In this document: positions 1 through 64,000 of the stretch, piece by piece
Numbering within the stretch: position 1 is the first letter of the stretch
Layout: the number at the start of each line of letters is the position of its first letter
Virus record (IMG/VR): IMGVR_UViG_2923967841_000001
Reading direction: 5' to 3' (one strand)
From: a virus
DNA: 64,000 nucleotides
The notes under the pieces: model-generated
The model's database searches: none
Told to the model about the DNA's origin: nothing
The model's input: the letters and a program-made list of their open reading frames with translations, nothing else
Made by a program: the position numbers and the translations under genes

Positions 1-299
1 CCAATTTTAAAAGGAAAGTACTTACCAATTAAAGACAGAAACCATGACATTATCATTTCTTTCTTTAATTTATGGCTTATTATTAAAGACCAGTTGATTG
101 ATTGAAACATATAACCAATTAATAATATGAATGGGAAAATTAATAAGTTCTGAGACCAACTAAGCGAAAAATCATTATTCAAAAAAATCTGAAATAGCAG
201 ATAAAGGCATATAATCGCAACAAGTCTGTTTAACCACTTAAGTTTTGATAAATTCTTATTAAGAAAGTTGTTTAAGTAGTTAAAAATTTTATCAGACAT
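1..299 (-). CDS. Partial membrane protein, YbhN/UPF0104 (lysylphosphatidylglycerol synthase TM-like) flippase family; runs off window start
   Basis: Own translation from ATG at 299: MSDKIFNYLNNFLNKNLSKLKWLNRLVAIICLYLLFQIF...MSWFLSLIGKYFPFKIG. Hydrophobic segments and the S-x-x-G-K-Y-x-P motif typical of this family. Not in the ORF track. Confidence 0.55.
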   Translation of the reverse strand, partial: MSDKIFNYLNNFLNKNLSKLKWLNRLVAIICLYLLFQIFLNNDFSLSWSQNLLIFPFILLIGYMFQSINWSLIISHKLKKEMIMSWFLSLIGKYFPFKI

Positions 300-364
300 A
301 CTGTATTCTATTTTGTAATTCGAAATGCTATCATATTACTACTCACTATAATATCAGGAGAAAT

Positions 365-1126
365 ATGTCTTTTAATGCTCAAGGTAATCCTAAGTACACC
401 CTTGAGAATATAAAAAATAAAAAATTTATACTGCATCATCATTTAGGGCTTGGCGATCACTTTGTTCTTAATGGAATGGTTAACTACATTTCAAAACAAT
501 ACGACAAAATTTATATTCCAGCAAAAATACACAACTATTCAACAGTTAAATTTATGTTTGAAAAAAATAATAAAGTGGAAGTATTTAAAGTGGGTAAACT
601 AACAGAGCACATAGATGTTCCCAATTTTGCAAAAAATAATAACTTAGAAATTCTAAGAGTTGGATTTGAAAAACTAAAAATGAATGCAGAATTCAACTCT
701 GCTTTTTATAATCAGTTAGGATTAAGTTACGATATATCATTTGACTATTTTGATCCTAACTATATTCAAGAAAAAAATAAATTACTTGAGAGCCATTTAA
801 AAGAATACTATAAGTGCACTGATAATTACATAATCCAACATTCCGAGGGATCTACGGTAACAATTGCGGATGATTATTTAAAGATTGACTCTCAATTACC
901 AAAAATTTTAATTGAAAAGAAGTCTGATATTTTTCAAAATTTACTTTATTATCTGGACGTAATAAAAAATGCAAAAGAGGTGCATTGTATAAATTCAAGT
1001 GTATTTACCCTTGTTGACAGAATACCTACACATGGAGATCTGTTTTTTCATAATGTAAGCAAAGAAGCTCATACTAGAGCAGTCACAGCTTTCAAAAAAC
1101 AATGGACTTATATAGACTATTATTAA
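365..1126 (+). CDS. Hypothetical glycosyltransferase-like protein (GT9/fucosyltransferase-like GT-B fold)
   Basis: N-terminal HHHLGLGDH motif and C-terminal IKNAKEVHCINSS resemble GT9-like motifs; AGGAG SD upstream. Confidence 0.45.
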   Translation: MSFNAQGNPKYTLENIKNKKFILHHHLGLGDHFVLNGMVNYISKQYDKIYIPAKIHNYSTVKFMFEKNNKVEVFKVGKLTEHIDVPNFAKNNNLEILRVGFEKLKMNAEFNSAFYNQLGLSYDISFDYFDPNYIQEKNKLLESHLKEYYKCTDNYIIQHSEGSTVTIADDYLKIDSQLPKILIEKKSDIFQNLLYYLDVIKNAKEVHCINSSVFTLVDRIPTHGDLFFHNVSKEAHTRAVTAFKKQWTYIDYY

Positions 1127-1131
1127 AAGAT

Positions 1132-1536
1132 ATGGAAATAAATGTACCTATTTCAACTGGTGAGTTAATTGACAAAATTACCATTTTAGAAATTAAAAAA
1201 AATAAACTTAAAAATGTAGAAAAAATACAGAATGTCAAAAAAGAACTAAATTTGCTTAATCAAATTTATTTTCAAATTCTGACAAAAAATAAAAAAATTG
1301 AAACTTATGTAAAACAATTGAAAAAAATAAATTTGCAGCTTTGGGATATTGAAGAAAGTATTCGTGATTGTGAAAGAAGGAATGACTTTGGTGAAGATTT
1401 TATTGAATTGTCTAGAAAGATTTATATTAAAAACGATTTAAGATACAACATAAAAAATGAAATTAACAAAGCGTCTAGTTCAAAAATTTTTGAAGAAAAG
1501 TCTTATTCAAAGTATTTGAAAGAAGACAGCGATTAA
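1132..1536 (+). CDS. DUF6165 family protein
   Basis: INVPISTGELIDKITILEIK, LWDIEESIR and RKIYIKNDLR...IKNEIN...EEKSY match the family pattern. Start moved from 1102 to the ATG at 1132. Confidence 0.75.
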   Translation: MEINVPISTGELIDKITILEIKKNKLKNVEKIQNVKKELNLLNQIYFQILTKNKKIETYVKQLKKINLQLWDIEESIRDCERRNDFGEDFIELSRKIYIKNDLRYNIKNEINKASSSKIFEEKSYSKYLKEDSD

Positions 1537-1545
1537 AACTCTTCT

Positions 1546-2643
1546 TTAATTACTGTCTTCTTTGCTCAAAATATATTTATGAAGATTGTTTGTTTGTTCA
1601 AATAATTTTTCCCATGTAAGTTCTTTTTTTAAAATTTTGATTCTTTCATTAATTAACCTATTTCTGTCAATATTTTTTAAGGAAGTTATTTCTTTAATAT
1701 TTACTATCCATGAGTCAATATCTGATGGGTTTGCTAAGTTTCCAATTTTTCCATGAAGTAAGGCTTCCGAGATTCCTTGGTAATCCGATGCAACAACTAT
1801 TGAACCGCTAGCCACAGATTCAATAGTCACAAAACAAAATGCTTCAAAATCATCATCTTTTTCTAAAAAGATATTCGGCACAACACAAACCGTTGCTTCC
1901 TGTCTAAGTTTTTTAAGTTCATTGTTGTCTACAACTCCTAAATATTCAACATTATTGCTTGAAAGCGCTAAAGATTCCTCTTTTTCACCCAATGGCCCTA
2001 CAACTTTAAGTTTATAGTTTGGAAATTTAGGAAGTATATTTTTAATAAACCAAGAAAGTCCTTTTCTTTTAATCAACCTCCCTACAAATAGAAAATATTT
2101 ATTATCTAAATCTAAATTTTTAACACTATCCACAATATCTTTTTTATAAACCCCTAACTTAATTAAATTTATATTTTCTTCTTTTAAATCACTCTTCATA
2201 AGTAAGTCTTTAGAAGCTTCTGAAGAAACTAGATAATGAAAGCTTTCTTTTCTTAAAATCTTCTTATTTATAAATATCGTTCTATATATTTTAGGTAGTA
2301 AACCTTTTTTATTCTCATATGCAAATTCAAGTCCCCAAATGTTTATTAAAAATTTTGTTTCTTTATTAAATAAGGAATAAAAGTAGCAAAAAAGCCATAA
2401 ATTAAAACTAGTAACTTGGATGAGATGAAATTTATTATTTCTAAATTTAAAAAAAGACTTCATTATAAAATAGAAAAGCTCAATTCCTCTTACAAAAGGC
2501 TTGTTAGATATTTTTTTTGTAGGTGTGTAAAATTTTACATTGTTGTGTTTTTCATAATAATAAAATAATTCTTTTGAATAAGTTTCAATACCTCCAATGG
2601 TAGGAGGAAAGTTAAAAGATAAAATAAGAGTTTTTTTTAACAT
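1546..2643 (-). CDS. Glycosyltransferase family 4
   Basis: FPPTIGGIET at the N-terminus; FVGRLIKRKG; FEAFCFVTIESVASG (E-x7-E). Start moved from 2703 to MLKK at 2643. Confidence 0.85.
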   Translation of the reverse strand: MLKKTLILSFNFPPTIGGIETYSKELFYYYEKHNNVKFYTPTKKISNKPFVRGIELFYFIMKSFFKFRNNKFHLIQVTSFNLWLFCYFYSLFNKETKFLINIWGLEFAYENKKGLLPKIYRTIFINKKILRKESFHYLVSSEASKDLLMKSDLKEENINLIKLGVYKKDIVDSVKNLDLDNKYFLFVGRLIKRKGLSWFIKNILPKFPNYKLKVVGPLGEKEESLALSSNNVEYLGVVDNNELKKLRQEATVCVVPNIFLEKDDDFEAFCFVTIESVASGSIVVASDYQGISEALLHGKIGNLANPSDIDSWIVNIKEITSLKNIDRNRLINERIKILKKELTWEKLFEQTNNLHKYILSKEDSN

Positions 2644-2681
2644 CAGTAGCTTTATTTTAATATGTAATAAAATCAATAAAG

Positions 2682-3767
2682 ATGATAAAAATATATGAAC
2701 CAAAAATCACAAATGAAGATATTTCCTTTGTGACAGAAACATTAAAAAAAGGATGGCTGTCTGGTAATACTCCTGTGATTAAAGATTTTGAAGAAGCCTT
2801 AGCAAATTATTTAGGAATAAAGTATGTGAGTTCTTGCTCAAGCGGTACTGCTGCATTACACCTGTCACTCCTGGGACTTGGTATTGGACCAGGTGATGAA
2901 GTTATTATGCCTAGTTTAAGCTATATAGCTACAGCTAATGCTGTTAGCTATGTTGGCGCAACTCCTGTCTTTATCGATGTAGATATTTCAACATGGCAAA
3001 TAGATCATCGACTAGTTGAGAAAAAAATTACTAAAAATACAAAAGCAATAATGCCAGTTCATCTTTATGGAGGAGTTCCGGATTTAAAATCTATTCAAAA
3101 AATTGCAAAAAAATATAAAGTAAAAATTATACATGACTCTGCTGAAGCGCTTGGATCAAAATATAATAATCAAAATTCAACTAACTTTAATGATGTTTCA
3201 ATACTTAGTTTTTTTCCAAATAAAGTGATAACAACTGGAGAAGGTGGTGCGGTTTGCACAAACAATAAAAAATTATATGACTCAATAGAAAAATTTAAAA
3301 GCCATAGCCTTAAAGGAAGTGTGGAGTATCTCCATTCAGATATAGGATATAACTATCGAATGTCATCCATGTCAGCTTCGATAGGCTTCCCACAAATAAA
3401 GAGAATAGATGACTACGTTTCTAAGAAAAAATTGCTATATGAAGAATACAAAACTGAGCTAGAACCTATTGGTTTTGAATTTCAAAACTTTGATTCCGCA
3501 TCAGAGTCCTCATATTGGCTGATTGCAACAAAAGTTCCTAAAAATATATCGAGAAATAAATTAAAAAAATATTTATTTAATAATCAAGTAGAAACAAGAA
3601 ATGTTTTTATTCCATTACACCTTCAGCCTCCTTATAAGCATCTTCTAAATAATGATTCTTTTGAAAACTCTATTGAAATATCAAATAGGGGGATTTGCCT
3701 GCCTTCAAGTCCAGGTTTAAATAAAAAAGATTTTAACTTTGTTGTAAATACTATAAAAAATTTCTAA
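2682..3767 (+). CDS. DegT/DnrJ/EryC1/StrS PLP-dependent sugar aminotransferase (GDP-perosamine synthase-like)
   Basis: SSGTAALHL, GPGDEVI, VHLYGG, HDSAEALGS, SFFPNKVITTGEGG (catalytic Lys), GYNYRMS. Confidence 0.9.
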   Translation: MIKIYEPKITNEDISFVTETLKKGWLSGNTPVIKDFEEALANYLGIKYVSSCSSGTAALHLSLLGLGIGPGDEVIMPSLSYIATANAVSYVGATPVFIDVDISTWQIDHRLVEKKITKNTKAIMPVHLYGGVPDLKSIQKIAKKYKVKIIHDSAEALGSKYNNQNSTNFNDVSILSFFPNKVITTGEGGAVCTNNKKLYDSIEKFKSHSLKGSVEYLHSDIGYNYRMSSMSASIGFPQIKRIDDYVSKKKLLYEEYKTELEPIGFEFQNFDSASESSYWLIATKVPKNISRNKLKKYLFNNQVETRNVFIPLHLQPPYKHLLNNDSFENSIEISNRGICLPSSPGLNKKDFNFVVNTIKNF

Positions 3768-3804
3768 ATTAAGATTATTTAATCATTATATTTATATTGT
3801 AAAA

Positions 3805-3878
3805 GGGCGCTTAGCTCAGTCTGGCAGAGCGCTTCCCTTACAAGGAAGAAGTCACAGGTTCAAATCCTGTAGCGCCCA
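3805..3878 (+). tRNA. trnV: tRNA-Val(TAC)
   Basis: Cloverleaf: GGGCGCT acceptor pairs with AGCGCCC; anticodon arm CTTCC-CTTACAA-GGAAG; T-loop GTTCAAATC. CCA not encoded. Confidence 0.97.
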
Positions 3879-3918
3879 CAAGAGTTTTTCAGAAATACAG
3901 TAAGAAAAAACCTGTTCG

Positions 3919-3937
3919 CACCCACAAAACACCCACA
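3919..3937 (+). repeat. 19-bp direct repeat CACCCACAAAACACCCACA, copy 1 (putative integrase arm site)
   Basis: Identical to 4837-4855; two CACCCACA units with an 11-bp period. Confidence 0.85.
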
Positions 3938-4016
3938 TTTTGTCTGATTTTAATTTATATTTATAAATTTCAATTTTGTTTAAGTAATATACTCAAATTG
4001 AAAGTCTTGATTAAAT

Positions 4017-4766
4017 ATGAAAAATAAAACTTTAATAAAAATAATTATTATTGGATTATCAACTTTCATTTTTCTAACAGGTTTCAACTTATATAATCAA
4101 AATGCTGAGAGAGAAGCTAATTTTGCTGAAACAGGATACTTAGAGACTAATTCTGAGCGTTCTGCTAGGGAACAAACAGAATATGAGGCTAAAGTAAAGG
4201 TAGAAATTTGTATTGAGGAAAACAATATAGCTCTTGAGCCTATTGTTTTGGTTTATAATAATATCGTTGAGAGAAATAATAAATTTGTTGCCTATTATGA
4301 TTTTTTATTTAGACATCAGACAAATCCCCAAAATAATACACCTCAATTGGATAAATTAGTTCGTGACATTGAAAATACTTTTCCCACAGGAGAATATTAC
4401 TTACCTAACCCACGTTTATCGCCAGTGAAATACACTTACAAAGGTAAACCTTTAAAGTCAACTTGGATAAGTAGACTCTACGAACCTTTATTTGATACTG
4501 ATGATTATTATGAGTTGGGCATAACCAGCAGTGATTTATATATATTTTACTATTGGCGTATTCAAGATTTATCTGAAGCACTAGACGAATCTGTGCATGG
4601 ATGGAAAGTTTGGGCACTAGGCTTTGATGATTATTCAAGACAATGGGGAGAATATTTCAAAATTGCTTTGAGAACTAGAAATAGTAACAAGATTTATTAT
4701 GAACAAGCATTGGCTAACTATTTATCATTACCAAGTGTAGATTCTTGGTGTGACTCCTATTTTTGA
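4017..4766 (+). CDS. Hypothetical membrane-anchored or exported protein (cassette cargo)
   Basis: 249-aa ORF with an N-terminal K-rich then hydrophobic segment (TLIKIIIIGLSTFIFLTGF); no family recognised. Confidence 0.7.
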   Translation: MKNKTLIKIIIIGLSTFIFLTGFNLYNQNAEREANFAETGYLETNSERSAREQTEYEAKVKVEICIEENNIALEPIVLVYNNIVERNNKFVAYYDFLFRHQTNPQNNTPQLDKLVRDIENTFPTGEYYLPNPRLSPVKYTYKGKPLKSTWISRLYEPLFDTDDYYELGITSSDLYIFYYWRIQDLSEALDESVHGWKVWALGFDDYSRQWGEYFKIALRTRNSNKIYYEQALANYLSLPSVDSWCDSYF

Positions 4767-4836
4767 ATAAGTTAAACAAATAAAAATAGTGTTGGAACAG
4801 TAATTAATTTCTCTAAACGAAATAAGTAACTAATCA

Positions 4837-4855
4837 CACCCACAAAACACCCACA
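4837..4855 (+). repeat. 19-bp direct repeat CACCCACAAAACACCCACA, copy 2 (putative integrase arm site)
   Basis: Identical to 3919-3937. Confidence 0.85.
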
Positions 4856-4873
4856 AATTTTCTAAAACTGTAG

Positions 4874-4959
4874 ATACTCTCTGATAACCTCTGATATCTT
4901 TTTGAGAGAGCTTAAGTTCATTAACCCTATAAATTGATACGCTCTAATACTCTCTAGTA
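4874..4959 (+). repeat. Two pairs of 10-bp tandem repeats, consensus ATAC(T/G)CTCT(G/A)
   Basis: ATACTCTCTG-ATAACCTCTG at 4874-4893 and ATACGCTCTA-ATACTCTCTA at 4937-4956, between the arm repeat and the att core. Confidence 0.6.
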
Positions 4960-4973
4960 TTAATTGGTTCTTT

Positions 4974-5019
4974 CCTTACAAGGAAGAAGTCACAGGTTCA
5001 AATCCTGTAGCGCCCACAA
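4974..5019 (+). repeat. tRNA-Val 3' fragment (att-site duplication)
   Basis: CCTTACAAGG...GCGCCCACAA, 46/46 identical to 3836-3881; starts in the anticodon arm. Confidence 0.95.
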
Positions 5020-5097
5020 AAAATTTTAAAAATATCTCAATTTAATTCGAATCATTAAATATTATTATCTATGTACAAAATATATCAGTGAAAATAG

Positions 5098-6264
5098 TTA
5101 ACTACAAATTTCAATTAATTTCTCACTATTAATAAGTCTGTAATATTCCGCAGGCCTCACGAGAATGCCCTCTGTTGGGTTTTCTAAACAAGATAGGGTA
5201 TTTTGATCATAGCTTTTGCCCCAATCAATTGTTGAATTTATTTCTAAATTTAAAAACATATTTGTTAATAACAAAAAAGAAAGTACATAAGCAAATAAGG
5301 ATTTATATTTAAATTCTTTATAATTTTCAAAAATTATTATATTGCTTAATAAAAATGGCGGTAGTAAGGGAATTAAAACTCTTCTTATGGGAAAGGGCTG
5401 ACTAAAAATTATTGGCAATATAAAAAAAGAAAGTAACGTCAAGATAGAAATTAAATAAAGATTCTTTGCTTCAAGGGTTGTCGAAAATACTAAAGTGAAA
5501 GTTGTTAAAAAAAGTAAATAAACAGGAATAAGAAATAAAACACTTTCTAAATGAAAAAGTTCTACAAAACCAAAGACAGATTTTAATAACCCTAAGATTG
5601 AAGTACCTTCAGCGCCATATAAATGCCCGGGTCTGGCAATCAGAAATGTCCAAATTACAATATAAAAACTAAAAAACAATGAAATAAAAACTGAACATAC
5701 AAAAATATTTAAATTCCTTTTAATTTCAACCCTAAGATTTACCAAGATAAAGAAAATAGAAAAAATTATATAAATATGTATAGAAAGAGCTGAGGCAATA
5801 AAGCATAGGCAAGAAATTAAAAAATTGTATTTATAAGGTTTTATCACATAATAATTTATACAACCAAAAAATATTAAAAATGATGACAAACCGTAACCCC
5901 TTGCTAATGTAAAGTATTCAATTAAGTAGATAGGCGACGTTAGTACCAGAGTCATATAAATTTTATAATTACTATCTTTAACTAAATATCCTATGGTTAT
6001 TAAATAAGCTATTCCTGATAATACATTTGGTAATCGTAAAAAAAATTCGGAATTTCCAAATAAAGTCGTAATCGAAATTAAAAAAGTGTTTAAAACGTGA
6101 TTATTTGCTACTCCAATATTGAATATATCATTTGTATATACATATTCTAAATATGTATATGCCTCATCTGTTGTGATTGGGTTAACACTAGCTTTATATA
6201 CAATGTGTGAAATCATAAATAATAAATATGATCTACAAAATAATGTAGTAAGTTTATAATTCAT
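5098..6264 (-). CDS. GT-C fold integral membrane glycosyltransferase (ArnT/PMT-like)
   Basis: TTDEAYTY acidic motif after TM1, NNHVLNT, RLPNVL, ARGYGL; about 10 hydrophobic segments. Confidence 0.7.
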   Translation of the reverse strand: MNYKLTTLFCRSYLLFMISHIVYKASVNPITTDEAYTYLEYVYTNDIFNIGVANNHVLNTFLISITTLFGNSEFFLRLPNVLSGIAYLITIGYLVKDSNYKIYMTLVLTSPIYLIEYFTLARGYGLSSFLIFFGCINYYVIKPYKYNFLISCLCFIASALSIHIYIIFSIFFILVNLRVEIKRNLNIFVCSVFISLFFSFYIVIWTFLIARPGHLYGAEGTSILGLLKSVFGFVELFHLESVLFLIPVYLLFLTTFTLVFSTTLEAKNLYLISILTLLSFFILPIIFSQPFPIRRVLIPLLPPFLLSNIIIFENYKEFKYKSLFAYVLSFLLLTNMFLNLEINSTIDWGKSYDQNTLSCLENPTEGILVRPAEYYRLINSEKLIEICS

Positions 6265-6306
6265 CTATAAAATTATTTTATATAAAAATTAAATGAACTT
6301 ATTAAA

Positions 6307-7737
6307 ATGAACAAAAAAAACTATTTTGAAGAAATAATTATTGGAGCTGGTCCTGCAGGGTTGACTGCTGGCTATGAATTAATTCAATCAAAAAAAAAGA
6401 GCATCTTAATAATAGAAAAAAATAATAAAGTTGGAGGTCTTGCATCTACTAAGGTTTTCGGAGACTACCGATATGATATTGGGCCACACCGTTTTTTTAC
6501 TAAAAATGAAGAAATTTATAGTTTATTTTTAAAAATATTAGGAAATGATGCTGTAAAAGTAAATCGATTAACAAGAATATATTATAAAAAAAAGTATTTT
6601 AACTATCCACTAACACCCGTTAATGCCTTATTTGGACTTGGTTTTTTGAATGCTTTTACAATAATTTCATCCTATGGAATCTCTAGATTAAAGTCATATT
6701 TAAAAATATCAAAAATTAATAATTTTGAAGATTGGGTTATTGATCGGTTTGGTAAAAAATTATATACAACATTTTTTAAAAATTATACAGAAAAAGTTTG
6801 GGGGATTAATTGTAATGAAATAGGTAAAGATTGGGCTGCACAAAGAATAAAAGGTCTAAGTTTATCATCTGCAATAAAAAATGCTTTCTTTCCGAATAAT
6901 AAAAATAAACCTAAATCATTAATTAATAACTTTTATTATCCAAGGCTTGGTGCTGGTATGTTGTGGGAAAAATTTGAAGATCTATTATTAAATGAGGATG
7001 TCAAAATTTCTAAAAATTCAGAAGTAATAAAAATTTCAGAAGCAGAAAACGAAATAGAAGTTACTGTTAGAAACAAAAATAATGAGATAATAAACTATAC
7101 ATGTAGTCAACTTTTTTTTACTAACCCCTTATTACAATTTGTTAAAATATTTGAAGATAAAAACAATATTCCTAAAAATGTTATAAATGCATCAAATAGT
7201 TTAAAGTACAGGCATCATATAAGCGTACATATCACAATTGATGAAAAATTGTTTGAGGATAATTGGATTTATATTCATTCACCAGACGTTATGGCAGCTC
7301 GAATATCAGACTTTACAAACTTCTCTACCAGCATGTCTCCAAAAAATACTTACACCATAACAGTAGAGTACTTTTGTTTTGAAGAGGATGATCTTTGGTT
7401 AAAAAGTAAAAATGACCTAGTTGAACATGGAATTGAAGAGCTCAAAAATATATTTCAAAGAGATTTTAATGTAATTCACAGTAGTATAACAAAAAGTAAA
7501 AATGCTTACCCAGTAATAAATTCTGGATATGAAGATCACATTAACGAAATAAAAAAATGGTTGATTAGTAAAAAAAACATATCTGCTATTGGTAGGTCAG
7601 GAATGTTTAAATATAATAATCAAGACCACGCAATGGCAACAGCTATAGCAGCAGTAAGACAATACATGGGCGACACAACATATGACCCTTGGAGTGTAAA
7701 TATTGATGGTGAGTATCATGAAATTGTTGAAAGATAA
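6307..7737 (+). CDS. FAD-dependent oxidoreductase (protoporphyrinogen oxidase/Glf-like superfamily, glycan-cluster type)
   Basis: IIIGAGPAGL dinucleotide-binding motif, VGGLA, DIGPHRFF, GRSGMFKYNNQDHAM. Confidence 0.8.
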   Translation: MNKKNYFEEIIIGAGPAGLTAGYELIQSKKKSILIIEKNNKVGGLASTKVFGDYRYDIGPHRFFTKNEEIYSLFLKILGNDAVKVNRLTRIYYKKKYFNYPLTPVNALFGLGFLNAFTIISSYGISRLKSYLKISKINNFEDWVIDRFGKKLYTTFFKNYTEKVWGINCNEIGKDWAAQRIKGLSLSSAIKNAFFPNNKNKPKSLINNFYYPRLGAGMLWEKFEDLLLNEDVKISKNSEVIKISEAENEIEVTVRNKNNEIINYTCSQLFFTNPLLQFVKIFEDKNNIPKNVINASNSLKYRHHISVHITIDEKLFEDNWIYIHSPDVMAARISDFTNFSTSMSPKNTYTITVEYFCFEEDDLWLKSKNDLVEHGIEELKNIFQRDFNVIHSSITKSKNAYPVINSGYEDHINEIKKWLISKKNISAIGRSGMFKYNNQDHAMATAIAAVRQYMGDTTYDPWSVNIDGEYHEIVER

Positions 7738-7874
7738 ATTTTATTTTATTTACTTTTTAAATCGTTGCTCATGATTTAAATTAATTTCTTTAGTTATAAA
7801 AATTTTGTCGGGAACCTTATTGAAATATCTAAACATAGTTCATTCATATATTAATTAATCTTATAATTAGAGGT

Positions 7875-8615
7875 ATGGAGCAACCACTAGTAAGCGTAAT
7901 AATTCCAAGCTTTAATAGATTTGAATATTTATTAAATGCTGTGGAAAGTGTATATAACCAAAATTATCAAAATATTGAAATAATAATTATTAATGATTGC
8001 TCTACTGATGAAAGATACTATTCACACTCTTTCCCAAAAGAAGTTTTAAAAATTGATCTTAAATATAATCAAAAAAACGAGCTTGGGTATGTTTCTGCAG
8101 GACATATAAGAAACTTTGGAATAAATCAAGCTAAAGGAAAATATATTGCAACACTAGATGACGATGATATTTGGTTAGAAGGAAAATTAATTAATCAAAT
8201 TAACAGATTAGAAAATTCTAATAATAAAATGTCATCAACTGATGGTTTTTTTGGATCTGGAATTTATGATAAAAATAAAAATTATGAAATTTATAATCAA
8301 GAGCATTTTTATAAAAGGATTGCAAAAAAATACAGTAAAAGTATATTTTCAAATTATAAAAAATTTGAATTTCCAAGTGAATTTAATTTCGAGTTTTTAA
8401 AAGTACATAATTCTATAATTACATCTAGCGTAGTAGTTGAGAAAGAGCTTATAAAATTAATTGGTGGATTCAGGCCATTTCCTACAAAGAATGATTATGC
8501 TCCAGATTATGATTGTTGGCTTGGCTTACTTAGACTAACTAATTGTGACTATATTAACGAACCTCTGTTTTATTACGATTCCCTACATGGAGGTGGAAGG
8601 GTCTGGGAAGATTAA
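7875..8615 (+). CDS. Glycosyltransferase family 2
   Basis: VSVIIPSFNR, INDCSTD, RNFGI, GKYIATLDDDDIW, DYDCWL. Confidence 0.9.
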   Translation: MEQPLVSVIIPSFNRFEYLLNAVESVYNQNYQNIEIIIINDCSTDERYYSHSFPKEVLKIDLKYNQKNELGYVSAGHIRNFGINQAKGKYIATLDDDDIWLEGKLINQINRLENSNNKMSSTDGFFGSGIYDKNKNYEIYNQEHFYKRIAKKYSKSIFSNYKKFEFPSEFNFEFLKVHNSIITSSVVVEKELIKLIGGFRPFPTKNDYAPDYDCWLGLLRLTNCDYINEPLFYYDSLHGGGRVWED

Positions 8616-9541
8616 TTTTCCTTTCTGATGATTGCTGTGATTGAATAAGCTACGTATACAAACAATTTTTTAAAAGATAAGATTTTATAATATTGTCTAT
8701 AGTCAATTAGTTTATTTAGAGAATTTTTTCTATTTTTAGTTACTACATGATATTGCTTGTTAAAAAGTTCTTTGTAAAGTTCATGATATATGAAAGCAAA
8801 TTCTTCAAATACACCTCCAACATCCCAGGGTTTACTTTTTCCTGAATAGTGTACGAATATCGCATCATTTAAAGATCTGTTTTCTCCAACCCCTACTGTT
8901 TTAAAGTTTAAATTTTTACTAATTGGAAAGTAATTACCGTCTATTAAAGAATTTAAAATATCCTGATCCCAAAATTTAGCTTTATGTTTTAGTTTTTCTG
9001 TTAATGCAAGTGCCTTAGTTGACAAATTATTAATTTTCCATTGTTCTAAGTTAACTAACATAACTCCGGCATTAAAATATTTATCGTTTTTCATGTTTAA
9101 TCTTATTAAGGGTTCGTCGTTTTGAAAGCGATAAAATTCATCTGTAAATCCAATAAATTTGTTATTTTTTTTCATAGAACTAATTGCAAATTGTAAATCA
9201 TTGACGGGGTTTTTTACACATACAATATCCGAATCCAAATAAATAAGATCAAAATTACTGTCTTCAAATAAAGTATCCAGATACAGTCGATAGAAAGTAG
9301 CTTTGGAAACATGTGCTTTTTCTATATTGTAAAAACTATTTTTTACATTAATATTTTTAATGATAAAGTTGTTCAAATTAACATGATTCAAAATAACTTT
9401 TGGAAATTTAAATTTTTCATTTGAACTATCTAAAACAACATATATATTTATTTTTTGATCAACATTCTCTAGTAATGAATAAATGGAAACACATGCTTGT
9501 TGATTATAATTTTTATCGAAAGCATACAAAAAATTTAACAT
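8612..9541 (-). CDS. Glycosyltransferase family 8
   Basis: YAFDKNY, YLDSD, YFNAGVMLVNL, DQDILN, HYSGKSKPW. Confidence 0.9.
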   Translation of the reverse strand: MLNFLYAFDKNYNQQACVSIYSLLENVDQKINIYVVLDSSNEKFKFPKVILNHVNLNNFIIKNINVKNSFYNIEKAHVSKATFYRLYLDTLFEDSNFDLIYLDSDIVCVKNPVNDLQFAISSMKKNNKFIGFTDEFYRFQNDEPLIRLNMKNDKYFNAGVMLVNLEQWKINNLSTKALALTEKLKHKAKFWDQDILNSLIDGNYFPISKNLNFKTVGVGENRSLNDAIFVHYSGKSKPWDVGGVFEEFAFIYHELYKELFNKQYHVVTKNRKNSLNKLIDYRQYYKILSFKKLFVYVAYSITAIIRKEN

Positions 9542-10629
9542 TAATAATTAAATTTCCTAAAAAAATATCTTCTTAATCTATTAAAAATTTTTAATTTACT
9601 CATCACTAGATGTTTTAAATCAGCAGAATATCTGTAATAAAAATGTAAATTATTTTTCAAATTAACTTTATCAGAATTTTCTATGTTGTTTGTTTGGTCA
9701 CATATTTTATTTTTCCAATAATTAAAATCAAGTTCTTCAAACGTCATCTTATTAAAGCTACTAAGGATGTTTTCATATTGGTGCTCTAGAAATTCTTTAG
9801 TTATCATGCTGTAATCTTCTACTAGTAACTTGGGAATAGACTTAAACGAAAGATAATGTAAATGGTTTTGTGTAACAGGTATTGACCCACTATAAAGTGC
9901 CTCCCAAAATCTGTGGGTATCAATTCCATTACCCCAAGGTGCTAATGTAAATTTATGATTTGCCATTTTAGACTGATATTCTTCATGTGATATTGGAGAC
10001 TCGTCTAATTCAGCCCATGATTTATTTTTAAATTGGCTAAACAAAGATTTTCTATGTGAAAAATTCGTATTTTGATTAAAGTTCAAATAAAGTAGGTTCA
10101 AGTGTTCTAAAAAATTACCACTACTTTCTTTAAATGAGTTTTCATTTAAATTCTTTGTATGAAAATTTGCTAAACCTATTGGTATTGGAATTAAGTCAGG
10201 ATTGGAGTAATCAGCATTAATGGAGTACCATTTAGAAATACACTTTGGCTTCATGTTAAAAAGTTTCTTGGTAATTCTTAGATCACTTTGGTGTGTTATT
10301 AGTTTAATATTTTTAAAATTATCCTGATTTTTTAACACCCTAAATAATTCTTTAATATATTCTGTCTTGCAAAAAATAATATCATTTTCTTGAAGATTAA
10401 ATTTTCTCTTTTTAACAAAAATATATTCATTGTCCCCTATATGTTCTTCAATGTTTTCTTGTAAATTTAAAGAATCAATTTGAGATTTTAGAAAAACACC
10501 ACTAAAAATAACATCAGAAATTTCTGCAAATTTAAAACCAGTAATAAAATTCAAATTATTTTTTTCCATAAAATTCAATTTTATATTCTTTTTCAATGAT
10601 TTTATCAACTTCGTCATATTGAAAATCAA
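9541..10629 (-). CDS. Exostosin-like (GT47-like) glycosyltransferase; start uncertain (10629, 10617 or 10569)
   Basis: KFTLAPWGNGIDTHRFWEALYSGSIPV; paralogous to 35260-36351. Confidence 0.65.
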   Translation of the reverse strand: MIFNMTKLIKSLKKNIKLNFMEKNNLNFITGFKFAEISDVIFSGVFLKSQIDSLNLQENIEEHIGDNEYIFVKKRKFNLQENDIIFCKTEYIKELFRVLKNQDNFKNIKLITHQSDLRITKKLFNMKPKCISKWYSINADYSNPDLIPIPIGLANFHTKNLNENSFKESSGNFLEHLNLLYLNFNQNTNFSHRKSLFSQFKNKSWAELDESPISHEEYQSKMANHKFTLAPWGNGIDTHRFWEALYSGSIPVTQNHLHYLSFKSIPKLLVEDYSMITKEFLEHQYENILSSFNKMTFEELDFNYWKNKICDQTNNIENSDKVNLKNNLHFYYRYSADLKHLVMSKLKIFNRLRRYFFRKFNY

Positions 10630-11743
10630 TTATGTTGTAATCATAATTGTTTATATTTTTACACCCGTTATCTAGGTAAATTTGGAGAAAGTTTTTTTTA
10701 ATATAGTATCTATTTAGCAAATTTAATTGATCAGTATTTGTGATGAATAGTAGAACTTTTTTTCGAAAAATAAGTCTAATTGGAATTTTTTTTAGGCTTT
10801 CAACATTAAATAGAATTAATATTTTACATCTACTATTTGTAGTAGTGGACTCGAAATAATATTTCTTTAACAGCTTTTCTCTTATACCTTTTTTTTCATC
10901 ATAGAAAAATAAAATTTTGTTTGGCCAATTTTGAATTTTGATACCAAATAATTCTGTATTTGACGGTAGTTTTCTTTTTGTGCTCAACCAATGTGTTATA
11001 GATAATAGAGACTGGTCATGTCTGTGGTTAGAAGTAGAACTATTTTTTGGAAAAATTAAATCTTTTTGACTGGAATAATTGTTCCATTTCTCAAGGGTTA
11101 AAACTCCTTCTTGTTTTCTAAATGAGAAACCTGTAACTCCTGCTAGTAAATTTGGAGATTGCAAAACTTCAAAGTTATTTTTTAAATCTAATTTTTCAAT
11201 AACATAGTTGTGTGTCCAATCACTAATTGAACCTGTAGAGTAAAAGCTACCAAAACCGTAATAAGCAATTAGATATTTAAAGAAAATAATTTTTTTGTCG
11301 AATATTGTTGCTGAGTCTAACCAAATTACGTTTGTGAATTTTTCTTCTTTAAGAGTATTGATAATTGCAGGTTTCCATGCAAAACCTCCAATCTTATTAT
11401 TATGCTCAGGAAGTCTTAAACTGTAAAATTCTGGATATTTTTCAAAAGGAAACTTTCTTAAATCAATAAAATTAAAATTCAATATTTCTTGAATTTGTTT
11501 ATTGCTTAGCCCAATATCATAAATTATAAATTTTGTGAAATGTCGGCTTTTTATCAATTTTTCATAGTTTTTAATAAGTTGTTTCAAATAGATATAATGC
11601 TTTTCATCAGACGCTGTAACAAGCACAAAGGCTTCATTTAAAAAATTATCATTATAAATTAATTTTTTAAAAACTAAATTAACAATAAGTAGAATATCTA
11701 TTATTTTTGATTTCATATATCTACTTTTTATGATAGTAATCAA
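10556..11743 (-). CDS. DUF1647-like putative glycosyltransferase
   Basis: VLVTASDEKH, IYDIGL, FAWKPAII, IWLDSA, HRHDQSLLS; motif order matches DUF1647 as I recall it. Confidence 0.5.
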   Translation of the reverse strand: MITIIKSRYMKSKIIDILLIVNLVFKKLIYNDNFLNEAFVLVTASDEKHYIYLKQLIKNYEKLIKSRHFTKFIIYDIGLSNKQIQEILNFNFIDLRKFPFEKYPEFYSLRLPEHNNKIGGFAWKPAIINTLKEEKFTNVIWLDSATIFDKKIIFFKYLIAYYGFGSFYSTGSISDWTHNYVIEKLDLKNNFEVLQSPNLLAGVTGFSFRKQEGVLTLEKWNNYSSQKDLIFPKNSSTSNHRHDQSLLSITHWLSTKRKLPSNTELFGIKIQNWPNKILFFYDEKKGIREKLLKKYYFESTTTNSRCKILILFNVESLKKIPIRLIFRKKVLLFITNTDQLNLLNRYYIKKNFLQIYLDNGCKNINNYDYNIIDFQYDEVDKIIEKEYKIEFYGKK

Positions 11744-11774
11744 AATAAAACAAATTCAATAACAATATGTCATT

Positions 11775-12677
11775 GTGAACAAGTTGTATAAAATATTGAC
11801 TGTGGACAATATTGTTGAAGAGTACAAAATATTTATTTGTGGAATTTCAAAAAATTGTATAAATAGCATTAATTCAAATTTGCAATTTTTATCAGATTTT
11901 ATTAATTTTACAAATTTAAAAGTTTTTACTATTTTTGTTGATTCAGATTCTAATGATGGAACTAAAAAAGTATTGGAAGAATTTTCAAAAAATAATGATT
12001 CTAACATTTATATTAATCTTGATGGTTTAGAGACTAAATTTAACAACAGAATTGAGAGGATAAAAATTTCTAGAAACAAATGTCTTGAAACATTAAATGA
12101 AAATAAAGAAAATTATAAAGCTATTTATATTCCAATTGATTTAGATATTGACATTTTTAGCTTAACATCTCTAAAGCAGTTTGAAGAATTAATTGAATAT
12201 GTTATTAAAAAGAATTACTCAAACGGCATATTTCCATTCTCAACACCTTTTTACTATGACATTTTTGCATTGCGAGCAGTAAATTGGGTGAATTATAACT
12301 CACAATATTGGGTGAAAAGAATGAAAAAAATACTAAAAGTGGGAAGTTTCTTATATAATTTTATTTTTATTTTTAGACATCAAATAACATCTGAAAAATT
12401 TCGTCAAAAAAATGTAAAGGTTAAAAGTGCTTTTGGTGGAGCTGGAATATACAAATTAGAAAATACCTATAAATTTTATTCTTTAGACGAAAAAAATCCA
12501 CAAGATGTTTCTGAGCATGTGCAGTTTAATTTACAATTTAAAGAGCTTGAAATTTTAACTCAATGGAAAGTGCCAGCTCCTAAAGAACACTTGGAATATC
12601 GCTTGTTAAGTGGATTTGCCAAGTTGAAGTATGTACTAAGAACCATACGATTTGATTTTATGAGATGTAAACGATAA
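11775..12677 (+). CDS. GT-A fold protein, CAP59/GT69 (cryptococcal mannosyltransferase)-like
   Basis: FVDSDSNDGT, RNKCL, IDLDI, YYDIFALR, VKSAFGGAGIYK, SEHVQFN. Confidence 0.5.
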   Translation: MNKLYKILTVDNIVEEYKIFICGISKNCINSINSNLQFLSDFINFTNLKVFTIFVDSDSNDGTKKVLEEFSKNNDSNIYINLDGLETKFNNRIERIKISRNKCLETLNENKENYKAIYIPIDLDIDIFSLTSLKQFEELIEYVIKKNYSNGIFPFSTPFYYDIFALRAVNWVNYNSQYWVKRMKKILKVGSFLYNFIFIFRHQITSEKFRQKNVKVKSAFGGAGIYKLENTYKFYSLDEKNPQDVSEHVQFNLQFKELEILTQWKVPAPKEHLEYRLLSGFAKLKYVLRTIRFDFMRCKR

Positions 12678-12684
12678 ATTTTTT

Positions 12685-14004
12685 TTATTTTTCTTCTCTT
12701 ACTTCGTTGATTGAAGTATTAAAAGCTGAAAAAGAAACTGCTAAATAAAATAACAATTTAAATCCATCTTTAAATCTTGCAATTTGTGTTGTGCCATATT
12801 TTCTTTCTCTATACACTATTGGCACTTCAACAATCTTTTGACCTGAATAAGCAGCTGCAAATATTAAGTCAAAATCACCAAATGGATCTTTTTTACCAAA
12901 AATATTTTGCCAAAAATATAAGTCATTTAGATACGATTTTTTAAAAACTTTGGTTCCACATAAAGAGTCAGTCAATGCCTCTTTAATAATCTTGCTAATA
13001 AAAAACTGAAAAAACCTATTTCCTATTCTATTTAAAAACCTCATTGAATTTTTTTCCATATCGTAAATTAATCTTGTTCCATTTACAAAGTCCGCATTAT
13101 TTTTTTCAATTATCTCAAAAAAATCACTTAATGTCTCAGGATCTACGCTGATATCTGCATCTAATATTGCTATTAAATCATTCTCAACAACGTTCAATGC
13201 CTCCCATACAGCATTTGCTTTACCATTTTTAGTTTGCTTAACTAATTTGAATTTAAACAACTTATTAGTTTGAGAAATTTGTTCCATTACTTTTAAAGTA
13301 TCGTCTTTAGACTCACCATAAGAAAATATAATCTCTGTATTTTCAAACTTGGGAATTCTTGATACGAGTTCTACTAAGTTTCCCTCCTCATTTTTTGCAG
13401 GAATGATAATAGATTTTGAGTTTTTTAAATTAGTAATAATTGCAGGTCTAAATATAATGTATGTTTTAACACCCAGGTTGAGAGAAAATAAAATTATTTC
13501 CATAATTTTATTAATCACATTTCCTATATAAAAGAAACTAAACGGAAATAATTGTTTTGTGTAAAATTTTTGATATTCTAAACCAACTCCACTAGTTATA
13601 TTTCTAATTTTTTTTACGTGTATATAAGAGCTATTTTCATTTGAATCTTTCAGCTTCAGCAATTCGAGAGTTCTAGATAGAATTAAATATTTTGTATTGA
13701 TTGAACTAATTATAAGTTTTCCATCAAATGTCAGTAAATTACTAACTATGTTTAAAAGTGAAAATACATCATCATAATTCTCTACAACGTCAGTTAATAT
13801 TATCCTTTGATACTTTTTATTTATAGTTAAAAGAGATGTGAGTTTTGGATTATTCAAATCCAGAAATATGGTTTCGCACTCTTCACTTAAAAGTTTATTT
13901 TTTGATTTTTTATTAATTATGTGAAGTGATTCTTTATGATATATATATTTAGCAATTTCATTATTGTGTCGCTTGTAAAATGTTTTATTAGAAAGTTTCA
14001 ACAT
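12685..14004 (-). CDS. GT2 glycosyltransferase with an N-terminal degenerate methyltransferase-like domain
   Basis: C-terminal half: SIIIPAKNEEGN, GKANAV, ILDADISVDP, DSLCGTK, DPFGDFDL. N-terminal half: RIILTDVV...LIISS. Confidence 0.8.
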   Translation of the reverse strand: MLKLSNKTFYKRHNNEIAKYIYHKESLHIINKKSKNKLLSEECETIFLDLNNPKLTSLLTINKKYQRIILTDVVENYDDVFSLLNIVSNLLTFDGKLIISSINTKYLILSRTLELLKLKDSNENSSYIHVKKIRNITSGVGLEYQKFYTKQLFPFSFFYIGNVINKIMEIILFSLNLGVKTYIIFRPAIITNLKNSKSIIIPAKNEEGNLVELVSRIPKFENTEIIFSYGESKDDTLKVMEQISQTNKLFKFKLVKQTKNGKANAVWEALNVVENDLIAILDADISVDPETLSDFFEIIEKNNADFVNGTRLIYDMEKNSMRFLNRIGNRFFQFFISKIIKEALTDSLCGTKVFKKSYLNDLYFWQNIFGKKDPFGDFDLIFAAAYSGQKIVEVPIVYRERKYGTTQIARFKDGFKLLFYLAVSFSAFNTSINEVREEK

Positions 14005-14040
14005 ATGAAGTTATTCTAGTATTGATTGGAAAGCAGATAT

Positions 14041-15147
14041 TTATATACCTACTTCATTTAAAAGAAATTCATTAAATAGATTGAGATTGAATTTCTGATG
14101 GACTAGCTCTGTACTGCTTTTAGAAACTGATTCTAGTTTTGAGTTATTGTCATATATTATATTTATTTTTTCAATCCAAGATCCTACTGTGCCCTTATCT
14201 TCAAAAAATATATTGGTATCATTTACAAATAAATTCTTATCCCAAAAGCCTCTTGTTTTTGAAATAACTACTGGGACACCTAAAGACATGGATTGAAGTG
14301 TTACACTTTGCCCTGAAGGCTGTGAAGTATTTTTTAAAGGCAATATTACCATTCTTGCATCAAGATAGATTTCCTTCAAATTTGAATCTTTTATTTTGGT
14401 AGATGACCAGTTTCCATTAATAATCTCAACATTTGATAATTGTAAATTTATAACTTTTTCATTTGAAGAGACAAATATAAAATTTTTTTCAGGCATTTTT
14501 TTTGCGATTTTAATTAGTAAATCATAATCTCTATTTCCATCATTACCAATAAATAGAATTTTATCTTTTATGAGAGGATCATAATTGTTTGATTTCCAAA
14601 ATTTAGTATCAATATGAAATGGTGAGTAAATAACTTTATTTTTATCAAATACTTTTTCACTCGCAATTTTATACTCTTCAATACCAAGAAAGTATAATTT
14701 ATCCACATAGCTGATTAAAAGCGAAATTAAAAAATTGTGAATAAACTTAAATGTCTTATAATTTAATTTCTTTGAATACAACCCCATTACAAACATATGA
14801 ACCTTAAATTTGTATTTTCTTTTAAGCAATAAAAGCAATGGCAATGAAGCAAAAGCCGTTGGCTCTGACACAAGAAATATATTGTCTGTATCTTTTATAA
14901 TCTTAACATTTTCTTTTCTTAGTAAAGAGCATATATTAAGTGGTAAGCTAATCAGTTTTGATAATATGTGTTCTATTTTTTTGAAGATAGCACTAACTTC
15001 ACTGAACTCAATTATTTTTGTATTAAAGTTTTTCTTCTCTAAAAAACGGTAGCCATAAAAAAAATCATCGGCATATTCTTTGTCATGAAGACGATTTAAT
15101 CTGCCTTTAGAAAAAATATATGTAATTTTCTTCATTAAAATAACCAT
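14041..15147 (-). CDS. Glycosyltransferase family 4
   Basis: FIGNDGNRDY, VILPL, SGQSVTLQSMSLGVPVVIS. Confidence 0.8.
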   Translation of the reverse strand: MVILMKKITYIFSKGRLNRLHDKEYADDFFYGYRFLEKKNFNTKIIEFSEVSAIFKKIEHILSKLISLPLNICSLLRKENVKIIKDTDNIFLVSEPTAFASLPLLLLLKRKYKFKVHMFVMGLYSKKLNYKTFKFIHNFLISLLISYVDKLYFLGIEEYKIASEKVFDKNKVIYSPFHIDTKFWKSNNYDPLIKDKILFIGNDGNRDYDLLIKIAKKMPEKNFIFVSSNEKVINLQLSNVEIINGNWSSTKIKDSNLKEIYLDARMVILPLKNTSQPSGQSVTLQSMSLGVPVVISKTRGFWDKNLFVNDTNIFFEDKGTVGSWIEKINIIYDNNSKLESVSKSSTELVHQKFNLNLFNEFLLNEVGI

Positions 15148-15148
15148 A

Positions 15149-16270
15149 GTGTCAAAATTAAAAATTGCTATATTTTTTACTTACGACTATTCAGTAGAGA
15201 CATTACGGAACTCTGGGTTGTTTGAAAGAGAAATGAGAATTTACTGTGAAATTTATAAAAATTATGATGTCGATTTTAAATTTATTACCTATGATGAAAA
15301 TTTAGATTTAAAGGGTAAGTATCAGAACTTTACATTTATATCAGTGTATGATTCTATAAAAAAATCTAGAAATAAAATAGTTAGACTTATTAAATCCTTT
15401 TTTGTACCCTTCAAACTTAAAAAAGATTTAGAAGATGTTGATATTTTACACCAACATCAGCTTCTTGGTTCTTGGGTTCCTTTGGTATTAAAATATCTTT
15501 TAAAGAAACCGGTTCTGATAAGAACTGGTTATGATGCTTATTTATTTACAATTCAAAACAAGGAACCAAAATATAAAACATTTTTTTATAAGCTTCTTAC
15601 AATAATTTCTATAAAATTTAGTGACCTATATACCGTGACTAGTAACTCTGATTTTGAATTTTTAAAAAATAAATTTTTGACAAATAGTATAAAAATAGTT
15701 CCTAATTGGGTTGATCAAAAAAAAGAAATCTTGAGTAATAGAAATTTAGTAAAAATTCTTATGGTTGGTAGATTAGAAAAACAAAAGAACTATTCACTTG
15801 CATTTGAATTTTTAAATAAATTGGACGGTGATTTTGAAATTGATATATTTGGCTCAGGATCGCAAAAAAGTATGCTAAAGAATCTAGCTGAAGAGAATAA
15901 ATTAAAGATAAATTTTTTAGGTAATGTCCAGCATAAAGAGCTTATGGAAAAGTATAAAAATTATGAGTATTTTTTATCAACTTCTAAATTTGAAGGAAAC
16001 CCCAAAACTATTCTCGAAGCCTTAAGTAATGAGTGTATTGTATTTGCCTCAAATATTCTAAATCATTCAGAGTTAATTGAAGATGGGGTAAATGGATTCC
16101 TTTTTCAAAGCAAAAATGAACTTATTGAAAAATTTGAATTTATTGAAAATAATAACCAATTAAAAAAAACTATTAGGAATAATTGTAAAGAAAGTTTGAA
16201 AAATAATTCAATAGATAAAGTTACCGAACTTATGTTTTTAGATTACGATTACCTAATATCATTAAGATAA
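15149..16270 (+). CDS. Glycosyltransferase family 4
   Basis: MVGRLEKQKNY, FGSGS, EGNPKTILEAL, EDGVNGFLF. Confidence 0.85.
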   Translation: MSKLKIAIFFTYDYSVETLRNSGLFEREMRIYCEIYKNYDVDFKFITYDENLDLKGKYQNFTFISVYDSIKKSRNKIVRLIKSFFVPFKLKKDLEDVDILHQHQLLGSWVPLVLKYLLKKPVLIRTGYDAYLFTIQNKEPKYKTFFYKLLTIISIKFSDLYTVTSNSDFEFLKNKFLTNSIKIVPNWVDQKKEILSNRNLVKILMVGRLEKQKNYSLAFEFLNKLDGDFEIDIFGSGSQKSMLKNLAEENKLKINFLGNVQHKELMEKYKNYEYFLSTSKFEGNPKTILEALSNECIVFASNILNHSELIEDGVNGFLFQSKNELIEKFEFIENNNQLKKTIRNNCKESLKNNSIDKVTELMFLDYDYLISLR

Positions 16271-18033
16271 ATCGCCAAAACAAAAAATCTCCAAATTCTT
16301 AAAGCATTAACTCTTGTAGGTATTTTTTTCAGTTTATATAAGTTTTCAAGCTTGATGTAATCAGATAAATTTGAATTGCTAATTTCATCAGCTATATATT
16401 CATAATTAGAAAAAACCCATTTCTTATAATCAAAAACAAATCCCTGCTTTGGCCTATCAAGAAACCCCTTATCAAAATCGTATTGTAAATAATTTCTCAA
16501 AGGTAGTTTCTGAATTTTATTTTGAAAATACTCAGTACTATGGCCAAGAACATATTCTATTAATTTATGGTCTACAAATGGTGATCTAACTTCTAAAGAA
16601 TTTGACATCGATGCCCTATCAACTTTATACATCATTTGATCAACAAGATAATATTTGTAATCGGCACACAATAATCTCTTGTAAAGAGAGTTGCCCTCAT
16701 TTACTTTTATTCTTAATTTTTCATCCAACTTCTTATCAAATAAAAAATTAAAAAGCTTTTGGTCTTCTAAAAAAGATACATAAGCTTCAACCTGATTATT
16801 AGAAAGTGATTTAAAATTAGTACCAGTACCAAAATTTGGTGGGTAATATTTATAAATTTTACTGAAATAATCTTTTGTAGTGCTCTTATTAATTAAATGA
16901 TTTTTAACTCGATCATAACCTCCGAGAAGTTCGTCACCCCCATCGCCAGATATTGCGACTTTATAATCTAAAGCCATTAACTTACTTAAATAATAAGTTG
17001 GAACAATTGATGGATCAGAAAAAGGTTCATCTAAAGAACGAATTGCGCTAAGAACAATATTAGTGGAAATACTATCATCTATTAAAACTTCTTTATGGTT
17101 TGTATTATATTTTTTTACTACCTCATCAATATACTTTTTTTCATTATATTTTTTATTTTTAACAATTACCGAAAAAGTATTAACATCATAATTTGAGTCT
17201 GATAGATTTTTTACAATGCTTGTAGAGTCTATTCCACCCGACAAAAATGATGCAACCGGAACATCTGAAACCATCCTTTTTGTTACAGACTTTGAAAATA
17301 ATTCCTCGAAGACATCGTAATTAAATTTTTTATTATCAATAAACTTGTCTGGAGACCAGTAGTGATTTTCCTTAACATTTAAATTTCCTTTAGCATAATC
17401 AATTTCAAGATATGATCCAGGTTTTATTTTTAAAATATTCTTAAAAATAGTATTTGGTGAAAAACTTACACCATAAGCAATATACTGCTCAAGAGATTCT
17501 ATGTTAATTTCATTTTTTTTACATAATTCACTTACTGACTTTAAATTTGAAGCAAATAGTAGCTCATTGTCTTCTAATCTTACATAAAGCGGTTTTTGTC
17601 CTAACCTATCTTTTGCCAAAAATATTTTTTGGTTAACTTTGTCGAGATAAAAAAAAGAGAATTGTCCTTCAAGATTTTCTATAAATTTTATACCATAATT
17701 TTCAAGGCCTGCAAGAAGTGTTTCTGTATCAGAATGAGATGTTTTAAAGTCATATAAGTCTTTGAGTGAACTATTCCGTAAAGTTTTGGAGTTGTATATT
17801 TCTCCATTAAACATAAGAACCGAATTTGTTTTATCTGAAATCATTGGTTGATTAGCTTCTGCACTTAAATCTATGATTGAAAGTCTGTTAAACCATAGGT
17901 CATAATATATACCATCATTACCAATAATATTTGATAAATTATCCGGACCTCTACAAATAGAGTGAGAGTTTGAATGTTTTAATAAGTCATTATCAATTTC
18001 TTTAAATGAAACAGCTCCTGTAAAACCACACAT
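16249..18033 (-). CDS. asnB: Asparagine synthase (glutamine-hydrolysing)-like amidotransferase
   Basis: MCGFTG Ntn start at 18033, RGPD, RLSIID, FNGEIYN, SDTE, DRLGQKPLY, LSGGIDS, SGDGGDELLGGY, LEVRSPFVD. Confidence 0.9.
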   Translation of the reverse strand: MCGFTGAVSFKEIDNDLLKHSNSHSICRGPDNLSNIIGNDGIYYDLWFNRLSIIDLSAEANQPMISDKTNSVLMFNGEIYNSKTLRNSSLKDLYDFKTSHSDTETLLAGLENYGIKFIENLEGQFSFFYLDKVNQKIFLAKDRLGQKPLYVRLEDNELLFASNLKSVSELCKKNEINIESLEQYIAYGVSFSPNTIFKNILKIKPGSYLEIDYAKGNLNVKENHYWSPDKFIDNKKFNYDVFEELFSKSVTKRMVSDVPVASFLSGGIDSTSIVKNLSDSNYDVNTFSVIVKNKKYNEKKYIDEVVKKYNTNHKEVLIDDSISTNIVLSAIRSLDEPFSDPSIVPTYYLSKLMALDYKVAISGDGGDELLGGYDRVKNHLINKSTTKDYFSKIYKYYPPNFGTGTNFKSLSNNQVEAYVSFLEDQKLFNFLFDKKLDEKLRIKVNEGNSLYKRLLCADYKYYLVDQMMYKVDRASMSNSLEVRSPFVDHKLIEYVLGHSTEYFQNKIQKLPLRNYLQYDFDKGFLDRPKQGFVFDYKKWVFSNYEYIADEISNSNLSDYIKLENLYKLKKIPTRVNALRIWRFFVLAIYLNDIR

Positions 18034-18100
18034 AAAAGAATTATAATTACTAAAAAGACTTCTAAGATAAAATTTATTTTTATTAGAATTAACTATAATT

Positions 18101-19030
18101 ATGAAAATTGCAATTCTTGGTAGCCAAGGTTTAGTTGGAAGTGCTGTTGTAAGGAAATTCAAAAATAACAATTTATTTACAAAAGTTATTTCATCAAATA
18201 GAGAAACTTTAAATCTGTTTGATTATGAAAGCGTAAAGAAATTTATAGAACAAGAGAAGCCAGATTATATAGTAAATGCTGCAGCAAAAGTTGGAGGGAT
18301 ACTTGCTAACAATACATACAGAGCTGATTTCATATTAGAAAATTTAAAAATTAATGTAAATTTATTAGAGTCTTTAATCCCATTTAAAAATATTAAATTA
18401 ATTAATCTAGGAAGCAGTTGTATATACCCTCTCAATGCAAAAAACCCAATTAAAGAGGACTACATAATGACAGGTGAGTTAGAAAAAACAAACTCACCTT
18501 ATGCTATGGCTAAATTAACTGCAATTGAACTTGGTAATTCAATACAAGCTCAATATGGGCATAAAATAGTAAATTTAATGCCAACAAATTTATACGGACC
18601 AAATGATAACTTTTCAGATAAAAATAGTCATGTAATCCCTGGATTAATGGGAAGGATGCATAAAACAAAAAATAATAAAGAAAACAAATTTGAAGTTTGG
18701 GGAACAGGTAACCCTCTTAGAGAATTTTTATACGTTGATGACCTTGCAGATGCTATATTATTTATAATTGAAAATAATGTTGAAGACGGATTAATTAATA
18801 TTGGAAGTAGCGATGAAATATCAATAAGTGATCTTGTTGATTCAATGACAAAAATAATTGATTATAAAGGCGAAATAATTTTTAATACTAAATATCCAGA
18901 TGGCAATCCAAGAAAACTTCTTGATTCTTCCAAAATTTTATCATATGGGTGGAAACCAAAAGTAAAAATAGATGAAGGATTAAGCCGAACTTACAAGTGG
19001 TATTTAGAAAATATATCTAAAAATAATTAA
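18101..19030 (+). CDS. fcl: GDP-L-fucose synthase
   Basis: GSQGLVGS, AAAKVGGI, LGSSCIYP, YAMAK, PTNLYGPND, HVIPGL, WGTGNPLREFLYVDDLA. Confidence 0.93.
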   Translation: MKIAILGSQGLVGSAVVRKFKNNNLFTKVISSNRETLNLFDYESVKKFIEQEKPDYIVNAAAKVGGILANNTYRADFILENLKINVNLLESLIPFKNIKLINLGSSCIYPLNAKNPIKEDYIMTGELEKTNSPYAMAKLTAIELGNSIQAQYGHKIVNLMPTNLYGPNDNFSDKNSHVIPGLMGRMHKTKNNKENKFEVWGTGNPLREFLYVDDLADAILFIIENNVEDGLINIGSSDEISISDLVDSMTKIIDYKGEIIFNTKYPDGNPRKLLDSSKILSYGWKPKVKIDEGLSRTYKWYLENISKNN

Positions 19031-20061
19031 CTTGAAACTGCATGCTCCCAGCTGGGTTCAAGTAAGTTATTTTTAATAAGTACACTTTCTTTTTCAGCAA
19101 GTTCTAGATCGGACTCAACCATAGTTTTTACCAAACCTTTAAAGTCAAGTTCTGGTTTCCAGTTAAGCTTTTTTTTGGCTTTTGAAGGATCTCCTAATAA
19201 ATGATTAACTTCATTTGGTCTGTAATATTTTTCGGAAGTCAAAACATAATCTTGCCAGCTTAGTCCGACCTCGTTAAAGGCTATTTCTACAAATTCTTCA
19301 ACAGTATGTGTTTCACCAGTTGCTAAAACCCAGTCTTCAGCAGAATCATGCTCCATCATTAACTTCATACCTCTGACATAGTCACCAGCGAAACCCCAGT
19401 CACGTTTGGCATCTAAATTGCCAAGGGTTAAATTACTTTGAATCTTATGATAGATTCTTCCAACAGCTCTTGTAATTTTTCTTGTTACAAATGTTTCCCC
19501 TCTTAGCGGAGACTCATGATTAAATAATATTCCATTTACACAAAATAAATCGTAAGAGTCTCTGTAAACTTTTGTCATTTCATGAGCAAAAACTTTCCCA
19601 ACAGCATAAGGGCTTTTGGGATTAAACATTGAAGTTTCAGATAACATTGAGGAGTCTACCCCACCAAACATTTCAGATGAAGAAGCTTGGTAAAATTTTA
19701 TTTTTTTATTTGAGTTTTTAACAACCTCTAACAATGTCAACGGACCAATTGTAGATGTTTGTGTTGTATAAAGTGGATTTTTAAAAGATACAGCAACATG
19801 CGATTGTGCAGCAAGATTATAGATTTCATCGGGTTGAATGCCTGATACTAAATTATTTAATGATGAAGAGTCAAGTAAATCAGAATAATAGAGGTTGAAC
19901 TGGCCTGTTTCACCAAACTTTGATATTAGGCTATCTATCCTTGATGTATTGAATGTTGATGATCGCCTAACAGTTCCATGAACTTCATAACCAGAATCAA
20001 TTAAGTGTTTTGACAAATAGTAGCCATCTTGCCCTGTGACACCTGTAATAAATGCTTTCAT
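19027..20061 (-). CDS. gmd: GDP-mannose 4,6-dehydratase
   Basis: ITGVTGQDG, YNLAAQSHVAVSF, YQASSSEMFG, SPYAVGK, NGILFNHESPLRGETFVTRKI, LGNLDAKRDWG. Confidence 0.95.
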   Translation of the reverse strand: MKAFITGVTGQDGYYLSKHLIDSGYEVHGTVRRSSTFNTSRIDSLISKFGETGQFNLYYSDLLDSSSLNNLVSGIQPDEIYNLAAQSHVAVSFKNPLYTTQTSTIGPLTLLEVVKNSNKKIKFYQASSSEMFGGVDSSMLSETSMFNPKSPYAVGKVFAHEMTKVYRDSYDLFCVNGILFNHESPLRGETFVTRKITRAVGRIYHKIQSNLTLGNLDAKRDWGFAGDYVRGMKLMMEHDSAEDWVLATGETHTVEEFVEIAFNEVGLSWQDYVLTSEKYYRPNEVNHLLGDPSKAKKKLNWKPELDFKGLVKTMVESDLELAEKESVLIKNNLLEPSWEHAVSS

Positions 20062-21395
20062 AATATATCTTTATCTAGAATTATAGGTTTGTTAAATGCT
20101 AATCCAATCGTTAAAAATAAAATTATGGGGTAATGTGCATTTTCCATACTTGGATCAAAAAGCGAGTTAAAAATTAGAGGGATTATTAATAAAAAATAAT
20201 CTTTTGTTAAGTTTTGAGATTTAAATTTTTGAAAAAGTAAGTAATAAATTGCAATTACGGAAGCTAAATGTATAAGGCCACCTCTCGATAAAATATGTAT
20301 AAAATAATTATGAACATTTATATTTGTTCTGTCTTGCCCTGTTCTTTGATCGGAATCCATTGCTGGAATAATATCATGATAACCATAACCTATAAGCAAT
20401 GTTGAACCACTCATGTCTCGAGATATATCCTGCCAAATTTGCAACCTCCAATTCAGATTGCCGTCACTTGAGAATAAACGATTATTTTCAAAGTAAAACA
20501 ATTTAAGTTTTAAAACCTCTCGTTCATATACATTGTCATTTATTGTTCTATAACGAGAAGTAATAGCAAATTTTAACTCACTATCAATCTCTTCATCAAT
20601 AACAATGTCTTTACTAACTACCCAGCTTGTTGAAAGTACAAATACCAAAACTGACAATACAAACACTATCGCAAATGATAAATCAATTTTTTTAATATTT
20701 TTTTTAAAACTTGGAATTGTTAATAATGCAAATAAAAACAGAGAAATAAATCCACTTCTGCTCTTTACTAAAAATAAAGGAGCGTACAGAGAACCAAAAA
20801 TAAATACAAGAAATAGAGCATGCTTAGAATAATTTTTCTTTTCTAAAAATAAATAAAATACAAAAACACAGGCAAGAAGCAAATCCGAACCCTTGGGATA
20901 CTCAAACTTATCAGAATAATTTAAAAAAAAGTTCTGAAGATTCTCGCTAATACCTCTGGTTGAGTAAATGTAAATAACAAATAAACCAAAAAATGATAAA
21001 TAAATATCTTCTTCATTAATTTTAAATCCAATATTTGATGTTATATTATAACCAATTACAAGTGCACCAAATGACCAGATGTATGAAGAAGTTTTGTATA
21101 AAAAAGGATCTAATAGGTTTGTATCAAAAAAGAAATTAAAAATAAAAAAACTTATTATAAGAAAGCAAGTAAAAAAATTTAATTTTTTGTCATCTAAAAA
21201 ATATTTTTTTTTATATATAGGAATTATAAAAGAATAAATTATCAATAAAGTAAAAGAGCCCGCAATAAAATACTCTCCTAATCTAAATCCAAATAACGTA
21301 AAACCTGTAAAGGTTCTGGCAAAAAGAAAGATAAGAAAAATAATAATTTTTATAAAAAGTGAAAAGGAATAGTTTGCTTTTTTACTCATAATCAT
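20058..21395 (-). CDS. O-antigen ligase/polymerase-like (WaaL/Wzy) membrane protein
   Basis: Multi-TM; KSRSGF, NWRLQIW, IGYGY, NVHNYFIHILSRGG. Confidence 0.75.
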   Translation of the reverse strand: MIMSKKANYSFSLFIKIIIFLIFLFARTFTGFTLFGFRLGEYFIAGSFTLLIIYSFIIPIYKKKYFLDDKKLNFFTCFLIISFFIFNFFFDTNLLDPFLYKTSSYIWSFGALVIGYNITSNIGFKINEEDIYLSFFGLFVIYIYSTRGISENLQNFFLNYSDKFEYPKGSDLLLACVFVFYLFLEKKNYSKHALFLVFIFGSLYAPLFLVKSRSGFISLFLFALLTIPSFKKNIKKIDLSFAIVFVLSVLVFVLSTSWVVSKDIVIDEEIDSELKFAITSRYRTINDNVYEREVLKLKLFYFENNRLFSSDGNLNWRLQIWQDISRDMSGSTLLIGYGYHDIIPAMDSDQRTGQDRTNINVHNYFIHILSRGGLIHLASVIAIYYLLFQKFKSQNLTKDYFLLIIPLIFNSLFDPSMENAHYPIILFLTIGLAFNKPIILDKDIL

Positions 21396-22501
21396 TACGG
21401 CTTTATAGTTTTGTAATTATATATATTTTTTTCAAGAATTTCTAATATCATAACAATTGCCCAAACAGACAGAAGCGTACCATGAATGTCTGGTACATTG
21501 TTTCCTTTAGATATTTCAATGCCGTAATAGTGTGTTTGCGACTTATTAACAAAATACGAAAATCCTTTTTTTTCTTCATGATATAAAAGATTCAGGTATT
21601 TTAATATATCCTTTAAAAGCTCTTTAATTTCTTGTTTCTTGTAATCAGTTTGTGATGAACACTTATACAATACGTATACATAATCTACTAAGTCACAGCC
21701 TTCAAACTCTGGCTTATTGTTTAAACAAAAATCTATTAATTTTTCTGGCATATGAATTTCTTCATTTAACCAATCTAGGCCTGATATGACTTTCATTGCA
21801 CCGTTTATAACTTGTCTAGTGCCTATATCATCGCCATCAAAATACGATCCCGTATCTTTATTAAGCTTAGTTTTAATAAATTTAGATAAATTATTAGCTA
21901 TTCCTACACCATAAACCTTTGAATATACTGAATAAGAAGAAAACTGGGCTCCAGCATCCCACGGTTTTCTCCAATCATATGAATTTAAATAACTTTCAAC
22001 GTCATTGTATAGACCGTAAGAAATATCTGGAATTCTTGATACTTCAACATCAATTTCATTAAGAGTTGATATCGTTTGCTTATTATCAGCGTTTAAGGTT
22101 TTAAAAATATGAACACTTTTATTTTGATAATTTTTACCGGCAACTTTGTTTAAAACTATTTTTACATTTTCTTTTGCGTTGAAGCTACTCAAGTATTTAT
22201 TAAAGTAATCATAAACTTCTTTATCTATAAAATAATTTTTGTAATCACTAATTTGATGATTTTGAAAATTCAGGATGTAATTTCTCCAATTATTTCTATC
22301 AATTTCATTTAAATCATTCCATTTATTAGTGATTTTATAAAGCTTTAAAGCATAGCAATTGAAACCAAGGTTAATTTTTTTCCCAGAAGCAGTCGAATAA
22401 TTGTTAGTTGGTACATAATTATATTTATTATTAATTTTTAGTGAATCTACAAAATCAATTGCGAGTCTTGGGATCTCTTGAAAATGTTTTAGGTCAATCA
22501 T
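21395..22501 (-). CDS. Hypothetical protein, possibly alpha/alpha-toroid (prenyltransferase/cyclase-repeat-like)
   Basis: LNKDTGSYF, NGAMKVISGL, KLIDFCL, GCDLVDYVYVL, GFSYF, PDIHGT; fold is my inference. Confidence 0.4.
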   Translation of the reverse strand: MIDLKHFQEIPRLAIDFVDSLKINNKYNYVPTNNYSTASGKKINLGFNCYALKLYKITNKWNDLNEIDRNNWRNYILNFQNHQISDYKNYFIDKEVYDYFNKYLSSFNAKENVKIVLNKVAGKNYQNKSVHIFKTLNADNKQTISTLNEIDVEVSRIPDISYGLYNDVESYLNSYDWRKPWDAGAQFSSYSVYSKVYGVGIANNLSKFIKTKLNKDTGSYFDGDDIGTRQVINGAMKVISGLDWLNEEIHMPEKLIDFCLNNKPEFEGCDLVDYVYVLYKCSSQTDYKKQEIKELLKDILKYLNLLYHEEKKGFSYFVNKSQTHYYGIEISKGNNVPDIHGTLLSVWAIVMILEILEKNIYNYKTIKP

Positions 22502-23586
22502 TTAATTATTTTTCTTACTATTTGTTTTAAATATTGTTTAATTGTAAAACTTGTTATTAATTTTTGAGCTTTATTTTTTAATAAATAAAAATACATAGAT
22601 GCAATATTCACTTTCGTTGTAACATTTTTTTTGTTTTCCTTAACGTTACAAAACTTATGAAAGAATTCTTGACACATAGAGTCTGCTGAAAATGGATAAC
22701 TGGATAAAGATTTTTTATAATATTCAAAATTTTCGATAATTTTTAATAGACTGTTCTCGAAATCATTCTCAAACTTTACACCAAACCCTACGCAATACTC
22801 CGGAATTCCTCCACTATTAAAATATAATATTGGTAGTCCACATTGAGCAGCTTCAATATGATGATTGCCTGATGGTTCGTTTATAGACGCTGTTAAATAT
22901 ATATTATTTTTCTTAATTTCAGCGGCTAATTCATCACCAGACAATGGTTCTTTTACTATCGTGTTTTCAAATTTTATTTCATCTGGAACATTGCCGATAT
23001 ACGTGAATTGTATATTTTTGTAATTTGGTTTAGATAATAATTGATCAAATTCCTTATAAGTTTCAAAACCTTTATTTAAATGTGCACTCCAATGATGTGT
23101 CACAAACTTTATCTTGTTTTGTTCAAAATCAATAAGATTAGAGTTGTTGAATATTCCCGTATCTGCTCCAGACATAATGACTGAAGTTTTTTCATAAGCC
23201 ATTCCAATTTCTGTATATATTGACCTTAGCCATTCACTAACAAATATAACATGGTCAGCGCAATCACTTGCGTCTAGGTAAAATTTGTTTATAAAATCTG
23301 TGCCTTTCCTTTCATCACACTCGTTAATTCTTTGAATAACAGTAACATTTGGATTTACATATTTTTTATATTTTTTTATGTCTTCGTGATTAAATGTTGA
23401 AGAAGATTCTTTTCTACTTCTTGGATCTGTAAGTAAAATAATATCTATTTCTTTATCACATAAGTCATGGATTACTTCATGACCGTTTTGAATTAAATAA
23501 TTTTTTAAGTTTAAGACAAATAAATTCCCACCTCCCCATGGGCCATCAATGATTCTTGAGCCTATACTAACTTTCATAAATCTCAT
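22498..23586 (-). CDS. Glycosyltransferase family 4-like
   Basis: GPWGGGN, IFVSEWL, EPSGNHHIEAAQCGLPILY. Confidence 0.75.
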   Translation of the reverse strand: MRFMKVSIGSRIIDGPWGGGNLFVLNLKNYLIQNGHEVIHDLCDKEIDIILLTDPRSRKESSSTFNHEDIKKYKKYVNPNVTVIQRINECDERKGTDFINKFYLDASDCADHVIFVSEWLRSIYTEIGMAYEKTSVIMSGADTGIFNNSNLIDFEQNKIKFVTHHWSAHLNKGFETYKEFDQLLSKPNYKNIQFTYIGNVPDEIKFENTIVKEPLSGDELAAEIKKNNIYLTASINEPSGNHHIEAAQCGLPILYFNSGGIPEYCVGFGVKFENDFENSLLKIIENFEYYKKSLSSYPFSADSMCQEFFHKFCNVKENKKNVTTKVNIASMYFYLLKNKAQKLITSFTIKQYLKQIVRKIIK

Positions 23587-24499
23587 TAAACATTCTTATA
23601 TATCCTAACATTCCATTAGGTATGGTTAGCTTTGAAGACTGGTTAAAAGCAAAGTTAATATCTGGAATAGAATTTTCGAAAGTTGATATGTCATTCGAGT
23701 CCATAATTGACTCCCTCGAAAGAATTTCATCAGCAATTCCAACATCTGTAGATATTATAGGAGTCATAGTTTGCCCACATTCAACCAAGGCCTGGGGGCC
23801 ACCCTCTAACCTAGAAGTCACTAGGTATAGGTCTAATATGTTGTATAACTCGTTTAATGTAGAAAAATTTGCCATTTCAAAATATTTATAATCTATTTTG
23901 TTTTTTTGTAGCTCAGAAATTACATAATTTCTTCTTTTGCCAGATAATACAACTTTAAAGTTGCTGTGCTTTTTATTCAGTTGCTTGACAATTTCAATAA
24001 AAAGATCAGGACCTTTTACTAGCTTTGGGGATTTCATGTCATAGCTTTCAGTATCCCTCTGAAAACTTCCAACTAAATAGTCACCAACTTCGAAGCCAAA
24101 TTTATCTCTCAAATTATTTTTGTCTTCGATATAGAACCAAATATTTTGATTGACCCATAAGGGTAAAAAATAAATAGGCTTGTCTGTAATTTTTTCTAAA
24201 ACTAATTTGGTTTTTTTTGAAATTGTATGATAAGCATGAACATATTTGTCTAATTCAAGTATCTTTATTACCTCTGGACTATCTGAAGAACTGTTTTCAA
24301 TATGGTAAATTGATGAAACCACTTTTTTATTACTAAATTTTTTATAAGTAGACACTTCAATAGACCATGGTGCGATGATCCAAACTATGTCTGCAAAATA
24401 AATAGATTTAGTTATTATATTTTGATTATTTTCAATCCACTCTGCTTTAATTCTATCTATAATCCAAGATTCATTAATTTTTGTTGTGTAAACTTTCAT
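23567..24499 (-). CDS. Glycosyltransferase family 4-like
   Basis: GSFQRD, KGPD, DLYLVTSRLEGGPQALVECG. Confidence 0.75.
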   Translation of the reverse strand: MKVYTTKINESWIIDRIKAEWIENNQNIITKSIYFADIVWIIAPWSIEVSTYKKFSNKKVVSSIYHIENSSSDSPEVIKILELDKYVHAYHTISKKTKLVLEKITDKPIYFLPLWVNQNIWFYIEDKNNLRDKFGFEVGDYLVGSFQRDTESYDMKSPKLVKGPDLFIEIVKQLNKKHSNFKVVLSGKRRNYVISELQKNKIDYKYFEMANFSTLNELYNILDLYLVTSRLEGGPQALVECGQTMTPIISTDVGIADEILSRESIMDSNDISTFENSIPDINFAFNQSSKLTIPNGMLGYIRMFNEIYES

Positions 24500-24558
24500 C
24501 TACATCCTTCTATAATTATTAAGCAAAAAAACTTCAGCCTATTGTTATGATAATATTA

Positions 24559-25524
24559 ATGAAAATATTAATTACAGGTATCTCTGGTCAAGATGGAATA
24601 TTTTTAACAAAACTAATTCAAAAAAAATATAAAGAATTTTCGATTTTAGGCACTTCTAGAAGTCTGTCTACATCAAATTTTATAAATAAAATAAAATTAG
24701 ATACTCTTTCCCCAACCCAAACAATTAAATTAATAAATGTTAATCTTCTAAATGAAGATTCTACAAACAACCTTATAACTGATTTTTCTCCTGACATGTT
24801 GTTTAATTTTACTGGTCCAAGTTCTGTGTATAAATCTCTCAAAGACCCAAATATTGAAAGTGAAATAATAAAAATTTTTGATAATATAACTAAATCACTT
24901 ATTTTAAATAAAAATTTTTGTAATTTTTTTCAAGCTTCTACTTCTGAAATGTTTGGATTAAATAAATCGAATAACTTTGATGAGATGTCAAAATTTTTTC
25001 CTAATTCACCATATGCTAAAGGTAAGCTATCCAACCATGAGCAGGTAAAAAAATACTATGAAAAATATGAATGGAATATACATTCAGGCATTATGTTTAA
25101 CCATGAATCTGAGTATAGAAAAAACCAATACTTATTTATGAAAATTATCAATGCTGCAATTAGTATCAAGTCAAAAAAACAGGATTGTTTAATTCTTGGA
25201 AGCTTGGATTATTCTAGGGATTGGTCTTATGCTAAAGAAATTGTTGAAGGTGCCTTTATAATTACTACTAAAGGTAAAAGCTGTGATTACGTTTTAAGCT
25301 CTGGTTCGTCTTCTAGCATTAGAGAAGTTACAAAAATAATTTTCGATTATTTTAATTTAAACTATGAAGACTATGTAAAGATTGATTCGGCATTATTGAG
25401 AGAAAACGATTCACCAAAAATTTTGTCGAACCCAAGTAAAATATATAATGAACTTGGTTGGAAAACAAAACTTAAAGTTGAAGATTTTATTGAAATCATA
25501 ATCAAAAATTATATTAATTTTTAA
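24559..25524 (+). CDS. Second, divergent GDP-mannose 4,6-dehydratase-like extended SDR
   Basis: ITGISGQDG, FQASTSEMFG, SPYAKGK (YxxxK), GIMFNHES, RDWSYA. Start moved from 24547 to MKILITG at 24559. Confidence 0.8.
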   Translation: MKILITGISGQDGIFLTKLIQKKYKEFSILGTSRSLSTSNFINKIKLDTLSPTQTIKLINVNLLNEDSTNNLITDFSPDMLFNFTGPSSVYKSLKDPNIESEIIKIFDNITKSLILNKNFCNFFQASTSEMFGLNKSNNFDEMSKFFPNSPYAKGKLSNHEQVKKYYEKYEWNIHSGIMFNHESEYRKNQYLFMKIINAAISIKSKKQDCLILGSLDYSRDWSYAKEIVEGAFIITTKGKSCDYVLSSGSSSSIREVTKIIFDYFNLNYEDYVKIDSALLRENDSPKILSNPSKIYNELGWKTKLKVEDFIEIIIKNYINF

Positions 25525-25532
25525 TTAATAGA

Positions 25533-26225
25533 TTATTTAATAATTTTTTTAGGTTTTTTATTCTTTCTTATCAAGTCAAAGTAATATTTTTGTTCTTTTT
25601 TTTTAACACTAGAAATATTATCAATAGTATTTAAGTTATAAAGTGGTTCATAAATATATTTATATTTAATGTTTTGATTTAGTAAATCCTTAAATAATTT
25701 AAAGTCTTGGGAATAATAATAATTTTCATCATAACATCCAGCATTAATCAGTGTTTTCTTTTTGATCATTAAAGTTCCATGTATAAATGGATTTTTAAAT
25801 CTTACAACTAATTTTTTTGGCAGGAAGTAACTATACCGAGGAATTAAATTCCCTTTTTGGAGATTCGTTGCTCTGCTTACTGAAAATTCAAATTCTTCAC
25901 CTATAAGTACCTGAAGTTGTTTTTCAAATCTTTTATATTCAGAAGTATCGTCTGCATCCTGCCTTGCGATAATATCACCTCTACTGTAAGCAATTAATTT
26001 ATTTAAAGATTTGGTAAGGCCTAGATTATTCTCATTTCTATAAATTTTTATTCTAGAATCTAACAACTCAAATTCTTTTAAGATATCAAGAGTTCTATCA
26101 CTAGAAAAGTCGTCAATAATTAAAAATTCGAAATCCTCAAAAGTTTGATTTAAAATGCTATTTATTGAGTTATTTAGATATTTCTCAGAATCCTTAACTG
26201 ACATTATTACAGAAATCATAATCAA
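25533..26225 (-). CDS. Glycosyltransferase family 2
   Basis: ISVIMSV, IDDFSSD, NLGLTKSLN, IARQDADD, HGTLM, QDFKLF. Confidence 0.9.
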   Translation of the reverse strand: MIMISVIMSVKDSEKYLNNSINSILNQTFEDFEFLIIDDFSSDRTLDILKEFELLDSRIKIYRNENNLGLTKSLNKLIAYSRGDIIARQDADDTSEYKRFEKQLQVLIGEEFEFSVSRATNLQKGNLIPRYSYFLPKKLVVRFKNPFIHGTLMIKKKTLINAGCYDENYYYSQDFKLFKDLLNQNIKYKYIYEPLYNLNTIDNISSVKKKEQKYYFDLIRKNKKPKKIIK

Positions 26226-27373
26226 AAAGTCTTGTCAAAAAGATTATTGAAATTATTAAAAAATTTACGCGAATCAAATATATTATTTGTATGTTCTAAA
26301 AGTTTTTTAGTTGATCTATTAACTGCATCAATGTCTTTAATTAATAGTAATTTTTCTTTTAAATCTTCGTATTCAAATTGCTTAAACGAAAACTCATAAC
26401 CTTCGGGGAAAAATTCATCCATACCTCCAAATGATGGATATATAGATAGTGTACCTAAAGCAGATGCTTCACACAATAATCTTGGCTGGCCCTCATAAAG
26501 CTTTGTTGCCGTTACAACTGCTGAAGCTTTAGCAATATATTTCATCACTTCATCGTTTGGTAAAAATCCAAGAAATGAAATATTGTGATTCGTATATTTA
26601 TTTTCCAAATATCCTCTTAAAATTCCATCACCAATTATTAATAATTCATAATCTTCTAATCTTGCATCTATCCATGCTTCTATTAATTCTTTTAGTCCTT
26701 TTTCTTCAGACAATCTTCCAGCATAGATTATTGTATTATCTTTTCTTAAAATAGGTTCTTTATCAAGTTTTATTGGGTTATTAATAACTGTAATTTTTTC
26801 TTTAGGAATACCGAGATTTAACATTTTTGCCTGATGAAAATTATTAATTAAAATAATAGTTAAGGGGTAGTGTTTAAGAATTTTAAAATATTTCTTGGAA
26901 AAGAAACACAATAAAAAAGATTTCAAATATGATTCAGAAAAATATTTATTATAAAATAATGTATTTTCTCTATGAAACCCACAAGCGTAACAAGTTAATT
27001 GTTCATTAAGATGATTTTTTGAAAAGAAATATCTTGAGCATTCGTATCTAAAATTATGAATTTTTAAAAGTACTTTTATATTTCTTTTTTTCAATATTCG
27101 AAAAATACCTAAATTAACAGTAAACCAAATATTATGAATGTAAATTGCGTCCGGTTCAAATCTGTCTAATAATTTAGCAAGTTCATTATTAACCTTATAA
27201 TTACTTCTTGTCAACAATCCTATTATTGAAAATAAAGAACTTTTGTTTTGATTCTTAACACTAAAAAATTCTACTTCATACTGTTTACCTAAGATACCAA
27301 GTTCTTCATAAATATTCGAATCCTCTCCACCAAAGTTTTGATAAAAATTATGAACGACTAATAATTTTTTCAT
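26222..27373 (-). CDS. Glycosyltransferase family 4
   Basis: VHNFYQNFGGED, YAGRLSEEKG, YEGQPRLLCEA. Confidence 0.85.
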   Translation of the reverse strand: MKKLLVVHNFYQNFGGEDSNIYEELGILGKQYEVEFFSVKNQNKSSLFSIIGLLTRSNYKVNNELAKLLDRFEPDAIYIHNIWFTVNLGIFRILKKRNIKVLLKIHNFRYECSRYFFSKNHLNEQLTCYACGFHRENTLFYNKYFSESYLKSFLLCFFSKKYFKILKHYPLTIILINNFHQAKMLNLGIPKEKITVINNPIKLDKEPILRKDNTIIYAGRLSEEKGLKELIEAWIDARLEDYELLIIGDGILRGYLENKYTNHNISFLGFLPNDEVMKYIAKASAVVTATKLYEGQPRLLCEASALGTLSIYPSFGGMDEFFPEGYEFSFKQFEYEDLKEKLLLIKDIDAVNRSTKKLLEHTNNIFDSRKFFNNFNNLFDKTF

Positions 27374-27374
27374 T

Positions 27375-28988
27375 TTAATGGATAAAGTTTATTTCTCTTT
27401 TTTCACCATTCATCTCTAGTCGAAGAATTGTATCAAAATTCTTATATCTTTCTGGATCATGTGTTGAGTTAATTACAGTAATTTTTTGATCATCTATTAT
27501 TGATAAAACCAATTCTTTAGAAGCTTCGTCAAGATTAGCCATTGCCTCATCTAAGATGAGAATTTCTGGTTTACTTAACAATGCTCTAATAAATCCGATT
27601 TTTTGCATTTGTCCAGATGATAGGGAATTGTTATCTATCTCCCTATCAAGATTGTAGCTACTTTCTTCTTTAAAAATATCAAACTTCCTCAACATATCCA
27701 TAATTTCATCACCTGAAATGTCGAATTTATTACCATAAATTAAATTTTTCCTTAAACTTTTTTGAAAAATGAATGGGGTAGCGCCAATATATGAAAAATT
27801 TTCACTAAAAGCTGTAAGGGTTCCCTTTTCGGGTATTAAAACATTTCCAATTAAACCTAGCAATGTGCTTTTGCCTGTTCCGTTAGCACCAATAATTATA
27901 TTGTGAGTGTTTTTTTGAAACTCCACATTAAGGCCTTCGAATATATATTCTTCACTATTGGAATATCTAAAAGTGACATTTTCCATTTTTATTTTTTGAG
28001 AATCAGTTATAGAAAAATAATCAGTATTCAATACTCTTTTTGTTTTTTCCATTTTTACAAATTCTGCGATATGTATCTGTGAATTAGCAACTTGATTTAA
28101 TGCGTTAGAAATACTTGATAGAGATTGAAATAGCCGAATAGTTACTCCTAAAAAATCTAACGAGATTCTGGTTATAAATCTAGGTATATTTAAAATTATC
28201 GAAAATATAAAAAGTGTGAAGAAGTTAGGCAATTGGTTATTTACAAAACCAATTTGATAATTTTTAAAGGCAATACTGTAAACTTTTTTTACAGCGTTTG
28301 TAAAATTCTCAAGCTCAAACTGCTCCATTCTTAATATTTTTATTAGTGGCAGGTTTTCAACTGCATTAACTAAATCTTTATTCGCTGTTTTTCCTAGATC
28401 AAAAACAGTGTGCATGTACTTACGGGCTGCTTTAATTAATTTAAATATTGGTACAGACAACACTAAAACACCTAACCCAAAATAGCCAATTAAGGTTATG
28501 TCTGCAATTAGTAAATAAGCTATATAAGCGCCAGATTGCAATGAATGATTTAAGAAATATGTAAAGTTGGAGTAAAAAAATGAAATATGTACAGAAAGAG
28601 TATTTAAATAATAATAAGTATCAGAAGTTGAATAATTTTTTTGTTCCAGTATTTTATCAAACATATAATTTTTAAGACCAACCAGTACATCAATTTCCAT
28701 TTTTTTTAGTATTGCAAATTGCAAATAATTAAATATGTACCTAAGTAAAACTGTCAAAACAATAAAAATTTTGTTACTAATAAAGAACTCTAAAAGAATG
28801 TTGAGGGTTTCTACATTAGAAAACTGATCAGCAATTATTGCCGCAAATATTCCAATAAGTAATAAGTCAGTTCCAGCTGTTAATTGTGAAAGAACTATAG
28901 ATCCAGCTATTAGAAATTTTTTATTTTTTGTATCTGTGAGTTTTGATACATACATTATATCTTTTACAACTTGAACAATATTTTTCAC
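27375..28988 (-). CDS. ABC transporter with fused permease and ATPase (PglK/MsbA-like lipid-linked glycan exporter)
   Basis: N-terminal TM domain; Walker A GANGTGKST; signature LSSGQ; Walker B ILILDE; H-loop STH. Confidence 0.85.
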   Translation of the reverse strand: MKNIVQVVKDIMYVSKLTDTKNKKFLIAGSIVLSQLTAGTDLLLIGIFAAIIADQFSNVETLNILLEFFISNKIFIVLTVLLRYIFNYLQFAILKKMEIDVLVGLKNYMFDKILEQKNYSTSDTYYYLNTLSVHISFFYSNFTYFLNHSLQSGAYIAYLLIADITLIGYFGLGVLVLSVPIFKLIKAARKYMHTVFDLGKTANKDLVNAVENLPLIKILRMEQFELENFTNAVKKVYSIAFKNYQIGFVNNQLPNFFTLFIFSIILNIPRFITRISLDFLGVTIRLFQSLSSISNALNQVANSQIHIAEFVKMEKTKRVLNTDYFSITDSQKIKMENVTFRYSNSEEYIFEGLNVEFQKNTHNIIIGANGTGKSTLLGLIGNVLIPEKGTLTAFSENFSYIGATPFIFQKSLRKNLIYGNKFDISGDEIMDMLRKFDIFKEESSYNLDREIDNNSLSSGQMQKIGFIRALLSKPEILILDEAMANLDEASKELVLSIIDDQKITVINSTHDPERYKNFDTILRLEMNGEKREINFIH

Positions 28989-29076
28989 TATTATGATTAT
29001 ATTTCTAATTTTTAACTAGATGCAATAAACTTCTATTTTATGCAAAAATCAATAAAGATAAATTAAACTTAGCCTA

Positions 29077-29859
29077 ATGGTTGACAAATATAATACTGCA
29101 ATTTGCTTTGTTGCAAATTTTAAATACTTATATAAGCACTTTCCAAGAATATATCAACAATTAAGAACAAAAGGAAATTACAGCGGTGAGATTGTAGTTA
29201 TTACAAATATGATTTGTCCTTCAATATTCATCAAATTTTTAAGAAGAAAAAATAATGTTACAATATTAAGATTTAGAAAAATTATTTTTAATAAGAAAGC
29301 TGAAGAAGCTCTTTCGTCATTAAGTGCTGTACCAAATAGGCATTTAACCAAAAACTTTCAATGGCAGAAGCTCTACCTGTTTCATAAGAAAATAAAAAAA
29401 TGGAAGTATATTTTTTATATGGATATCAATATGAATATTCACCATGACATAAACCCAATACTTTCAATCAAACCAAACAAAAAATTATTTGCTAGAGCAG
29501 ACGGGTTTCCTGATTATAAGTGGAAATTAAAAACACAATTTGACAAAAATCATAGTAAATTTAATGATTTATATAAAAAGTACAATCTTGAAATAACAAA
29601 TTATTTTCAAACAGGAGTTATTTTTTTTGATACAAGTATTGTTAAAAATAATACACTTAGCGAAATAAAATTACTCGTACAAAAATTTCCTATATCAATT
29701 ACTAATGAGCAAGGTATTTTGAATTTATATTTTATTTTTGAAAGAAATCAATATGAACAGTTAATTGATTTCTTGAATGGACAACTATCATATTTTTATT
29801 GGAAAAAAAGTGACCAAGAAGTCATTATTACTAAAGCACTGACAGAAAAAAATAGATAA
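29077..29859 (+). CDS. GT8-like glycosyltransferase
   Basis: WQKLYLF, FYMDIN, YFQTGVIFF, NEQGILNL. Confidence 0.6.
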   Translation: MVDKYNTAICFVANFKYLYKHFPRIYQQLRTKGNYSGEIVVITNMICPSIFIKFLRRKNNVTILRFRKIIFNKKAEEALSSLSAVPNRHLTKNFQWQKLYLFHKKIKKWKYIFYMDINMNIHHDINPILSIKPNKKLFARADGFPDYKWKLKTQFDKNHSKFNDLYKKYNLEITNYFQTGVIFFDTSIVKNNTLSEIKLLVQKFPISITNEQGILNLYFIFERNQYEQLIDFLNGQLSYFYWKKSDQEVIITKALTEKNR

Positions 29860-29937
29860 AAAATAGATAAAAAATAATACTATTTAATCATAACTCTTAC
29901 TAAAAAAGAAGAAGAAAATAGAGGGTCAATAAATTTA

Positions 29938-30723
29938 TTAATTTAGAATATTTTGATTTTCTATTGGTATCCAGCTTTTTGGAATCTTTTCTATTTTGAT
30001 ATTTGAATCTCTCCACCATGGGGTCGGATAATATATTATTTTATTTTCATATTGTGATAGGTAAGCTGCAAGTGCTGAAAATGAACTATTTGCAATTATA
30101 TAATACTGATAATTGCACAGCTTTAAAAAATCATCTTTTGATTTTGAATTTTCTTTTGGATAATAAATATTATTTATATTATTAAATATATTGAGGTCAG
30201 GAAGAAAATTATTGTCATCAGTAAATATATCTATAAATATATTTTTCCTTTTCTGTTTTAAGTTTTCTAATGCTTTCTTGTAATAACTATTTAATAATTC
30301 TTGATTTATTTTTAAATAATCACCTTTTCTAATATGAATAGCAACTATATCTTTATTACTTTGATGATTCTCAACACCCAAGATTTGATTAATTTGATTC
30401 TTTGATTTTTCTATATAATTAAAATCTTGATAATAGCCGACAAAACGATTAAAAAATTTGAAATCATTTTCAGTGTATGAATTACTTTCTTGAAAAAAAG
30501 TATCCGTCGCAAAAAAGATTCTATTATTTTTGAATCTAATTGTCTTTAATCCAAATTCATTTAAATCAAATTCTAATTTTCTTGGAAATTTCATATTGGT
30601 TTCATAAAAATTTATATCGCAATAAGTCTTCATATTTTTTGATTTTAGAAATAGTGCATATGCTATTTGGAATAACTGATTTCCCAAACCACCTTTAATA
30701 TCGACAATTGCAATTTTTTTCAT
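29938..30723 (-). CDS. Alpha-1,2-fucosyltransferase, GT11
   Basis: GGLGNQLFQ, VAIHIRKGDY, IFTDD, IIANSSFS. Confidence 0.85.
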   Translation of the reverse strand: MKKIAIVDIKGGLGNQLFQIAYALFLKSKNMKTYCDINFYETNMKFPRKLEFDLNEFGLKTIRFKNNRIFFATDTFFQESNSYTENDFKFFNRFVGYYQDFNYIEKSKNQINQILGVENHQSNKDIVAIHIRKGDYLKINQELLNSYYKKALENLKQKRKNIFIDIFTDDNNFLPDLNIFNNINNIYYPKENSKSKDDFLKLCNYQYYIIANSSFSALAAYLSQYENKIIYYPTPWWRDSNIKIEKIPKSWIPIENQNILN

Positions 30724-30726
30724 AGA

Positions 30727-31674
30727 TTATGTTTTAAACCTTACGTGCTTAAATTTATCAACCTTTTTGATTAGTAATTTTTTAATAAATTTATAAACTT
30801 TTTTTGGTAAAAGTACTCTTAAAGTTTTTCGAAATATTTTATAAACTTTCCATCCAAATTGGTGAACATAAAGTTTCTTAGAAATACTATATAAAAATAT
30901 CATTGCAATTCTGTTTATATCTTTTATTTTTATATTATTAGAAAGCTTATGAACAATCTTTATATTTATTGATTCTAAGTATCTAGGATATCCAAAATGA
31001 TTATCAGCACGGCACCTATATTGATAATAATTGTCTGGAATTTGATGCTTGAATGGGCTACCTTCAACATCGAATCTTTCCGAAGGCTGATATTCAATTT
31101 GAAGATTTTTTAATAGTATTGCAAGCGCAACATCATCCCAATAAGAATGGTCCCATTGAGATTTATTTTCTAAAATTTTTTCAACAGTTGCTTTATTTAA
31201 AATTAAAGTAGAACCACTTATAAAAGTAATGTCTTTATCCAAGTGAATATCAGAAGACTGCATTTTTCCAGAATTTGTTTTATGAACCTTGCCTGCATAA
31301 ACGTACTTTGTATTTAATAAATTGTTTTCTATAAAACTTTCCAAATTACTATATTTTATATATGAACTGGGAGTTGGTCTAACAATAAAATCATATTCAT
31401 AATTTTGATTTAACCATTCAAAAGCAAGCAAAGTCTTCATTCCCATATTTAGAGAACTATCGCTGGTATTAATTAACAAATCATTTTTATTTACTTTAAA
31501 TTTTTCCCCTTTTAATTCTTTTTTATCCCCAGCTTTGTACCAGTACGTTAATTGAGGATTAAAAGATTGTTGAAAAAATATTTTTTTTTGAGCCTTGCTA
31601 TTTCTTGTTGCAGGGTAAGTATTTGATGAAATAATTAAAGTTGCAATCTTGATATCATTATTCATACTTTGCAT
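30727..31674 (-). CDS. Hypothetical GT-A protein (GT31/galactosyltransferase-like)
   Basis: KTLLAFEW, YDFIVRPTPSSYI, FISGSTLIL, WDDVAL. Confidence 0.45.
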   Translation of the reverse strand: MQSMNNDIKIATLIISSNTYPATRNSKAQKKIFFQQSFNPQLTYWYKAGDKKELKGEKFKVNKNDLLINTSDSSLNMGMKTLLAFEWLNQNYEYDFIVRPTPSSYIKYSNLESFIENNLLNTKYVYAGKVHKTNSGKMQSSDIHLDKDITFISGSTLILNKATVEKILENKSQWDHSYWDDVALAILLKNLQIEYQPSERFDVEGSPFKHQIPDNYYQYRCRADNHFGYPRYLESINIKIVHKLSNNIKIKDINRIAMIFLYSISKKLYVHQFGWKVYKIFRKTLRVLLPKKVYKFIKKLLIKKVDKFKHVRFKT

Positions 31675-31735
31675 TATATAAGTGTAATTTTTAAATAAAT
31701 ATCACGTGTTCATATGAAAATGATCAAATAAATCT

Positions 31736-32746
31736 CTAAAATTCTTCAAATTCTTTGATTAAACTTGTGGAAAACTTTTCATATGTAAGTTGATCTAAGA
31801 TTAGTTCTTTAGGATTAAAATTTTCTATATTTTCTAAAAATGGTTTTAATTGTTTTTTTAAATCAGAATACGTATCTACAACTTCCCCACACTCGCCACT
31901 CCAGTATGGCACTGAAGTTCCTTCTATGTCTTTGCCTTCAAACTGACTTTTTTTACTATCCCAAACCAGTAAAGGCAAATTGAAAGCCATCAATTCTTGA
32001 ATTGCAAACCCTTGAGACTCCGTGGAGGAAATGATTATTCCAAATCTTGATTTTTTAGCTTGTGTTCTTAAAACGTTATTATCATAATCACCATATTCGA
32101 ATAATTTCGATTTAATCTTTTCTGAATTCAAAAGTGATTTAACTTTTTCCAAATCTTTTTTATCTCTATTTTTAAAATAAATCAAACATTCACTTTTAGT
32201 TCTTAAATAACTCTCACTATAAAGAATTTGTTTTTCACTTATTACACCAATAGGGAGAACACAAATTTGTTTTGAATCTAAATCTATATCAAGACTTTTT
32301 AATATACTTTCTGCAGCACTTTTAGAGGCGGCTAATATTTTTATATTTTTATATTGCTTTGCGTATTGATTTAATCTCTTTAATTGATTAATTGTATACA
32401 AAGGTCCAACTATAACTTTTGATTTCTCAATACCATTTTTAATAACTTCTTTTAAAACATTTTCACCAAAATCATCAAATTGAACAATAAAAGAATTATC
32501 ATATTGAATTTTATTAAAGCTGACTAGTTTGTTTTTTCTAAATGTTTTTACCACATTATTCATTAATTTATGTGGTCCATTAGAGATTAATCGATTTGGT
32601 AGTGATACATTGAAAAAATATGATAAGTCAATTAATTTATTTAAAAAAACAGATTTTTTCAGCCTAAATGTAAATAAAATTTTTTTTCTTTTGGCATAGC
32701 CCGGCTCATAAAATATGTTAATCATTAGAAAAATAATCTTTAACAT
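31736..32746 (-). CDS. Glycosyltransferase family 4-like
   Basis: IYFKNR, STESQGFAIQELMAFNLPLLVWD, TSVPYW. Confidence 0.6.
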   Translation of the reverse strand: MLKIIFLMINIFYEPGYAKRKKILFTFRLKKSVFLNKLIDLSYFFNVSLPNRLISNGPHKLMNNVVKTFRKNKLVSFNKIQYDNSFIVQFDDFGENVLKEVIKNGIEKSKVIVGPLYTINQLKRLNQYAKQYKNIKILAASKSAAESILKSLDIDLDSKQICVLPIGVISEKQILYSESYLRTKSECLIYFKNRDKKDLEKVKSLLNSEKIKSKLFEYGDYDNNVLRTQAKKSRFGIIISSTESQGFAIQELMAFNLPLLVWDSKKSQFEGKDIEGTSVPYWSGECGEVVDTYSDLKKQLKPFLENIENFNPKELILDQLTYEKFSTSLIKEFEEF

Positions 32747-33515
32747 TATATTTTTTATTATTAAAGGAGAGGCTATCTATATCGTATTGTTCATTTGCTG
32801 AAGTAATTAAATTTTTATTTATTACCCGTATGCCATATCTCAATTCTACTACTGTTCTTTCAATTTCTTGTTTTGAATTAGGTCTTGTACTAGCACCTAA
32901 TCCCTCATCTAAAAAATATCCAAGATTTTTATGTATGTAATGAGCCTTTCCAAAGCTAAGAATCCTCATTGCAAAATCATAATCAGCACCAGAATAAAGT
33001 TGCTCATCAAATAAACCTGCTTTGGTGAGTAAGGACCTTCTAAACATAAAAAAGGGGCCTATTATCATTCCAATTCTTAATAAGTCTTCCTTGCCTGACA
33101 TGTCTTGAAGCTTTCCTCTTTTCTTTTTGAATTTATTAACTTTGTAATAATGACCATAAACTATATCAATATCTTTTTTTGCATCTAAAGTATCTGACAT
33201 GTATTTTAAGGAATTTTTTGTTCTTTGATCATCTACATTCCATATACAGATATATTCACTATCTGAATTATTTATACAATTATTCCATGAGGCGCTCATT
33301 GGTTGTAATTTTTCAGAAATGCTTAAATTTATTAAGTCACCTTCTTTATATTTGTTTTTGTGAATATTTATTTTATTAAGCTCTGTACTTGATGGTTCGT
33401 TGATTTCTAAATTAACTTGGAAATTATCAAATTTTTGTTTTTTAACATTTGTTAAAAAACCATCAATATATTTTTGAGAATTATAAACAGATGTTAGTGC
33501 TGTTACTTTTGGCAT
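32718..33515 (-). CDS. Glycosyltransferase family 2
   Basis: TSVYNS, WNNCI, YICIWNVDD, IGPFFMFRR, GADYDFAMR. Confidence 0.8.
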   Translation of the reverse strand: MPKVTALTSVYNSQKYIDGFLTNVKKQKFDNFQVNLEINEPSSTELNKINIHKNKYKEGDLINLSISEKLQPMSASWNNCINNSDSEYICIWNVDDQRTKNSLKYMSDTLDAKKDIDIVYGHYYKVNKFKKKRGKLQDMSGKEDLLRIGMIIGPFFMFRRSLLTKAGLFDEQLYSGADYDFAMRILSFGKAHYIHKNLGYFLDEGLGASTRPNSKQEIERTVVELRYGIRVINKNLITSANEQYDIDSLSFNNKKYNVKDYFSND

Positions 33516-33581
33516 CTAAAATAAATATATATTGATAAAAAATTAAAACTACTAAAAAATATTACATTTGTCTTTTTCATC

Positions 33582-34478
33582 TTATTGTTTAACGAATTTT
33601 CTATAGATTTGACTATACACTGTATTCTTATTTTTAAAATAAAAAGGCTCTTCTTTAAAAAAGATAATTTTTCTAATGTTTAATGGATATAAGATATAAA
33701 ATTTAAATTTTTGCCACTTATTATATATTCCATCTCTGACAGTTAATATTGGCCATTTATATTGATCTTCTGGGTTTTCAAAATAATATGATTCATCATT
33801 TATGCTCAGGCATCCGTATATTTTACCCATTACGCTTAATATGCTTTGGTCATGTCTACAAACATTAAAATACTCATCTTGATCTTCTGAATAAAAATCT
33901 GTAATAAGTTCGTTATCTTTATCTACAATATTTTGGAATTCCTGGAAAAATGTTTTCGATTTTTTTGTGTTTTTTACTAATAGAACACCCCCTAAATGCT
34001 GAACAGTATGAGTTATTTTTTTATCGTTTCTAACTCCAAAATAATCAAATACTTGTCTTGTAGTCCAGTGTTTTTCTAAAATATTAGGCATTTTAAATAG
34101 AAATAAACTTTCATTTGATTTATCTAGCATCTCAAAATACTCGACAAGTCGTTTTTTACCCATGATGTTAAGTGTTGAGCCTGAATCAATGTAAATCAAT
34201 ATATCATTCATTTCCATTTTTTCTAAGGTTTGTAAAATTATCTGAGATTTCCAGATCCAATAACCGCTTCCCTTAGGTTTTTTAAGTAATTCATTAAAGC
34301 GTTTTTTAAACTGTATATCCAATGAGCTTTTTTTATATGAAAAAACTTTGTGAAAAATATTAAATTTTTTTGCTTGATAACTTAATCGTTTTCTTTGAAT
34401 AGAGTACTGATTATCTCCGTAGGTTATAAAAAAATACTTTATTTGTTTTTTCTCAATGTAAAATTTTTTTTGTTGCAT
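33582..34478 (-). CDS. Putative glycosyltransferase (W-K-x-x-I-I / D-x-G / R-H-D-Q-S family)
   Basis: FITYGD, GYWIWKSQII, IYIDSG, CRHDQSILS; shares its motif series with 10556-11743. Confidence 0.5.
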   Translation of the reverse strand: MQQKKFYIEKKQIKYFFITYGDNQYSIQRKRLSYQAKKFNIFHKVFSYKKSSLDIQFKKRFNELLKKPKGSGYWIWKSQIILQTLEKMEMNDILIYIDSGSTLNIMGKKRLVEYFEMLDKSNESLFLFKMPNILEKHWTTRQVFDYFGVRNDKKITHTVQHLGGVLLVKNTKKSKTFFQEFQNIVDKDNELITDFYSEDQDEYFNVCRHDQSILSVMGKIYGCLSINDESYYFENPEDQYKWPILTVRDGIYNKWQKFKFYILYPLNIRKIIFFKEEPFYFKNKNTVYSQIYRKFVKQ

Positions 34479-34492
34479 GTATTATAAAAATA

Positions 34493-35155
34493 TTATTTTG
34501 ATATTTTAATTTTTAACAAAGTTTTTGACTGCCCTTGTAATTCTAAATACTTATAACTTTTAACTTTATTGTTTGACTCTAACAATTCTGAAATTTCACT
34601 TTTACTGTATTGATTGTGATAAATTTCATATTCGGTATCTTCATTATCAAGTGACTTAATGCTTTTTCCTGACTCAAGAGGTTCGATAAAGAATGAGATG
34701 AGTACCAAATACTCAGCAACTCTAATCATTTCTTCTATAGGTTTTTTGTGATCTTCCATATGCTCAATAACATGTCTTGAGTGAACTACATCAAAACTCG
34801 AATCTTCGAATGGTATGTCGTTTGCTGAGCCAACTACACAATTTATTCCCCTAGCTAAATTAAAATCAACAATTTCAGGAGTTATGTCTAGCCCAGTATA
34901 TTGAAGTTTTTTGAATTTTTGGATACCATAAAATTCGGGGGACCCACCACATCCCACATCTAACACACTTTTATATTTCTTAAAGTGCTTTCTTACTTTA
35001 ACTCTGTCTTTTTCGGAAATTGATCCCATCCATGATTCTGAAAATTCGTCAATGCTCGGCATTCTTACTTTATTTCCAAGATGTTCGTACTCAGTTTTTC
35101 CACTGAATAGATTTTCAGACCACCATTTTTCAAAATTTTTTCTTTCCATATTCAT
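34493..35155 (-). CDS. Class I SAM-dependent methyltransferase
   Basis: VLDVGCGG, GLDI, IPFEDSSFDVV, HVIEH. Confidence 0.88.
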   Translation of the reverse strand: MNMERKNFEKWWSENLFSGKTEYEHLGNKVRMPSIDEFSESWMGSISEKDRVKVRKHFKKYKSVLDVGCGGSPEFYGIQKFKKLQYTGLDITPEIVDFNLARGINCVVGSANDIPFEDSSFDVVHSRHVIEHMEDHKKPIEEMIRVAEYLVLISFFIEPLESGKSIKSLDNEDTEYEIYHNQYSKSEISELLESNNKVKSYKYLELQGQSKTLLKIKISK

Positions 35156-35259
35156 ATTTTCATTCTAAATCACTAGTTTATTTGTTTAAACATCTATTTT
35201 TAATTGATTAATATTAATTTATTGAAAGATTTACTAATATTAGAAATTTTGTTTAAGAG

Positions 35260-36351
35260 ATGGTAAACGATAAGTTTTATTTAGAAATGCAAAAACTAAA
35301 ACCTGAAGATTTTATTACAGGTAACAATTTTGCCAGGAATTCAGATGTAGTCTACGCAGAGGCAATTTCAGTTAGTGATACTGAAAAGCTCGAAAAAAAC
35401 AATTTAAATTATTATGAAATAATAGATAAAAATGTATGCATTTATTCAATTAAGGAATTTCAATTAAGTGAAAATGATATTATTTTTTGTAAAACGGATT
35501 TTCTTTTTGATTTATTTTCACAATTAAAAAATATTAGGAAATTAAAAAATATTAAACTGATAACTCACCAAGCAGCTACGCCTGCTATTGATAAAAAGCT
35601 TTTTTACTTAAAACCAAAGTGTATTTCGGAGTGGTATTCCATAAATGTTGATTATAACAAAGCAGGACTTATTCCAATTCCTCTTGGGCTTGCAAATAAT
35701 TTTTCTGATGGAAACCTTCATCCAACTAACTTTCTTAATTGTTATTTTAATTACTTAAATGATGAAAAAATTAATAAAATTTATTGCAACTTTAATTTAA
35801 AAAATAATCCAAAACGAAATGAATATTTTGAATTTGCCAAAACAAATAAAGTCTTTAAAACTATTACAAAAATTAAGGAAAATTCAGATTTTATTAATGA
35901 TTTATTTAAATATGAATTTATTTTGACTCCATCTGGGGTCGGCAAGGATACACACAGATTTTGGGAAACACTGTATGCAGGAAGTACTCCAATTGCAGAA
36001 AATGACCAAATATATAATGATTTTTTTCACGAAAATTACAAATCTTTTAATGCAATTCAAGAACTTGGAACAGAGTTCATAAATGTTCAGCTTTCTAAGG
36101 ATTCTTTACCAAAAAAACTCAACATTAACTTTTGGATCTCAAAAATTAATAATAATAAAAGAACTTCAAATGAAGTTGTTTTTATCAAATTTGATCAGTT
36201 AAAAATGGAAAAAAATAAAAAAGCATATGTAAAAAAATATACTCGTTACAAAATACTTAATTCAAATTTTAGTATAAAAATAAAAATTAAAGATTATGTA
36301 AAAACCTTTAAGAACATAGAAAGTAAACTTGAAAAAATATATTGGAATTAA
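35260..36351 (+). CDS. Exostosin-like (GT47-like) glycosyltransferase
   Basis: FILTPSGVGKDTHRFWETLYAGSTPI; paralog of 9541-10629. Confidence 0.65.
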   Translation: MVNDKFYLEMQKLKPEDFITGNNFARNSDVVYAEAISVSDTEKLEKNNLNYYEIIDKNVCIYSIKEFQLSENDIIFCKTDFLFDLFSQLKNIRKLKNIKLITHQAATPAIDKKLFYLKPKCISEWYSINVDYNKAGLIPIPLGLANNFSDGNLHPTNFLNCYFNYLNDEKINKIYCNFNLKNNPKRNEYFEFAKTNKVFKTITKIKENSDFINDLFKYEFILTPSGVGKDTHRFWETLYAGSTPIAENDQIYNDFFHENYKSFNAIQELGTEFINVQLSKDSLPKKLNINFWISKINNNKRTSNEVVFIKFDQLKMEKNKKAYVKKYTRYKILNSNFSIKIKIKDYVKTFKNIESKLEKIYWN

Positions 36352-36439
36352 TTTTTCAGCTATTAAAATTGTATTATTAATTTGAAATGATATTTATTAA
36401 TTTTATTTATTAATAAAATTATTTTAATCACTATAAAAT

Positions 36440-37129
36440 ATGAAATTCTTTTGGAAAAAATTTAACTTTAACCCTACTCAAGAATGGGGTTGGGAAAGAA
36501 TGAAACTTGAATTTCTAGTTAATAATTACAATATTATTTCTCAGGGAATTGCACATATTGGTGGCTGGAAATGCGAGGAAGTACATAAATATAAAAAACT
36601 ATTTGGAGACATCCCTGTAGTTTTTGTTGAGCCTAACAACAAATTAAAACCATTTATTGACGAAAATCTTAAATATTACAAAAAAGTTAGATGTGAGTAT
36701 GTTGCATTAGGCAACAAAGATTCCCAAGTCTTTCTGAACTTAAATTTTTCAAATCCTGACAATGATGATATAGGTCAGTCTTCATCAGTTTTAGAGCCTT
36801 TATTACACCCTCCAATTGGAACAAGGAAAGTAGAAGTAGAAATGACAACTGCTGACAAATTGTTTAAAGAAGACAATGTAGATTTTTTATCTATAGATGT
36901 TCAGGGTTACGAATTAGAAGTATTAAAAGGTGCAGAAAAATTACTAAATCAAGTTAATTATGTTATTACTGAAGTAAATAAAACTGAACAATATAAGGGG
37001 TGTGTTCTAATTGATGAGCTTGATGATTACTTGAATAGATTTGGGTTTTTAAGAATGGAAACAGAATGGTGGGGTGGTGATGGTGACTGGGGAGATGCTT
37101 TTTATATAAAAGACAACATGCTCAATTAA
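36440..37129 (+). CDS. FkbM family methyltransferase
   Basis: IAHIGG, FVEPN, VALG, DFLSIDVQGYELEVLKGA, WGDAFY. Confidence 0.88.
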   Translation: MKFFWKKFNFNPTQEWGWERMKLEFLVNNYNIISQGIAHIGGWKCEEVHKYKKLFGDIPVVFVEPNNKLKPFIDENLKYYKKVRCEYVALGNKDSQVFLNLNFSNPDNDDIGQSSSVLEPLLHPPIGTRKVEVEMTTADKLFKEDNVDFLSIDVQGYELEVLKGAEKLLNQVNYVITEVNKTEQYKGCVLIDELDDYLNRFGFLRMETEWWGGDGDWGDAFYIKDNMLN

Positions 37130-37184
37130 TACAGTTTCTTTTAAAAAAAATAATTTCCTTCATTAAGAAATTATCATTAAGTTA

Positions 37185-38009
37185 TTGAAAAATTTAAATA
37201 AAATAAAAAAAGTTACGATTGAACCATACGGTGGGTTTGGTAATAACTTACAGCAAATCGCTCTAGCAATAATGTTTTCAAAAAAGTATAAGAAAAACTT
37301 TGTTTTAAAAAAGCATCCAATTGTTAACGATTTTAAATTAAAATTCAGTAAGAATGTCCCTGACTTAACAATTTCTAGTACAAAGTCAAGATTTTTCTAT
37401 TTCGGAAGTGATGAATTAATTAACTATAAAATTGATTCGCCGTTAGACATACATGATAAGAATTACTACTTAGATAACTTTTCTAATATTTTTAAAACCT
37501 ACATAAAACCTCAAATTATTTTTTTAAAAGATCAACAACTATCTGAAAACATGTTGGTAATTCATATTAGAAACTATGAAGGTCATCCTGATTATGCACA
37601 AAACCCCATTAGTTACTACAAACATCTTTACGATAAATTTGATGAGATACTTATCGTAACTGATAATCCTGAGACATTTATTTTTACTGAATTAAAAAAA
37701 TTTATGAAATACGAAATTCAATCATCAACATTAGAAAACGATTTTAATACTTTATTTTCCGCCAAAAATTTGGCTTCATCTGGAGTCGGAACTTTTGTTA
37801 TTGCAGCTGCTCTTATGTCTGAAAATCTAAATAATTTTTTATATTCTAATTTATTTCTCAAAAGGGGGTTAAACCCCTTAATGCTCTCAGAAGATATAAA
37901 TAAAATACAAATATTTTTCAATGAGTTTCTTGAATTTGGAAGTTGGAAAGATGTTGAAAGTGTTAAAAATTTTTTGTCAAAAGAGATTAACTATACTGTT
38001 AAAAACTAA
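37185..38009 (+). CDS. GT11-like fucosyltransferase (divergent)
   Basis: YGGFGNNLQQ, LVIHIR, NPISYY, IVTD, DFNTL...GTF. Confidence 0.55.
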   Translation: MKNLNKIKKVTIEPYGGFGNNLQQIALAIMFSKKYKKNFVLKKHPIVNDFKLKFSKNVPDLTISSTKSRFFYFGSDELINYKIDSPLDIHDKNYYLDNFSNIFKTYIKPQIIFLKDQQLSENMLVIHIRNYEGHPDYAQNPISYYKHLYDKFDEILIVTDNPETFIFTELKKFMKYEIQSSTLENDFNTLFSAKNLASSGVGTFVIAAALMSENLNNFLYSNLFLKRGLNPLMLSEDINKIQIFFNEFLEFGSWKDVESVKNFLSKEINYTVKN

Positions 38010-39403
38010 TTTAGATTTTTATATGAATTAATTATTTTAAATTTAGTAATTAATATTAATAGTAATAAATTTAACATGTATCTAATTGGGGATTCAAGTT
38101 CCAAATTTTTCCAAAGTGTAATGTAAAGCAGAAATACTAATACAAAATTACTAAAAATTATTATTAAATAATTTGCTATATCTTGGTTTTTAATTCCATT
38201 TTGATAAAAGTAAAATGCGCCAAAAGCAATCAGGTACAAAAATACAATTAATATTGGTTTATCTAAATATAAATTAATAAGAATTTCAGTAATATTACTA
38301 ATTTTTAAATCTCTTAAATATAAAATATCAAAAATTGTATCCAGCAAATCAACTTCTTTTAAGTGGTGGTTTTTTGTAAGACTGCTAAAGAATGTTAAGT
38401 AGGAAACTTCTTTGATGAGAACTCCACTAAAACCCGCAAGGGCATATTTTCTACTTTTTCTACTAAAAAATAATATAAAGATGCTCATTAATGCAAGTGT
38501 GCTAATAAATTGTTTTGCCAAATATAAAATACCAAGTAGAAAATAACTAATAAATTGAGTTTTATCATTTCTATCAAAGGATGTTCTCGCGCTAACAATC
38601 AAAACGCAAAATAAATAGCTTAGAGAACCTTCTGTCATTAGTGAATCAACAAACAAAAACTTTAACCAGCTACTGTTGCCAATTAATGATATATAAATGG
38701 TAGAAAGTAAAAATTTTAATTCTCTATCAATATCAAGTTCAAAAATAAAAAATAAAGTCAATAATGCTAAAACATTTATTGAGGAAGAGAAATTTTGAAA
38801 ATCTGATACATATAACGATAATTTATTTAACAAAGCCTGAAAATAAGCGACCAATTGCGAGTATCCTTCAAGACTTGGATTGTGCATTGAAAAATAAAAA
38901 TTTTGGTTATAAATATTTTGTACATGTTGCAAGTGAATGTCTTTTACATCGCCTATGATGTTTTGATTTTTACTTAATTTCTCAAAAAAAAGATTATTAA
39001 AGAAATTTAATGACAGAAAAGACAAAATTAATATAGTAATCTCTTTTTTAGATCTACCAATAATTAAAAAATAGAACAACCAAAAAATATTCACTGTTAA
39101 AAATACCTGGGTAAAAGTTATTTTGGTTGAAAGTAAATAGATTAAATTTTCAAATATATAAAAACTAAATGTATAAGCTATGATTCCAGTAGAAATGTAA
39201 GGTAAGTTAAAACTTGATTTGACAAGATATCCAACAAAATATAAATAGAAAAACAGCAGTAGCGTTGAGCAAATATCATACACGTTAAGCGCATTGAGTG
39301 TATCCAAAGAAAATTTGTCGATTAAGTTAATTAAAAAATTTAAAATAATTGGTAGATATAGAATATAAAAATAGTATTTTTTAATAATTTTAATTAATTT
39401 CAT
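38006..39403 (-). CDS. Polytopic membrane protein (possible GT-C or polymerase)
   Basis: About 12 hydrophobic segments with one early hydrophilic loop (GDVKDIH); no family recognised. Confidence 0.5.
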   Translation of the reverse strand: MKLIKIIKKYYFYILYLPIILNFLINLIDKFSLDTLNALNVYDICSTLLLFFYLYFVGYLVKSSFNLPYISTGIIAYTFSFYIFENLIYLLSTKITFTQVFLTVNIFWLFYFLIIGRSKKEITILILSFLSLNFFNNLFFEKLSKNQNIIGDVKDIHLQHVQNIYNQNFYFSMHNPSLEGYSQLVAYFQALLNKLSLYVSDFQNFSSSINVLALLTLFFIFELDIDRELKFLLSTIYISLIGNSSWLKFLFVDSLMTEGSLSYLFCVLIVSARTSFDRNDKTQFISYFLLGILYLAKQFISTLALMSIFILFFSRKSRKYALAGFSGVLIKEVSYLTFFSSLTKNHHLKEVDLLDTIFDILYLRDLKISNITEILINLYLDKPILIVFLYLIAFGAFYFYQNGIKNQDIANYLIIIFSNFVLVFLLYITLWKNLELESPIRYMLNLLLLILITKFKIINSYKNLN

Positions 39404-39635
39404 TTTTATGTTTTTCTTAATAGTAATTTAAAATTTATTAAATCTTTCAATATTGTAATTAATTAATCAGATAGTAAAAAATTAAGTAATTGAAATTAAT
39501 ATTTTAATCTAAATTTTGTATATCTATCCAGAAATTTTTTTGAGATTTCCTGGAAATAAAAATTTCTATTTTAAAAACTTAACAAATATATTTTCGGTAA
39601 ATAAGGCCTTCAAATCATTAATATAGAAAAAAGTT

Positions 39636-40604
39636 ATGAAAAAAATTATTCAAGAAAATAAATATATTAATAAAATGTTTATTTTTATTGTAAAAACTTT
39701 AATTATTGTATTAGAACCTATTAAATTATTTCTTAAAATACTCAGAAAATTGAGATTTATTAGATTAATTAATTTTTATCTTCTTGAACCACGAAAGCTA
39801 CACCTTCATAAAGTAAACAATATACTGTTTTTAATAAATTCCAGTGATTATGTAAATTCAAAAAAAATATATGTTAATAATAAATTTCCGCAATTTAAAG
39901 AATTTAATATGGCAATGAAACTGTTGGAAAATGAAAATATTAAAGTCAATTCACTTATTGACATAGGATCACATTATGGAAATATTGTTATTCCAGCTGT
40001 TAAAAAATATAAATTAGAGAAAGCATATGCATTTGAACCAGTAGATAGCAATTTTGATATTCTTAATTTCAATATTAAATTAAATGATCTTGAAGAAATA
40101 ATAACTTCAAAGCAAAGCTTTCTTTCTGATGAAGTTTCTGAAAAAGATATTCAAATATTTTCCAACAATTCTGCTGCTTCGTCAAATCTTAGTAGCCTCG
40201 ACAAAGAGCATACCAAACTTTATTCATCTGCAAATAACCTTAAAATTGATTCTATTCAATCAATTAAATCTAAAGTTCTTAAGAATGAATTTGACAGTAA
40301 ATTATTAAAAAACCCTCTTTATTGGATTTATGCCCAGGGATATGAATATAAAATAATTAGTGGTAGTAAGGATCTTTTTAGTAGCTCTCCTCCAATAGTA
40401 ATTGCATACTCTCCATTATTAAACAAAAATATAAACGTGAACTATACCAACTTTGTAGACCTAATGACTGAATTAGGTTACAAGAGCTTAATAGATCTAC
40501 AATCTAAAAGTTGTGAAAAAATAAAAGTAGATGAAAGTTATTTATACTATTTAGACAAAAAGCTTTTAAGTTCATCAAGAATCAGGCTGTTACTTTTCTT
40601 TTAA
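39636..40604 (+). CDS. FkbM family methyltransferase
   Basis: LIDIGSHYGN, AFEPV...NFDILNFNIKLN, IYAQGYE. Confidence 0.75.
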   Translation: MKKIIQENKYINKMFIFIVKTLIIVLEPIKLFLKILRKLRFIRLINFYLLEPRKLHLHKVNNILFLINSSDYVNSKKIYVNNKFPQFKEFNMAMKLLENENIKVNSLIDIGSHYGNIVIPAVKKYKLEKAYAFEPVDSNFDILNFNIKLNDLEEIITSKQSFLSDEVSEKDIQIFSNNSAASSNLSSLDKEHTKLYSSANNLKIDSIQSIKSKVLKNEFDSKLLKNPLYWIYAQGYEYKIISGSKDLFSSSPPIVIAYSPLLNKNINVNYTNFVDLMTELGYKSLIDLQSKSCEKIKVDESYLYYLDKKLLSSSRIRLLLFF

Positions 40605-41650
40605 TCTATTCTTAATTTTCTTTTAATATGGCTCTTCAATTTCTTTTTTGATGATGTATGGTTATTCCAAAAGTAATTCTTGTTATACAATTCATGTACA
40701 ATATCAGAATCTGAATTTGTTGAATTTTTAAAAATTATATCTAAAATTCTTGATATAAAATTATATTCATTTAAAACTAGATTTTTTGAGTCAATTAATT
40801 TATCAAAATTGGTTTCATATAGTTCGCTATTTATTATTTTTTCAATTGACTGAATACTTTTTCCAATGTCATTTATATCTATTCTGGAGAGTGCCTGAGG
40901 GTCGAAATAACTATTTATATTTGGGGCTCCATAATAAATCGGATAAGATAGGCCCAAAAATGAATCAAATAGTTTTTCAGACATTAAATTAAAACGTGAG
41001 TCATTTTCCAAAACAAGATGATATTTTGAATCAAATATAATTTCTGATTTTGTACTAATGTCTTTAAAGCCTTGGCCATTCCACAAAATTTCATCACCAA
41101 AATATTTTTTTAGAATATTTAAAAACTCTATTCTAAGTATATGGTTTTCAGTATTTCTTTTATTAGAGCAAATAACACTGAGCTTTATTTCTTTTTTATT
41201 TTTTATATTTTTTTTAAGAGTTTGATAATTTAGTTTAGAATTTTCTAATACAGATGAACCATATTTTGAGTGTATCATCCAAGGTAAAAATGGATATGTA
41301 TTAGTTGTATTTGTATGATCTGTTGCGTAGCAACTATAAACTTGTCCAAATTGATTTAAATAATGTCTTATATGGTTTTCAAAAAAATAGTTTTTCTTAA
41401 ATGAAGTCTCCGTATTCAAATAAACTATATTTTCAAAAGGAACTTTGCATTTTTGATTTTCAGATTCCAAATCTTCAAAAACAAACCAATAGTCTGCTTT
41501 TTCAATTGATTTATTAATATGAAAATTAACTTTTGAAAGCCTTTTATCATCTGGATTCAAAAAATTGGTAAAATTTAATTCTTTACTCTCATTTGGGATA
41601 GAAACTTTGACATCAATCATAAAGTTATTGTAATTATTAAATAGTTTCAA
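40601..41650 (-). CDS. GT10 alpha-1,3/4-fucosyltransferase-like
   Basis: SVICSNK, SKYHLVLEN, SEKLFDSFLGLSYPIYYGAPNI (GT10 FucT motif). Confidence 0.8.
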   Translation of the reverse strand: MKLFNNYNNFMIDVKVSIPNESKELNFTNFLNPDDKRLSKVNFHINKSIEKADYWFVFEDLESENQKCKVPFENIVYLNTETSFKKNYFFENHIRHYLNQFGQVYSCYATDHTNTTNTYPFLPWMIHSKYGSSVLENSKLNYQTLKKNIKNKKEIKLSVICSNKRNTENHILRIEFLNILKKYFGDEILWNGQGFKDISTKSEIIFDSKYHLVLENDSRFNLMSEKLFDSFLGLSYPIYYGAPNINSYFDPQALSRIDINDIGKSIQSIEKIINSELYETNFDKLIDSKNLVLNEYNFISRILDIIFKNSTNSDSDIVHELYNKNYFWNNHTSSKKKLKSHIKRKLRID

Positions 41651-41720
41651 TGTGTAAATCTAATCTAACTTTTCAATTTTTAATTTTAAATATAAAAGTA
41701 CACATTAAACTAAATATAGA

Positions 41721-41954
41721 TTGATAAAATTCGAAAATAGATTCAGTGTTTTTAATTTATTTAGCAGTTTAAAACTAGAGAATGTTAATTTTATATCATC
41801 AATCCCTATTTTTTACGGTTTTGACCAGTTAAATCAATGTTATGCTTCGTCGAATGAAGAGTTGTATTATTCAGACTCAAATCATTTAACGTTAACTGGT
41901 GCCAATTTAATTACAGAAAAAATAAATATATTTTTAGTAGATGAACAAAAATAA
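41721..41954 (+). pseudogene. C-terminal remnant of an SGNH-hydrolase domain (O-acetyltransferase-associated type)
   Basis: LYYSDSNHLTLTGA (D-x-x-H block V) only; no GDS block; TTG start with an in-frame stop at 41706. Confidence 0.55.
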
Positions 41955-41969
41955 TTTGAGTAATAAGAT

Positions 41970-42731
41970 ATGTTATTAAATTTAAAGCATTTAAAAAATA
42001 AATATAATTTGAAAGTATCAAATATAGTTCATGTTGGCGCACATAAAGGACAAGAAGTAAATGAATATCTTAACATTTTTCCACAATCCAAGATTCATTT
42101 GTTTGAGCCACAAATAGATTTATTTAAAAATTTAGAAAACAAATTTAGTAATATTGACAATATTTCCCTATATAATTTTGCCTTAGGAAGTTCGAAATTA
42201 TCATCTGTAATGTTTGTATCTAGTAATGAGGGAGAAAGTTCATCATTCTATAAACCTAAGGAACATTTAAATTTATACCCCGATATTAAATTTAAAAAAA
42301 GTGATTTAGTATATGAAATAAAAGTTCTAGATAAATTAAAAATTAAAAATATCGATTTTTTAAATATCGACACACAAGGGTTTGAACTTGAAGTTTTAAA
42401 AGGTGCAGTAGAGGTTTTAGAAAAGAATGCCAAATATCTACTCGTAGAAATTAATACAGAGGAGCTATATAAAGGAGCTCCACTAGTAAAAGATCTAGAT
42501 TCATTTTTAAGAAATTATGATTTTATAAGAACAGATACACAATTTTGGGCTGAAAAAGACCCTTGGGGAGATGCTTTTTATATAAAAAAAGATTGTATAA
42601 GTTTTAATAGATATGTTTATTCTGTTTCAAAAAATAGTCTTTACAGTATCAAAGTTTTTTTTATAGTATTAATATATATTAGAAATATTTTTTGGAAACT
42701 AAAAAAAACATTTAGAGAAAAAAAATTTTAA
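41970..42731 (+). CDS. FkbM family methyltransferase
   Basis: IVHVGAHKG, FEPQ, ALG, DFLNIDTQGFELEVLKGA, WGDAFY; paralog of 36440-37129. Confidence 0.88.
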   Translation: MLLNLKHLKNKYNLKVSNIVHVGAHKGQEVNEYLNIFPQSKIHLFEPQIDLFKNLENKFSNIDNISLYNFALGSSKLSSVMFVSSNEGESSSFYKPKEHLNLYPDIKFKKSDLVYEIKVLDKLKIKNIDFLNIDTQGFELEVLKGAVEVLEKNAKYLLVEINTEELYKGAPLVKDLDSFLRNYDFIRTDTQFWAEKDPWGDAFYIKKDCISFNRYVYSVSKNSLYSIKVFFIVLIYIRNIFWKLKKTFREKKF

Positions 42732-42834
42732 ATTATACTCCTTAAAAATTTAAGCATTACTTCAAATTTTTCGAAGAATTTTGACTTATTCACAACATCA
42801 AACTGTTCTGTATAATGGAGAAGTCTTTAAAAAT

Positions 42835-44025
42835 ATGAAAAATAAAATAGCGTTTATAAAATTTGGTGGGATGGCTATTGGTGGTACAGAAAAGGTTTTA
42901 CAGACAATAGCTTCAGAATTGCCTAAAACCCAGTACCAAGTTGATTATTTTTATTGTGATTCAGCACCATATATAGGTTCTAACTATAAACATCTTGATA
43001 CAGATTTAAAAAGAGTTGAATACTGTATTCAAAATAAAGTTAATCTAATTAAGTTTCGAGTAAGGTTTAAAGATCTTCGTGTTCCGACACATGATTGGGT
43101 AGACACTAATTTTTGGGATTACTTCAACGAGGATGAATATGATGTAATCATAACAGGTCGTGCAGGACACCCAGAATACCCTTTTAATTTGATACATAAA
43201 ACAAAAATTATTGATACTATACATCTCTCTGGTATGGCAGAAAACAAAGTAAATGTTCACAAAACTGTATTGATATCAAAAGAGCAACGTGATAGGTGGG
43301 TTGGAGCTGGTGGGATAAAGAAAAAATCAATGATAATTCCAAATCCAGTAAAGATTGTACAAACAAATGATAAATTTGAAACTAACAATAAATTTGTTTT
43401 TGGCCTTCACCAACGCGACGATGATAATATTTTTTCACCTATACCTCTTGAAGCGTATAAGAAAATTGAAACAAAAGAGACATTATTTATGTTTTTAGGG
43501 GGTAGTTCAAGATATAAAGATCAAGCAAAGTCACTCAAAGTCAAAAATATAAAATTTATACCAACCACTTCAGATATTGAAGAAATTCATAAATTTTTAA
43601 ACTCACTAGATGTTTATGCACATGGTAGAAGTGATGGAGAGCAATGTTCAACTGCGATTATTGAAGCAATGTCCCACGGACTCCCTTTTATAAGTCATGT
43701 AGCTCCCAGCATGGGTCATGCTGAGCAAATACAAGATGCTGGCCTAGTAGTAAAAAACAATGATGAATATTCAGATGCGATGGTTAAATTTATGAGGGAC
43801 AAAAACTTTTACTCTGCTTGTTCTGAAAAATCTTTACATAGATATGACTCAATTTACTCATTAGCTTCGGTAATAGCAAAATATGTATCTTTAATTGAAG
43901 ATACAATTTCATCCAATAAGTTGAATACTTTAGATAGAGTAATTAATAGTTTTGAAAATATATTTATATATTTTCGCCTAAGATGGAAAAGGATTAAAAA
44001 TAAATTAAATTATTTTATAGAGTAA
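42835..44025 (+). CDS. Glycosyltransferase family 4-like
   Basis: GGMAIGGTEK, DVYAHGRSDGEQCSTAIIEAMSHGLP. Start moved from the TTG at 42781 to the ATG at 42835. Confidence 0.75.
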   Translation: MKNKIAFIKFGGMAIGGTEKVLQTIASELPKTQYQVDYFYCDSAPYIGSNYKHLDTDLKRVEYCIQNKVNLIKFRVRFKDLRVPTHDWVDTNFWDYFNEDEYDVIITGRAGHPEYPFNLIHKTKIIDTIHLSGMAENKVNVHKTVLISKEQRDRWVGAGGIKKKSMIIPNPVKIVQTNDKFETNNKFVFGLHQRDDDNIFSPIPLEAYKKIETKETLFMFLGGSSRYKDQAKSLKVKNIKFIPTTSDIEEIHKFLNSLDVYAHGRSDGEQCSTAIIEAMSHGLPFISHVAPSMGHAEQIQDAGLVVKNNDEYSDAMVKFMRDKNFYSACSEKSLHRYDSIYSLASVIAKYVSLIEDTISSNKLNTLDRVINSFENIFIYFRLRWKRIKNKLNYFIE

Positions 44026-44031
44026 ATATTT

Positions 44032-44943
44032 ATGAAAATTGTTACTTTAATTACATTCAGAAATGAAGAGTACTTTCTTAAAACACCAATACTGTCCGTT
44101 TCTAACATAACTGATGAAGTTGTATGTATCAATGACAAATCTACAGATAATTCAAAACAAGTTGCAGAAGATCTTGGTGCAACTGTGTATGACAACACAA
44201 AAGCTAACGAATTAGGCTCTACTGAAAATGAGATCCGTAACAGCCTTTTAAACCTAGGAAGAGAACATAAAGGTACTCATTTCATTATTCTTGATGCTGA
44301 TGAGGCTTTAACTTCTAACTTTAAAAACAATATGCATTTGATAAATGAACTAACTCCTGGCAAAAGTATAGAACTCCAATGGCTAGCAATGTGGAAAAGT
44401 CTTAAACGATTCAAAGATGATAAAAGCGTGTGGTCAAACAGTTTCAAAGATTTTATTTATTGTGATGATATTAAGTTGAATTTAAGTAATTTTGAATTTA
44501 AAAATAAAGATTATAAAAAGCATGATATAGCTTGGCCAACTCACCCTCCAAGAACCCCAGGTATGAGTAAAGTTAGATATGGAAGAGATATTGGAGCTGT
44601 ACTTCATTTTCAATTTTCAAATTGGGAAGCTTTTCAATTGAAACAGTGTTGGTATAGGTGTGCAGAACTTATTCAAAATGATGGAAAAGGGTTTAATGAA
44701 ATTAATAGGAAATATCAAATCACTCTGGAAAAAACAAATTTTATAACAGATTTAAAAAACAAATATAGAACTAAACGAGCTCCTAAATATTTATACGAAG
44801 ATGTGGTATTTCCCGATCTTGATAAAATTTATAGTCAATATCTATGGCGTCTAGATCAAATATCATATTGGTTCAAAGATTTTGGTAAAGAGTATTTTAA
44901 AGATTTAAATATATGGCATCTCGGATCTATTAGAAATTTGTAA
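44032..44943 (+). CDS. Glycosyltransferase family 2-like
   Basis: TFRNEEYFL, INDKSTDNS, RN-x-L, FIILDADE, VLHFQF. Confidence 0.7.
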   Translation: MKIVTLITFRNEEYFLKTPILSVSNITDEVVCINDKSTDNSKQVAEDLGATVYDNTKANELGSTENEIRNSLLNLGREHKGTHFIILDADEALTSNFKNNMHLINELTPGKSIELQWLAMWKSLKRFKDDKSVWSNSFKDFIYCDDIKLNLSNFEFKNKDYKKHDIAWPTHPPRTPGMSKVRYGRDIGAVLHFQFSNWEAFQLKQCWYRCAELIQNDGKGFNEINRKYQITLEKTNFITDLKNKYRTKRAPKYLYEDVVFPDLDKIYSQYLWRLDQISYWFKDFGKEYFKDLNIWHLGSIRNL

Positions 44944-45167
44944 ATTGATTTAATTAAAAATAATGTAAATCCTTTTTAATGATATAAATTATAAATAATT
45001 GGTTATGCGACTGAAATGTTTAGATTAAAAAAAACCCTAACTACTATGATCGGTTATCAAAAATAGCCCTTGATAGGCACACTAAATATTATTCTTTTGA
45101 TTCAAATTTTGTAATTTAATAGATTTTATTAACCGAGGTCTAAAGTATAAATATTAATTAATACTTT

Positions 45168-46544
45168 TTAGAGGACAATGTCTTTATTCTCATTTAAAAA
45201 ACTATCTAAATCCTCTGGAGTTCCAATTCCCCACATTTTTTCTACTTCGCCAATAGTAATTCTCTTGTTGTCAGCAATTGCTTCGTTATATACTGGGCAT
45301 ACATAAAATTCATTGTTTACTCTTGTATTTTTTTTAATCATTTGTTCAGCATATTTGACATAATCACTTCCATGCTTCCAGTAGTAAACCCCTACCGTAG
45401 CGTTGTCACTTATAGGATTTTTTTCTGCAACTTCGGTTACTATATTTTCATCGTTCACTTTGGCATATGACCACTTAGGATGAGAAGCTTTAAACGTTAA
45501 GATTCCGCCATCATAATCTTTAGAAGTGAATGTGTACATCATTTCTCTTGGATTCCAGTTAATAAATTGATCAGAATTACAAATTAAAAGTGGATCTCTA
45601 GAATCAATATATTCTTTAGCTAATAATGTAGTGCATGCAGCACCCTCAGTTAAGCCATCAATTTCAACAATTTTTGAATTATTTTTAATAAGTTTGAGCA
45701 TTTTATCAATGTTATATTGGTCTACATGTTCTTTTCGTACTATAAAAATAAAATTAGCCTCTATGTTTATGTTGTTAACTACAACTTCAATCATTGGTTT
45801 GCCTTTTAATTCAACAAGAGGCTTAGGAAAAACATACCCTTTTTCGGAAAATCTAGATCCTGCTCCAGCTAATGGAATAAGGACATTTAATTTGTTATTT
45901 ACATAAGTATCCATTTTGTTATTTCCTTCCTTTGTATTAACTATATCTTGAATAAATTGAAGATTTAAATCTTTACGAGATTCTACAAAAAAAGCCTTTG
46001 AGCCACTTTGTAAAGCAGCAAGTCTTCCAATTGCAGAATCTTCGATGATTGCTGTTTCTGATGGTAAAAAACCAAACTCAAGCATTGTATTCCAATACAT
46101 TTCAGGATAAGGTTTTGGAAATTTCACATCTTCGTTGGCCTGTATAAAATCAAAATATTTTAAAATTCCTAGATTATTAAGTATTTTTTCTACAGTTTTT
46201 CTTACACTATTTGAACAACATGCAACCTTAATATTTTTTGTTTTTAATTCTTCTAAAATATGGATAAGTTCAGAGTCTTCTGTAATTGAATTCAGCATTT
46301 CAAGAGTATATTTTTGTTTAGCCTCCCAAATACCTTCATGCCATTCTGTTGGTAAGTTCTTTTCACTAGATAATAATTCAAGCTTTTTATTTGTTGGCAA
46401 ACCATCATAGACATTTAGATGTTCTTTTTTTGTAATTAAATACTCATTATCAAATTTACTAATAGCTTTATTGAGGGAATCAAAGTGAAATTCTTTAGAG
46501 TCATATAAAACTCCATCTAAATCAAAAATAATTAATTTAATCAT
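45168..46544 (-). CDS. Fusion of a HAD-family phosphatase and a sugar/polyol-phosphate nucleotidyltransferase
   Basis: N-terminal: IFDLDGV, CSNS, KPYPE, IEDS. C-terminal: LIPLAGAGSRF, PKPL, TEGAACT, NSDQ, EVAEK, NEFYVCPVYN, GIGTPEDL. Confidence 0.85.
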   Translation of the reverse strand: MIKLIIFDLDGVLYDSKEFHFDSLNKAISKFDNEYLITKKEHLNVYDGLPTNKKLELLSSEKNLPTEWHEGIWEAKQKYTLEMLNSITEDSELIHILEELKTKNIKVACCSNSVRKTVEKILNNLGILKYFDFIQANEDVKFPKPYPEMYWNTMLEFGFLPSETAIIEDSAIGRLAALQSGSKAFFVESRKDLNLQFIQDIVNTKEGNNKMDTYVNNKLNVLIPLAGAGSRFSEKGYVFPKPLVELKGKPMIEVVVNNINIEANFIFIVRKEHVDQYNIDKMLKLIKNNSKIVEIDGLTEGAACTTLLAKEYIDSRDPLLICNSDQFINWNPREMMYTFTSKDYDGGILTFKASHPKWSYAKVNDENIVTEVAEKNPISDNATVGVYYWKHGSDYVKYAEQMIKKNTRVNNEFYVCPVYNEAIADNKRITIGEVEKMWGIGTPEDLDSFLNENKDIVL

Positions 46545-46562
46545 TAAATATATAATACTAAG

Positions 46563-46690
46563 ATGAAAAAAAAATTTGGGTAATTATTCAAGGACCAGTA
46601 GTTTCTTATGGGAGCGTAGGGAGAAATGATAATCAAGAAGGTTTTGATTCTACAGATACAATTAAAAATTATTATTTAAAATACTTTTAA
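46563..46690 (+). pseudogene. Frameshifted, truncated N-terminal remnant resembling WavE-like proteins
   Basis: ATG followed by A9 puts IWVIIQGPVVSYG out of frame (A10 or A7 would restore MKK(K)IWVIIQGP); stop at 46688-46690. Confidence 0.4.
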
Positions 46691-46729
46691 TATTTAATCA
46701 CAAAGTTTTTAAATCGCAAACAGTAAACT

Positions 46730-47560
46730 CTAAGGTTTTTTTAAAACTAAAACTCCAGTATCTTGTACTTTGTTTTTGGTAAAGTATTTATCATTAAACT
46801 CTTTAAAATTCCATTTTATATAATTTTGTTTATCAAAAAACTCTTTAACCTCAAGAAGCCTTATATCCCATATATTATCAATAACTATTAAAGTATCTTC
46901 ATTTGCGAATCGAGTAATTACATCGAAGTCATTTTGAATACCCTCTTCTGTATGATCGCCATCGATAAAAATTAAATCGAAATAATCAATTCCAAAATCA
47001 TCGCATATATTTTTTAAAATATTTTTATTTAAATTAACGAGATCCTTGTTAGCATAATTTGAATTATCTAAAACAAATTTTGAGTTATCTAATTTTTGAG
47101 TATCTTCAGTTTTGTAAGGATACCAAAAATCAGCTTTAACTCGATAACTAGAAATTTCATAAGGTGTGCCAGCATCATAACCCCCATCTATAACATCAAA
47201 AGTAACAACTTTACCCTTTACATTTTTACCATGTGTGTCGTCAATGGCTTTTGCAATTTGATTGGTTGTTTTGTAATGATATGAACCAATTTCTAGAACA
47301 TTAGTTGCTCGTGTTAACCTAGTTAAGGTATATAAACATTGTGTACAATGAGTGTTTGCTCCTTCATAATCTAGGCCTTGAAGAATTCCATGTTCAGGAC
47401 CTATGTCTATATAAAATTTTTCAAATTCATTCTTAACTAAATCAACTTTATTTTCATATGAATTAAGTTTTGTTTTAAAAATAAATAAGTAAAAAGAATG
47501 ATAATATTTTCTAAAAACAACAAGTATGAGATTATATAGTTGGTATAAAAATTTTTTCAC
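46730..47560 (-). CDS. Class I SAM-dependent methyltransferase (Methyltransf_24-like)
   Basis: VLEIGSY, TFDV, FDLIFIDGDH, IVIDNI. Confidence 0.75.
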   Translation of the reverse strand: MKKFLYQLYNLILVVFRKYYHSFYLFIFKTKLNSYENKVDLVKNEFEKFYIDIGPEHGILQGLDYEGANTHCTQCLYTLTRLTRATNVLEIGSYHYKTTNQIAKAIDDTHGKNVKGKVVTFDVIDGGYDAGTPYEISSYRVKADFWYPYKTEDTQKLDNSKFVLDNSNYANKDLVNLNKNILKNICDDFGIDYFDLIFIDGDHTEEGIQNDFDVITRFANEDTLIVIDNIWDIRLLEVKEFFDKQNYIKWNFKEFNDKYFTKNKVQDTGVLVLKKP

Positions 47561-47571
47561 AGTTCTATATT

Positions 47572-48261
47572 TTAACTCAAAATTTTTTTGAGTTGTCCTC
47601 TAGAAATTTTCTTAAACTGTGGATTTTTATGTTTTTGTAAAAATGTTTTTGAATATCTATTAAATTTAAAGCAAGTAACTTTCCTTACTCTTTTTGACCA
47701 TTCTACGTCTTCGCTTTCACCCCATACTAAATCTTCATTTAGTGGAAATTTTTCCATTATTTGCCTTTTAGCAACCCAATAGGCACCAGAAATATACATA
47801 TACTCAGATAAGTTTGAAACACTGTAGGGAATTAAGCATGCATTGTCATTAATTATTTCGTCGACAAAACAATCATTGTGTGGCCACAATGTCCAATCTC
47901 TATAGCGACTTTTGTCAGGGTTTAAAATTTTATTCATTACTATTTCGTAGTCGTTACCAAATTTTGTAAAACCCTTATACCATTTTTTATGAAGAATTAA
48001 ATAATCATGCATATAAACGATATTTTCATAGGTACTTTCTTTTGTAATTATGTTTTTTTTTCTTGTTATCCATCCTGGCTTTATATTTTCATCAAAATCT
48101 ATAAAATTTATTTTGCTTTTATTTAATATTTTATTTTTATCTAGATTACCAACAATAATTATTTCATAATTTTTAATCTTTTGATTATGTATACTTTCAA
48201 CACAGTTGTTTAAATATGCATAATCCTTACCATTAGTGACAATACCAAAGGTGAAATTCAT
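47572..48261 (-). CDS. GT2-like glycosyltransferase
   Basis: FTFGIVT, YEIIIVG, RKKN, IVYMHDY, YISGAYW, WGESEDVEWS. Confidence 0.65.
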   Translation of the reverse strand: MNFTFGIVTNGKDYAYLNNCVESIHNQKIKNYEIIIVGNLDKNKILNKSKINFIDFDENIKPGWITRKKNIITKESTYENIVYMHDYLILHKKWYKGFTKFGNDYEIVMNKILNPDKSRYRDWTLWPHNDCFVDEIINDNACLIPYSVSNLSEYMYISGAYWVAKRQIMEKFPLNEDLVWGESEDVEWSKRVRKVTCFKFNRYSKTFLQKHKNPQFKKISRGQLKKILS

Positions 48262-48702
48262 TTATTTATACATCTCAATGTAATCAGAACACACCCCATA
48301 GCATTTATAGTCTGAAACTTTTTTCTCATTGTCTACAATCACACTATTATTTCCAACTATATTACCTGGATAAGTCCAAATATAACCTTTACTAGTAATT
48401 GTAAACCTATCTTCCTGATGCCAAAAATAATTATGTTCTCCAATTTTGTTTAAGTACTCCAGTGATTCAAAATTTTTACAATGTATCCATAGGTATTCGA
48501 CATATTTTGATAAGAAATCAATAGTAGTTTTATACACTGGTTCATCATGGCCCAAAAATAACTCTTTATTCACTACCCAAATATCAACCTCGCAATCAAA
48601 ACCAAAATCTATTGCTTTTTCAATATATGTTGGGTGATTTTCAATAGAAATATTAGGACCATTAATATTTCCTCTATGCGAAATTAACTTACTAACAGTC
48701 AT
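48262..48702 (-). CDS. Small GDPD/PI-PLC-like phosphodiesterase-fold protein
   Basis: ISHRGN, EN, GFDCEVDIW, LGHD, WIHCKN, GVCSDY. Confidence 0.65.
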   Translation of the reverse strand: MTVSKLISHRGNINGPNISIENHPTYIEKAIDFGFDCEVDIWVVNKELFLGHDEPVYKTTIDFLSKYVEYLWIHCKNFESLEYLNKIGEHNYFWHQEDRFTITSKGYIWTYPGNIVGNNSVIVDNEKKVSDYKCYGVCSDYIEMYK

Positions 48703-48768
48703 AAAAATATTATATCTATATTAAAGATTAAGAAACTTTTAAGTAATTCAAACTAAATTTCAGAAGGT

Positions 48769-49437
48769 TTAATAAATCATGTGATTGTCTTTTAATTTTT
48801 TTAAAATCAAGGGCATACTTGATTGATTTAAATGAATTCCAGTTCCATAATCATCTAAAAAATCTACATTAGTACTGCCATCTTTATTAAGCATTTCCTC
48901 AAATATTGATATGAAAGCAATGTTGTTCTCTAGACATTTTTTTTCCAGATACTTATTAAACAACCTTGTAATATTATTTCTTTCAATATTCGTACCAAAA
49001 GATGGTCCACTATATGGTTTTTCCACGGACCAACTTGCAATTGGGGCAAAAATAGATTTTCTTATTTTTCTAATAGGTTTTACCTCCACAACTGTAGAAA
49101 TATATCTATCAACACACTCTTTAATGATCAGCTCAACATCCTTTTTTTGTAATTGAGATTGTTTAATTATATGAGCTCTAATATCTACTTCCCCAAAGCA
49201 GAAGAGAACAAAGGAAGTTCTTAAGTAAAATGTTCTATTGAGTACAGAGTTTAAAAGATCAATTTTTTTATGTAAATTATAAGCAGTAGCTGGGCCAATC
49301 CTAACTGGTTTAAATTTGCTTAATAATCTAAATTCTTTATCTGGCCATTGAGAAATAATTCTTTCCTCTTTTGAAAAGACAGAACTGTGGCTGTCTCCTA
49401 AGCAAATTATCATTGATTTAATTTTAGTCCTCAACAT
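48769..49437 (-). CDS. SGNH/GDSL hydrolase-like protein (possible sugar O-acetyltransferase or esterase)
   Basis: CLGDSH, FGEVDIR, DDYGTGIHLN. Confidence 0.65.
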   Translation of the reverse strand: MLRTKIKSMIICLGDSHSSVFSKEERIISQWPDKEFRLLSKFKPVRIGPATAYNLHKKIDLLNSVLNRTFYLRTSFVLFCFGEVDIRAHIIKQSQLQKKDVELIIKECVDRYISTVVEVKPIRKIRKSIFAPIASWSVEKPYSGPSFGTNIERNNITRLFNKYLEKKCLENNIAFISIFEEMLNKDGSTNVDFLDDYGTGIHLNQSSMPLILKKLKDNHMIY

Positions 49438-49475
49438 AATTTTAATTATCGAGATAAAATTTGTGTATTATAAAC

Positions 49476-49519
49476 GTGGCTAGAGGCAGAATCGAATTAC
49501 TGACCCCTTGTTTTACAGA
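49476..49519 (-). repeat. Degenerate tRNA-Phe 3' fragment (att scar 3)
   Basis: 39/44 identical to 53400-53443. Confidence 0.9.
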
Positions 49520-49547
49520 TATGGGCTAACTATTTGGTATAAGTTGA

Positions 49548-50300
49548 TTATAACTTATAAATAATAAGTTGACCTAAATGATTTGGAATAACAACTAATT
49601 GTTTGTTTTGCTTTAATTCATTTCCAAATTTAGTAATTCCGTCTGTAAACCAACCTCCATAATCATCTAATATTATCATTGCTCCGTTAATTGAATTATT
49701 AAGTAAAAAATCAAGGCTTTCTTTAGCTGAAACGTATGTATCAACATCAATATGAGCAAATGAGATTGGTTTGTTAATAACAACATTGTTAATGCTGTTA
49801 GGAAATATACCCTCTACAATATTGAATTTTTGACCAGTTTTATTTTCAACTTCTCGAACATCATTAGGGGTTGCATCTTTATATTCAGAATTTTTAAAAA
49901 AAGTATCTTCTTCTGATGACCCAACTACTCCGCTAAAAGTATCACAAACAAAATAATCTATATTCTTATCTTTGTTTGCTAATGAAACTAGACCAGAAAC
50001 ACCACCTTTCCAAGATCCTACTTCAATAAATGATGAATTATCAACAAGGTATCTTTTCGACATTTCAAATATGGTAAATAGTCTTGATTTAGGATTTAAA
50101 GTATAGTTTTTAATTATTTCATAGTTCTCAGTAAATTGCTCATCTGTTTTCCAGGGTAAATAAAAATATTCGAAAATTTCAATACCGTAATCTTTTCGCT
50201 CTTCTTTATATCTAAGATTTATCTGAAACAATTTAAATAAAAATTTAGTAATTAAATCTAATTTTTTCCGTGCTTTAATGACTTTTTTAAGATTAAACAT
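49548..50300 (-). CDS. TylF/MycF/NovP-family sugar O-methyltransferase
   Basis: FIEVGSWKGG, CDTFSG, GIFPNS, SFAHIDVDTY, ILDDYG. Confidence 0.8.
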   Translation of the reverse strand: MFNLKKVIKARKKLDLITKFLFKLFQINLRYKEERKDYGIEIFEYFYLPWKTDEQFTENYEIIKNYTLNPKSRLFTIFEMSKRYLVDNSSFIEVGSWKGGVSGLVSLANKDKNIDYFVCDTFSGVVGSSEEDTFFKNSEYKDATPNDVREVENKTGQKFNIVEGIFPNSINNVVINKPISFAHIDVDTYVSAKESLDFLLNNSINGAMIILDDYGGWFTDGITKFGNELKQNKQLVVIPNHLGQLIIYKL

Positions 50301-50342
50301 TTGTGGCCAGAGGCAGAATCGAACTGCCGACCCCTTGTTTTT
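50301..50342 (-). repeat. tRNA-Phe 3' fragment (att scar 2)
   Basis: 42/42 identical to 53398-53439. Confidence 0.95.
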
Positions 50343-50484
50343 TAAATAAAGGACAACCTTGTGACCTTTAGTAATTGTAACTTATTCCTAGTTAATTATC
50401 ACTCATTTGTGAGAGGCTTTAAAAAGTTTATGGAGTTTCTGGACTTGCTAAAGAGTTTTGTATTGCGAGATTAGTTTTGACATT

Positions 50485-51189
50485 TTAAATTCTTTTTTTC
50501 ACTGCTTTTTGCAATAAAAATATAACTGCTTCAAGAATAATTTTGTAGTTCATTTTAGAGGTTCCATAAAATCTATCTTGAAAAATAATCGGCACTTCTT
50601 TAATTTTGTAATTATTTTCTTCTATAAAATTTGTTATTTCTACTAGAAAAGCATACCCGTTTAATTTTGGGTTATAGTTTATTATTTCATCAACTACTTT
50701 TTTATTCAACAATCTAAAACCACTTGTTTGATCTTTAATTTCAGATTTAAAAACTAACCCACAAAGCTTGTTCGCATATTTTGATAAATACTGCCTTCTT
50801 TTAGGCCAACCACTTGTGCCGCCACTAGGAACATACCTACTTCCAATTACTAAATCATAATTATTTTTTTCATTGATCAATTTTGTCAAATCTTCGAATC
50901 TATGAGAAAAATCAGTATCCATTTGTACAAAATGATAATAATTATTTTTAATACCCCACTTATAACCTTCAATTATCGCTGATCCATAACCAAGCTTTCC
51001 AGATCTTTTTAGAATTTTAACCGAATCGCGACTTTGCATATTTTTTTCAACAATTGTTGCTGTACCATCAGGTGAATTGTCATCGACAATTAACAGATGA
51101 ATCTCTTTAAAGCTATCTGTAGACTCTATAAATTTTTGGATATTTTCTGATTCGTTATAAGTAGGGGTAATTAATAAAATTTTTTCCAT
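50485..51189 (-). CDS. Polyprenol-monophosphomannose synthase-like GT2 (Ppm1/DPM1/GtrB-like)
   Basis: PTYNESENI, VDDNSPDGT, KLGYGSA, QMDTDFSH, GSRYVPSG, DQTSGFR, EVPIIFQDR. Confidence 0.88.
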   Translation of the reverse strand: MEKILLITPTYNESENIQKFIESTDSFKEIHLLIVDDNSPDGTATIVEKNMQSRDSVKILKRSGKLGYGSAIIEGYKWGIKNNYYHFVQMDTDFSHRFEDLTKLINEKNNYDLVIGSRYVPSGGTSGWPKRRQYLSKYANKLCGLVFKSEIKDQTSGFRLLNKKVVDEIINYNPKLNGYAFLVEITNFIEENNYKIKEVPIIFQDRFYGTSKMNYKIILEAVIFLLQKAVKKRI

Positions 51190-51193
51190 TCTA

Positions 51194-52369
51194 TTAACCC
51201 AACGCAGATTGTAATGTTAATTGGATACTTTTTAGGACTCTATAATAATTTGAAGAAACTGTAGTTCCTCTCATTTCCAAACAACATTCTGGCATAATTG
51301 TCAACAACGAGACCAAGATAAATGCTCCTATTGCTAAAGACCAAGTTTTATTATTGTTTATTTTGTTACTTAAAATTAAGAAACTAAAAAAACATAAATG
51401 AAATAAAGAAAAAATCCACCTTCCCCAATCAAAACCAACAATAAATAAAATTGGAATTACTATAAAGTATTTTTCCTTTAATAAAAAATCTTTTACTGTA
51501 ATAAAACTAAGGTTCAGTTTGTTTAGTTCAATTTTAAATATTGCTATAAAAGTCCATATAAATATTGCAAAATAAAATGACCACAAAAACATAGACCCTG
51601 AAAAAATTAAGACTTGTGTAGTTTTAAAAAAAGAGTCGAATAAAGACCAGCCTATTGCAGTTATAGCATTCGGTTCTATACTTATTTGGCTTCTATCAAA
51701 TTCACTAAGACTACTCCATATTATATTTGATGCAGCATCATTTCCTGCACTTAAAATTACGCCTGTAAAAGCCAGCAGAATAATTGCTGAATAAGTTTTT
51801 ATATAATATTTAGAAAAAGAAGTTTTTTTCTTAAGAATTAAAACGATAAACGCTATTGTAATCATAGCAATTCCCTCATGAATTAGGATCATCAAAATAG
51901 AGAGTGTCACAGTAGTAATAAAAGTTATATTGGTTTTTATGTTAATTTTGATAATTAACAATGTAATCATAAATAAATTCAGCACAAACATTTCTTTTCT
52001 GTGGTAGTACTGATTGAACATGGTTATGTTAAATATTCCAAAGATACTTATTAAGTAAAGCAAATGTTGTAAAGGAGTTAATTTGGAAATTTTTATATGT
52101 GCATAAGAAAGCAGAGTAAAAATAATAAAATTTATGAACAGAAAAATATTTACAGTGTCAAACAAAATTAAATCAGAATCTATTAAAGTAATTAATTCTC
52201 CTAAAAAACCTCTTCGTGTAAAAAGCCCTGGGTAGGAAATTATTAGTTCTGAATAAGACCAAGGCGAGTATTCTAAAGTATCTGATAATATTGTTTTTTT
52301 TGCAACCTGTGCAATCGAAAAAAAATACAATAACAAGTTTATAAGATTAGTTGTTTTCTTTAATTTCAT
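51194..52369 (-). CDS. Polytopic membrane protein, possible GT-C acceptor-side transferase
   Basis: About 10 TM segments; FTRRGFLGE, RKE, IHEG, FDWGRW; ends 4 bp before the polyprenol-P-sugar synthase. Confidence 0.5.
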   Translation of the reverse strand: MKLKKTTNLINLLLYFFSIAQVAKKTILSDTLEYSPWSYSELIISYPGLFTRRGFLGELITLIDSDLILFDTVNIFLFINFIIFTLLSYAHIKISKLTPLQHLLYLISIFGIFNITMFNQYYHRKEMFVLNLFMITLLIIKINIKTNITFITTVTLSILMILIHEGIAMITIAFIVLILKKKTSFSKYYIKTYSAIILLAFTGVILSAGNDAASNIIWSSLSEFDRSQISIEPNAITAIGWSLFDSFFKTTQVLIFSGSMFLWSFYFAIFIWTFIAIFKIELNKLNLSFITVKDFLLKEKYFIVIPILFIVGFDWGRWIFSLFHLCFFSFLILSNKINNNKTWSLAIGAFILVSLLTIMPECCLEMRGTTVSSNYYRVLKSIQLTLQSALG

Positions 52370-52419
52370 ATTGATTAGTCTAGTTCAGCTTTTGGGTTTT
52401 TATTTTGATAAACCATAGC

Positions 52420-52469
52420 TTGTGGCCAGAGGCAGAATCGAACTGCCGACCCCTTGTTTTTCAGACAAG
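52420..52469 (-). repeat. tRNA-Phe 3' fragment (att scar 1)
   Basis: 50/50 identical to 53398-53447. Confidence 0.97.
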
Positions 52470-52585
52470 GGCAAACCTTATGACCTTGTATCAGTTTAGG
52501 TTATTCTATTTGATTTTACGCTCGTTATAGACAGGCTCTCAATGATAGCTCGTATAGAACGAAACACTATTCAATAGTGAGCGTG

Positions 52586-53347
52586 TTAAAGTTTTTTTAA
52601 TACAACCGAGTAATGATGATATAAAATTTCATAAGTCCCTTTATTTTCTTCAAGGTAATCAAGAACGTATCTACCATTTCCGGGTATAAAATCTAAGTTA
52701 TTTTTTTCATTAGTTCCCCACAACTCAAAGTTATTTGGAGTGTCGTCAATAGCAACAATTGTTCCTTTTTTAACATGTGCATCAACCAATAAGAATTCTT
52801 TTAGTACATGATTCTGGGCTGAGTGGGGAAACTTTAAATCAATTGGAACACTATCTAAAAATACAATATCTAATTTACTTAAATAACTTGGTTCTAGTTT
52901 TTCAATGTAATCTACTGAATCATAAGTATGAAACTTTACATTTTTATTCTCAATAAATTCATAAAAAGATTTTATATCTGGGTTTATGTCGACTGTATTA
53001 AACGAACCACCAAATTTAATAACATAACCTGCAAACAGCATTGAACTTTTTGAACCATGAGCAGCACTACCAGTTTCTAGAATATTAAGGCTTTTACCCG
53101 AAAAGTGATTTAAAACTAAAGTAAACATATCTCTATTAATATGAGACAACACACTATATGTGTCAAAATGAAAATAAATTAATTCTTCTATAGATTTAAC
53201 TTTTTTTATATTTTCAATTAAGAATTGATTTGTATTAATTTTTTTTAATTTTCTTTTATTGAAATAAGTATTTTTTTTAATTAAACAAAATTTAATAATA
53301 ATTTTTAACTGTGTTTTGATTTTCAATGGAATTAATTTTTTAATCAT
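52586..53347 (-). CDS. Class I SAM-dependent methyltransferase-like protein
   Basis: ILETGSA, TVDIN, DSVDYI, VFLDS, EFL, VAIDDT. Confidence 0.65.
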   Translation of the reverse strand: MIKKLIPLKIKTQLKIIIKFCLIKKNTYFNKRKLKKINTNQFLIENIKKVKSIEELIYFHFDTYSVLSHINRDMFTLVLNHFSGKSLNILETGSAAHGSKSSMLFAGYVIKFGGSFNTVDINPDIKSFYEFIENKNVKFHTYDSVDYIEKLEPSYLSKLDIVFLDSVPIDLKFPHSAQNHVLKEFLLVDAHVKKGTIVAIDDTPNNFELWGTNEKNNLDFIPGNGRYVLDYLEENKGTYEILYHHYSVVLKKL

Positions 53348-53400
53348 CGTTTAAATTTTAGTCTTCAAAATAGCTTTATCTATTTGATAAAAATTAATTG

Positions 53401-53473
53401 TGGCCAGAGGCAGAATCGAACTGCCGACCCCTTGTTTTTCAGACAAGTGCTCTACCGACTGAGCTATCTGGCC
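53401..53473 (-). tRNA. trnF: tRNA-Phe(GAA)
   Basis: Reverse complement GGCCAGA...TCTGGCCA; anticodon arm CTTGT-CTGAAAA-ACAAG; T-loop GTTCGATTC. Confidence 0.97.
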
Positions 53474-53479
53474 TTAAAG

Positions 53480-53554
53480 CGGGGACGACGGGATTCGAAC
53501 CCGCGACCTCCTGCGTGACAGGCAGGCGTGAACTCCAGACTTCACCACGCCCCC
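53480..53554 (-). tRNA. trnD: tRNA-Asp(GTC)
   Basis: Reverse complement GGGGGCG...CGTCCCCG; anticodon arm CCTGC-CTGTCAC-GCAGG; GTTCGAATC. Confidence 0.95.
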
Positions 53555-53564
53555 GTAAAATATG

Positions 53565-53570
53565 AGTATA
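53565..53570 (-). promoter_or_regulatory. Candidate -10 element (TATACT) for the Asp-Phe tRNA operon
   Basis: TATACT on the minus strand 10 nt upstream of the tRNA-Asp 5' end; no convincing -35; chance matches are likely in AT-rich DNA. Confidence 0.35.
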
Positions 53571-53620
53571 ACTTAAAATAAATTAAACAGTTTATTAAAT
53601 TACCTAATATCATATAAGTA

Positions 53621-55057
53621 GTGAAATTAAAAAATATACTTAAATATTTAATCAGATTTTTGTTTTTACAGACATTGATTAGTTTTGTGACTATTTGGTA
53701 CTTTGACAAATTTATATTCATAAGCGCTGAACATAAATTTGAGATTTATTTGAATTTAGTTGAGGACCAATCTAGGTTTTATAGTTTCATACCTTTAAGC
53801 TGGATTACAATTGACGCATTAATTATATTTTTAATAACAATATTTTTGATAATTTTATACACAACTAAATTTTATACATATGTAAATGAATTAGATTTTT
53901 CCTACGAAAACAAATTTATTGATGATTACCTAATGCTATATTTGATGTGGAATAGCTTTATTTTTTCTTCATTATATGTTTTTAGAATTACAGGACTATC
54001 CAGAGCAAATTTAATAATTTTTTCGTTTATTGTACCTTTGATATTACTTATATTTAGAAACAGTGAGATTATTTCGCTTCTTCTAGGAAGGTCTATAACA
54101 AAAGAAAACTTTATAGCATTTAATTTGGACGAGCTTTCAAATTTTTTAAATTTAAGAATAATTGCATATCGAAATCAAAAACAACTAATTAATTGTGATG
54201 AAATTAATTTAGCTACGGTTGTAGAAGAAGAGGTTAATAAACTTAACAAATTAATAAATCTCAACTTAATAATCCTAAGACTGAAGGATACAAATAAACT
54301 CAAAAGTAGTTTTGAGAACTATTTAATTAACTTGAATAAAAAAGTCTTAATTATTTCCGATAATAAGCTTAAATTTGGAAAAAACTTTATATACAGAGCT
54401 ACAAACATTGATTCAAAATATCTATATTACTTTAATAATGACATACAGTATGGTGCTAAATTTATCCTTAAAAGAGTTCTAGATATTACAATTTCAACTC
54501 TTTTGTTAATATTTCTTCTCCCTGTATTGCTATTTATTTCTTTATTAATAATTTATTATGGCTCTACGCCTTTTCTTGTAAGACAATCCAGGGTTGGTCT
54601 ACATGGTAAGAAATTTAAAATGTATAAGTTTAAGACAATGTTTAATGATTCTCATCACAAAAGAGGAGATTTAAAAGAACTTAACAAAAAAGGGGGGCCT
54701 CTTTTTAAGCTTGATGAAGATCCTAGAATAATTAAAAATCTAAGTTTTTTAAGAAAATTCAGTCTAGACGAACTTCCGCAATTATTTAATGTAATCAAAG
54801 GTGAGATGTCTCTTGTTGGGCCCAGACCTTTATTTGAAGAAGATAACGAATATTTTGATAAAAATTATATGAGAAGATTAAATGTCTTACCGGGCATGAC
54901 GGGACTTTTACAAATTAATGAGAGAAATACCGATGACTTTGAAGTCTGGTATAAATATGACATTGAATATATTGAAAATTGGAATTTATATTTAGACATA
55001 AAGATACTTCTGAAGACATTTAATGCTTTAAAACGTAACAATACCACTGGAAAATAA
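53621..55057 (+). CDS. Polyprenyl-phosphate sugar-1-phosphate (priming) transferase, WcaJ/WbaP/CpsE family
   Basis: N-terminal TMs; KRVLDI, FKMYKFKTM, DPRI, LRKFSLDELPQLFNVIKGEMSLVGPRP, PGMTGLLQ, LDIKILLKT. Confidence 0.92.
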   Translation: MKLKNILKYLIRFLFLQTLISFVTIWYFDKFIFISAEHKFEIYLNLVEDQSRFYSFIPLSWITIDALIIFLITIFLIILYTTKFYTYVNELDFSYENKFIDDYLMLYLMWNSFIFSSLYVFRITGLSRANLIIFSFIVPLILLIFRNSEIISLLLGRSITKENFIAFNLDELSNFLNLRIIAYRNQKQLINCDEINLATVVEEEVNKLNKLINLNLIILRLKDTNKLKSSFENYLINLNKKVLIISDNKLKFGKNFIYRATNIDSKYLYYFNNDIQYGAKFILKRVLDITISTLLLIFLLPVLLFISLLIIYYGSTPFLVRQSRVGLHGKKFKMYKFKTMFNDSHHKRGDLKELNKKGGPLFKLDEDPRIIKNLSFLRKFSLDELPQLFNVIKGEMSLVGPRPLFEEDNEYFDKNYMRRLNVLPGMTGLLQINERNTDDFEVWYKYDIEYIENWNLYLDIKILLKTFNALKRNNTTGK

Positions 55058-55067
55058 ATTAATAGAT

Positions 55068-56729
55068 ATGAAGAGTAGATTGTTTAAATTAAAAATTTTT
55101 TTATACCAAAATAAATTAACCTCATTAAATTTTTTAATTTTAATTATTGGTATTTTATGGCTTAAGGAAGTCAACTATCTTTACTATGACTCTCTTGAAA
55201 GCCCTGACATCTATAAATATATTATTTATTTTGATCACTTTTTTAATGAACAAGCAACCAATAAAGAACACGGGCTAATGTATTACTATTTACACTCTCT
55301 TAACTATTCTTTTTTATATTCCGACTTTAATAATTTTGATTTTTTTATTCATAAATCTATTCAAGAAGTTAATTTTTATATTTTTCTTTTTGGACTTTTT
55401 GGATACTATTTTTTACTTAGATATTTAGATTTTTCATTAAATGTAATTTTTCCTACTTTAATGTTTGTTAACTTTTTTCCCCCTTCTATTTCAATGCGCT
55501 TAGTGTACAAACCAGAAATACTAGCATTTGCATTATTGCCTTGGATAATTTATTTACTTGAGCAATTTTTAAAATCCAAAAATATAACAAATTTAATTTT
55601 ATCCATACCCTTTGTTGTTACAGTTCTTACAATTAAAGGAAATGTACTAGTAATTATTTCAATATATTTATTTTTTAGTTACTTCAAAATATTTCTGCTT
55701 GTCCCAAAAAAGAAACTAGCTTTACTGTTTTTAGTCAGTTTAATATCTTTTACTGCTTTGAGCATGGAAAATAATACTGCGAACGGGAAATCAATATTAG
55801 ATATTCAGAGTGGTTCTGCCATAGAAGAAAATTATAACTTTAAAGCTCCTTATTCTGTAATTTACAAAACAGACATGTATGGACTCATCTCAAGCCCGAT
55901 AAAACACGATCATGCAGAGTCGTTCTTAGGCATTACCTTGCTTGAAACTAGCGGTGATTACTTTGACCTATATTGGGATAATGATGCATCTAATTTTTTT
56001 AAAGATAGAAAACAAATATTTTCTTTTGCACAGTCTAATGAAATTAAAGGTCCTGAACTTAATCCAACAAATTCTGGAATTATAGTTTACCAACAAAGAA
56101 TGACCGATGTTTATTTATATGAAGCAATTGGTCTACTATTATCAATATTTCTTTTTTACTCTTTGTTAGTCAGTAGTATAAAAAAAACCAAATATAGAAA
56201 ATTTTTACTTGCATCATTTGTAGGTATGGGAGTCTTATTATTTCACTCAATTACTGGAATACCAAAAAATAATTTTGATCCTTTAGTAGGTGATACCTTT
56301 AAGCCTTTGTATTATTCTTTTGTATTAATCTTTAGCTTCACTATTTTGATAGCAACCATACTATCTGAAAAGTATAAAAAAATTTTTAATCTGGCTATTT
56401 ACATAATATTAATCATATTTATATTAGGCTTTCCAAAAAACAATGAATTTGTGCCAGACATAAATATGATTCAAAAAATTCAGTCATCTATGTTTTGCCC
56501 AATCGAAAAACTTATATATTTAGATAATCAAGATTTCAATTCAGTTAAATGTGAGCTCAATAATCTTTCCGAAAATACGAATAAAGAAAATAGTTTGTAT
56601 TTAAATAAAATACAACACAAGCCTATTAACTTTTTGTTTATTACTCTAAATCTTCTTACGGCACTTTATATAGTTTTTAAAAAAAAACTATTTAAAAATA
56701 GAAGACTTGTCTCTATTGTTAAAGAGTAA
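55068..56729 (+). CDS. Polytopic membrane protein (GT-C-like, uncertain)
   Basis: SPDIYKY acidic loop after TM1, YKPEILAF, many TM segments and one large extracytoplasmic loop. Confidence 0.5.
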   Translation: MKSRLFKLKIFLYQNKLTSLNFLILIIGILWLKEVNYLYYDSLESPDIYKYIIYFDHFFNEQATNKEHGLMYYYLHSLNYSFLYSDFNNFDFFIHKSIQEVNFYIFLFGLFGYYFLLRYLDFSLNVIFPTLMFVNFFPPSISMRLVYKPEILAFALLPWIIYLLEQFLKSKNITNLILSIPFVVTVLTIKGNVLVIISIYLFFSYFKIFLLVPKKKLALLFLVSLISFTALSMENNTANGKSILDIQSGSAIEENYNFKAPYSVIYKTDMYGLISSPIKHDHAESFLGITLLETSGDYFDLYWDNDASNFFKDRKQIFSFAQSNEIKGPELNPTNSGIIVYQQRMTDVYLYEAIGLLLSIFLFYSLLVSSIKKTKYRKFLLASFVGMGVLLFHSITGIPKNNFDPLVGDTFKPLYYSFVLIFSFTILIATILSEKYKKIFNLAIYIILIIFILGFPKNNEFVPDINMIQKIQSSMFCPIEKLIYLDNQDFNSVKCELNNLSENTNKENSLYLNKIQHKPINFLFITLNLLTALYIVFKKKLFKNRRLVSIVKE

Positions 56730-58625
56730 AAAGAGAACGCTGTAAAACACGAAAACAACAAGATAGTTTACAGAGTCGTTTTTAAAAATATTTATAACCA
56801 TGTAAGAAGAGAAAAGAAGAAACTCATAATTTCTTTTATTCTTAATTAAATTAAATAAAAATACAATTATTAAAATTGTCAAAGGCACTAATCCAACAAA
56901 TACAATTAATGACAGCAAAGAAGAGTGCGGAAGCAAAAAAGATTCAGGATTATTAATAATAATTTCTCCATATAATTGACCAAAGTTCAAAGGCCCTGAC
57001 CCGAATAATAATTCCATAAAAGTAGGGTTATATCTTGTAAAGAAGAGACCCCACATTTCTGATCTGTTTAGAAAAAACCCTACCATGCTAAAAAAGCCAA
57101 ATAGGGCTCTAAATATTGGGCTTGTTTCTTGTCCAGTATTTATTAGTCTTAAGTAACTTGAATAAATACTGTCATATTGAAAAACTGATGACTGAGAAAT
57201 AATTGAATTGCTAGCAAATTCATACGAAGCTCCGCTAAATATAAATACCAGAAATGATGAAAAGATAATAATTGTAAAGATAAGTAAATATTTGTAATTC
57301 ACTATTTCTTTAAAAAAAGTAATATAAATATAAAAAAGTGTCACAAAAAACACAAGAACTATTGCAGTTTTGTTATCTGAAAAATAAAGCCCTAAAGAAG
57401 ATGAAAAAATACCTAAGTATTCTACAGATCTAATTTTTGCTCTTTTTATAATCCAAAATAATAAAACTATAAGGACTAATCCAAAAAACTCTCCAATAGT
57501 TTCAGAGCTTGGAAATATGCCCCGCCAAGAAATTTTAACTCCAAATTCATCAAATGCAAAAGGTGTGTTGGATTCGACTCCATATCTCTGAAGTCCCAAA
57601 AAGTAATAATTTAAGAAGCTTAGTAATGGAACATTCGCACTAATTATTCCGAAAAACAATACAAGAAACGAACTTAAAGATAGGTTTTTAACAAATATAT
57701 CTGGCTTGAAGTATTTTTTATTATCAATATAAAATTTATATACTCCTTTTAAAAGAAAAAATATAAATAGGATCCAATAAAAATTTGCATTAAATTCATA
57801 AACACTGCTTGTAAAACCTCTTAATTTTCCAACATTAAAAGAGAAGCTACCATTTGAATTAATCAACCACCAAATTGCAAGAAAAACATATATAAAGTTA
57901 AATTTTGAGTTACCTTCACCATTGAAGTAAGAAATAAATCCAAGGTAAATAAATATAGTCGACAAAAGAGAAAAATTAAATCCACTAAATATAAATGTAA
58001 ACAAATAAATAAATGGAATATAATTAATTAATTTTTCTGATCGTTCCTCATATATATCAATCAAGTTTTTCGAAATTAAAAAATAAGTGAAAAATATTAA
58101 CAAATAAGAACTTAAATTAGTGAAATCAAATTCATATAGATTATTTTCGTAATAACGAGACTCGCCATAAATAGAGTATGCGAACAAATAACAAAGCATC
58201 AAAATTGAAAAATTCTTAAATTTATAACCTGATGCAAGTAGTTTTCTATTTTTTGGAACTAATGAAAAAATAAATACCCACAATAATCCTTGAAATAATA
58301 AATTAATCAAAGAGTTAGTTCCAATAGATATAATGAATTGTGTCTCTAATTCCTTTTGCATTACAGTTACGCCCGCAATCCTTCCAAAACATTGCATAGG
58401 AGATTTGTCATTTGGCCTAAAATAGTAATGATTTTGATAAATACTCTCGATATTATTTCCTATAAACTGAACAAGTGAAATTTTGCATGGATTGATTTCG
58501 TAAAATGATATATCCTCTTGGCTTACTTTTGAAATTGAATATTCATTTTGAATGTCAGTATTGAACCACGGAAGTAAAATTAAAAATATAACAAAAAAAT
58601 AAAAAATAAATTTCTTTTTAATCAA
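56688..58625 (-). CDS. Large membrane protein with an O-antigen ligase/polymerase-like C-terminal region
   Basis: RGIFPSSETIGE, SDNKTAI, NRSEMW, FGSGP, PHSSLLSLIVFVG. Confidence 0.6.
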   Translation of the reverse strand: MIKKKFIFYFFVIFLILLPWFNTDIQNEYSISKVSQEDISFYEINPCKISLVQFIGNNIESIYQNHYYFRPNDKSPMQCFGRIAGVTVMQKELETQFIISIGTNSLINLLFQGLLWVFIFSLVPKNRKLLASGYKFKNFSILMLCYLFAYSIYGESRYYENNLYEFDFTNLSSYLLIFFTYFLISKNLIDIYEERSEKLINYIPFIYLFTFIFSGFNFSLLSTIFIYLGFISYFNGEGNSKFNFIYVFLAIWWLINSNGSFSFNVGKLRGFTSSVYEFNANFYWILFIFFLLKGVYKFYIDNKKYFKPDIFVKNLSLSSFLVLFFGIISANVPLLSFLNYYFLGLQRYGVESNTPFAFDEFGVKISWRGIFPSSETIGEFFGLVLIVLLFWIIKRAKIRSVEYLGIFSSSLGLYFSDNKTAIVLVFFVTLFYIYITFFKEIVNYKYLLIFTIIIFSSFLVFIFSGASYEFASNSIISQSSVFQYDSIYSSYLRLINTGQETSPIFRALFGFFSMVGFFLNRSEMWGLFFTRYNPTFMELLFGSGPLNFGQLYGEIIINNPESFLLPHSSLLSLIVFVGLVPLTILIIVFLFNLIKNKRNYEFLLFSSYMVINIFKNDSVNYLVVFVFYSVLFLLFNNRDKSSIFK

Positions 58626-58930
58626 TTTTGAAAATACTCTTTAATTTTTGGTTTTAAAAATGAAATAATGATTCCAAAAACTATTAAATAAAGAAACAAC
58701 TCTTGTTGGAAAAGTTCTTCATTTTTTAAAGGTGAAAATCCCCAACCCCCAGATACATAGTGCTCGCATTCAATAAAAGAGTTTACAAAAACTTTATTAC
58801 CTTCAGAATCAAATAGTTGCCTAGAGGGGTATCCTGGATCACTAACAAATACATAACTTGGGTCACTAGAGATGTTGAGTTTTTCAAATCCTTCCGGATA
58901 ATTACCACAAATTTGCTCTACTATTGACAT
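58622..58930 (-). CDS. Small hypothetical protein with a C-terminal TM segment
   Basis: 102-aa ORF overlapping the next start by 4 nt; two Cys; hydrophobic C-terminus. Confidence 0.6.
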   Translation of the reverse strand: MSIVEQICGNYPEGFEKLNISSDPSYVFVSDPGYPSRQLFDSEGNKVFVNSFIECEHYVSGGWGFSPLKNEELFQQELFLYLIVFGIIISFLKPKIKEYFQN

Positions 58931-58991
58931 TTAATGACCACTCAAATTCTAATTAATTATTACGAATACTTTAGTAATAAAAGGATTTAAG

Positions 58992-59064
58992 TGGGTCGGG
59001 TGGGAATCGAACCCACGACCTTGAGCTTAAAAGGCTCCTGCTCTGCCGATTGAGCTACCGACCC
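58992..59064 (-). tRNA. trnK: tRNA-Lys(TTT)
   Basis: Reverse complement GGGTCGG...CCGACCCA; anticodon loop CTTTTAA; GTTCGATTC. Confidence 0.95.
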
Positions 59065-59122
59065 GTTCAATTATTAAAGAATACTATAAATCTTACTTTT
59101 AAAGGAAATATTAAATTAAGTT

Positions 59123-59437
59123 TTATTCCTCTTCAGAATTATTATTAATTTGTGTAGATCCTGTAAATTTTGATTTTGTATCATTAATTACACTTTTTAA
59201 TTCTGAGCTTATATTTTCAACTACTTTCTTCGAATCTTGTTTAAGTTCCTCATCATTAATAGTTGATTCTAAAGTGTTGATAAAAGTTTTAAATATTTCT
59301 GTGGTACTTTCAACTGTTTTTTTAAAAGAGTCTTTTAAATCTTCAACTAAATCCTCTTCTTCAATTTTAGATTTTACTTTTTTTGCGATATTAGTTACAT
59401 CTTTATTAATTTCGGACCACTGATTTTCTTTATCCAT
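59123..59437 (-). CDS. Small acidic helical hypothetical protein
   Basis: 104-aa ORF rich in E/K/D, co-oriented with the upstream gene. Confidence 0.65.
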   Translation of the reverse strand: MDKENQWSEINKDVTNIAKKVKSKIEEEDLVEDLKDSFKKTVESTTEIFKTFINTLESTINDEELKQDSKKVVENISSELKSVINDTKSKFTGSTQINNNSEEE

Positions 59438-59452
59438 CCTTAAATTATATAT

Positions 59453-60298
59453 TTATAAGAGTTTAGATTTATCTTTAAAACTTAAATTTGGGTTTCTTGT
59501 TAACCTTTGCTTAGCCCATCTAGCAGGCGCTATAAGCCGAAAAAACGGTGGAAGAAAAGGCCTTGTAAACTTTAATAAATACAAATTAAAATTTAACAAC
59601 GCCGTTTTAAATTTTGTTTCTTTGATGCCATAAATTTTTTTAAATTCTGGAGGCAACGTATTGAAAGCTGTAAATGCAATAAAAGGCCATATTGGCTTAA
59701 TGTGTCTAGGAACTGGTCCTCCGTTAATTATGTCAGCAACATCAATAGCAACATCTGTTAAGACTAAATAATCTTTTTCTTTAGATTTTTCAATAACCCA
59801 ATTTTTTAATTCTTCATGTGATTTAGGCATAATTTGACGGTCAACTAAGACCATTTCTGCAGCTATTGAGTTTTCTTCATGATATTGATTTTTTTCTTTA
59901 TCAGTAAGTTTTTTAACAGTTTTTTCGTAAAAATAAATTGAGGATATCTGAAGACATGCATGCACCCAAAGAAGTTGTTCATGATCTAAAGCGTCATAGT
60001 AACCTCCTGTAATCTCATCATCTCCTTTAATTACTTCGTGAAGTTTATTTATTCTATGCGCACTTTCATCTGCTTCTTCTTTAGTACCAAAAGTTACAGA
60101 ATTCTGTAATGAAAGAGTTCTAATCAATCTTTTCCACGGATCTCGTTGATAAAAAGATGTCTGCCTAGCTCCAGCTGCTATAAGTGGGTGAGCAGCATGC
60201 ATAAGAAGCGCTCGAGCTCCTCCAAACAAAACTGTTATCTCTTTATTTATTTTCCACATCATAGAATGCGGTCCAAAATATCCTGGGTCACCTTTCAT
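59453..60298 (-). CDS. Oxygenase MpaB family protein (DUF2236 / rubber-oxygenase catalytic-like)
   Basis: GYFGPHSMMW, GGARALLMHAAHP, RLIRT, INKLH, YDALD, LLWVHA. Confidence 0.85.
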   Translation of the reverse strand: MKGDPGYFGPHSMMWKINKEITVLFGGARALLMHAAHPLIAAGARQTSFYQRDPWKRLIRTLSLQNSVTFGTKEEADESAHRINKLHEVIKGDDEITGGYYDALDHEQLLWVHACLQISSIYFYEKTVKKLTDKEKNQYHEENSIAAEMVLVDRQIMPKSHEELKNWVIEKSKEKDYLVLTDVAIDVADIINGGPVPRHIKPIWPFIAFTAFNTLPPEFKKIYGIKETKFKTALLNFNLYLLKFTRPFLPPFFRLIAPARWAKQRLTRNPNLSFKDKSKLL

Positions 60299-60382
60299 AG
60301 GAAAATTTTATCAATTCTGTGAAATATCAAAACTTATAGTTTTTAAAAAATATTTCAACATATAATTTGCTAGTAAAGACAA

Positions 60383-61486
60383 ATGAATAAAACACTCAAC
60401 TATATTTCTTATCAAAGTTTTCCAGCTGAAACTGCAAATAGTCTTCAAACTATATCTAATTTAAAATATTTGAATAGAAATAAGTATAAAATAAATCTTT
60501 ATTTTCCTCTTCGTGAAAAAAGTAGTTCTGACAATCTTGATAGATTAAAAGATTATTACTTATTCGATGAAGATATTAATGTAAAAGGACTGGACCATCC
60601 ATATCCTTTCGGCAAGATAAAATATTTTCAAAAAATATTTTTTCATATTAGTCATTATTTATGGGCAAAATCAATAACTAAAAAGTTTGATTATGAAAGC
60701 TACAAGGATGAATATTTTTTCACAAGATCGGATTGGATTCTCTATTTTTTAGCAAAAAGAAAATTTAATATTATATTTGAGTGCCACCAGTACTCAAAGG
60801 TAAGAAATTTTGTTTTTAAAAAAGTAGCTAACTACAAAAATGTAAAAATAATATTTTTGAACGAATTAATTAAAAATGAATTTAAAAACCCATTCTCAAA
60901 ATATTCAATATTACCAAGTGCAGTTGATTTTGATATTTTCAATAACCACGCTGTTGAAAAAATTGAGAATAAAATAACATTCGTTGGCAATTTATTAAGG
61001 TTTGGAAATGAAAGAAACTTGGACATCATCTTTAAAGCCTTTTCTACACCTGAGCTTCAGAAGTATCATTTAAATATTGTTGGAGGTCCTGATTCAGAAG
61101 TCACAAAAATTACAAGTTATCTTAAAAAGAATAATATTTCAAATATTGAAATGACTGGAAGACTTGGTCGTAAAGAAGTTGTTGAAGAGTTGCTCTCTTC
61201 ATCTGTTGGTTTATTGATAAACTCATCTGACAAACACTCTAAATTTTTTACATCACCTTTAAAATATTTTGAGTACCTAGCTGCTGGTTTACGGGTTGTT
61301 GCCATTGACTTTCCGTCTCACAAAATTCTTCCAAATCAAGAAAATATATACTACTTTAATGACAATCAAGATTCACTAATAAAGGCGGTTAACGAAGCTT
61401 TTAATGCTGATTTTAAAGATATTGAAAAGGATAAAATTTCACTTGAAACAAGAGCAAATCAAATAATTAAATTATTTGAAGATTAA
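60383..61486 (+). CDS. Glycosyltransferase family 4
   Basis: FPAETANSLQT, FVGNL, IVGG, FTSPLKYFEYLAAG. Confidence 0.85.
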   Translation: MNKTLNYISYQSFPAETANSLQTISNLKYLNRNKYKINLYFPLREKSSSDNLDRLKDYYLFDEDINVKGLDHPYPFGKIKYFQKIFFHISHYLWAKSITKKFDYESYKDEYFFTRSDWILYFLAKRKFNIIFECHQYSKVRNFVFKKVANYKNVKIIFLNELIKNEFKNPFSKYSILPSAVDFDIFNNHAVEKIENKITFVGNLLRFGNERNLDIIFKAFSTPELQKYHLNIVGGPDSEVTKITSYLKKNNISNIEMTGRLGRKEVVEELLSSSVGLLINSSDKHSKFFTSPLKYFEYLAAGLRVVAIDFPSHKILPNQENIYYFNDNQDSLIKAVNEAFNADFKDIEKDKISLETRANQIIKLFED

Positions 61487-61489
61487 TAG

Positions 61490-61563
61490 CACGCCTGGAG
61501 GGACTCGAACCCCCAACCCTCTGATCCGAAGTCAGATGCTCTATCCAGTTGAGCCACAGGCGC
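61490..61563 (-). tRNA. trnR: tRNA-Arg(TCG)
   Basis: Reverse complement GCGCCTG...CAGGCGTG; anticodon arm TCTGA-CTTCGGA-TCAGA; GTTCGAGTC. Confidence 0.93.
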
Positions 61564-61611
61564 AAAAATTTTTAATATTCTAAATTTTATACTTATATAA
61601 TAGTTGCAATA

Positions 61612-62346
61612 ATGAAAACAACTCAAGTGTTAAAAACAGACATTAGTGAAACAACGATTAGTGATGTTTCAAAGAAACTAATTACATCATCAAAGAATAG
61701 AGTTGCAATTTGTAATGCTAATACATTAGTCAGAAGTGTTAAAAATTTAGAAATACGAGATTCAATAAATAGCTTTTCTATTAAAACTCCTGACGGCTTT
61801 CCTGTTGCAAAAGCTCTTTCATTTCTATCAAAAAATAAGTTTCCTAGAGTTGATGGATATAAATTATTTTTGCAAACAATTTCAGATGGATTAGAAGCAA
61901 ATACAAGACATTATTTTTTTGGGAATAACGAAAAAACCACTTTAGAGATGATCAAAAATTTAAAAAACAAGTTTCCAAATATAAATATAAGTGGCTACAT
62001 TTGTCCAGAAAATCTCTCAGCTGATGATCTTGCATCTAAATATAAAGATAAGTTTATAAAGATTGATGCAGATATTGTGTGGGTTTCACTTGGATTTCCA
62101 AAACAAGAATTATTTATTGAGAAAATTTACAATGAAATAAATCCCGACACAAACTTTGTAGGAATAGGTGGAGTTTTTGAGTGGGTAGCTGGTACTAAAG
62201 TAAAAGCACCTGAATGGTTAGCTAATATTGGTTTAGAGTGGCTTTTTAGATTAATTCAAGATCCGAAGAGGTTGTATAAACGATATTTAATTGACAATAC
62301 ATTATTTATAGTTTACTTTTTGAGGCAAGTGCTCTTTCTTAGATAA
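61612..62346 (+). CDS. WecB/TagA/CpsF family glycosyltransferase (GT26)
   Basis: PDGFPV, RVDG, YFFG, DIVWVSLGFPKQE, GIGGVF, APEWLANIGLEWLFRL..DPKRLYKRY. Confidence 0.92.
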   Translation: MKTTQVLKTDISETTISDVSKKLITSSKNRVAICNANTLVRSVKNLEIRDSINSFSIKTPDGFPVAKALSFLSKNKFPRVDGYKLFLQTISDGLEANTRHYFFGNNEKTTLEMIKNLKNKFPNINISGYICPENLSADDLASKYKDKFIKIDADIVWVSLGFPKQELFIEKIYNEINPDTNFVGIGGVFEWVAGTKVKAPEWLANIGLEWLFRLIQDPKRLYKRYLIDNTLFIVYFLRQVLFLR

Positions 62347-62378
62347 ACAGTAAAATGAAGATTAGAAAATTGTGCTAA

Positions 62379-64000
62379 ATGAATAAATTATTTAATGAAT
62401 TAACAAATTCCCTATCAATGGAATTTAAAAATTATAACTTAAATGAATCTGTGCAACTAAGTATGTCAAAATTACCAGAATATGACATGCAAATAAACAA
62501 CCTTGTCAAATATAACAAATCAGATTTTTTTGAAGAACTTAGAAAAAATATTATAAAAATAATAAATAGCTCTAATTTATTTAAAGTTGTTGAAGAAAAC
62601 AATATTGGTTTTTTAAACTTAAAACTAAATCATGAATTTCTTAAAAACAAAATTACTAATACAAAAGATAATTTTAAAAGAAAAGAAAGTGAAAAAATAA
62701 TATTTGACTATGGTGGCCCAAATATTGGAAAACCCCTACATGTAGGACATATGCGGACTCTTAATATTGGAAGAAGCTTGTACAATATCCATTCATTTAT
62801 AGGCAATGAAGTAATAAGTGATATTCATTTAGGAGACTGGGGTATGCCTATTGCGCAAATTATTACCTACTTAGAGGAAAATAGCATTGATGTAGCAGGA
62901 ATAGATTCAAATCAATTAGAAATAATATACCCAAAAGCAAGTGAGGAGTACAAACAAAATGATAAATTTAAAATTCGAGCTCAAGAGATTAACAAAAAAC
63001 TAAATAACAACGATAAAGATCTTTTAACTATTTGGAAATCAATTAAAGATACATCAATTAAAAGCCTGAAAGAAAATTTTAAGTTATTTAATCATTCTTT
63101 TGACCAATGGCTAGGCGAAAGTGATGTGAACGAATTAATTCCGGAAATGATAGCTGATCTTATTAAAAATAAAAAAATTATTAATGATTCAGGTGCTTTA
63201 ATAAGTGCTCAAGATACAGAACCAAAAATATTAATAACAAAATCTGATGGCTCATATCTCTATATAACGACTGATCTTGCAACAATACTATATAGACAAA
63301 ATAATTTTAGTTATGATAAGGCATTCTATATTGTTGACAATCGACAATCTCTTCATTTTAAACAATTATTTGATTCAATAAATTTCTTTGAACTTAATAC
63401 TCTTTATCACGAACACGTTTCTTATGGAACACTAAATGATAGTAATGGTAATCCATTCAAAACAAGGGATGGCGGGACTAAACCATTAAGTGAGTTGTTT
63501 GAAGAAACATATATATATATAAAAAATATAAATGTCTCTTTGAAAGAACCTACAATTCGAGAATTAACAAATTCTGTTTTAACATTCAGTGATTTAATTA
63601 CAAATAGAAAAACCGATTATAAGTTTGACATAGAAAAATTTACTAACGTTAATGGTAAAACAGGTATTTATGTTCAGTATGCTCAAGTACGAGCTAAGAA
63701 ATTGCTTAAGAGTTTAAATCAGAAAAATAATGAACCTCGTGAATTACTTTTATCTGAAGTAGATAAAAAACTACTTTCAAAACTATATATGTTCGGACAC
63801 TTTCTTGAACAGGCGTTTTCTCTAAATGAGCCTCATCACCTTGCTAACTATCTTTATGATATTTCAAATTTATTTAATCAATTTTATGAAAGTGAAAAGG
63901 TTAGTGAAATAACTGACTTAGATCATTTATCATCAAAAATGTTTTTGATAAATTTATTTTTGACAACCAATCATAATGTTATGTACTGCTTAGGAATAGC
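62379..64000 (+). CDS. argS: Arginine--tRNA ligase (partial; runs off window end near the C-terminus)
   Basis: Own translation from ATG at 62379: FDYGGPNIGKPLHVGH (HIGH motif), HLGDWG, KSDGSYLY..TDLA, PFKTRDG, YVQYA, CLGI at the window edge. Not in the ORF track. Confidence 0.93.
   Translation, partial: MNKLFNELTNSLSMEFKNYNLNESVQLSMSKLPEYDMQINNLVKYNKSDFFEELRKNIIKIINSSNLFKVVEENNIGFLNLKLNHEFLKNKITNTKDNFKRKESEKIIFDYGGPNIGKPLHVGHMRTLNIGRSLYNIHSFIGNEVISDIHLGDWGMPIAQIITYLEENSIDVAGIDSNQLEIIYPKASEEYKQNDKFKIRAQEINKKLNNNDKDLLTIWKSIKDTSIKSLKENFKLFNHSFDQWLGESDVNELIPEMIADLIKNKKIINDSGALISAQDTEPKILITKSDGSYLYITTDLATILYRQNNFSYDKAFYIVDNRQSLHFKQLFDSINFFELNTLYHEHVSYGTLNDSNGNPFKTRDGGTKPLSELFEETYIYIKNINVSLKEPTIRELTNSVLTFSDLITNRKTDYKFDIEKFTNVNGKTGIYVQYAQVRAKKLLKSLNQKNNEPRELLLSEVDKKLLSKLYMFGHFLEQAFSLNEPHHLANYLYDISNLFNQFYESEKVSEITDLDHLSSKMFLINLFLTTNHNVMYCLGI

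Follow-up and report, generated by a model that had tools for sequence, protein, structure and literature searches.

A single-gene cassette at tRNA-Val of Candidatus Actinomarina has the anatomy of an integrated attP and is probably mobilised in trans

We analysed a stretch of 64,000 nucleotides of DNA, hereafter called the window, and conclude that its positions 3882-5019 are probably a non-autonomous integrative cassette in the tRNA-Val of Candidatus Actinomarina, which belongs to a family sharing the core and arm geometry of phage-satellite-like elements and is moved in trans. The first-pass annotation of the same DNA had proposed a satellite cassette that depends on an integrase encoded elsewhere. 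In its main line this proposal is supported by the varied cargo and positions of the cassettes, by the joined attP of their relatives, and by the lambda-Int-like N-terminal domain of the relatives' integrase. The cassette would thus consist of an attP split by integration (P' arm, core and P arm) plus one cargo gene, and its autonomous relatives would be phage-satellite-like elements of 5.5-7 kb with a tyrosine integrase of the lambda/Tn916 (heterobivalent) type.

Results

Anatomy of the cassette

The positions of all features are collected in Table 1. The duplication of the 3' half of the tRNA, which had been described as perfect, is indeed exact and direct over 46 bp (3836-3881 and 4974-5019). 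This core begins at the last base pair of the anticodon stem, includes the anticodon TAC at 3839-3841, and ends 2 nt beyond tRNA-Val. Its two copies mismatch at the preceding base (3835 C, 4973 T) and part company after CCCACAA. A core that is shared with attB, lies inside a tRNA gene and starts at the anticodon stem-loop is a feature of the lambda/L5-type attP.

The 19-bp repeat CACCCACAAAACACCCACA was found where it had been placed, at 3919-3937 and 4837-4855, both times on the + strand. It occurs exactly twice in the 64-kb window, compared with none expected from 100 shuffles. The distances from repeat to core, given earlier as 37 bp on the left and 118 bp on the right, were confirmed to the base, and so was the rejoined arm-core-arm unit of about 240 bp, which amounts to 19+118+46+37+19 = 239 bp. 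A core within a tRNA that is identical to attB, with direct arm-type sites on both sides and a total length of about 240 bp, is likewise found in the attP of lambda, L5 and Tn916-Tn1549. The word pairs at +37 and -118 also conform to this type, as do those in the joined-end attP of the relatives described below. The window cassette differs from the attP-bearing elements of heterobivalent integrases in that it has neither integrase nor Xis and carries one cargo gene. It also differs from the lambda/L5 type in that the arm words of the cassettes come in many classes on a conserved backbone, and binding to the arms is a prediction.

Between the arms there is one long open reading frame, as had been stated for this single-gene element, which spans 4017-4766 and encodes 249 aa. 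The stated lack of an integrase also holds within the window, where tblastn with 24 integrases of the related family matched nothing. An att-flanked cassette with one ORF and no recombinase signature resembles a cis-mobilizable element (CIME). Downstream of the right core (4974-5019), no further left end of the cassette type was present.

Table 1. Features of the tRNA-Val cassette, in window coordinates
Feature	Position	Strand	Remarks
tRNA-Val(tac), attB-bearing gene	3805..3879	+	ARAGORN; Rfam RF00005, 73.8 bits
B side of attL (5' part of tRNA-Val)	3805-3835		
Left 46-bp core copy	3836..3881	+	anticodon stem/loop to 3' end of tRNA plus 2 nt
P' spacer	3882..3918	+	conserved left end GAGTTTTTCAGAAAT plus 22 nt that vary with arm class
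Left (P') arm, putative arm-type integrase site	3919..3937	+	two CACCCACA units, 11-bp period
Cargo ORF P0001	4017..4766	+	249 aa, N-terminal membrane helix
Right (P) arm	4837..4855	+	same two CACCCACA units, direct orientation
P-arm backbone	4856..4973	+	118 bp, repeated CTCT(G/A)(A/G)TA motifs
Right 46-bp core copy (attR)	4974..5019	+	identical to 3836-3881

Among 'type A' cassettes with other arm words, the 118-bp backbone of the P arm shows 81-89% identity. Examined as an RNA element, the P arm matched no Rfam family and showed no significant fold or hairpin (z = -1.0). An integron gene cassette was considered and rejected, because the tRNA repeats and the arm words are direct, no attC-like hairpin is present by the same fold score, and no integrase is adjacent. 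Positions 4921-5009 give a weak tRNA match of 23.4 bits, below threshold. In four marine metagenomes the summed contig depth of the P-arm backbone was 100-400 times that of the cargo, a ratio to be read with caution.

A family of stacked cassettes with class-specific arm words

The genomes of 64 Actinomarina species were surveyed with the 3' 32-mer of tRNA-Val, and 20 arrays were fetched. The 3' part of tRNA-Val was present in 1-3 extra copies after the gene in 52 of these 64 genomes. Core copies, often 2-4 in direct order and 0.28-6 kb apart, delimit cassettes that measure 0.2-6 kb. Right after the core, almost all of these open with GGGTTTTTCAGAAAT, for which the window has the version GAGTTTTTCAGAAAT. 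This left end is common to satellites with the integrases P0021, P0022 and P0025, and a close variant of it accompanies P0024. About 22 nt past GGGTTTTTCAGAAAT, nearly all cassettes have a pair of words of 7-11 nt with an 11-bp period. The left pair lies 32-38 nt after the core in 31 cassettes (53 nt in the satellite), and the same pair is repeated within the cassette, with its units approximately 140 and 129 nt ahead of the following core.

The words differ between cassettes and fall into about 16 classes, examples of which are CACCCACA, GACCCACA, ACCGCACA, ACCGAACA, CACGCACA, CACACACA, CCCCTACA, GACACC, GACGCCC and ACCCCACA. For a quantitative comparison, the right-arm window was set as the 60 nt ending 100 nt before the next core, in which the 7-mer typically sits at -142 to -126. 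The left word matched the right word of its own cassette in 27 of the 31 cassettes with a detectable left pair. The match rate between non-self ends was 6.2%, and none of 10,000 permutations reached 27. Moreover, a G/A substitution, CACGCACA versus CACACACA, separates two homologous 329-aa cassettes (84% identical) and is present in each of the four units. Words repeated four times without change in one element, variable between elements and set on a conserved backbone, indicate that something reads them specifically.

The 19-mer CACCCACAAAACACCCACA was also scanned against 185,579 species genomes. It was found at eleven loci of Candidatus Actinomarina single-cell genomes, all of them integrase-less cassettes, and in unrelated taxa. 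The matches in the unrelated taxa (Bacillus-type and others) were single copies.

Integrase-bearing relatives with joined ends

An integrase of the satellite family was present in 1 of 65 Actinomarinales genomes. In G053, a 366-aa integrase directly adjoins tRNA-Val in a core-bounded element of 5.9 kb, whose genes (integrase, HTH regulator, Xis-like gene, DUF3631 replication protein and small terminase) form the gene set of a phage satellite. Marine metagenomes contained 24 clusters of related integrases, 42-100% identical, and satellite-like elements of 5.5-7.4 kb with int, HTH, Xis-like, DUF3631 and TerS genes, in circular or joined forms. The satellite hallmark set of integrase, regulator, replication and packaging functions was found in L092, L123, L124 and L139-L147. 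By the same phage-satellite (PICI/VEIME) test the window cassette is no satellite, as it has a single gene of no recognised function.

The arm-core-arm attP of about 240 bp predicted for the window cassette was observed in integrase-bearing relatives, which occur in joined-end (circular or concatemer) forms on the same tRNA-Val core. In these satellites two word pairs flank the core at about -140 and +35, with no cargo between the pairs and the core. One such element was caught in both states. In L144 it is integrated at the full tRNA-Val, with a small ACCGCACA cassette next in line, and L145 and L146 are 5,552-bp rotations of it, 99.5% identical to each other, in which right end, 46-bp core and left end are joined and ACCCTTA word pairs lie at -137 and +38. 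The same joined geometry was found in L124 with TCCCCCCAAT arms, in L147 with AAGACACAA arms, and in L153 with CACACACA arms on both sides. Two further contigs, L140 and L141, have 141-bp terminal overlaps, which indicate that they are circular. Their word pairs are separated by 241 bp, and a search for the tRNA-Val core in them was negative, so that another attachment site is probably used.

Three classes of arm words are common to elements with and without integrase. In the ACCGCACA class, the P' arm of L152 and the left end of cassette L102_1 are near-identical along a stretch of about 59 nt, with one difference counted by eye. In the CACACACA class, L153 matches the cassettes L094_0 and L037_0, and in the CCCCTACA class the satellite L123 matches the cassettes L094_1 and L108_0. 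An integrase with CACCCACA arms was not found among 65 genomes and the contigs of 11 integrase clusters. In IMG/VR viral contigs, the core 31-mer matched solely an unrelated GC-rich contig without integrase, and the integrase profile gave one distant match.

These joined forms bear on what the paired words are. The words coincide exactly with the boundaries of the cargo, and one remnant that has lost its cargo retains a single word pair, so that the words might be boundary repeats of cargo capture, or sites for an excisionase, a host protein or transcription, rather than arm sites. One metagenome contig that joins 3896 to 4841 would agree with this, but the joint is weak (side 29). Such readings are improbable in our judgement, as the joined-end satellites have their pairs on both sides with no cargo before the core, which is the layout of a lambda/L5-type attP, as the P arm belongs to no RNA family and lacks a significant fold, and as the modelled N-terminal domain of the integrase, its most variable domain, appears to have an arm-binding fold.

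The integrase and its predicted contacts

Arm-type sites are bound by the N-terminal domain in the integrases of lambda, L5 and Tn916. We compared 57 pairs of integrases and found that divergence was nearly always highest in the N-terminal 66 residues. For example, identities in the N-terminal, core-binding and catalytic parts were 61, 80 and 91% in one pair and 47, 75 and 78% in another. The AlphaFold model of the integrase (pLDDT 81) has a three-stranded sheet and a helix in its N-terminal part. Full-length lambda Int aligned to model residues 2-354 (Z 18.6), and the best structural match was Tn1549 Int (Z 23.9), the solved construct of which is without the arm-binding domain. From the fold, the divergence of the N-terminal domain, its co-variation with the words, and the precedent of lambda, L5 and Tn916, we infer that this domain binds the paired arm words.

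For the window cassette, an integrase supplied in trans would contact the core, in the region of the anticodon stem-loop, through its core-binding and catalytic domains, and both CACCCACA word pairs through its N-terminal arm-binding domain. The assembly would recombine attL with attR for excision, and attP with tRNA-Val for integration. Because the arm words differ by class and co-vary with the integrase lineage, only a cognate integrase of the CACCCACA class is expected to move the window cassette. This copy may still be active.

The host recombinases XerC/XerD could be thought to move the cassettes instead, since PF00589 matches were found in 61 of the 64 genomes, nearly all of which have just one or two recombinases of about 290-300 aa, and these are the sole tyrosine recombinases in nearly all Actinomarina genomes. 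We regard this as highly improbable. The site is a tRNA core from anticodon to 3' end with outer arm pairs rather than a dif-like site of 28 bp, Xer proteins are without an arm-binding domain, and dedicated integrases with matching att sites exist.

The window cassette in the population

The window cassette was found in 12 metagenome contigs at 97.4-100% identity. It stands first after the full tRNA-Val with three different upstream gene sets (those of the window, L006 and L001), and in L001 a left end of the satellite type follows it. In L003, L007 and L009 it lies inside arrays, after the right end of another cassette or a partial tRNA. The first-pass annotation had named as fatal to its reading that related genomes show one gene fixed here with no empty site or alternative cargo. 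This is not what was observed: at least five other cargos occur between CACCCACA arms in Actinomarina genomes, and the window cassette itself lies at varied array positions and beside varied neighbours. Sister cassettes, 99.1-99.6% identical, were found in different GTDB species at different array positions, and hence spread between species has been recent.

The arm words were invariant in all copies that reach them, which are 11 of the 12 metagenome contigs. Between copies, the ORF had 0-5 differences, compared with 13-25 in the P arm at 4879-4973, which is thus mosaic. A mosaic P arm next to identical cargo implies that homologous recombination or gene conversion also acts on the cassette ends, and such recombination could shuffle cassettes without any integrase. 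Mismatches between core copies (1-3) were mostly in distal copies and not in those next to the tRNA. In the decayed distal CACCCACA cassette L095_2 of G051, the left arm is fused to a truncated P arm and the cargo is lost. The distal mismatches and this decay fit insertion beside the tRNA and decay further out.

Part of this evidence would also be expected if the cassette were an inert remnant, left by a satellite or prophage after internal deletion and carried to its different array positions and to other cells by uptake of foreign DNA and homologous recombination, for which the conserved ends and the 46-bp core would supply the homology. The mosaic P arm beside identical cargo speaks for such a remnant, as do the ample homology offered by the conserved flanks (81-89%), the existence of decayed cassettes such as L095_2 and of distal cores with 1-3 mismatches, and the great rarity of integrases in the genomes. 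In addition, 41 of 47 cargo ORFs share their direction with the rightward operon of the satellites, as right-end accessory genes would. Against it, the arm words stay invariant beside a varying P arm, all four units change together between homologous cassettes, and left and right words agree in 27 of 31 cassettes, with about 16 classes represented. Drift would maintain none of these three. Identical arms are also found on integrase-bearing elements in joined-end form. Taken together, these observations make an inert remnant rather unlikely, though it is the most serious of the alternatives to a cassette mobilised in trans. That the cassette arose when a larger element with an integrase lost its interior is, by itself, compatible with all data and with later mobilisation in trans.

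Neither the junction 4973-core-3882 nor a precise empty site was found in Logan contigs; these contigs break at the 46-bp repeat, which makes the absence of the junction there uninformative. A search for the empty attB with the downstream flank 5020-6300 gave noise only in 64 genomes. Two single weak joints were seen in Logan contigs, 3896>4841 (side 29) and 3572>5302 (side 24), and are not taken as evidence.

Discussion

Relation to known mobile elements

CIMEs, known from ICE families of Firmicutes, are att-flanked ICE derivatives that lack recombination genes and accrete at one tRNA-type site. The cassettes resemble them in having the attL and attR of an autonomous family, no recombinase, and a stacked arrangement at a tRNA. 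They differ from CIMEs in that the helpers here are phage-satellite-like and not conjugative, the cassettes, at 0.6-6 kb, are much smaller, and the arm words form specificity classes.

In gene content, size and circular or joined forms, the integrase-bearing relatives fit the marine phage satellites known as VEIMEs and tycheposons. A further likeness is that islands grow by stacked insertions split by partial tRNAs. The window cassette itself differs from both in lacking any satellite hallmark gene. About 20% of VEIMEs are without integrase, and their authors suggested that integrases are borrowed (Eppley et al. 2022, PMC9618062); their text makes no mention of actinobacterial hosts. The PICI-like tycheposons of Prochlorococcus use seven sites, among which tRNA-Val is not found (Hackl et al., 10.1101/2020.12.28.424599). 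A Prochlorococcus tycheposon, which the low GC content had suggested, was rejected, since the matches of CACCCACAAAACACCCACA point to Actinomarina and tRNA-Val is not a tycheposon site.

The host island

The genes of the window include glycosyltransferases and sugar-modifying enzymes, with tRNA-Val, Phe, Asp, Lys and Arg among them, and the window is flexible genomic island 1 (fGI1) of Actinomarinales. Gene cassettes of fGI1 bounded by direct tRNA repeats, and the tRNA-bounded HVR, have been published (Lopez-Perez et al. 2020, PMC7771536), so the cassette phenomenon as such is already in print. The window cassette comes from the same organism group and the same island as these, with the five tRNAs of fGI1, and like them it is bounded by an exact tRNA repeat, here of 46 bp. 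That paper reported no mobile elements save three IS and one prophage at tRNA-Val, and gave no integrase, att anatomy or mechanism (Lopez-Perez et al. 2020, PMC7771536). In the preprint 'Actinomarina, resolved' (10.64898/2026.04.03.716425), the integration mechanism is described as yet to be identified. The paired arm words, the word classes and the link to satellites are features described here that are absent from those texts. As far as we have searched the literature, class-specific arm words, the identity of the attP with that of satellite-like circles, and candidate integrases are not in print.

Although streamlined marine bacteria such as Actinomarina were reported to be without mobile elements, a tRNA-bounded hypervariable island is retained in them, and the mechanism that builds it was stated to be unknown. 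The anatomy described here suggests how this variable island swaps genes, and offers a testable answer to how it is built: by heterobivalent integrases on small satellite-like circles, with a far larger population of integrase-less cassettes that retains complete, class-specific docking sites and carries restriction-modification and other defence genes as well as small secreted proteins. Should the arm words set specificity, they would amount to a naturally occurring collection of orthogonal integrase/att pairs that share one core, and would bear on the ecology of phage satellites and on the circulation of defence genes in the surface ocean.

More tentatively, the words may be an addressing code, in which arm words and the N-terminal domains of the integrases have co-diversified to give at least 16 orthogonal integrase/att classes on one tRNA-Val core; we put this forward as a possibility to which we give somewhat less than even weight. 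If it were true, a single stacked cassette could be excised or inserted by its own class of integrase with its neighbours undisturbed. The integrase-less cassettes, many of them with anti-phage systems, would be hyperparasites of phage satellites, and the hypervariable island of this bacterium, among the smallest that live freely, would be the joint product of cassettes and satellites.

Cargo of the window cassette and of its relatives

The cargo protein P0001 is encoded on GCA_902595365.1, the window's own record, which is a Candidatus Actinomarina single-cell genome. It had no match in Pfam, PHROG or PADLOC, and its Atlas features scored below 0.8. A single homologue, a 99% variant, was found. 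The AF2 model (pLDDT 41) was unusable, with confidence only at a helix of residues 2-39. The cargo of L105 is also 249 aa long and showed no similarity to P0001. A nested ORF of 77 aa lies between the arms on the strand opposite to P0001.

Comparison of cargo across tRNA-Val loci had been recommended with the first-pass annotation as a check. It revealed that CACCCACA arms enclose at least five other cargos in Actinomarina genomes, namely a 6-kb type I restriction-modification system, an NgoPII restriction-modification system and three proteins of unrecognised kind. Across the cassette arrays the cargo was mostly anti-phage (type I, II and III restriction-modification, GmrSD, HNH and proteases), and other cargo consisted of small secreted or membrane proteins with no assigned function. 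Of the 40 Pfam families with matches in the arrays, the 25 commonest included no recombinase. Cargo ORFs were mostly oriented away from the tRNA (41 of 47). When cassette cargo was compared with the satellites by tblastn, one weak link emerged, between the cargo of L031 and a gene of L150 at 30% identity.

Cassette arrays and integrases at other tRNA genes

The window holds a second cassette array, at tRNA-Phe, with three extra 3'-half copies downstream of the gene, all beginning at the anticodon loop. Paired words of the type CACCCACA, the arm word of the tRNA-Val cassette, were not seen in this array. The tRNA-Phe array of another Actinomarina genome, G021, contains an integrase fragment, and in G012 a 5-kb element that also carries tRNA-Leu encodes a 339-aa integrase and is flanked by two full tRNA-Ile copies. 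The G021 fragment and the G012 tRNA-Ile element therefore indicate that other island tRNAs own integrase-bearing elements.

Coordinates of tRNA genes, core copies and associated elements
Feature	Location	Strand	Remark
tRNA-Phe array	window 49476-53473	-	
tRNA-Phe	window 53400-53473	-	
tRNA-Phe 3'-half copy	window 52422-52451	-	
tRNA-Phe 3'-half copy	window 50303-50332	-	
tRNA-Phe 3'-half copy	window 49476-49505	-	4 mismatches
Region with tRNA-Phe array, G021	C1:82000-95000		L114
Region with 5-kb element, G012	C1:222000-236000		L113
tRNA-Val core, G002	C1:25277	-	
tRNA-Val cores, G002	393085/395101	+	
tRNA-Val core, G023	C5:501906	-	
tRNA-Val core, G023	865820	+	
tRNA-like match	window 4921-5009		

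Variants of the tRNA-Val elements

Metagenome contigs L139-L141 and L143 carry related satellites, whose integrases are P0012 and P0018 and in which two word pairs (CCCCCACAA; CCCCCTGAT) lie downstream of the integrase gene at a spacing of 241-244 bp. The tRNA-Val core was not found in these satellites. Their sequences point to an attP design as in the tRNA-Val elements, but probably with a different attachment site.

A second satellite subtype (L092 of G053; metagenome contig L001) differs at its junction with the tRNA. The encoded CCA end is restored (CCCACCA) and followed by sequence that opens with ATGTTTGTAGGC, and the word pair lies 53-57 nt past the core, versus about 36 otherwise.

In G002 and G023 a single partial tRNA-Val core with a cassette left end, at C1:25277 and C5:501906 respectively, is inverted relative to the genuine tRNA-Val and separated from it by about 365 kb. 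Inversion of a large segment between copies of the core, or the presence of a second conserved site, may account for this arrangement.

The P arm (the backbone between right arm words and right core copy) and the core together match the tRNA model weakly and below threshold, at 23.4 bits over model positions 7-64. Upstream of the partial tRNA-Val copy, the sequence bears a faint resemblance to the 5' half of a tRNA.

Follow-up and report, generated by a model that had tools for sequence, protein, structure and literature searches.

Three small glycan-gene cassettes at tRNA-Phe in the fGI1 island of Candidatus Actinomarina: a probable footprint of serial site-specific integration

Downstream of an intact tRNA-Phe gene, a glycosylation island of Candidatus Actinomarina carries three integrase-less cassettes delimited by copies of the tRNA 3' end. 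The array probably arose by repeated site-specific integration at tRNA-Phe of non-autonomous relatives of integrase elements of ~9 kb, in a tycheposon-like or CIME-like accretion. Elements of ~9 kb with integrase, excisionase and replication genes, flanked by the same ~85-nt arm as the cassettes, are found in metagenomes both as circle-or-tandem junctions and integrated at tRNA-Phe.

Results

The window is a glycotype island bounded by tRNA genes

The stretch of DNA analysed here (64 kb, hereafter the window) comes from a single-cell genome of Candidatus Actinomarina, a tiny marine bacterium, and corresponds to its glycotype island fGI1. The GC content is 22–31% over most of its length, and glycosyltransferases, epimerases, Wzy and an ABC exporter are encoded between tRNA-Val and tRNA-Asp/Phe, in line with the published picture of fGI1 as a low-GC, conserved cell-envelope glycosylation island bounded by tRNAs. 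In Actinomarinales, this island spans 43–79 kb, with about 28% GC and glycosylation genes (PMC7771536), and Lopez-Perez et al. 2020 described small cassettes at the fGI1 tRNAs of Ca. Actinomarinales that end in partial-tRNA repeats (PMC7771536). The preprint 'Actinomarina, resolved' also reports a hypervariable region bounded by tRNAs, with an integration mechanism still to be identified (bioRxiv 10.64898/2026.04.03.716425). The word 'integrase' appears in neither PMC7771536 nor this preprint, and no mobile element is named in them. The layout of the tRNA-Phe array is already published for the Actinomarina group and is not new; what this analysis adds is the ~85-nt conserved arm with its motif pairs, the integrase elements of 9 kb and the near-identity of mini-cassettes in different species.

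Copies of the tRNA-Phe 3' end delimit three cassettes

The intact tRNA-Phe(GAA) gene lies at 53400–53473 on the minus strand, with tRNA-Asp(GTC) immediately upstream (53479–53554, minus strand; ARAGORN and Rfam for both), a pairing also found in relatives. The 3' 48 nt of tRNA-Phe together with two downstream bases (53398–53447) constitute the att core, in an attL-type site. The original prediction of three further copies of the tRNA 3' end, matching at 50/50, 42/42 and 39/44 positions, was reproduced exactly by our repeat script. The first copy (52420–52469, 50/50) is the attR-type site of cassette A and equals 53398–53447, including the two bases beyond the tRNA end; Rfam even scores its region (52423–52485) as a tRNA, at 33 bits. 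The second (50301–50342, 42/42) is directly followed by the ATG of the next gene, and the third (49476–49519, 39/44) is the outermost and most diverged. All three lie on the minus strand, oriented as the tRNA, and perfect repeats of 42–50 nt are far above chance expectation in 64 kb. A decay of the copies away from the tRNA had been proposed and holds in part: the five mismatches of the outermost copy indicate age, but the extent of identity within the anticodon arm, 50 or 42 nt, depends on the arm sequence that each cassette has left of the crossover. Start-to-start distances of 978, 2119 and 827 bp agree with the anticipated units of about 1.0, 2.1 and 0.8 kb, each with one or two glycan-modifying genes on the tRNA strand.

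Cassette A (52470–53397, minus strand) consists of a short left arm (53348–53397), a gene for a 253-aa methyltransferase-like protein (52586–53347), whose Pfam Methyltransf_24 match is weak and under the curated cut-off, and a conserved right-arm module (52470–52549). Cassette B (50343–52419, minus strand) encodes a 391-aa polytopic membrane protein (51194–52369) and a 234-aa GT2 glycosyltransferase (50485–51189), followed by a right-arm module (50343–50428). The latter enzyme resembles polyprenyl-phosphate glycosyltransferases (Pfam GT2, PF00535, 7.6e-25), and its sequence matches in the PDB are dolichol-P-mannose synthase (3e-29), ArnC and sll0501. The membrane protein gave no Pfam match, and its resemblance to Rv1490/DUF6056-type membrane proteins, seen with a language model only, is a lead and nothing more. 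Cassette C (49520–50300, minus strand) has no left arm and encodes a 250-aa TylF-type O-methyltransferase (49548–50300; Pfam TylF, 4.7e-10), the end of which overlaps a reduced right arm; its homology to four other genomes stops at the TylF stop codon. The junction between core and ATG at copy 2 and the TylF start recurs in L131 and L111. An nhmmer profile built from the ~85-nt arm and the core aligned over almost the whole model in cassettes A (52549–52422, 119.8 bits) and B (116.3 bits), and in part in cassette C (model positions 53–135 only).

As originally predicted, no recombinase was detected in the 64 kb: none of the 58 ORFs of at least 110 aa matched an integrase, resolvase or transposase in Pfam, and a tblastn search of the window, with queries comprising four integrases together with the replication and 291-aa proteins of the elements described below, reached a best E-value of 0.15.

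Arrays vary among relatives and share their boundaries

Of 65 genomes of the family, 55 have the tRNA-Phe core, in one to four copies each, and 21 have tandem arrays, with spacings of 0.2–4 kb. Cassette content and order differ between genomes, as illustrated by 35 catalogued units from relatives with diverse cargo, none of which contains a complete integrase. These observations bear out the predicted serial insertion at tRNA-Phe, and homology breakpoints coincide exactly with the tRNA fragments that had been proposed as cassette boundaries. Close copies of the window cassettes are absent from the 65 species genomes, where the best matches have 56%, 35% and 76% amino-acid identity. A fixed arrangement in all relatives had been named at the outset as an argument against serial loading; arrays vary among species genomes. 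The five metagenome contigs with proteins identical to those of the window cassettes all keep the same cassette order.

Mini-cassettes that seem to be still spreading behave differently from those of the window. Three of them, of 665, 797 and 992 bp and thus in a 0.65–1 kb range, without integrase, are 98.6–99.5% identical between species, while the adjacent 3 kb are only 68–76% identical, and their homology ends exactly at the tRNA-fragment cores. In metagenome-assembled genomes, assembly chimeras at the shared 50-nt core are possible, although each cassette shares a contig with its divergent flanks. The near-identity of integrase-less mini-cassettes in divergent species makes an integrase supplied in trans plausible.

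The arms of the family carry tandem 8–9-mers, located around +28 to +60 (left arm) and −181/−170 (right arm), which may be the arm-binding sites of the integrase. The motif varies by lineage and matches within a unit, in integrase elements and spreading mini-cassettes alike; matched pairs were found in 8 of 40 units. None of the three window cassettes has such paired motifs (8-mer pairs). They are intact, however, in a cassette of 1.1 kb without integrase that lies at tRNA-Val, on the opposite side of the island (3882–5019, plus strand): CACCCACA has two copies at 3919/3930 and two more at 4837/4848 (−182/−171 from the cassette end), a geometry that matches the arm pairs of the tRNA-Phe family (about −181/−170).

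Elements of ~9 kb encode an integrase next to the same arm and core

The search for a co-occurring tyrosine recombinase, suggested with the original prediction, led to an integrase family on ~9-kb elements that share core and arm with the cassettes (L131–L138, L153 and L156–L158). Their layout comprises variable cargo, a RepA-like AAA_25 helicase (annotated as primase/helicase-like), an HTH_17 excisionase, a small repressor-like HTH regulator, a 281–291-aa protein, a 388–398-aa integrase, the arm and the core; the cargo occupies the left end and the mobility genes the right. The N-terminus of the integrase has a weak AP2-like match (E=4e-4, under the Pfam cut-off). Conjugation genes were not seen on these elements.

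L132 is 8,994 bp long with a terminal overlap of 55 nt. The order arm, core, left end, i.e., an attP junction, occurs in L133, L135, L156, L157 and L158, and in L156–L158 the arm motifs match across it. Such attP-type junctions are what was sought as excised circles, but tandem copies could give the same junctions. In addition, Logan contigs break at repeats, so excision or empty-site junctions derived from them are not trustworthy. In L153, an integrated example, tRNA-Lys/Asp/Phe are followed by an element of 9,021 bp and then by a mini-cassette of 1.5 kb, each with a core behind it; the cargo of this element, a restriction-type Mrr-helicase, differs from that of L132. In L131, the arm and core of the element run directly into the TylF start codon, the counterpart of window position 50300.

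Discussion

Probable serial integration at tRNA-Phe

The recombination core would extend from the anticodon loop to the 3' end of the tRNA, and the enzyme would be a lambda-type tyrosine integrase encoded outside the 64-kb window, of the family carried by the ~9-kb elements. The window units, composed of cargo genes, a conserved right arm and the core and devoid of mobility genes, would be non-autonomous relatives of these elements. Since every insertion would restore tRNA-Phe and shift older units outward, the TylF cassette (C) would be the oldest and the tRNA-adjacent cassette (A) the youngest, an order of events that we infer, with copy 3 (49476–49519) as the original chromosomal tRNA end. 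The spreading mini-cassettes presumably owe their mobility to a cognate integrase acting in trans or to excision together with an adjacent element. The originally proposed loading by a trans-acting integrase is supported for the family, with a matching integrase on elements of the same core and arm, but the window cassettes look fixed and old. Because their arm motifs are lost and their GC content (27–28%) is island-like, they are most likely old, now-fixed and immobile copies. Their cargo may modify the surface glycan.

Were the window units cut down in place?

An alternative origin, possible though the less likely one, is that each window unit is the remnant of a separate whole integrase element of ~9 kb or more whose mobility genes were deleted internally, without any trans-mobilisation of these three. 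Traces of such decay exist among relatives: L093 cassette 2 keeps a C-terminal integrase stump of 145 aa immediately upstream of its arm (full-length relatives of this stump, P0002–P0004, are 52–65% identical), and L162 cassette 1, with a stump just upstream of the arm and glycan-pathway cargo, is an intermediate between full element and cassette. Moreover, a single deletion would yield the window's layout, since integrase elements have their cargo at the left end and their mobility genes at the right. The decayed arms and the GC content of the window cassettes also fit, and comparable remnants have been described in Prochlorococcus islands (Hackl et al., bioRxiv 10.1101/2020.12.28.424599). 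Against this origin, the window units are tightly packed (36–56 nt from gene end to arm, left arms of 0–52 nt), the tblastn search found no trace of the integrase, Rep or 291-aa protein in the window, and stumps are limited to 2 of 40 catalogued units, many others being clean mini-cassettes of which several have clearly spread as such. The cassettes as a class do trace to integrase-bearing elements, two of them through stumps, which the original prediction had regarded as an argument against itself, but these elements are small, about 9 kb, where large ones had been envisaged. On balance, we lean slightly towards an arrival of the window units as ready-made mini-cassettes rather than a trimming in place.

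Far less probable is an origin by homologous recombination only, in which RecA would cross over between the 42–50-nt fragments (with the ~85-nt arm) after DNA uptake, without a dedicated integrase. The cores are perfect repeats of sufficient length for low-frequency RecA recombination, most genomes have no integrase other than two Xer-like proteins, and the L121 hybrid cassette, with its left part and right arm from different cassette families, points to recombination between cassettes. Nevertheless, the initial duplication of the tRNA end requires site-specific integration, RecA would not select the matched motif pairs kept at fixed distances in mini-cassettes and integrase elements, and attP junctions attest to integrase elements that share this arm and core.

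Finally, an integron-like or Xer-driven platform is hardly credible. In it, a resident chromosomal recombinase, one of the two Xer-like proteins or another that escaped recognition, would insert cassettes without promoters at the tRNA, in the way IntI works at attI or Xer-exploiting elements work at dif. The very small size of the cassettes would fit, as would the common orientation of the tRNA and most cassette genes (39 of 48 ORFs of at least 100 aa), the one start codon that directly adjoins a core, and the two Xer-like proteins as sole tyrosine recombinases in nearly all related genomes. On the other side, no integrase adjoins the array, and its sites combine a tRNA-derived core with lambda-type arms, unlike attC hairpins or dif-like 11-6-11 sequences. 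Stretches of arm plus core showed no excess folding over shuffled sequence (z of −0.69, −0.75, +0.39 and −1.90), and the same arm is found with a dedicated integrase family.

Comparison with known systems

The array resembles integron cassette arrays in its mostly co-oriented, promoter-poor one-gene units without their own recombinase. However, there is no intI beside it and no attI or attC hairpin, and the integrase is on a separate mobile element. An integron identity was rejected, as no recombinase was found in the 64 kb and the cassettes terminate in tRNA 3' fragments with a conserved arm; the original label of an integron-like array is abandoned in favour of lambda-type att sites with arm repeats.

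Cassette B recalls the Gtr-type O-antigen modification modules of temperate phages, which consist of GtrA/GtrB/GtrC beside attP. It combines a GtrB/DPM-synthase-like GT2 and a polytopic membrane protein beside an att site, in a functional analogy only. A GtrA-like flippase was not found, no gene of GtrA size lies in the cassette, the membrane protein, compared here with GtrC-type transferases, lacks a Pfam match, and no phage is present.

The closest precedent in organism and locus is the set of additive cassettes of fGI1 (PMC7771536): the window shares their organism group, island and tRNAs, as well as partial-tRNA repeats and a cassette number and content that vary among relatives.

Tycheposons of Prochlorococcus carry a tyrosine recombinase, an excisionase, replication genes and variable cargo, and insert at island tRNA genes; neighbours are separated only by partial tRNAs, older ones are displaced inward by newer arrivals, and the process leaves degraded integrases and surplus partial tRNAs (Hackl et al., bioRxiv 10.1101/2020.12.28.424599). 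The Actinomarina system is alike in its integration at tRNA genes of an island, its streamlined marine host and its flanks of full and partial tRNAs, both in the window and in L153. The window units, in contrast, have no tyrosine recombinase, encountered only in the ~9-kb elements listed above. A replication and excision module, absent from the window units, is present with differing cargo in L132 and L153. The host phylum also differs, and the Actinomarina units are much smaller (0.2–2 kb), many of them clean, integrase-less, with complete arms and still spreading.

The integrase-less units are also comparable to CIMEs (cis-mobilizable elements). In streptococci, these att-flanked relatives of ICEs have no recombination or transfer genes, occur in tandem with a related autonomous element and can be moved by its integrase. 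Their accretion and mobilisation with ICEs is reportedly reviewed in PMC5704250, and ICEberg 2.0 (PMC6323972) reportedly lists them. Actinomarina cassettes differ in being one to two genes long with arm motifs that vary by lineage, and no conjugation genes were seen on their helper elements. The window units are alike in having no genes for integration, excision or transfer and in sharing the core and the ~85-nt arm with the 9-kb integrase elements, and L153 combines element and mini-cassette in tandem, an arrangement in which the integrase of the former may mobilise the latter.

Organization of the tRNA-Phe array and its conserved arm

The intact tRNA-Phe (53400-53473) lies beside a tRNA-Asp (53479-53554), both on the minus strand and both called by ARAGORN and Rfam, and it is followed on that strand by three copies of its 3' end, all in the orientation of the tRNA. 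A script reproduced exactly the repeat figures of the original prediction, i.e. 50/50 against 53398-53447 for the first copy (52420-52469, minus), 42/42 for the second (50301-50342, minus), and 39/44 for the outermost (49476-49519, minus). The units between the copies measure 978, 2119 and 827 bp, and every ORF that they contain is on the tRNA strand. Cassette A, nearest to the tRNA, encodes a 253-aa methyltransferase-like protein, cassette B a 391-aa membrane protein and a 234-aa GT2, and the outermost cassette C a 250-aa TylF-type O-methyltransferase, with its ATG placed immediately behind the second fragment. The predicted absence of a recombinase from the 64 kb was also borne out: none turned up when the 58 ORFs of at least 110 aa were all scanned with Pfam, and a tblastn search that used related integrases and a replication protein as queries gave no remnants in the window. 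A further repeat of 41 nt (D3), located 3' of the outermost fragment (49409-49449) and of the intact tRNA (53343-53383), is 78% alike at both places; unexplained by the simple insertion model, it may result from chance in AT-rich DNA or from a shared left-arm/start-region motif.

The sequences just upstream of the fragments in cassettes A and B are 75% alike over 123 nt. A 135-position profile, built from aligned tRNA-Phe loci of relatives and covering an arm of ~85 nt plus the core (the repeated tRNA-Phe 3' end), matches A and B over nearly the full length of the profile, C partially, and the tRNA. On the 64 kb it yields the tRNA and the three copies only, i.e. no older or deeper att scars in the island, and the full arm-core module is present in most units of relatives. 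A structured RNA was considered for the arm and dropped, since its folding is no better than that of shuffled sequence (fold z-scores not significant) and no Rfam family other than tRNA was found in it; for these same reasons, the arm is read as protein-binding DNA.

Because the core-proximal part of the arm imitates the tRNA acceptor strand, several att sites are called by ARAGORN as 79-82-nt 'tRNA-Phe' genes. The attR-type sites called in this way are located at 52423-52485 of the window (overlapping copy 1, which scores 33 bits in Rfam and passes its tRNA threshold) and, in contigs from relatives or metagenomes, at L099:7664-7742, L100:5952-6031, L101:5460-5539, L102:6409-6488 and L156:4674-4755. 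These extra calls can inflate tRNA counts, and some of the 39-52 tRNAs per genome published for these bacteria may be att copies of this kind.

Variation among relatives

As had been anticipated for relatives, their tRNA-Phe loci vary in cassette number, order and content with shared boundaries. The core was found in 55 of the 65 species genomes of the family, with 1-4 copies each, and tandem core arrays occur on a single contig in 21 genomes. The units catalogued (35 from 28 loci) range from 208 bp to 4.1 kb, plus one composite of 8.6 kb, and none of the 35 contains a complete integrase. Their cargo comprises FkbM, TylF and other methyltransferases, GNAT, HhH-GPD, DUF2231, transporters and unknowns, with 39 of 48 cassette ORFs of at least 100 aa sharing the orientation of the tRNA. 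A homologue of the cassette A methyltransferase occupies the second array position in one species genome (G031), and the TylF gene is found in other genomes at a distance of 8.6 to ~13 kb from the tRNA, preceded by a core in some cases and not in others; homology to the window starts at the core or at the start codon right after it and stops at the TylF stop codon.

Close copies of the window cassette genes are absent from the 65 species genomes, where the best homologues display 56%, 35% and 50-76% amino-acid identity; with only such distant homologues, these genomes therefore provide no evidence of recent transfer of A, B and C. The exact 38-nt core pattern had no match in viral contigs, a search that is silent on diverged cores. 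In 20 public runs searched for excised circles and empty sites, whose Logan contigs break at the repeated core, the few core-core joints had sides of 21-31 nt, were flagged as unreliable and left uncounted. Contigs of run X5 span cassette B and cover A and C incompletely (contigs cannot show absence), and they hint at the presence of cassette B in other backgrounds.

Integrase-bearing elements at tRNA genes

The tyrosine recombinases of the family genomes are, with hardly any addition, two Xer-like proteins. One exception is at locus L093 (genome G021), where the outer cassette of a tRNA-Phe array ends in a 145-aa integrase C-terminal stump directly upstream of the arm. HMMER searches with this stump retrieved full-length relatives of 388-398 aa (52-65% identity) together with many short fragments, and the 398-aa protein is present without a single difference on 13 contigs (Tara, JGI and Logan assemblies). 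From these contigs and additional metagenome loci, a ~9-kb element emerges. Its variable cargo is at the left end; then come genes for an AAA_25 RepA/primase-helicase-like protein, an HTH_17 excisionase, a small HTH_3 protein and, after a protein of 281-291 aa, the integrase. A non-coding stretch separates the integrase from the conserved arm, which is followed by the core. The core-to-core length of the element on contig L132 is 8,994 bp, with a terminal overlap of 55 nt. In L133 and L135, two contigs from separate metagenomes, the arm and the core run on into the left end of the element with 94-96% identity, and L156, L157 and L158 show the same order for three other integrase lineages. Such arrangements are attP junctions, from circles or tandem copies, and the six contigs together suggest that the elements are active or recent.

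Two loci point to the use of this very tRNA-Phe site by the elements. In L153, tRNA-Lys, tRNA-Asp and tRNA-Phe precede a 9,021-bp element and then a 1.5-kb mini-cassette, each with a core behind it, and in L131 the arm and core of an element abut the start codon of TylF, as at window position 50300. The L153 element also carries as cargo (L153:3713-7129) a 1138-aa Mrr-nuclease/ResIII-helicase protein with HA domains, whose similarity to type IIG/type I restriction models in PADLOC covers their N-terminal 600 residues and which is likely to be anti-phage cargo.

Besides, other arrangements were observed at tRNA genes. L138:1313-3266 encodes a 388-aa integrase (52% identical to the stump) that is convergent with tRNA-Phe at a distance of ~710 nt, with the conserved arm not detected, and may represent a second arrangement of the element at the same tRNA-Phe. 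In L096:3844-8882 (G012), a 336-aa integrase between two tRNA-Ile copies, beside tRNA-Leu, is probably part of a separate integrative element, located at the hot spot that Lopez-Perez et al. (2020, PMC7771536) mention for tRNA-Ile.

Lineage-specific motif pairs in the arms

Each integrase lineage possesses its own 8-9-nt motif: CTGCGCAAC in L132, TTAGAAC in L153, TCTACGA in L156, GAGAACA in L157 and AATGAACA in L158, where one copy reads AGTGAACA. In the left arm, the motif forms a tandem pair ~11-12 nt apart at about +28 to +60, and its copies in the right arm are located at about -181/-170 from the end of the unit. The integrase N-terminus gives a weak match, below the Pfam cut-off, to an AP2-like fold, which serves arm binding in lambda-type integrases. 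Several integrase-less units have this anatomy with motif pairs of their own, namely CTGTCACA in the 665-bp, CCGCACACA in the 992-bp and CTGGGACA in the 208-bp unit, the last with arms but no gene. Matched pairs in both arms were found in 8 of 40 units, whose GC content is 28-39%, mostly at least 34%. We infer that the paired 8-9-mers are candidate integrase-binding sites.

The 208-bp 'empty' cassette (L102:6281-6488, G047) is devoid of ORFs and consists of a left arm and one CTGGGACA pair followed by the conserved arm and the core; it may represent a minimal attP unit. At the opposite end of the island (3805-5019), the tRNA-Val of the window is followed by a 1.1-kb integrase-less cassette with one 249-aa ORF (no Pfam match), terminated by 46 nt identical to the end of the tRNA. 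Its CACCCACA pairs at 3919/3930 and 4837/4848 have the same arm geometry as in the tRNA-Phe family, and its arms look intact, unlike those of the window's Phe cassettes. L095:5482-6900 (G052, contig 3) encodes a 366-aa integrase beside tRNA-Val at this same end of the island, ~70 kb from the tRNA-Phe array of that genome; it has a tandem pair CCCCCAC on the opposite strand ~60 nt from the tRNA-Val end and is an integrase-bearing element of tRNA-Val type.

Mini-cassettes shared between species

Mini-cassettes appear to move as such, without an integrase of their own. The 665-bp cassette is 98.6-99.5% identical in four species representatives, whereas the adjacent 3 kb are 68-76% identical; a 797-bp cassette (99.2% versus 72% in the flanks) and a 992-bp cassette (98.8% versus 70.5%) behave similarly. 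As a caveat, some of the compared genomes may be metagenome bins; each cassette, however, shares a single contig with its divergent flanks. In extended alignments, high identity does not pass beyond the right core. Its left limit coincides with the left core or lies close to it, further extension being confined to tRNA genes, with the exception of one pair in which it continues ~80 nt into the arm of the preceding unit. The only gene of the 665-bp unit encodes a 127-aa protein that resembles VanZ in language-model features only. This unit takes the first position in three arrays and the second position in two, which is consistent with later insertions next to the tRNA. A hybrid unit (L121:5659-6312, G058) combines the left part and gene of the 665-bp family (~91% overall identity) with a right arm from another family, bearing the CTGTGCCA pair, and suggests recombination between cassettes.

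Age and state of the window cassettes

Integrase stumps are retained in cassette 2 of L093 and in cassette 1 of L162, the latter with a glycan-type cargo (cytidylyltransferase, HAD phosphatase and HMGL-like enzyme), and one slightly larger deletion in such units would yield a clean cassette like those of the window. In the window, A and B keep the proximal arm, and the motif pairs are absent from A, B and C. The distal arm of B aligns with CTGTCACA-type cassettes with degraded sites, and C lacks a left arm altogether, its right arm being reduced and overlapped by the gene. Their GC content (27-28%) is island-like, and the A-B-C order is identical in five metagenome contigs that encode identical proteins. 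Because of these lost pairs, reduced arms, GC content and constant order, A, B and C are read as probably old and fixed members of the cassette family.

The original prediction noted copies that become shorter or more mismatched away from the tRNA and proposed a chronologically ordered array. The outermost fragment (39/44) is the most mutated of the three and, being the original chromosomal tRNA end under the standard model, fits the outward age order. Fragment length (50, 42, then 44 nt with mismatches) was dropped as a decay clock: the gap between 50 and 42 nt is no measure of age, because the cassette's own arm sets the left limit of identity.

Discussion

Among free-living marine bacteria, Actinomarina belong to the most abundant and the smallest, and their surface-glycan island varies from strain to strain, probably under phage pressure. 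In the window (27% GC), glycosyltransferases, sugar epimerases, a Wzy-like protein, an ABC exporter and methyltransferases fill the stretch from tRNA-Val (3805) to tRNA-Asp/Phe. The flanking sugar transferase has its closest relatives in Candidatus Actinomarina single-cell genomes, and the cassette proteins have exact matches on contig CACJPS010000001.1 of assembly GCA_902595365.1. The island is fGI1 (43-79 kb, 28% GC), described, with cassettes at its tRNAs, in a study that links glycotype to phage evasion and reports identifiable mobile elements as totally absent from these genomes (PMC7771536). A 2026 preprint confirms the tRNA-bounded hypervariable region, with an integration mechanism still to be identified (bioRxiv 10.64898/2026.04.03.716425). 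The array as a phenomenon is thus already published and its mechanism is not; a phage fragment with an att site matching the Actinomarina tRNA-Val was reported in 2013. Against the searchable literature, three things appear to be new, namely these particular integrase elements of the Actinomarina tRNA-Phe, the conserved arm whose motif pairs differ between lineages, and clean one-gene or empty mini-attP cassettes that are near-identical between species.

From its sequence, the GT2 of cassette B is predicted to be a DPM-synthase/ArnC/GtrB-like polyprenyl-phosphate glycosyltransferase. Acting together with the polytopic membrane protein encoded next to it, this enzyme may attach a sugar branch outside the membrane. 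The methyltransferases of the other two cassettes could methylate sugars or other envelope components, and the three cassettes jointly would modify the glycotype.

A two-tier organization may be proposed, which we hold with somewhat less than even confidence. Rare ~9-kb elements with integrase, excisionase and replication genes would form the first tier, and far commoner 'mini-attP' cassettes of 0.2-1 kb, with 0-1 gene between two complete integrase arms, the second. The latter would parasitise lineage-specific integrases, with specificity encoded in the paired 8-9-nt arm motifs, carry single genes between species and into the glycotype island, and fossilise there into arrays like that of the window. 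If true, they would constitute the smallest known class of non-autonomous site-specific integrative elements and supply the missing mechanism for tRNA-bounded hypervariable regions of small-genome plankton. The question of mechanism is directly testable, because the cassettes are tied to an integrase family with a defined attP anatomy, elements were caught at attP junctions in ocean metagenomes, and integrase-less one-gene cassettes are near-identical between species.

Finally, integron and Xer readings were rejected as rival explanations. The Actinomarina system is not an integron, and the label 'integron-like' initially given to the array is not supported; its working mode instead resembles that of tycheposon islands (Hackl et al., bioRxiv 10.1101/2020.12.28.424599) and of CIME-ICE accretion, as known from the general literature.

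Follow-up and report, generated by a model that had tools for sequence, protein, structure and literature searches.

The DNA analysed here (the window, 64 kb in all) carries an intact tRNA-Phe(GAA) gene and, to its left, an array of three small cassettes (Table 1). The 3' part of the tRNA gene, 53398-53447 in + strand coordinates, corresponds to an att core, two further copies of which (cores A and B) occur in the window, together with an older and decayed scar. Core B lies at an offset of 978 from the copy in the tRNA gene. The 8 nt that follow core A (50343-50350; the end of the anticodon loop and the stem) carry substitutions relative to the tRNA and also relative to L139, an integrase-bearing relative. 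All three cassettes have cores at both ends, and their ORFs and Pfam matches reveal sugar-modifying enzymes only, with no integrase or excisionase; a tblastn search for a related integrase in the 64-kb window likewise gave none (E > 1). The cargo of the middle cassette occupies 50485..52369 (-) overall. Beside cores A and B, a first-pass annotation of this sequence had pointed out a shared module accompanying unrelated cargo genes, and the Pfam assignments bear out that these two cassettes carry different genes.

Table 1. Features of the tRNA-Phe cassette array, in window coordinates
Feature	Position	Strand	Basis
Oldest recognisable scar, decayed tRNA-Phe 3' fragment	49477..49518	-	3 mismatches, 21-mer search
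Third-module trace, first 45 model positions	49519..49563	+	R1 profile 12.8 bits, E 0.006
Oldest-cassette cargo, TylF-like O-methyltransferase	49548..50300	-	Pfam PF05711, E 4.7e-10
Core A, 42-nt exact tRNA-Phe 3' copy	50301..50342	-	sequence comparison
Module A, P-arm remnant of GT2/membrane-protein cassette	50346..50484	+	L139 arm identity; R1 profile 65.8 bits (training row)
Middle-cassette cargo, family-2 glycosyltransferase	50485-51189	-	Pfam PF00535, E 7.6e-25
Middle-cassette cargo, 391-aa protein, no Pfam family match	51194-52369	-	ORF list
P' arm region of GT2/membrane cassette	52344..52419	+	9-mer common to its P and P' arms
Core B, 50-nt exact tRNA-Phe 3' copy through anticodon loop and stem	52420..52469	-	sequence comparison
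Module B, P-arm remnant of cassette between core B and tRNA	52465..52596	+	R1 profile 70.2 bits (training row); alignment A1
tRNA-proximal cassette cargo, putative methyltransferase	52586..53347	-	weak Pfam PF13578, E 8e-4
P' arm of tRNA-proximal cassette, includes TTTTAGTCTTCAAAATA and TTTGATAAA	53343..53399	+	homology to 49409-49462
Intact tRNA-Phe(GAA)	53400..53473	-	ARAGORN; Rfam tRNA 75.3 bits

The modules had been described as 44 identities in 70 ungapped positions between 50351-50420 and 52470-52539, and our recount gives the same 44/70 at the same core offset (2119). Random 70-mer pairs from the window share 21.3 identities on average (sd 4.1, maximum 40) and shuffles of module B share 19.8 (maximum 37); none of ~200,000 random pairs and none of ~200,000 shuffles reaches 44. 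The blocks AACCTTRTGACCTT, TTATTC and GASAGGCT are present as stated, but the recurrence of ACCTT at 8 bp, also singled out in the annotation, is not a feature of the family. The 70-bp unit itself is real; however, the functional unit is longer, comprising a whole P arm of ~165 nt of which the 70 bp are the best-kept inner part. Likeness between A and B extends ~80 nt from the anticodon-stem half-site (50346 and 52465, respectively), and homology at the level of the family spans 115-140 nt, reaching the stop codons of the cargo genes. The best matches in other genomes and metagenomes are 72/82 for A and 71/82 for B (L152 and L244; G053 reaches 91% with the core included), compared with 50/82 between A and B. 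Each is therefore nearer to modules of other genomes than to its neighbour, which argues that they derive from independent insertions.

Module A can be compared with the arm of metagenome contig L139, which lies beside a full-length integrase of 391 amino acids. The first 78 nt of that arm correspond to 50346-50423, which contains the 70-bp unit, and the arm segment 206-256 nt in corresponds to 50420-50470, with identities of 93% (112/120, a figure that takes in the core) and 90% (46/51). Between these two stretches, module A has a 128-bp deletion relative to L139, which took away the 3' half of an imperfect dyad and the paired arm words. Module B begins with the putative C' half-site ACAAGGG, followed by the conserved block (52470-52539). 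It retains the 5' half of the dyad at ~52519-52526, with a mutated 3' half, and, instead of the two arm words of relatives, a single one, GTGTTAAAGTTTT (52584-52596). The distal end of this module overlaps the 3' end of the methyltransferase gene.

A trace of the module had also been suspected beside the oldest scar. The trace is real: it is matched by a profile built from 22 core-free modules (R1), it extends into the end of the TylF-like gene (3' side), and it lies at the same offset from its core as do modules A and B. Metagenome contig L232 has a better-preserved version of this junction. Elsewhere in the 64 kb the profile matches modules A and B only (65.8 and 70.2 bits, scores that are not independent because both modules are among its training rows), and it finds no match at the tRNA-Val, -Lys, -Arg and -Asp genes of the window.

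Sequences on the other side of the cores are less uniform. The P' arm next to the tRNA gene is homologous to a segment left of the oldest scar (local score 41, reached by 0 of 2000 shuffles); in L104 and L223, too, sequences left of a core are homologous to it. The two 60-nt left flanks that contain TTTGATAAA, one from each cassette, align locally no better than shuffled sequences (204 of 2000 reach the score). The annotation had drawn attention to TTTGATAAA at the proximal ends of both cassettes; it does occur 6-7 bp from TTGTGGCC, at 52404-52412 and 53383-53391, but it is no family feature: among 211 distinct sequences taken from the left of tRNA-Phe cores in other DNA, only 3 contain it. 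Two GATTAGT words (52346-52353 and 52373-52380) match GATTAGTTTT at 50469-50478 in module A, and are weak candidates for arm words.

Of 65 Actinomarinales genomes, 33 have homologous modules of ~125-165 nt that immediately adjoin tRNA-Phe 3' fragments, and the same type of module is present at 141 junctions on 120 metagenome contigs. Twenty-two such modules lie beside tRNA-Phe fragments in other Actinomarina genomes, and 107 distinct ones are known when metagenomes are included. The annotation had predicted that matches to a module profile would adjoin tRNA-Phe fragments, and this holds. In the 65 genomes, 25 of 29 matches (E <= 1e-8) abut a tRNA-Phe core (<= 3 mismatches) at a fixed offset; the core next to two others is decayed or truncated, and the last two matches are incomplete modules that lie within an array of tRNA-Phe copies. 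The profile itself contains no core, and all of its matches in these genomes are located by a tRNA-Phe core, by a decayed core or within a tRNA-Phe array.

Public contigs compared with 48800-54200 show that several marine metagenome studies have sampled cassette DNA nearly identical to that of the window; these contigs break at the repeated cores. No reliable core-to-core joint was found over this interval, the few joints having sides of 20-35 nt, and such joints say nothing for or against excision. Among viral contigs, the exact 26-mer core has no match in IMG/VR and relatives of integrase P0005 are absent, so that the search of catalogued viral contigs did not recover the parent elements.

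The nature of the module is indicated by relatives that carry an integrase. On all integrase-bearing contigs found, a gene for a tyrosine integrase (~380 amino acids) is followed by a gap between its stop codon and the tRNA-Phe core, which the module fills, and the integrase gene adjoins the arm in L104-L115, L139, L167, L178, L214, L235 and L239. In a survey of 12 contigs (two integrases), 11 have the tRNA-Phe core ~180-220 nt past the integrase stop codon with the module in between, and the twelfth ends ~80 nt after the gene. A truncated integrase abuts the module in the single-cell genome AH-545-I07, and its full-length relatives (P0001-P0033) are 372-408 amino acids long with a PF00589 domain. 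Because it occupies this gap in every integrase-bearing relative, the module is very probably the stretch of the attP P arm that lies nearest the core in small elements of Ca. Actinomarina that integrate into tRNA-Phe. The proposal that it is a cis-acting recombination arm shared by one family of cassettes is thereby supported, both by the integrase-adjacent modules and by the exclusive linkage to tRNA-Phe.

The parent elements are ~9 kb long and encode, in addition to the tyrosine integrase, an excisionase-like HTH protein, a repressor-like HTH protein and an AAA_25 primase/helicase-like protein. An exact terminal repeat of 127 bp in L113 implies a circle of 9,155 bp or a tandem arrangement. 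Among proteins of solved structure, the integrase is closest in sequence to 3nkh (3.4e-16) and Tn1549 Int, and it matches IntI4 weakly (E 5.6e-4). An AF2 model of its N-terminus has three strands and a helix (pLDDT 76), and this region has a weak Pfam AP2 match (E 2.4e-5) that falls under the curated cut-off. A Foldseek search with the N-terminal model returned nothing at E <= 0.001, its best results (~0.01) being weak AP2 hits only; the arm-binding domain of the HPI integrase (3jtz) ranks 12th, with E 0.54. A gene for an uncharacterised protein of 220-310 amino acids abuts or overlaps the start of the integrase gene, and an ESM Atlas look-up with this upstream protein gave no usable hit.

Several parts can be distinguished within the arm, namely a core-type half-site, the conserved block of 70-80 nt, the imperfect dyad and paired 11-mers, which recur on the opposite (P') arm. 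The order CCCTTGT / TTTTCAG / AYAAGGG is read directly in alignment A1 and in the attP of L113, and variation among modules begins right after CAG. The first 7 nt of the module, AYAAGGG, would then be a C' core-type half-site, whose inverted counterpart CCCTTGT lies on the other side of the 7-nt loop TTTTCAG. Every complete attP, and many integrase-less cassettes, have the same paired word on both arms; shared words are longer between matched arms (mean 8.8 nt) than between mismatched ones (3.6 nt). We infer that the paired 11-mers are arm-type sites and that the integrase, together with accessory or bending proteins, binds the dyad and the conserved 70 nt; for the integrase, binding to the module is suggested by position and homology. 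Two variants of the element encode identical integrase proteins and have different paired words on both arms. Such a difference is unexpected if the N-terminal domain of the integrase reads the whole word.

These arrangements suggest how the array very probably formed. Ca. Actinomarina has a single tRNA-Phe gene, and the ~9-kb elements would insert into its 3' half. Their attP, in the + direction of the window, consists of a P' arm with two 11-mers, a 43-nt block of tRNA identity, the module, two further 11-mers, and an integrase gene oriented towards the core. With a crossover inside the anticodon loop or ahead of it, integration would yield the order flank, core, module at the far end, and would set the P' arm against the rebuilt tRNA. 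Since each insertion would leave a module at the far end and a P' arm at the tRNA gene, repeated integrations would stack cassettes, each of which opens with a module.

The proximity of the module to integrase genes also raises the question of whether it acts mainly as RNA or in transcription, for example as a terminator or stabilising hairpin at the integrase 3' end, as a promoter that reads outward or antisense, or as a small RNA, and is conserved for that purpose. The module always follows the integrase stop codon, its central ~85 nt form an imperfect dyad such that the profile matches the opposite strand at the same places, and an 8-bp stem, CGCTCATT/AATGAGCG, forms in 74.6% of cells versus 28-54% slid. 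Moreover, the words TTGACC and TAnnnT are among the best-conserved columns, and both modules contain weak promoter-like matches. However, RNAalifold finds no consensus structure, covariation is not above that of shuffles (212/500), no T tract follows the stem, and Rfam models match the tRNA only. A scan of the modules for sigma-70 promoters and terminators revealed no enrichment over shuffles, promoter-like sites numbering 23 compared with 23.2 in shuffles. This reading also leaves unexplained the strict linkage to tRNA-Phe cores in integrase-less cassettes, and we consider it improbable as the main role, although an activity in RNA or transcription could exist in addition to that of the arm.

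It is far less plausible that the module represents what decay has left of a second tRNA-Phe gene copy, that is, the D arm and 5' acceptor strand of a pseudo-tRNA. The module sits where a tRNA would continue, and the Rfam tRNA model scores 52423-52485 at 33.2 bits, above the gathering score. Yet it is the intact 3' half and the anticodon stem that produce this score, and A has no match. When the family consensus, A or B is aligned locally with the remainder of the tRNA gene, the scores are lower than the average for shuffles (more than 4,600 of 5,000 shuffled sequences do equally well), which refutes this reading; in addition, the module runs > 100 nt past the length of any tRNA and abuts an integrase gene in relatives. 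Equally slight is the prospect that A and B, which are 2.1 kb apart in the same orientation and beside identical repeats, result from local tandem duplication or from chance likeness in AT-rich DNA, for chance is excluded by the shuffles and random pairs, and duplication by the closer kinship of each module to those of other species or metagenomes and by the different cargo between them.

As an attP arm, the module resembles the sites of heterobivalent tyrosine integrases that insert into tRNA genes, such as those of the phage lambda paradigm, the actinobacterial mycobacteriophage L5 (tRNA-Gly) and the P4/HPI type. Shared features are an identity block equal to the tRNA 3' part from anticodon loop to 3' end, inverted half-sites around a 7-nt loop, an integrase gene beside attP and, in relatives of our cassettes, tandem paired words about one helical turn apart on both arms. 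The predicted three-strand-plus-helix fold of the small N-terminal domain would also fit such integrases. Unlike in those systems, the paired words here vary between near-identical elements while the inner 70-80 nt of the arm are conserved across all of them, and most copies in genomes are integrase-less.

In the latter respect the cassettes are reminiscent of CIMEs, which have the att sites of ICEs or IMEs, as in the ICESt1-related islands, and for which trans-mobilisation has been demonstrated experimentally and tandem accretion is known. In both cases att-flanked cassettes without integrase or excisionase lie in tandem by the target gene and are kin to integrase-bearing elements that use the same site. 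However, the arms of the window cassettes are damaged, and trans-mobilisation is here only suggested. Both modules are arms in decay that belong to cassettes without an integrase, and a present-day function for them in this genome is doubtful because A lacks the paired words and has a mutated overlap region, and B has one word. The window cassettes are fossil or, at best, trans-dependent derivatives comparable to CIMEs.

A tRNA-bounded hypervariable region, flexible genomic island 1 of Ca. Actinomarinales, is known to contain cassettes with tRNA direct repeats and to carry strain-specific cell-surface genes (Lopez-Perez et al. 2020, PMC7771536; bioRxiv 10.64898/2026.04.03.716425). Our array agrees with it in organism group, island and hot-spot tRNAs (Phe, Asp, Lys, Arg, Val), and in having partial tRNA repeats as the borders of small cassettes. 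Integrases, attP arms and parent elements feature in neither publication, the word "integrase" being absent from both. Only three insertion-sequence elements are reported in the 2020 paper (PMC7771536), and the integration mechanism is still to be identified according to the "Actinomarina, resolved" preprint (bioRxiv 10.64898/2026.04.03.716425). Beyond these papers, the conserved arm ties the cassettes to integrase-bearing 9-kb elements.

Tycheposons have been described at seven other tRNA or tmRNA genes of Prochlorococcus, and not at tRNA-Phe (Hackl et al., bioRxiv 10.1101/2020.12.28.424599). Likened by gene content, they and the PICI-like satellites of marine bacteria too are small tRNA-targeting elements with genes for a tyrosine recombinase, an excisionase or regulator, and a primase or helicase; their tandem elements are parted by partial tRNAs, and degenerate remnants seed genomic islands. 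A look for conserved arms in the tycheposon preprint (bioRxiv 10.1101/2020.12.28.424599) gave none, the word "arm" being absent. Integron attC sites resemble the module in that every promoter-poor cassette of an array ends in a copy of a recombination site. Unlike attC, the module has no conserved folded hairpin and no covariation beyond shuffles, and the boundary is a tRNA fragment. We rejected identity with attC, as there is no consensus fold and the integrase is nearest to 3nkh and Tn1549 Int, not to IntI.

Two observations touch on mobilisation in trans. A 665-bp integrase-less cassette is 98.5% identical in two species, at different array positions and with flanks that are ~71% identical, which suggests that such cassettes may be moved by integrases encoded elsewhere. 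L232 encodes a TylF-like protein 97.6% identical to that of the window, and its neighbouring cassettes differ; a near-identical cassette set between different cassettes may likewise bear on trans mobilisation.

A more speculative and rather unlikely proposal is that the sugar-decoration island is built by integron-like traffic, in which integrase-less cassettes with a whole attP are moved in trans by integrases that rare satellite-like circles of 9 kb encode. The paired 11-mers would then be element-specific "addresses" that switch in concert on both arms while the integrase is unchanged. If so, an unknown specificity factor would be implied, for which the 220-310-amino-acid protein encoded next to the integrase start is a candidate, or alternatively a mechanism that copies the words of one arm to the other. 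A comparison of this protein with the arm words for co-variation, covering three sequences only, was inconsistent for C-terminal changes.

The attP of a tRNA-site integrase and CIME-like cassettes are known kinds of element, and the module is a standard attP arm. It links previously anonymous tRNA-Phe cassettes to a tyrosine integrase family and its attP, which are present on 9-kb circular elements in marine metagenomes. Candidatus Actinomarina is a tiny marine bacterium. For this organism, reported to lack mobile elements, the integrase, attP and attB are testable reagents, and module plus core provide a sequence marker with which insertions can be counted in metagenomes. The arm also points to the machinery behind the variable sugar-coat island of Ca. 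Actinomarina.

Three small cassettes lie between tRNA-Phe repeats in the AT-rich window (G+C ~27%), on the strand of the tRNA gene. Their cargoes are a TylF-like methyltransferase, a family-2 glycosyltransferase together with a 391-amino acid protein that has no Pfam family match, and a putative methyltransferase. Since tRNA-Phe is encoded on the minus strand, modules A and B, the sequences beside tRNA fragments (cores) A and B, sit on the element side of the fragment, at the cassette's distal end, downstream of its cargo. The TylF-like gene begins directly against core A, its start codon leaving no room between gene and core for a promoter of its own. Exact copies of the core 26-mer occur in 65 stretches of a species-representative genome collection, nearly all of them in Candidatus Actinomarina genomes from single cells or metagenome assembly. 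This near-confinement identifies the locus as the tRNA-bounded sugar-decoration island known for the order of Actinomarina (PMC7771536; bioRxiv 10.64898/2026.04.03.716425).

Features of the tRNA-Phe locus and of related contigs (window coordinates unless a contig is named)
Feature	Coordinates	Strand	Remark
Sequence left of oldest scar	49409-49462		
Decayed tRNA-Phe 3' copy (oldest scar)	49477-49518		
Start codon of TylF-like gene	50300		against core A (50300-50303)
Core A, tRNA-Phe 3' part	50301-50342		exact copy of 42 nt
Module A	50351-50420		
Core B, tRNA-Phe 3' part	52420-52469		exact copy of 50 nt
Module B	52470-52539		
Sequence left of intact tRNA	53343-53396		
Intact tRNA-Phe(GAA)	53400-53473	minus	tRNA-Asp next
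Gene immediately upstream of integrase	L113:1135-1878; L104:2169-2936; L139:4163-5104		homologs in other elements
"Empty" cassettes	L232:1235-1443; L026/L119 (G026:C7:33377-33551)		

The first-pass annotation described modules A and B as a gap-free alignment at equal offset from their cores, with 44 of 70 positions identical. The alignment is as described, and its identity was reached by 0 of ~200,000 random 70-mer pairs from the window and 0 of ~200,000 shuffles. An ACCTT repeat at 8 bp, also proposed as a shared feature, is present in a subset of modules and absent from the rest. Homologous sequence follows 22 distinct tRNA-Phe fragments in other Actinomarina genomes, and a degenerate pattern (core end plus module start) detects at least 141 junctions in at least 120 metagenome contigs. 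When metagenome and genome loci are pooled, at least 107 distinct modules are found among at least 128 instances with the full 125 nucleotides. The best-conserved columns are GG..AACC immediately past the anticodon stem, TTGACCT, an A/T-rich block around TTTTAACTTATTC, and CGCTCRTT.

The earlier annotation had also proposed a profile search, predicting that every match would adjoin a tRNA-Phe 3' fragment. A profile built from 22 modules with all core bases left out (R1) agrees with this prediction in 65 Actinomarinales genomes. At E <= 1e-8 there are 29 matches, 25 of which adjoin a tRNA-Phe core (<=3 mismatches) at a fixed distance; two others adjoin a decayed or truncated core, and the last two are truncated modules within a tRNA-Phe array. 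Within the 64-kb window, R1 matches only A, B and 45 nucleotides beside the oldest scar, where a trace of the module had been suspected, and has no match near the tRNA-Val, Lys, Arg or Asp genes.

In the single-cell genome AH-545-I07, a module adjoins a truncated tyrosine integrase (145 amino acids) with catalytic HxxR and H...Y motifs. Its full-length relatives have 372 to 408 amino acids, a Phage_integrase domain and, at the N-terminus, a weak match of AP2 type. Among 12 contigs examined for two of these relatives, 11 have a tRNA-Phe core 180 to 220 nucleotides past the integrase stop codon, the module occupying this gap; the twelfth stops ~80 nucleotides after the gene. The integrase-bearing elements also encode an excisionase-like HTH_17 protein, a repressor-like HTH_3 protein, an AAA_25 primase/helicase-like protein and several small proteins of unknown kind, and we recognized no capsid genes in those examined. 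One such element, metagenome contig L113, ends in an exact 127-bp repeat of its start, and its sequence recurs, circularly permuted, in L112 and L114; the element is therefore a circle or tandem of 9,155 bp. The gene immediately upstream of the integrase encodes a conserved protein of 222 to 313 amino acids (motifs LLAxEY..Y and TRISRIP...GG.LT) without a match in Pfam, PHROG or Atlas. It overlaps the integrase start in 8/8 integrase-bearing instances with enough upstream DNA.

In L113, read in the same direction as the window, attP (the element's integration site) consists of two GCGGGGAAAA copies 12 nucleotides apart, a spacer of ~25 nucleotides, the tRNA identity block ending in CCCTTGT TTTTCAG, the ATAAGGG that completes an inverted 7-mer around the 7-nucleotide anticodon loop, a conserved block of ~80 nucleotides, an imperfect dyad (CGCTCATT ... 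AATGAGC), two more copies of the GGGGA-type word, and the integrase stop codon. Other elements follow this plan, as do integrase-less cassettes, each with a word of its own: TGTGACAA in L139, GTCGTAGA in L178, TGTTCTCA in L214, GGGACGA in L239, and GTGACAG, GTCGCA or GTGTGCGG in integrase-less cassettes. The longest exact words common to both arms average 8.8 nucleotides for matched arms versus 3.6 for mismatched arms.

Judged by position and homology, the module is the P arm of a tRNA-site attP, and the L113-type layout is like that of a classical attP whose integrase has separate core- and arm-binding domains. The first 95 residues of the integrase are predicted to form three strands plus a helix, and among solved proteins the integrase is closest in sequence to a staphylococcal integrase (3nkh) and Tn1549 Int. 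Because the structural match of this model to arm-binding or AP2 domains is weak, we can only infer an arm-binding N-terminal domain. An RNA element or promoter is not supported, as consensus fold, covariation and promoter enrichment are all absent; since the central ~85 nucleotides of the module are clearly dyad-symmetric, such a function is possible as a secondary role. A decayed tRNA 5' half is rejected, as aligning the module with the remainder of the tRNA gives scores under the shuffle mean and the Rfam tRNA match on core B is carried by the intact 3' half. In accessible literature we found no description of Actinomarina cassettes that keep such arms, or of integrase-bearing parent elements; only three insertion-sequence elements are reported in PMC7771536, where a search for the term "integrase" finds nothing, and the mechanism is termed unidentified in bioRxiv 10.64898/2026.04.03.716425.

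Metagenome contigs L112 and L113 (WLWG01003953.1, WLWF01003983.1) represent the same 9.1-kb element, with identical integrase, HTH_17 and HTH_3 proteins, and differ at both attP arms in the paired 11-mers (GTGTGCAGAA type versus GCGGGGAAAA type). Their nucleotide differences form three clusters: in the two regions holding the words, in the gene that immediately precedes the integrase, and in the integrase gene itself, where all four changes are synonymous. Of the remaining differences, 18 nucleotides (8 amino acids) fall in the gene overlapping the integrase start (247 amino acids). When L235 is added as a third sequence, co-variation of words and upstream protein is inconsistent, and is broken for C-terminal changes (three sequences only). 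The word difference could reflect a concerted arm-word switch, or a chimeric assembly of two population variants.

On sequence comparison, modules A and B are decayed arms. Core A and module A together match 112 of 120 positions (93%) of the arm next to a full-length 391-amino acid integrase in metagenome contig L139. After 78 nucleotides, the window lacks 128 bp of the L139 arm, comprising the 3' dyad half and both TGTGACAA words; homology then resumes (90% over 51 nucleotides). The anticodon loop end beside core A is mutated. The nearest relatives of module B are L152 and L244 (71/82 among the matches listed) and genome G053 (91% including the core), all integrase-less cassettes. Relative to L045 and L048, module B is mutated in the 3' half of the dyad and retains a single word where they have two. 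Each module is closer to modules elsewhere than to the other, so the two are separate arrivals and no local duplication. No homolog of these integrases lies within the 64 kb.

Other tRNA-Phe-related sequences were also observed. The sequences left of the oldest scar and of the intact tRNA are homologous (local score 41; 0/2000 shuffles), and cores in L104 and L223 have a related stretch, GTTTAAAATTTAGTTCTTCAAAATA, on their left; these sequences are either a recurrent type of P' arm (the arm opposite the module) or a copied native downstream flank of the tRNA. Five Actinomarina loci (L017, L024, L044, L062, L063) carry a second kind of tRNA-Phe 3' fragment, followed, in place of a module, by a conserved stretch with TATAAT and by an ORF beginning MKRIYTFGHEQV. 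In genome G005 this fragment is 371 kb from the tRNA-Phe gene, in opposite orientation. Either it marks where an old inversion ended, or it is a conserved secondary att-like site. Near-complete second tRNA-Phe copies in L023, L043 and L045 (4809), with acceptor stem CTGGTT for CTGGCC and then a conserved flank, are possible pseudo-tRNAs from recombination at the tRNA-Phe site. The Actinomarina-type core is also present in L001, L002 and L056, labelled as Gammaproteobacteria or Pelagibacteraceae genomes, L001 having a full tRNA-Phe/tRNA-Asp pair and a module as well; these are probably mis-binned Actinomarina contigs.

Among the matches listed, 42 metagenome junctions have at least 1.5 kb of flank; a full-length integrase is found at six and integrase remnants at two more, so cassettes without an integrase are the majority there. 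The window's cassettes resemble cis-mobilizable elements (CIMEs). Metagenome contig L232 has a copy of the window's TylF cassette (94% nucleotide and 97.6% protein identity) and a better-preserved oldest scar. From this cassette to the tRNA, it has two cassettes that differ from the window's two, a replacement that places turnover exactly at the cores. There are also "empty" cassettes of ~200 bp, in which two cores enclose a fused module and P' arm and nothing else. An integrase-less cassette of 665 bp, its arms complete, is shared by two species representatives at 98.5% identity, against ~71% for the DNA around it, and its array position differs between them. Contigs from public sequencing runs gave no direct evidence of excision. 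The 665-bp and L232 comparisons suggest that integrase-less cassettes with arms move.
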